The position numbers were made by a program, and so were the translations under genes. Below, piece after piece: positions 1-10,328 of a stretch of DNA of 10,328 nt. How positions within the stretch are numbered: the first letter of the stretch is position 1; every line of letters begins with the position of its first letter. Origin of the DNA: Eubacteriales bacterium (lineage in GTDB: Bacteria; Bacillota; Clostridia; Lachnospirales; JAVBJY01); contig JAVBJY010000111.1 of NCBI GenBank assembly GCA_031546735.1, positions 1-10,328 of the forward strand, given 5' to 3'. Below the pieces are notes generated by a model. That model was given only the letters and a program-made list of their open reading frames with translations, did not search any database and had not been told where the DNA came from.

Positions 1-237
1 AGTCTATGGGCAATTTCTGAAAAGCTGACAGGGATAAAATATGTATTTTAGCGGTCACATCAGTCATGATGATGAACAAACAGCAGATAATTTTAAATAA
101 AATAAACCCGTTCATTGGCTGAAGAAAAATCAGAAGATACAACTAAGGGTTGGGATAATATCGTAATCCCTGACTTTAAAAAAATATTCGAGTAGTTTGA
201 AAATAAGCAGATAGCTGTGTAAGACGCAAAATAAACT

Positions 238-274
238 TGGCATATGTTACCCAAACATATGCCATTAATTTTAT
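238..274 (+). terminator. Rho-independent terminator-like hairpin (TGGCATATGTT-ACCCA-AACATATGCCA) followed by TTAATTTTAT
   Basis: Perfect 11-bp inverted repeat with a 5-nt loop and a U-rich 3' tail on the plus strand. It lies in a 434-bp AT-rich region that contains no ORF of 60 aa or more. Confidence 0.5.
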
Positions 275-434
275 AAAAAAGTTGGTTCTTACTTGACACA
301 TTCGTATGTATTGGCGGTTGTGGTCGAATTGATGGAAAACAAATATTATGTATGTTATTATAAGAATAGCTTATTAAAGAAGAAATTTTATATAATCGGC
401 ATTGTAAGAAACGGATTATTAGTGAGGTGTAGAT

Positions 435-1241
435 ATGTTTAAGTTTTTGAAGGAAATTCTCATTGACCCAATTAAAGATGGTATTGCTGAGGCTAAGCAG
501 GAGCTTGCAGATGAGGAAATCAAAGCTCAGGAAACAACGGAAGAAAAATCGCTCGCGACCCAAAAGCAACAAATAGAAACTATACCTTATGAAGAAAAGT
601 TTTACTTGGCTATAGCGGCTCCTTTTCGTGTCACAGTTTTTCAGGATTGGTTTAGTGTATTTAAAAATAATACCGATTATGATGACCATTATCCTTTGCA
701 CCTGTACACCTTTGGCGATGCACGGGTAATTACTCAACAAAACAAAAATGACCTTAGTGATGTTTTAAAGCGGGATTTCAATATCACCGACAGGGATAGT
801 GCACTTAAAACTGTGGCAGCGTTTCTGAAACCATTCTCCATTTGTAACAAGCTCACGGAGTACCAATCAAATGACTTTGAAGATATGAAAAAATCACTTG
901 AATTACTATCAAGGTATGATATGCAAAGTACGCAAGCGGTAACTTGCTGTATTGCTGCTCATATTTTAACAGCGAGCACTGATGTTGGATATTTAGACAA
1001 GAGTTTTTCCAAGGATGTGCTTGCGGATGTGATGGAATTAATAAAAGCTAACTTTTCAAGCTGGCAAAGTTTTAGCGATTGCTTTTTGCAAGGTGAGACG
1101 CTTTTAAAGCTAAACAAGGGACTGGGGAAAAAACTTTTAATCAAATATGTTAACTACCTTCGAGAGAAAAAAGGCAGCCCGTGGAATATTGTTCCATGGG
1201 AGTATAAATATGAGTTTGTCTCATTACAGATGCGTGATTGA
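435..1241 (+). CDS. Hypothetical cytoplasmic protein; C-terminal half resembles DUF1266 (motifs FSSWQSF..FLQG and GSPWN..W)
   Basis: 268-aa ORF with ATG at 435 preceded by GAGGTG (423-428, 6-nt spacer). The N-terminus is acidic and helical with no hydrophobic segments. The C-terminal stretch ...IKANFSSWQSFSDCFLQGETL...KKGSPWNIVPWEY matches my recollection of the DUF1266 consensus (fsSWeeFg..yllGr..W ... sPWn). The overlapping minus-strand ORF 93-740 is low-complexity and judged spurious. Confidence 0.7.
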   Translation: MFKFLKEILIDPIKDGIAEAKQELADEEIKAQETTEEKSLATQKQQIETIPYEEKFYLAIAAPFRVTVFQDWFSVFKNNTDYDDHYPLHLYTFGDARVITQQNKNDLSDVLKRDFNITDRDSALKTVAAFLKPFSICNKLTEYQSNDFEDMKKSLELLSRYDMQSTQAVTCCIAAHILTASTDVGYLDKSFSKDVLADVMELIKANFSSWQSFSDCFLQGETLLKLNKGLGKKLLIKYVNYLREKKGSPWNIVPWEYKYEFVSLQMRD

Positions 1242-1277
1242 CTTGTTTATTACAAATGTGTTCTGGATAAAAAATCA

Positions 1278-1306
1278 TTGACAATTATTGGTTTTTTTCA
1301 TACACT
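1278..1306 (+). promoter_or_regulatory. Sigma-A-type promoter for the 2TM gene: TTGACA (1278-1283) - 17 nt - TACACT (1301-1306)
   Basis: Perfect -35 hexamer, 17-nt spacer and good -10 hexamer, ~130 nt upstream of the GTG start. There is also a long leader. Confidence 0.5.
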
Positions 1307-1435
1307 AATTTAGATGTAATTTGTAATAATAGGGAGTGTTTAAAATCACCTTTACGGGAGCCAAAATTTATTGGTTTTAATGATTTATCTTTGCATTTTT
1401 AACAATCCCTAATAAAATTTTTGAGGAGGACAGCA

Positions 1436-1861
1436 GTGGATAAAAGTGAATTTGGAAAACTTGAGGCAGAAATAAAACCTAACATCAAGCAATATTTGAT
1501 TGAAGGGTTGATGGGAATTTTTGCGCTTGCAGTAACTGTTTTATTTCATGACTATTTGTCAAATTTTTCTTGGAAGGGACTCCCTATCGTTGGGGTTATT
1601 TCAGTTGTTGGCATTTTAATGGTATTGGTAGCATTTTATAAATTTTTTAAGCACAGAAGTTCAGAGGATAAAATTGAACTATATGAATCAGGAATCAAAT
1701 TTAATGATTTTATTGCCGAATATAAAGATTTTAAAATATCCTATAATAGAGGTTTTATAGGTAGATATTTGGTTCTTCATAACAATATAGAGCAATCGGT
1801 ATTTAAATATCCTATTTCATCCAATGATTTGAAATTAATTACTGCAAAATTAAGTAAATAG
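1436..1861 (+). CDS. Small membrane protein: two N-terminal TM helices plus a ~75-aa C-terminal soluble domain (bacterial PH-like/YdbS-type topology suspected)
   Basis: The ORF track starts at TTG 1421. GAGGAGGA at 1423-1430 followed 5 nt later by GTG at 1436 is a better start, and no in-frame ATG occurs until about 1508. Hydrophobic stretches GLMGIFALAVTVLF and LPIVGVISVVGILMVLVAFY indicate two TM helices, followed by KHRSSED and a beta-rich tail. A TTGACA-17-TACACT promoter lies upstream at 1278-1306. Confidence 0.6.
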   Translation: MDKSEFGKLEAEIKPNIKQYLIEGLMGIFALAVTVLFHDYLSNFSWKGLPIVGVISVVGILMVLVAFYKFFKHRSSEDKIELYESGIKFNDFIAEYKDFKISYNRGFIGRYLVLHNNIEQSVFKYPISSNDLKLITAKLSK

Positions 1862-2088
1862 TAACTGTTTTTTGATATTATATCTCACTAAAACAATGAT
1901 TACATATACGATTGCGTATGCGCCCGTTTTCAATTTCAAATACAAAAAGTTCATTTTTAGTAGTGACCTTTTACAAAGTGCTCGAAGTGGGTTAAACAAC
2001 ACTGATACATTATTTGTTCTATTGTTTTCCACGGTTGCATCTCCTTTTTTTGTTTTACTGCTTTTTCATATATTGGGCAATTTTTTTT

Positions 2089-2132
2089 GCACTAAAAAAC
2101 AGGCATCATTTTGATACCTGTTTTTTTAGTGC
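2089..2132. terminator. Bidirectional intrinsic terminator between convergent genes (2TM gene on +, esterase on -)
   Basis: GCACTAAAAAACAGGCATCA-TTT-TGATACCTGTTTTTTTAGTGC forms ~20-bp arms with one mismatch. An A-tract precedes the stem and a T-tract follows it, so it works as hairpin plus U-tract in both orientations. It lies between stop codons at 1861 (+) and 2267 (-). Confidence 0.7.
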
Positions 2133-2266
2133 TTGTTTCTTTATACCCAAACTTAGAAAAGTATCCCCAAAGAATGGAATTTCTTCCCTTGGGGATTTTT
2201 TATTTGGTAGGAACTTACGGTTAAACGTCCGCAAGGCAAACTTTTTCACATATGTTTCTACATATT

Positions 2267-5200
2267 TTAACCAAGCGTTGATGTTACAGGTTTAGCCAAT
2301 GGTATCATATCCTGTTCAGAAGTCCATAAAAATAACTTTATCGTATACGGATTGGATATTTCTTCAGCTATGTTTAGATTTGTAAACGCCCCTGCATTAT
2401 CGCCTTTGTTGAACACTTTACTTTCGTCGAATTGCACATACACCTGTTTTCCGGTGGTATCATATATCGACATCATGACCCTGCCTCTTGCGGCATCGCC
2501 GCTGTTGCTCACCTTGTATTGCACATCCGTTACTGTGCGTTTGTCGCCAGTAGTGTTGTATTGTACGTTGGTTAAGGCAAGTTCCATTAATACACCATCG
2601 ACACCAGGAATGGCAGGCGCTTTTAACGTATTAAAAATCTGACCCAATCCATACATGTTTTTGGAAACAATATTAGTTGCAACCAGATAAGCATTATATT
2701 CTGCACCTAACGCACTGGTGTGGGTGTTATCGATTGCGGTAGTGGTTTGTGCGAGAAGTGGCACTACTTTCTCAGCGCCCAATTTGACGTATAATGCCTT
2801 CGTTTGCTCAGTCAAATCAACCACCGGCAGATTGGGAATAAATTCTTTAGCCAAATCTCTGATTGCCTGTGGATAATCGCCGCCCGAATACGTTACGCCA
2901 TTCGCCGTCTGGTTTACCGTTATATGTACAGACGTGTTGTTTGTATAGTTATTGCTGGTATTGCGTCTTACAATTGGTGTAAAGAGAATCACATCTGCCC
3001 CTTTACTTCTCGCAATGTCAATATAAAGATTCTTCAAGTTCGCTTTGAATGAGGATGACTGCCCTGCATAACTAGAAGGAAGATTTGGGTCGGAATAATG
3101 TGTGGCATACGTTGAACCACTAAACTCATCATTATGACCAAAGCCCAATATCAACACATCGCCTACGCCCACGTTTGCTGCAAAATCAGCATACCAGTCT
3201 GCGTTTTGAGTAGGATAACTCTTGGAGCTTCTGCCGGAGGCTGCAATGTTTTTCACTATATAATTGCTGCCGTTCTTCACAAGTCCACTCAGTTTTTCGC
3301 CCCATCCCAGTCTAGGAACCAGATAATCGGCGTTTGTCACATCACCGAGATGTGCACTTGCGGTAGAATCACCGATCACCCAAATCGTCTTTTGCCTGTC
3401 AACCGGCTTACGTACCAATGACTCTATTGCAGTAGAAATTCTTGCCGTCATTGCATCCACCAATTGCTGTTGAGACTTCTTGAGCCCTCTTACTTGATTC
3501 ACATCAGCAAGGGCTTGGGTTACGTTGTCGAGGTTTTCATAAAGTGCCCCATTCAGTTGGTTTGCCGCAGTTATTGCACGGTCAAGCTCGGTATAATCAG
3601 CGGATTCTTCCTCCGTACTGCCGCCATTTGCGATTGTCTTCAAGTTTGCGTTAAGCACTGCTGTAACGGTTGGTTGTACCTCGCTTGAATAATTTCCCGC
3701 TGAACTTCCTTGCGTGTAAGCTGTCACAGTGCCGTTTGCGCTAACTGTAAGTGCCGTGTCACCTGAATTGGATTTACTGGTTATACTAGACGGAAGCTTT
3801 ACCACCTTTGAGATGTCGAAACCCAATTTTTGTATCTCCATAATCATGAATTCAGCCATAACAAACCCACCTGCTTTGCTATGGTGTGTGCTGTCGCCAA
3901 CGTTGAAATATTGTCTGGATAGAGGCGATGCAGTGGCTGAATCTGTGCCAGAAGCAGCAGGGTCACTTTTGTAGGTGTCTATGTAGAACTTCTTGCTAAG
4001 TTCGAATAAGTCGATAACATTAACGCCTAATTCTTCACCGACCTGTCTACACGCAATGACATACCCATCTTTGTTTATTTCATCACCAGCCGCAATGTCT
4101 TCTTTATGATGCGGTTTTATTGTGATGGGGTTGCCTGCTTGCCAATAAAGTCTTGAAACAGGGGTGACAATAATGGGGATCGCGCCTGCTTGTTTTGCCA
4201 TTTTTACATACTCCCCAAGATACCACTTATACGTACCGCTTTGGTTTATATTGGTATAAATGCCTGATGGCGCAGGCCATGTCGTTCCGTCTTTAACGGC
4301 AGCAATCGTTGGATAAACCCCACTTGCATTTGGCACGCCTAAAAATGTGCCTTTGGCCGGGTCTACGGTAGATGTATCGTTATGTCCAAACTGGATAAAA
4401 AGGTAATCGCCTTTTTTGATACCAGCAGCGATAGCCGCATAATTTGTAGCGTTTGTATCGTTCATAAAACTGCGGACACCACGTCCGCCATTTGCGTAGT
4501 TAATCACCTTAACTTGATCTTGCGCATAGAAGTACTGTAAAAATTCGCCCCATGAGCCTTCATTTTGATCTCTATTACTAGAGAAAACGCCGCTTGCTTT
4601 ATAGTCTTTCACGGTGGAGTCGCCTGCTAACCAAACATTAATACCTTCACCCGGAGGGATTACCTCCCCAGGTTTTGATGGATCTTCATAACCCGCCACT
4701 ACGGCACCAACAACGGTATACGCCTCAGCCGCTTCGGTTTTTGTAGCGGTTTTTGGCGTGACGACCACCTTGATATTGTATCCAACGTCGCCTGCTTGCA
4801 CTTGGTATGTTTTGGATAGATTCGCTAGGCTTGTTTTTATTAAAGTTTCGTTTCCGTCTTTTACTCTATACCAGTTTATTAATGACAAATCATTCGCATC
4901 GTTTTGCCCTAACGAATAACGAACCGTAAGGGTATGCCCTTGTTTGGGAATATTGATATCGCCGTTGTCTGTAATAAGTGGTTTTTGTGTAAACGCTAAT
5001 GTTTCTGCCTCTGCTTGATAATAAGACGGTATCCAGCTATTAAAATAATCTGAAAATTTCGGGTTTGGATCTTGCGCCAGTGCTACAACTGCACGTCCCG
5101 CTGTGCTGACTGCTGTACCATCCATCAGCGTTGTGCCAAATTCTTTAAAGGTTACCCCTGGGGCTGTAGGTGCAGTGCCACTCATCGAAACCCAGCCTAC

Positions 5201-7675
5201 TGCTGCGACTGTGTTCGATGCATCTAGCTTTGTGTTATAGAAGAAAACTTCCAAAGGCGCGCCCCATGGTCTGCCCAAATTGCTTTCTGCCACTTTCATT
5301 GTGCTATCGGGATTTTTGATCACTGTACAATTATAGAAGAAATATTTACCGTTGTTTGCCGCTGTAAGGGTACTGCCTGTCGCAGTATCTGAACGACCGT
5401 ATGCACTCAGTGTACACTGATCAAACACAGAATTTGAACCACCGCAGATAAAGTCTGTGGCACCTTCTATATAGCAGTTTTTGTAGTAAACCTTTGTGCT
5501 GTTGCCGACAGCATTGCTTCCAGTTCCAAGTGTATCTTGGGAGCTAAGGAACGAACACTTATAAAACTCTGACATATCAGATTGTATATACATAGCCGCC
5601 GCACGTTCAATCGCCGCCGTACATCTTACATCTGCGCCATACGTACGCACAAACCGTATGGCTTCGCTCATGCTCAACTCAACGCCATCCGCAATTTCCT
5701 CATCGGTAATATAACGGTTAAAGGAAGACTCAAAGACGATATTTTTTGCCTTAAAATAAGTAGCGGTCGGTTTTACAAAAACAGTTGGACCCCAGTTACT
5801 CACAATGCCCTTGTCATACTTGTCGAAAGCGGCTTCTGCATCGTAAAATCCATTTTTGGCACTATAGTAAACATATCCTATACCGTAATAACCACTAAGA
5901 ACCGCATCGCCTTTCTCTGGTTCATCATTGATAAGGGTGACATACGGTGTCTCTATGGTTAATTGCCCGCGGTATACGCCGGGTGCTATATGGAGGGTGA
6001 TGCGTTGATCCTCGCTTGTCGGATTCATTCTTCTGACGGCATTTAACGCTTCTTGCACCGTGTGGAAGTTATCTGCCGCTTTATCAGGGTATCCGACATA
6101 AAGATTAGCCTTTTTCTCCAATGGCGTAGGCGCTGTAGTCCCTGTGAAAAGCAAATCTTTTGTTACGGTCTTGCCGCTTACGACGACATGCCCTACCGTA
6201 CGATGACCAGATATAGTGGCAACCGCCTCATACGAACCATCACGCAAATTCACTTCATAACCGTTGCCGCCAGTAAGTGTTGTCGGATAGGTATAACCAT
6301 CTGCAACATTTTTAAAACTGAGTGCTGTTACGGAATCAGAAGGTAAATTGGAAACCGTATCATCTGTCAATAAAAGATACTTGCCTATATTGCCGTCTTT
6401 CAGCAATTTAAAACTGCCACTTGCACGATACGTCGGCTTTTTCTCTAAAATAATATTTTGAGACGTCGGCATATTTGCCGATACTGTTCCGCCAGCTTTA
6501 ACCAAGTAGTCATTAACACCCGTAAGTTCAGCCGTGTATTTAACGTCAGGCTCTAATGTCGCCGTGAAGGTCAAGGCATTTTTGTCAATGGTGAGGGGAA
6601 CATCATCAAAAGGTGAATCTTCTGGTGTTTTCATTGTAATGGAAATATCGGTTTTTTTGTCATAATCAGCAGCAAACCCTTGAATGCTGCCAGAAAAGAC
6701 GTATGTCGATTTTTCTTCCACAACCAGAGGATCAACAGACATTCCGTTTAGTATCGTATCTTTTTCCGCATTTGTCGTAACGATTTTTGTATTGTTAGTA
6801 AAACCGAACCCGACCGCATGTGATAGTTTTGCAGTAAAGGTGCAGTCTGCTGGAAGTGCCGCCGTAAAGCTGGTTCCATCAAGAGTCGCCTTATACTCAT
6901 AATGCGTACTGTTTTCAACAAACGAAAGTTCATATCCTTGCGGAAGTGCCAAACCCGCAAGATCCATGCTGCCCGTTACCGTAACAGGCGGTGTCTTGGT
7001 TACCCGCGCAATAATAGGTCTAAGCGCCGTACCGCCGGGACCGTAATTAATAAGGTAGCTACCGCTTTCCGGTATTATAAATTTAAGCATTGCGGCACTT
7101 CTGGCAGCAGAAAGGATACCTAACTCTCTTTTTGCAATTTCTTTGCCGTCTTTTGTTAAAACAACATAGTCCGTCGCTGATCCACCCGCAAGCGTACCAC
7201 CATAAAGTGTAATAACGGAGCCTGCATCCGCATCAAGCTTGACAGCCCCTCTGGCTGCGGAATAAGCAGAGGAATTAACGTTATAATAGGCCGTTGTCGA
7301 ATACTTGTCGGGATAGGATAGCGCTGCATGGGTAGCAGCAGCAACCCCCTGCCTTGCCCCAGACGCATCCAAAAAACTCAAACGGTCACCTCCGTTAAAG
7401 TAGAATGACAATCCACCCATGTCAAGGGGGGATGTAGCAGTCATCTTGGCTACGGTCATCGTGTTGTTACTACCGTCATGCCCCTTCGTAGTCCAATAGC
7501 CTAGCGGAATTTTGTTGTTGTAAAGCGCTGTGTCACTCTCTTGGTTACAGCCAAAATCCCAAACATCAATCTTAGCCCCTTCAGCACGAGTCGTAGCTGG
7601 TGTAACACTGATTACACCGAGCACCATGCTGGCCGATAAAGCGGTGCTGATAATTTTTTTTAACGTTTTATACAT
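2267..7675 (-). CDS. Secreted multi-domain pectin de-esterifying enzyme: CE8 pectin methylesterase domain plus two SGNH/GDSL (CE12-like, rhamnogalacturonan/pectin acetylesterase-type) domains, with Ig-like beta domains
   Basis: 1802-aa ORF with RBS GAGAGGAG upstream of ATG 7675. The N-terminus has a signal peptide (MYKTLKKIISTALSASMVLGVISVTPATTRA|EG). The CE8 hallmarks are FHTVQEALNAV, GVYRGQ, SSQDTLG (nt 5528-5539), DFICGG (nt ~5438-5455) and LGRPW (nt ~5264-5278). SGNH domain 1 has LAGDSTV (nt 4613-4624), NGGRGVRSF, FGHND and DSTHHS. SGNH domain 2 has VIGDSTA (nt 3362-3373), ASGRSSKSY, GFGHND and DNTHTS. The length, continuous frame and domain logic make this a real gene. Confidence 0.92.
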   Translation of the reverse strand: MYKTLKKIISTALSASMVLGVISVTPATTRAEGAKIDVWDFGCNQESDTALYNNKIPLGYWTTKGHDGSNNTMTVAKMTATSPLDMGGLSFYFNGGDRLSFLDASGARQGVAAATHAALSYPDKYSTTAYYNVNSSAYSAARGAVKLDADAGSVITLYGGTLAGGSATDYVVLTKDGKEIAKRELGILSAARSAAMLKFIIPESGSYLINYGPGGTALRPIIARVTKTPPVTVTGSMDLAGLALPQGYELSFVENSTHYEYKATLDGTSFTAALPADCTFTAKLSHAVGFGFTNNTKIVTTNAEKDTILNGMSVDPLVVEEKSTYVFSGSIQGFAADYDKKTDISITMKTPEDSPFDDVPLTIDKNALTFTATLEPDVKYTAELTGVNDYLVKAGGTVSANMPTSQNIILEKKPTYRASGSFKLLKDGNIGKYLLLTDDTVSNLPSDSVTALSFKNVADGYTYPTTLTGGNGYEVNLRDGSYEAVATISGHRTVGHVVVSGKTVTKDLLFTGTTAPTPLEKKANLYVGYPDKAADNFHTVQEALNAVRRMNPTSEDQRITLHIAPGVYRGQLTIETPYVTLINDEPEKGDAVLSGYYGIGYVYYSAKNGFYDAEAAFDKYDKGIVSNWGPTVFVKPTATYFKAKNIVFESSFNRYITDEEIADGVELSMSEAIRFVRTYGADVRCTAAIERAAAMYIQSDMSEFYKCSFLSSQDTLGTGSNAVGNSTKVYYKNCYIEGATDFICGGSNSVFDQCTLSAYGRSDTATGSTLTAANNGKYFFYNCTVIKNPDSTMKVAESNLGRPWGAPLEVFFYNTKLDASNTVAAVGWVSMSGTAPTAPGVTFKEFGTTLMDGTAVSTAGRAVVALAQDPNPKFSDYFNSWIPSYYQAEAETLAFTQKPLITDNGDINIPKQGHTLTVRYSLGQNDANDLSLINWYRVKDGNETLIKTSLANLSKTYQVQAGDVGYNIKVVVTPKTATKTEAAEAYTVVGAVVAGYEDPSKPGEVIPPGEGINVWLAGDSTVKDYKASGVFSSNRDQNEGSWGEFLQYFYAQDQVKVINYANGGRGVRSFMNDTNATNYAAIAAGIKKGDYLFIQFGHNDTSTVDPAKGTFLGVPNASGVYPTIAAVKDGTTWPAPSGIYTNINQSGTYKWYLGEYVKMAKQAGAIPIIVTPVSRLYWQAGNPITIKPHHKEDIAAGDEINKDGYVIACRQVGEELGVNVIDLFELSKKFYIDTYKSDPAASGTDSATASPLSRQYFNVGDSTHHSKAGGFVMAEFMIMEIQKLGFDISKVVKLPSSITSKSNSGDTALTVSANGTVTAYTQGSSAGNYSSEVQPTVTAVLNANLKTIANGGSTEEESADYTELDRAITAANQLNGALYENLDNVTQALADVNQVRGLKKSQQQLVDAMTARISTAIESLVRKPVDRQKTIWVIGDSTASAHLGDVTNADYLVPRLGWGEKLSGLVKNGSNYIVKNIAASGRSSKSYPTQNADWYADFAANVGVGDVLILGFGHNDEFSGSTYATHYSDPNLPSSYAGQSSSFKANLKNLYIDIARSKGADVILFTPIVRRNTSNNYTNNTSVHITVNQTANGVTYSGGDYPQAIRDLAKEFIPNLPVVDLTEQTKALYVKLGAEKVVPLLAQTTTAIDNTHTSALGAEYNAYLVATNIVSKNMYGLGQIFNTLKAPAIPGVDGVLMELALTNVQYNTTGDKRTVTDVQYKVSNSGDAARGRVMMSIYDTTGKQVYVQFDESKVFNKGDNAGAFTNLNIAEEISNPYTIKLFLWTSEQDMIPLAKPVTSTLG
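2270..2623 (-). other. C-terminal ~115-aa beta-rich domain of the esterase (Ig-like or carbohydrate-binding?); no LPXTG motif or dockerin recognised
   Basis: Sequence VLMELALTNVQYNTTGDKRTVTDVQYKVSNSG...YTIKLFLWTSEQDMIPLAKPVTSTLG has no hydrophobic anchor and no sortase motif. Confidence 0.35.
2660..3394 (-). other. SGNH/GDSL hydrolase domain 2 (CE12-like acetylesterase), aa ~1428-1672
   Basis: Block I IGDSTA, block II ASGRSSKSY, block III GFGHND and block V DNTHTS. This domain is paralogous to domain 1, with an insertion carrying the NxT/S-rich segment NTSNNYTNNTS. Confidence 0.8.
3812..4648 (-). other. SGNH/GDSL hydrolase domain 1 (CE12-like acetylesterase), aa ~1010-1288
   Basis: Block I GDSTV, block II NGGRGVRSF, block III FGHND and block V DSTHHS, in canonical order and spacing. 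Confidence 0.8.
5051..6118 (-). other. CE8 pectin methylesterase (pectinesterase) catalytic domain, aa ~520-875
   Basis: Ordered motifs of family CE8: GxYxE-like GVYRGQ, QDTL with the catalytic Gln/Asp region, DFICGG (catalytic Asp in the DFIFG motif) and LGRPW. Confidence 0.85.
6131..7582 (-). other. N-terminal ~485-aa region of the esterase with no recognisable catalytic motifs; aa ~35-235 are an unknown Gly/Ala/Ser-rich domain, aa ~235-515 are repeated Ig-like beta-sandwich modules
   Basis: Repeated strand-like patterns occur (YELSFVEN..YEYKATLDG..FTAALPAD.TFTAKLS and PLTIDKNALTFTATLEPDVKYTAELTG). No CE8, SGNH or pectate-lyase signature motifs are present. Confidence 0.4.
7583..7675 (-). 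other. Signal peptide (Sec/SPI type) of the esterase, predicted cleavage after TRA (aa 31)
   Basis: Positively charged n-region (KTLKK), hydrophobic h-region and an A-x-A-like TRA motif in the N-terminal sequence. Confidence 0.6.
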
Positions 7676-7815
7676 TATTTCTTTACTCCTCTCTTTTTCA
7701 GGTCATTCTTAAATCGGGTATATTTGTCGAAAAATATATCGTTACTTTTTTCTGACCACCTTATTTTCGCAACATCTCCTTTTCTATATTTTTTTTGCTT
7801 TATGTTACTATTGTG

Positions 7816-7845
7816 AGTATAACATGAAATTGCTTTGTTAGTCGA
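7816..7845 (-). promoter_or_regulatory. Candidate promoter of the esterase gene: extended -10 TGTTATACT (minus strand, 7816-7824) with weak -35 TCGACT (7840-7845), giving a ~140-nt leader
   Basis: An extended -10 (TGnTATACT) compensates for the weak -35. It is positioned between the 53-bp palindrome and the esterase RBS GAGAGGAG. Confidence 0.35.
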
Positions 7846-7856
7846 GGGGCAAGTAC

Positions 7857-7909
7857 ATGATGATAGCGGTGACGAGTAAAAATATTTTACTCATCACCGC
7901 TATCATCAT
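7857..7909. repeat. 53-bp near-perfect palindrome (25-bp arms, one mismatch) in the SPFH-esterase intergenic region
   Basis: ATGATGATAGCGGTGACGAGTAAAA-ATA-TTTTACTCATCACCGCTATCATCAT. The arms are complementary except C7873 versus T. It sits just upstream of the candidate esterase -35 and 135 nt downstream of the SPFH stop codon. Confidence 0.85.
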
Positions 7910-8046
7910 CACGTTCATTTCATAAACTTTTCAATAAATTCTTTAACAAGTTATGATTCAAAAGACACTTGAGCAAGTAGCTCTTAATCCAGTTTTTTGA
8001 GGGTTATTGTTCAAGTATACTGCTTAATGGATGAATCTTTTACCAT

Positions 8047-10328: not shown

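Follow-up and report, generated by a model that had tools for sequence, protein, structure and literature searches.

The window is the whole stretch of DNA that was analysed, a metagenome-assembled contig of 10,328 nucleotides from a Clostridia (Bacillota) bacterium. On its minus strand lies one long gene for a putative secreted pectin esterase. The other genes of the contig encode a DUF1266 protein, a membrane protein, a slipin and RtcB, and none of them is pectin-related. The placement in Clostridia rests on the slipin gene. A preliminary description of this locus, which left the strand unstated, had proposed a single secreted chain of 1802 residues combining a CE8 pectin methylesterase with two CE12-type SGNH esterases. 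A PF01095 match, two PF13472 stretches and the features of a signal peptide bear out this proposal. The gene and the signals around it are listed below.

7857-7909, minus strand: 25-bp hairpin, 96% complementary, in the gap that separates the esterase gene from the slipin gene upstream of it
7816-7845, minus strand: candidate sigma-70-type promoter (TCGACT, 18-nt spacer, TG-TATACT), a consensus match only
7686-7692, minus strand: ribosome-binding site AGAGGAG, about 10 nt 5' of the ATG at 7675, read off the sequence
2267-7675, minus strand: complete open reading frame of the multidomain esterase, 1802 codons, stop included, in a single uninterrupted frame
2094-2201, minus strand: two hairpins 3' of the stop codon, one at 2158-2201 and one at 2094-2126, both with T/A runs on their flanks

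The ribosome-binding site is strong. The promoter candidate is weak, as promoter-like matches in the region are no more numerous than expected from shuffled sequence. The hairpin at 7857-7909 is probably the terminator of the upstream slipin gene, in which case the esterase gene would form its own transcription unit. The two hairpins beyond the stop codon are likely to be the terminators of the esterase gene itself. From the N-terminus to the C-terminus, the protein is organized in the following order.

7583-7675, minus strand: predicted signal peptide, aa 1-31 (K3, K6 and K7 in the n-region; aa 8-22 as the hydrophobic core; predicted cleavage between TRA and EG)
6989-7582, minus strand: N1, aa 32-229, CBM-like beta-sandwich, putative pectin-binding module
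6116-6988, minus strand: N2, aa 230-520, three consecutive small beta-sandwich domains (transthyretin/DUF3823-like)
4985-6115, minus strand: CE8 pectinesterase domain, aa 521-897 (PF01095; PmeC5 homology; Arg691 at 5603-5605, Gln713, Asp714, Asp741, Arg802, Trp804)
4661-4978, minus strand: Ig-like spacer, aa 900-1005 (AIR9 A9-like; PF23197 at E 2.2e-05, below the gathering score)
3776-4648, minus strand: SGNH-1, CE12-type esterase, aa 1010-1300 (PF13472 and PF00657; Ser1020, Gly1064, Asn1099, Asp1261, His1264)
3620-3775, minus strand: Ser/Thr/Gly-rich linker, aa 1301-1352 (composition from sequence; P0002, the closest relative, matches only weakly)
3410-3619, minus strand: FIVAR-like helical domain, aa 1353-1422 (Pfam FIVAR, PF07554, at E 0.3 only)
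2621-3394, minus strand: SGNH-2, diverged second CE12-type esterase, aa 1428-1685 (Ser1437, Gly1481, Asn1515, Asp1649, His1652)
2270-2608, minus strand: C-terminal Ig-like beta-sandwich, aa 1690-1802, without family annotation

The signal peptide was called by eye and from hydropathy only. Its core is the most hydrophobic 15-residue span of the entire protein, and the conserved N1 domain of homologues begins directly after the predicted cleavage site. These features suggest that the esterase is secreted via Sec. The fold of N1 matches the carbohydrate-binding domains of pectate lyases (PDB 8x8h and 8wc1) and CBM77 at 13-15% sequence identity, and its relationship to the 8x8h/8wc1 type of domain is detectable in sequence as well as in fold. 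N1 may thus bind pectin. No paper on 8x8h or 8wc1 came up in a literature search. Domains of the N2 type always lie upstream of CE8 domains of the same CE8 clade, and in every core relative the Ig-like spacer separates CE8 from SGNH-1. The Ig-like spacers and the helical linker noted before are present, as beta-sandwich domains and as the helical segment at aa 1353-1422.

The CE8 domain matches PF01095 (Pectinesterase) with an E-value of 1.6e-21, scoring 76.8 bits in the whole protein and 82.6 bits as an isolated segment against a cutoff of 27. All of its matches in the PDB are pectinesterases. One of these is PmeC5 (9MM2; E 4.4e-23), and homology over about 320 residues points to a right-handed parallel beta-helix fold for the window domain. 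By alignment, D714 (acid/base), D741 (nucleophile) and R802 correspond to D136, D157 and R225 of the carrot enzyme. The preliminary description had credited the domain with all CE8 signature residues, which is accurate for Q713, D714, D741, R802 and W804 and fails at the first anion-hole Gln (carrot Gln113, PemA Gln153), which is replaced by Arg691 in the motif IERAAAM. The second anion-hole Gln (carrot Q135, PemA Q177) is retained as Q713, so the domain does not carry the Gln pair of CE8. The change from Gln to Arg is located in the anion hole and +1 subsite. Arg691, Q713, D714, D741, R802 and W804 are invariant across all 55 related CE8 domains, while 5c1c, 4pmh and 1gq8 have Gln rather than Arg at the position of Arg691. 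On these alignments, Arg691 is the mark of a CE8 sub-clade and not an exclusion from CE8, because CAZy membership rests on sequence similarity and because PmeC5, which has the same Arg, has been described as CE8.

Blocks I (GDS), II (G), III (GxND) and V (DxxH) are intact in both SGNH domains, which also carry the CE12-style motifs GDST, GWGE, GRSxxS[FY], GHND and DxTH. Only two PDB entries match SGNH-1 at E below 0.01, Bacillus subtilis YxiM (2o14; E 3.4e-10) and the rhamnogalacturonan acetylesterase RGAE of Aspergillus aculeatus (1deo; E 4.3e-07). SGNH-2 matches only RGAE at this threshold (E 2e-4, full length), and as an isolated segment it scores 27.7 bits against PF13472 (GDSL_2), under the cutoff of 32.9. 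PaeY is the sole significant NCBIfam match of either domain, with 43 bits for SGNH-1 and 59 bits (E 3e-16) for SGNH-2. The PaeY equivalog NF041897 reaches 92.7 bits, far short of its cutoff of 1000, and just the esterase part of its profile is covered, so the window protein is not a PaeY orthologue. Two complete catalytic quartets had been reported, and S1020/G1064/N1099/D1261-H1264 and S1437/G1481/N1515/D1649-H1652 are indeed in place. Loss of catalytic residues upon careful alignment had been named as a possible objection. The alignments show the reverse, with the residues of SGNH-1 conserved in 27 homologues and the five of SGNH-2 invariant in 15 of 15.

SGNH-1 and SGNH-2 share 24-26% identity and fall into separate orthologous clades, with about 57% identity within and about 28% between clades. 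The earlier view of them as diverged paralogs holds, and by clade membership their paralogy is old. Because of the same placement in two old clades, an origin of the pair by recent tandem duplication was rejected. An Asn/Thr/Ser-rich insert had been attributed to SGNH-2. The composition is real (aa ~1560-1590), but the stretch is no peculiarity of the window protein. All 15 SGNH-2-type domains have an aligned loop at this place (RRT..LHIT..GGDYP), and the version in the window protein exceeds the others by only about 4 residues. It could be speculated that SGNH-1 and SGNH-2 differ in specificity, for O2 versus O3 acetyl groups or for homogalacturonan (HG) versus rhamnogalacturonan I (RG-I).

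The helical segment at aa 1353-1422 matches seven tandem repeats of about 68 residues in the protein P0032, whose precomputed Pfam list includes PF07554 (FIVAR). A similar helical segment lies between the SGNH domains of the [Clostridium] fimetarium protein (L025). At the other end of SGNH-2, the C-terminal Ig-like domain of about 90 residues returned no matches in a word-indexed homology search. An exhaustive HMMER search found it as the last domain of about 25 secreted proteins that are otherwise unrelated, among them BspA-LRR, protease-lectin, lysozyme-like and WG-repeat proteins, at least some from Gram-positive contexts. A type IX secretion C-terminal sorting domain (PF18962) was considered for this region and rejected, as the C-terminus does not qualify as a member. 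The protein had been said to have no recognisable anchor, and searches by Pfam, motif and hydropathy agree: no SLH domain, dockerin, LPXTG sortase signal, cell-wall-binding repeat or C-terminal transmembrane segment was found, and the signal peptide is the only hydrophobic segment. Relatives do carry C-terminal anchors, in the form of dockerins (P0017 and P0018), SLH (P0015), PETG with a transmembrane segment (P0004) or a transmembrane tail (P0021 and P0023). The C-terminal domain may be a surface module because it occupies the slot of these anchors.

A search of other contigs for the exact protein gave no matches, and it forms a singleton cluster. Its architecture is shared far more widely. 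The core of CE8 and SGNH-1 is found in dozens of species genomes, and the order N1-N2-CE8-Ig-SGNH1-SGNH2 in at least 22 independent genomes, isolates among them. The closest relative, P0002, is collinear across 92% of the length at 47% identity. Cultured carriers of CE8, SGNH1 and SGNH2 together include Lachnospira multipara, L. hominis and Anaeromicropila populeti, and the esterase family is present in the known pectin degraders L. multipara, L. eligens and Treponema saccharophilum. Some family members, such as P0015, are additionally fused to a PL1 pectate lyase. Most genes beside the L. multipara and A. populeti family members are unrelated; a GH43-CBM3 protein adjoins the A. populeti gene. 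Fusions of PME and GDSL domains were remarked upon at the Pfam level in the rumen survey of Kelly et al. 2019 (PMC7807696), and a literature search found no other description of a CE8/CE12 fusion. The rarity implied by the preliminary description is therefore not upheld, since the fusion is common in Lachnospiraceae and their relatives. Its further suggestion of a dedicated pectin-degrading organism cannot be derived from a contig on which no other gene concerns pectin, although the cultured species with a family member are classic pectin degraders. Judged by domain order and homology, the tri-catalytic CE8+CE12+CE12 design recurs widely in gut and rumen pectin users, and the window protein is a further, divergent member.

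Taken together, the domain content makes it probable that the protein is a Sec-secreted, multi-catalytic pectin de-esterifying enzyme. N1, as a putative pectin binder, and the three beta-sandwich spacers would present the CE8 domain. The CE8 domain would strip 6-O-methyl esters from galacturonate, with Asp741 as the nucleophile, Asp714 as the general acid/base and Arg802 and Gln713 assisting, and with Arg691 standing where the first anion-hole Gln would be. With three tethered sites, methyl and acetyl groups could be removed on one stretch of polymer, which would then be open to pectate lyases and polygalacturonases. The analysis shows the identities of the domains, the conserved catalytic residues, the old paralogy of SGNH-1 and SGNH-2 and the recurring architecture, while secretion, the substrates, the synergy between the sites, a difference in specificity between the two acetylesterases and the role of the C-terminal domain are inferred.

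The residue that sets the CE8 clade apart also allows for a different reading. Arg691 might redirect the domain from classical homogalacturonan methylesterase activity to another ester or pectic context, such as acetylated or RG-type backbones, or the domain might mainly be a binding module, and the protein would then not be a complete de-esterifier in the proposed sense. The constancy of Arg in 55 of 55 clade members against Gln in 5c1c, 4pmh and 1gq8 is in keeping with such a change. The authors of the PmeC5 study tied the Gln153/Arg206 exchange to changed substrate positioning and obtained lower docking scores; structure and docking were reported there, without enzyme activity (PMC12109409). 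A literature search found no published activity data for any Arg-containing member of the clade. However, the Asp-Asp-Arg set, Gln713 and Trp804 are all invariant, and the side chain of Arg could still stabilise the oxyanion or bind a carboxylate. The clade is also consistently fused to PL1, PL9, CE12 and pectate-lyase-type CBMs in pectinolytic taxa, and a redirected CE8 domain is considered improbable. A related, tentative thought, given only a modest chance, is that something new is present in either or both of two places: an undescribed cell-surface retention or sorting module in the C-terminal domain, and a non-classical catalytic or substrate preference in the Arg-for-Gln CE8 clade.

Could one or both SGNH domains instead be general plant-cell-wall esterases acting on xylan or mannan, or acyl esterases outside carbohydrates altogether? 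CE12 also holds xylan-acting and cephalosporin C-acting enzymes, so pectin specificity of the SGNH domains is putative. The Pfam match is to the generic GDSL_2 family, the PaeY equivalog score is far below its cutoff and identity to characterised CE12 enzymes is low. Against this, the significant structural and NCBIfam matches are solely to CE12 pectin and RG acetylesterases, the motifs are of the CE12 style, and both SGNH types are pectinesterase-fused in the relatives examined, which leaves a non-pectin role rather unlikely. Least credible of all is that the long reading frame is an assembly or binning chimera of separate esterase genes. The contig is short (10.3 kb) and metagenome-assembled, and the exact protein has been recorded once, but the frame is unbroken, GC content is even along the whole gene and the same domain order recurs in independent genomes that include isolates. 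With relatives collinear, the chimera was rejected. The reading of one multi-catalytic pectin de-esterifying enzyme is thus preferred over these alternatives.

Methyl and acetyl groups on pectin stand in the way of pectate lyases and polygalacturonases, and de-esterification therefore gates the fermentation of pectin in the gut and rumen; it also frees methanol, a substrate of methylotrophic methanogens (PMC7807696, PMC12109409). A literature search found no assay of any member of the CE8+CE12+CE12 family. By itself, the window protein would hold no surprise for a CAZyme specialist. With 1802 residues it is a compact example, and with at most 47% identity a divergent one, of a family found widely among Lachnospiraceae. 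It would make a handy construct for work on tethering synergy, on the role of the CE8 Arg and on an O2/O3 or HG/RG-I split between the CE12 paralogues.

Several known systems resemble the window protein in part. PmeC5 of Butyrivibrio fibrisolvens D1 (9MM2; WP_073390447) belongs to the same CE8 sub-clade, shares the Asp-Asp-Arg triad and has Arg206 where the window protein has Arg691. It is likewise large, secreted and multidomain, but it combines CE8 with a PL9 pectate lyase and adhesin-like or cell-wall-binding domains and is without SGNH esterases. Closer in layout are the pectinesterase family proteins with the same order, N1-N2-CE8-Ig-SGNH1-(linker)-SGNH2, which are 34-47% identical and keep all catalytic residues. 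The compared proteins were those of L. multipara ATCC 19207, L. hominis NSJ-43, A. populeti 743A, [Clostridium] fimetarium DSM 9179 and a Eubacterium sp. MAG (MDR1754211.1). All five are longer than the window protein (~2050-2450 aa) and have other terminal modules, and none has its C-terminal Ig-like domain. Among single-domain enzymes, the fungal RGAE (CE12; 1deo/1k7c) shares with YxiM (2o14) and both window domains the SGNH fold and the Ser/Gly/Asn/Asp-His blocks. The alignment covers blocks I-III and V at low identity, and the loops between blocks III and V are longer in both window domains than in RGAE and YxiM. In Dickeya dadantii, the same two chemistries reside in separate proteins, PemA (CE8) and PaeY (CE12), which act in synergy on esterified pectin. 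PemA and PemB of NCBIfam match the window CE8 domain, the score of 39.6 bits being far below the equivalog cutoff of 700, and PemA has Gln153 at the position of Arg691. What Dickeya divides between two enzymes, the window protein appears to join in one chain.

The 1802-aa esterase is best placed, by its sequence, as a divergent member of a widespread and already-noticed family of multi-esterase pectin enzymes. The preliminary description of one secreted protein with a CE8 and two CE12-type SGNH domains was essentially right. Three points needed correction: the strand, the residue at position 691 and an insert in the second SGNH domain. The reading frame it placed at 2267..7675 does exist, as a single ORF of 1802 codons with no interruption, and lies on the minus strand. 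The window is an entire NCBI contig of 10,328 bases, the same length as the contig that carries the self-match P0001; its features are listed below.

435..1241, plus strand: DUF1266 gene
1421..1861, plus strand: small membrane ORF
2270..2608, minus strand: C-terminal Ig-like domain of the esterase (aa 1690-1802, 113 aa), in the slot of relatives' anchors
5603..5605, minus strand: codon of Arg691, replacing the canonical first anion-hole Gln
About 10 nt upstream of the ATG at 7675, minus strand: ribosome-binding site AGAGGAG, read from the sequence
7857-7909, intergenic, between the slipin and esterase genes: hairpin of 25 bp, 96% complementary, with a 3-nt loop
8047..9225: slipin/SPFH gene
9648..10304: truncated rtcB gene (RtcB)

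The unusually long hairpin at 7857..7909, upstream of the esterase gene, probably ends transcription of the slipin gene. Two more hairpins with flanking T/A runs lie 3' of the esterase stop codon. Because hairpins stand on both sides and separate the slipin gene upstream, the esterase gene looks monocistronic. Residues 1-31 are taken to be a Sec signal peptide, as they contain three lysines, the junction TRA|EG and the protein's most hydrophobic 15-residue window (aa 8-22). The N-terminal domain conserved among homologues begins directly after them.

None of the other contig genes (DUF1266, small membrane protein, slipin/SPFH and truncated RtcB) is pectin-related. It is thus from the company kept by the protein family, and not from this contig, that the organism may be called a dedicated pectin degrader, as was done earlier. 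The homologous genes of Lachnospira multipara and Anaeromicropila populeti lie outside pectin loci, the latter adjoining a gene for a GH43-CBM3 protein. GC content is 31-35% over 1..2260, against 44-46% elsewhere on the contig, the esterase gene included; the left 2.2 kb may have a different origin or simply hold AT-rich small genes. Between the truncated rtcB and the slipin gene, Rfam calls a partial tRNA at 9448..9541 (minus strand; 31 bits, gathering score 29) with a shortened anticodon arm, where ARAGORN finds no tRNA. The same stretch matches YrlA, a Y RNA-like family, at the E-value threshold (26 bits, gathering score 69). From these matches it looks like the tRNA-like module of a Y-RNA-like sRNA beside rtcB.

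Pfam assigns the protein a Pectinesterase domain (PF01095) and two GDSL_2 stretches (PF13472), while NCBIfam gives partial matches only, to PaeY twice and to YbhC/PemA/PemB-type pectinesterases. At E below 0.01, SGNH-1 matches only CE12 structures in the PDB (YxiM and the Aspergillus aculeatus rhamnogalacturonan acetylesterase), and SGNH-2 only the latter. Blocks I, II, III and V of both domains align to CE12 structures. The catalytic residues are invariant or nearly so among homologous domains, both in SGNH-1 (S1020/G1064/N1099/D1261/H1264; 27 domains) and in SGNH-2 (S1437/G1481/N1515/D1649/H1652; 15 domains). Two complete catalytic sets are thus present, as first described. The two domains share 24-26% identity (blastp E 1.5e-10). 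Across relatives, SGNH domains form two clades, with about 57% identity within and about 28% between them. The divergence proposed earlier is borne out: SGNH-1 and SGNH-2 are old paralogues, and each has orthologues of its own. Different specificities would be consistent with this pattern. The Asn/Thr/Ser-rich stretch of SGNH-2, formerly regarded as an insert, is not private to this protein: it aligns with the loop RRT..LHIT..GGDYP of every SGNH-2-type domain, exceeding it by only about 4 residues.

Searched against 5.8 billion proteins, the esterase yielded 58 hits, and the collinear core N1-N2-CE8-Ig-SGNH1 was found in 26 non-self clusters at 37-47% identity. The SGNH-2-type domain follows SGNH-1 in some relatives and is N-terminal in others. 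A genome scan (one genome per species, queried with a family-specific N-terminal alignment) returned 79 loci, whose ORF architectures were assigned by domain mapping.

Architectures among the loci of the genome scan
(N1-)N2-CE8-Ig-SGNH1-SGNH2: at least 22 loci, including Lachnospira multipara ATCC 19207, L. hominis NSJ-43, Anaeromicropila populeti 743A, [Clostridium] fimetarium DSM 9179 and Paenibacillus mesotrionivorans
SGNH-2 at the N-terminus: about 12 loci, mostly Lachnospiraceae MAGs
Single SGNH domain (SGNH-1): about 30 loci, including L. eligens and Treponema saccharophilum

One relative (P0015) carries an added PL1 pectate lyase and SLH repeats. Tandem CE8-family genes occur at locus L019 (3..6806 and 7008..12677; CE8 only and CE8-SGNH1) and at locus L035 (5885..10915 and 11323..15519; two CE8-SGNH2 genes). 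Since tandem genes differ in accessory domains, local duplication and domain shuffling are suggested.

The N-terminal region (aa 32-520) was modelled with AlphaFold2 on a 15-sequence family alignment (mean pLDDT 85.4), and N2 (aa 230-520) is predicted to form three small transthyretin/DUF3823-like sandwiches. Residues 900-1005 are an AIR9-like Ig domain, scoring under the Pfam threshold. Residues 1353-1422 match seven tandem ~68-aa repeats of a protein (P0032) whose precomputed Pfam list includes FIVAR; their direct FIVAR match is weak (E 0.3).

As first described, the protein has no recognisable anchor: Pfam and sequence inspection found no SLH, dockerin, cell-wall-binding repeat, LPXTG-like motif or C-terminal hydrophobic segment. 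Relatives end in dockerin (P0017, P0018), SLH (P0015) or PETG with a TM segment (P0004). The most abundant single-SGNH relatives, of L. eligens type (clusters P0021 and P0023, with 515 and 298 sequences), carry at their C-terminus a Pro/Thr-rich linker and a hydrophobic segment before a KKKK tail. They have no LPXTG motif there, and the arrangement looks like a C-terminal membrane anchor. The window protein's own C-terminal domain (V.MAIYD..GKLV ... GDN.G.F..I.IP ... YTVKLFLWDS...M.PLA) has no match in Pfam or NCBIfam and is absent from all CE8 relatives examined. Exhaustive HMMER searches found it, as an Ig-like domain of ~90 aa, in 25 other proteins (P0087-P0111), ending 0-5 residues from the C-terminus in 24. 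These otherwise unrelated carriers are signal-peptide proteins that bear BspA-type LRRs, Big_2/CHB_HEX_C, papain-type protease together with lectin domains, phage-lysozyme-like domains, or GLUG or WG repeats. One carrier gene adjoins Wzy_C and Gram-positive conjugation genes. A T9SS sorting-domain model weakly matched 2 of 23 family members. That reading was rejected because the window protein has no match to the model and the contig's slipin is nearest to Clostridiales/Lachnospiraceae sequences. The domain is possibly an undescribed surface-retention or sorting module, though it might instead bind glycan or serve only as a spacer. This recurrent unannotated domain is one of two points with some novelty potential; the other is the Gln-to-Arg exchange shared by the whole clade at the CE8 site.

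In alignments to carrot pectin methylesterase 1gq8, Q135, D136, D157, R225 and W227 correspond to Gln713, Asp714, Asp741, Arg802 and Trp804, and Q113 to Arg691. Five of the six signature residues are therefore kept, the first anion-hole Gln being Arg. When 55 homologous CE8 domains are aligned, all six positions, Arg included, are invariant, so Arg691 is not the lesion of one gene. The Arg is clade-wide in CE8 domains of large secreted Firmicute and spirochaete proteins, and literature searches found no activity data for any member.

The synergy of PemA and PaeY in Dickeya is established. The present analysis shows domain identities and residue conservation, and we infer substrates, synergy and division of labour as follows. 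N1 would direct the secreted enzyme to pectin. In the CE8 domain, the nucleophile Asp741 and the acid/base Asp714 would cleave C6 methyl esters, the oxyanion being held by Gln713 and, within the clade, Arg691. The two CE12 domains would cleave O-acetyl esters through Ser-His-Asp and Gly/Asn oxyanion holes. Tethered sites could thereby give local, mutually enabling de-esterification ahead of lyases.

Among known systems, rumen PF01095 proteins have been described as commonly multidomain, joined to pectate lyases and to PF13472/PF07859 esterases (Kelly et al., 2019; PMC7807696); no paper characterising a CE8+SGNH fusion biochemically was found in literature searches. The best PDB match of the CE8 segment is 9MM2 (E 4.4e-23, about 320 residues), after which come pectin methylesterases of fungi, insects, plants and Dickeya. 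The 9MM2 structure shows the catalytic domain of the secreted, multidomain pectinesterase PmeC5 (2089 aa; Butyrivibrio fibrisolvens D1), reported without an activity assay (PMC12109409). PmeC5 belongs to the Arg-type clade and shows the same exchange as Arg691, with Arg206 in place of PemA Gln153, which its authors tie to substrate positioning (PMC12109409).
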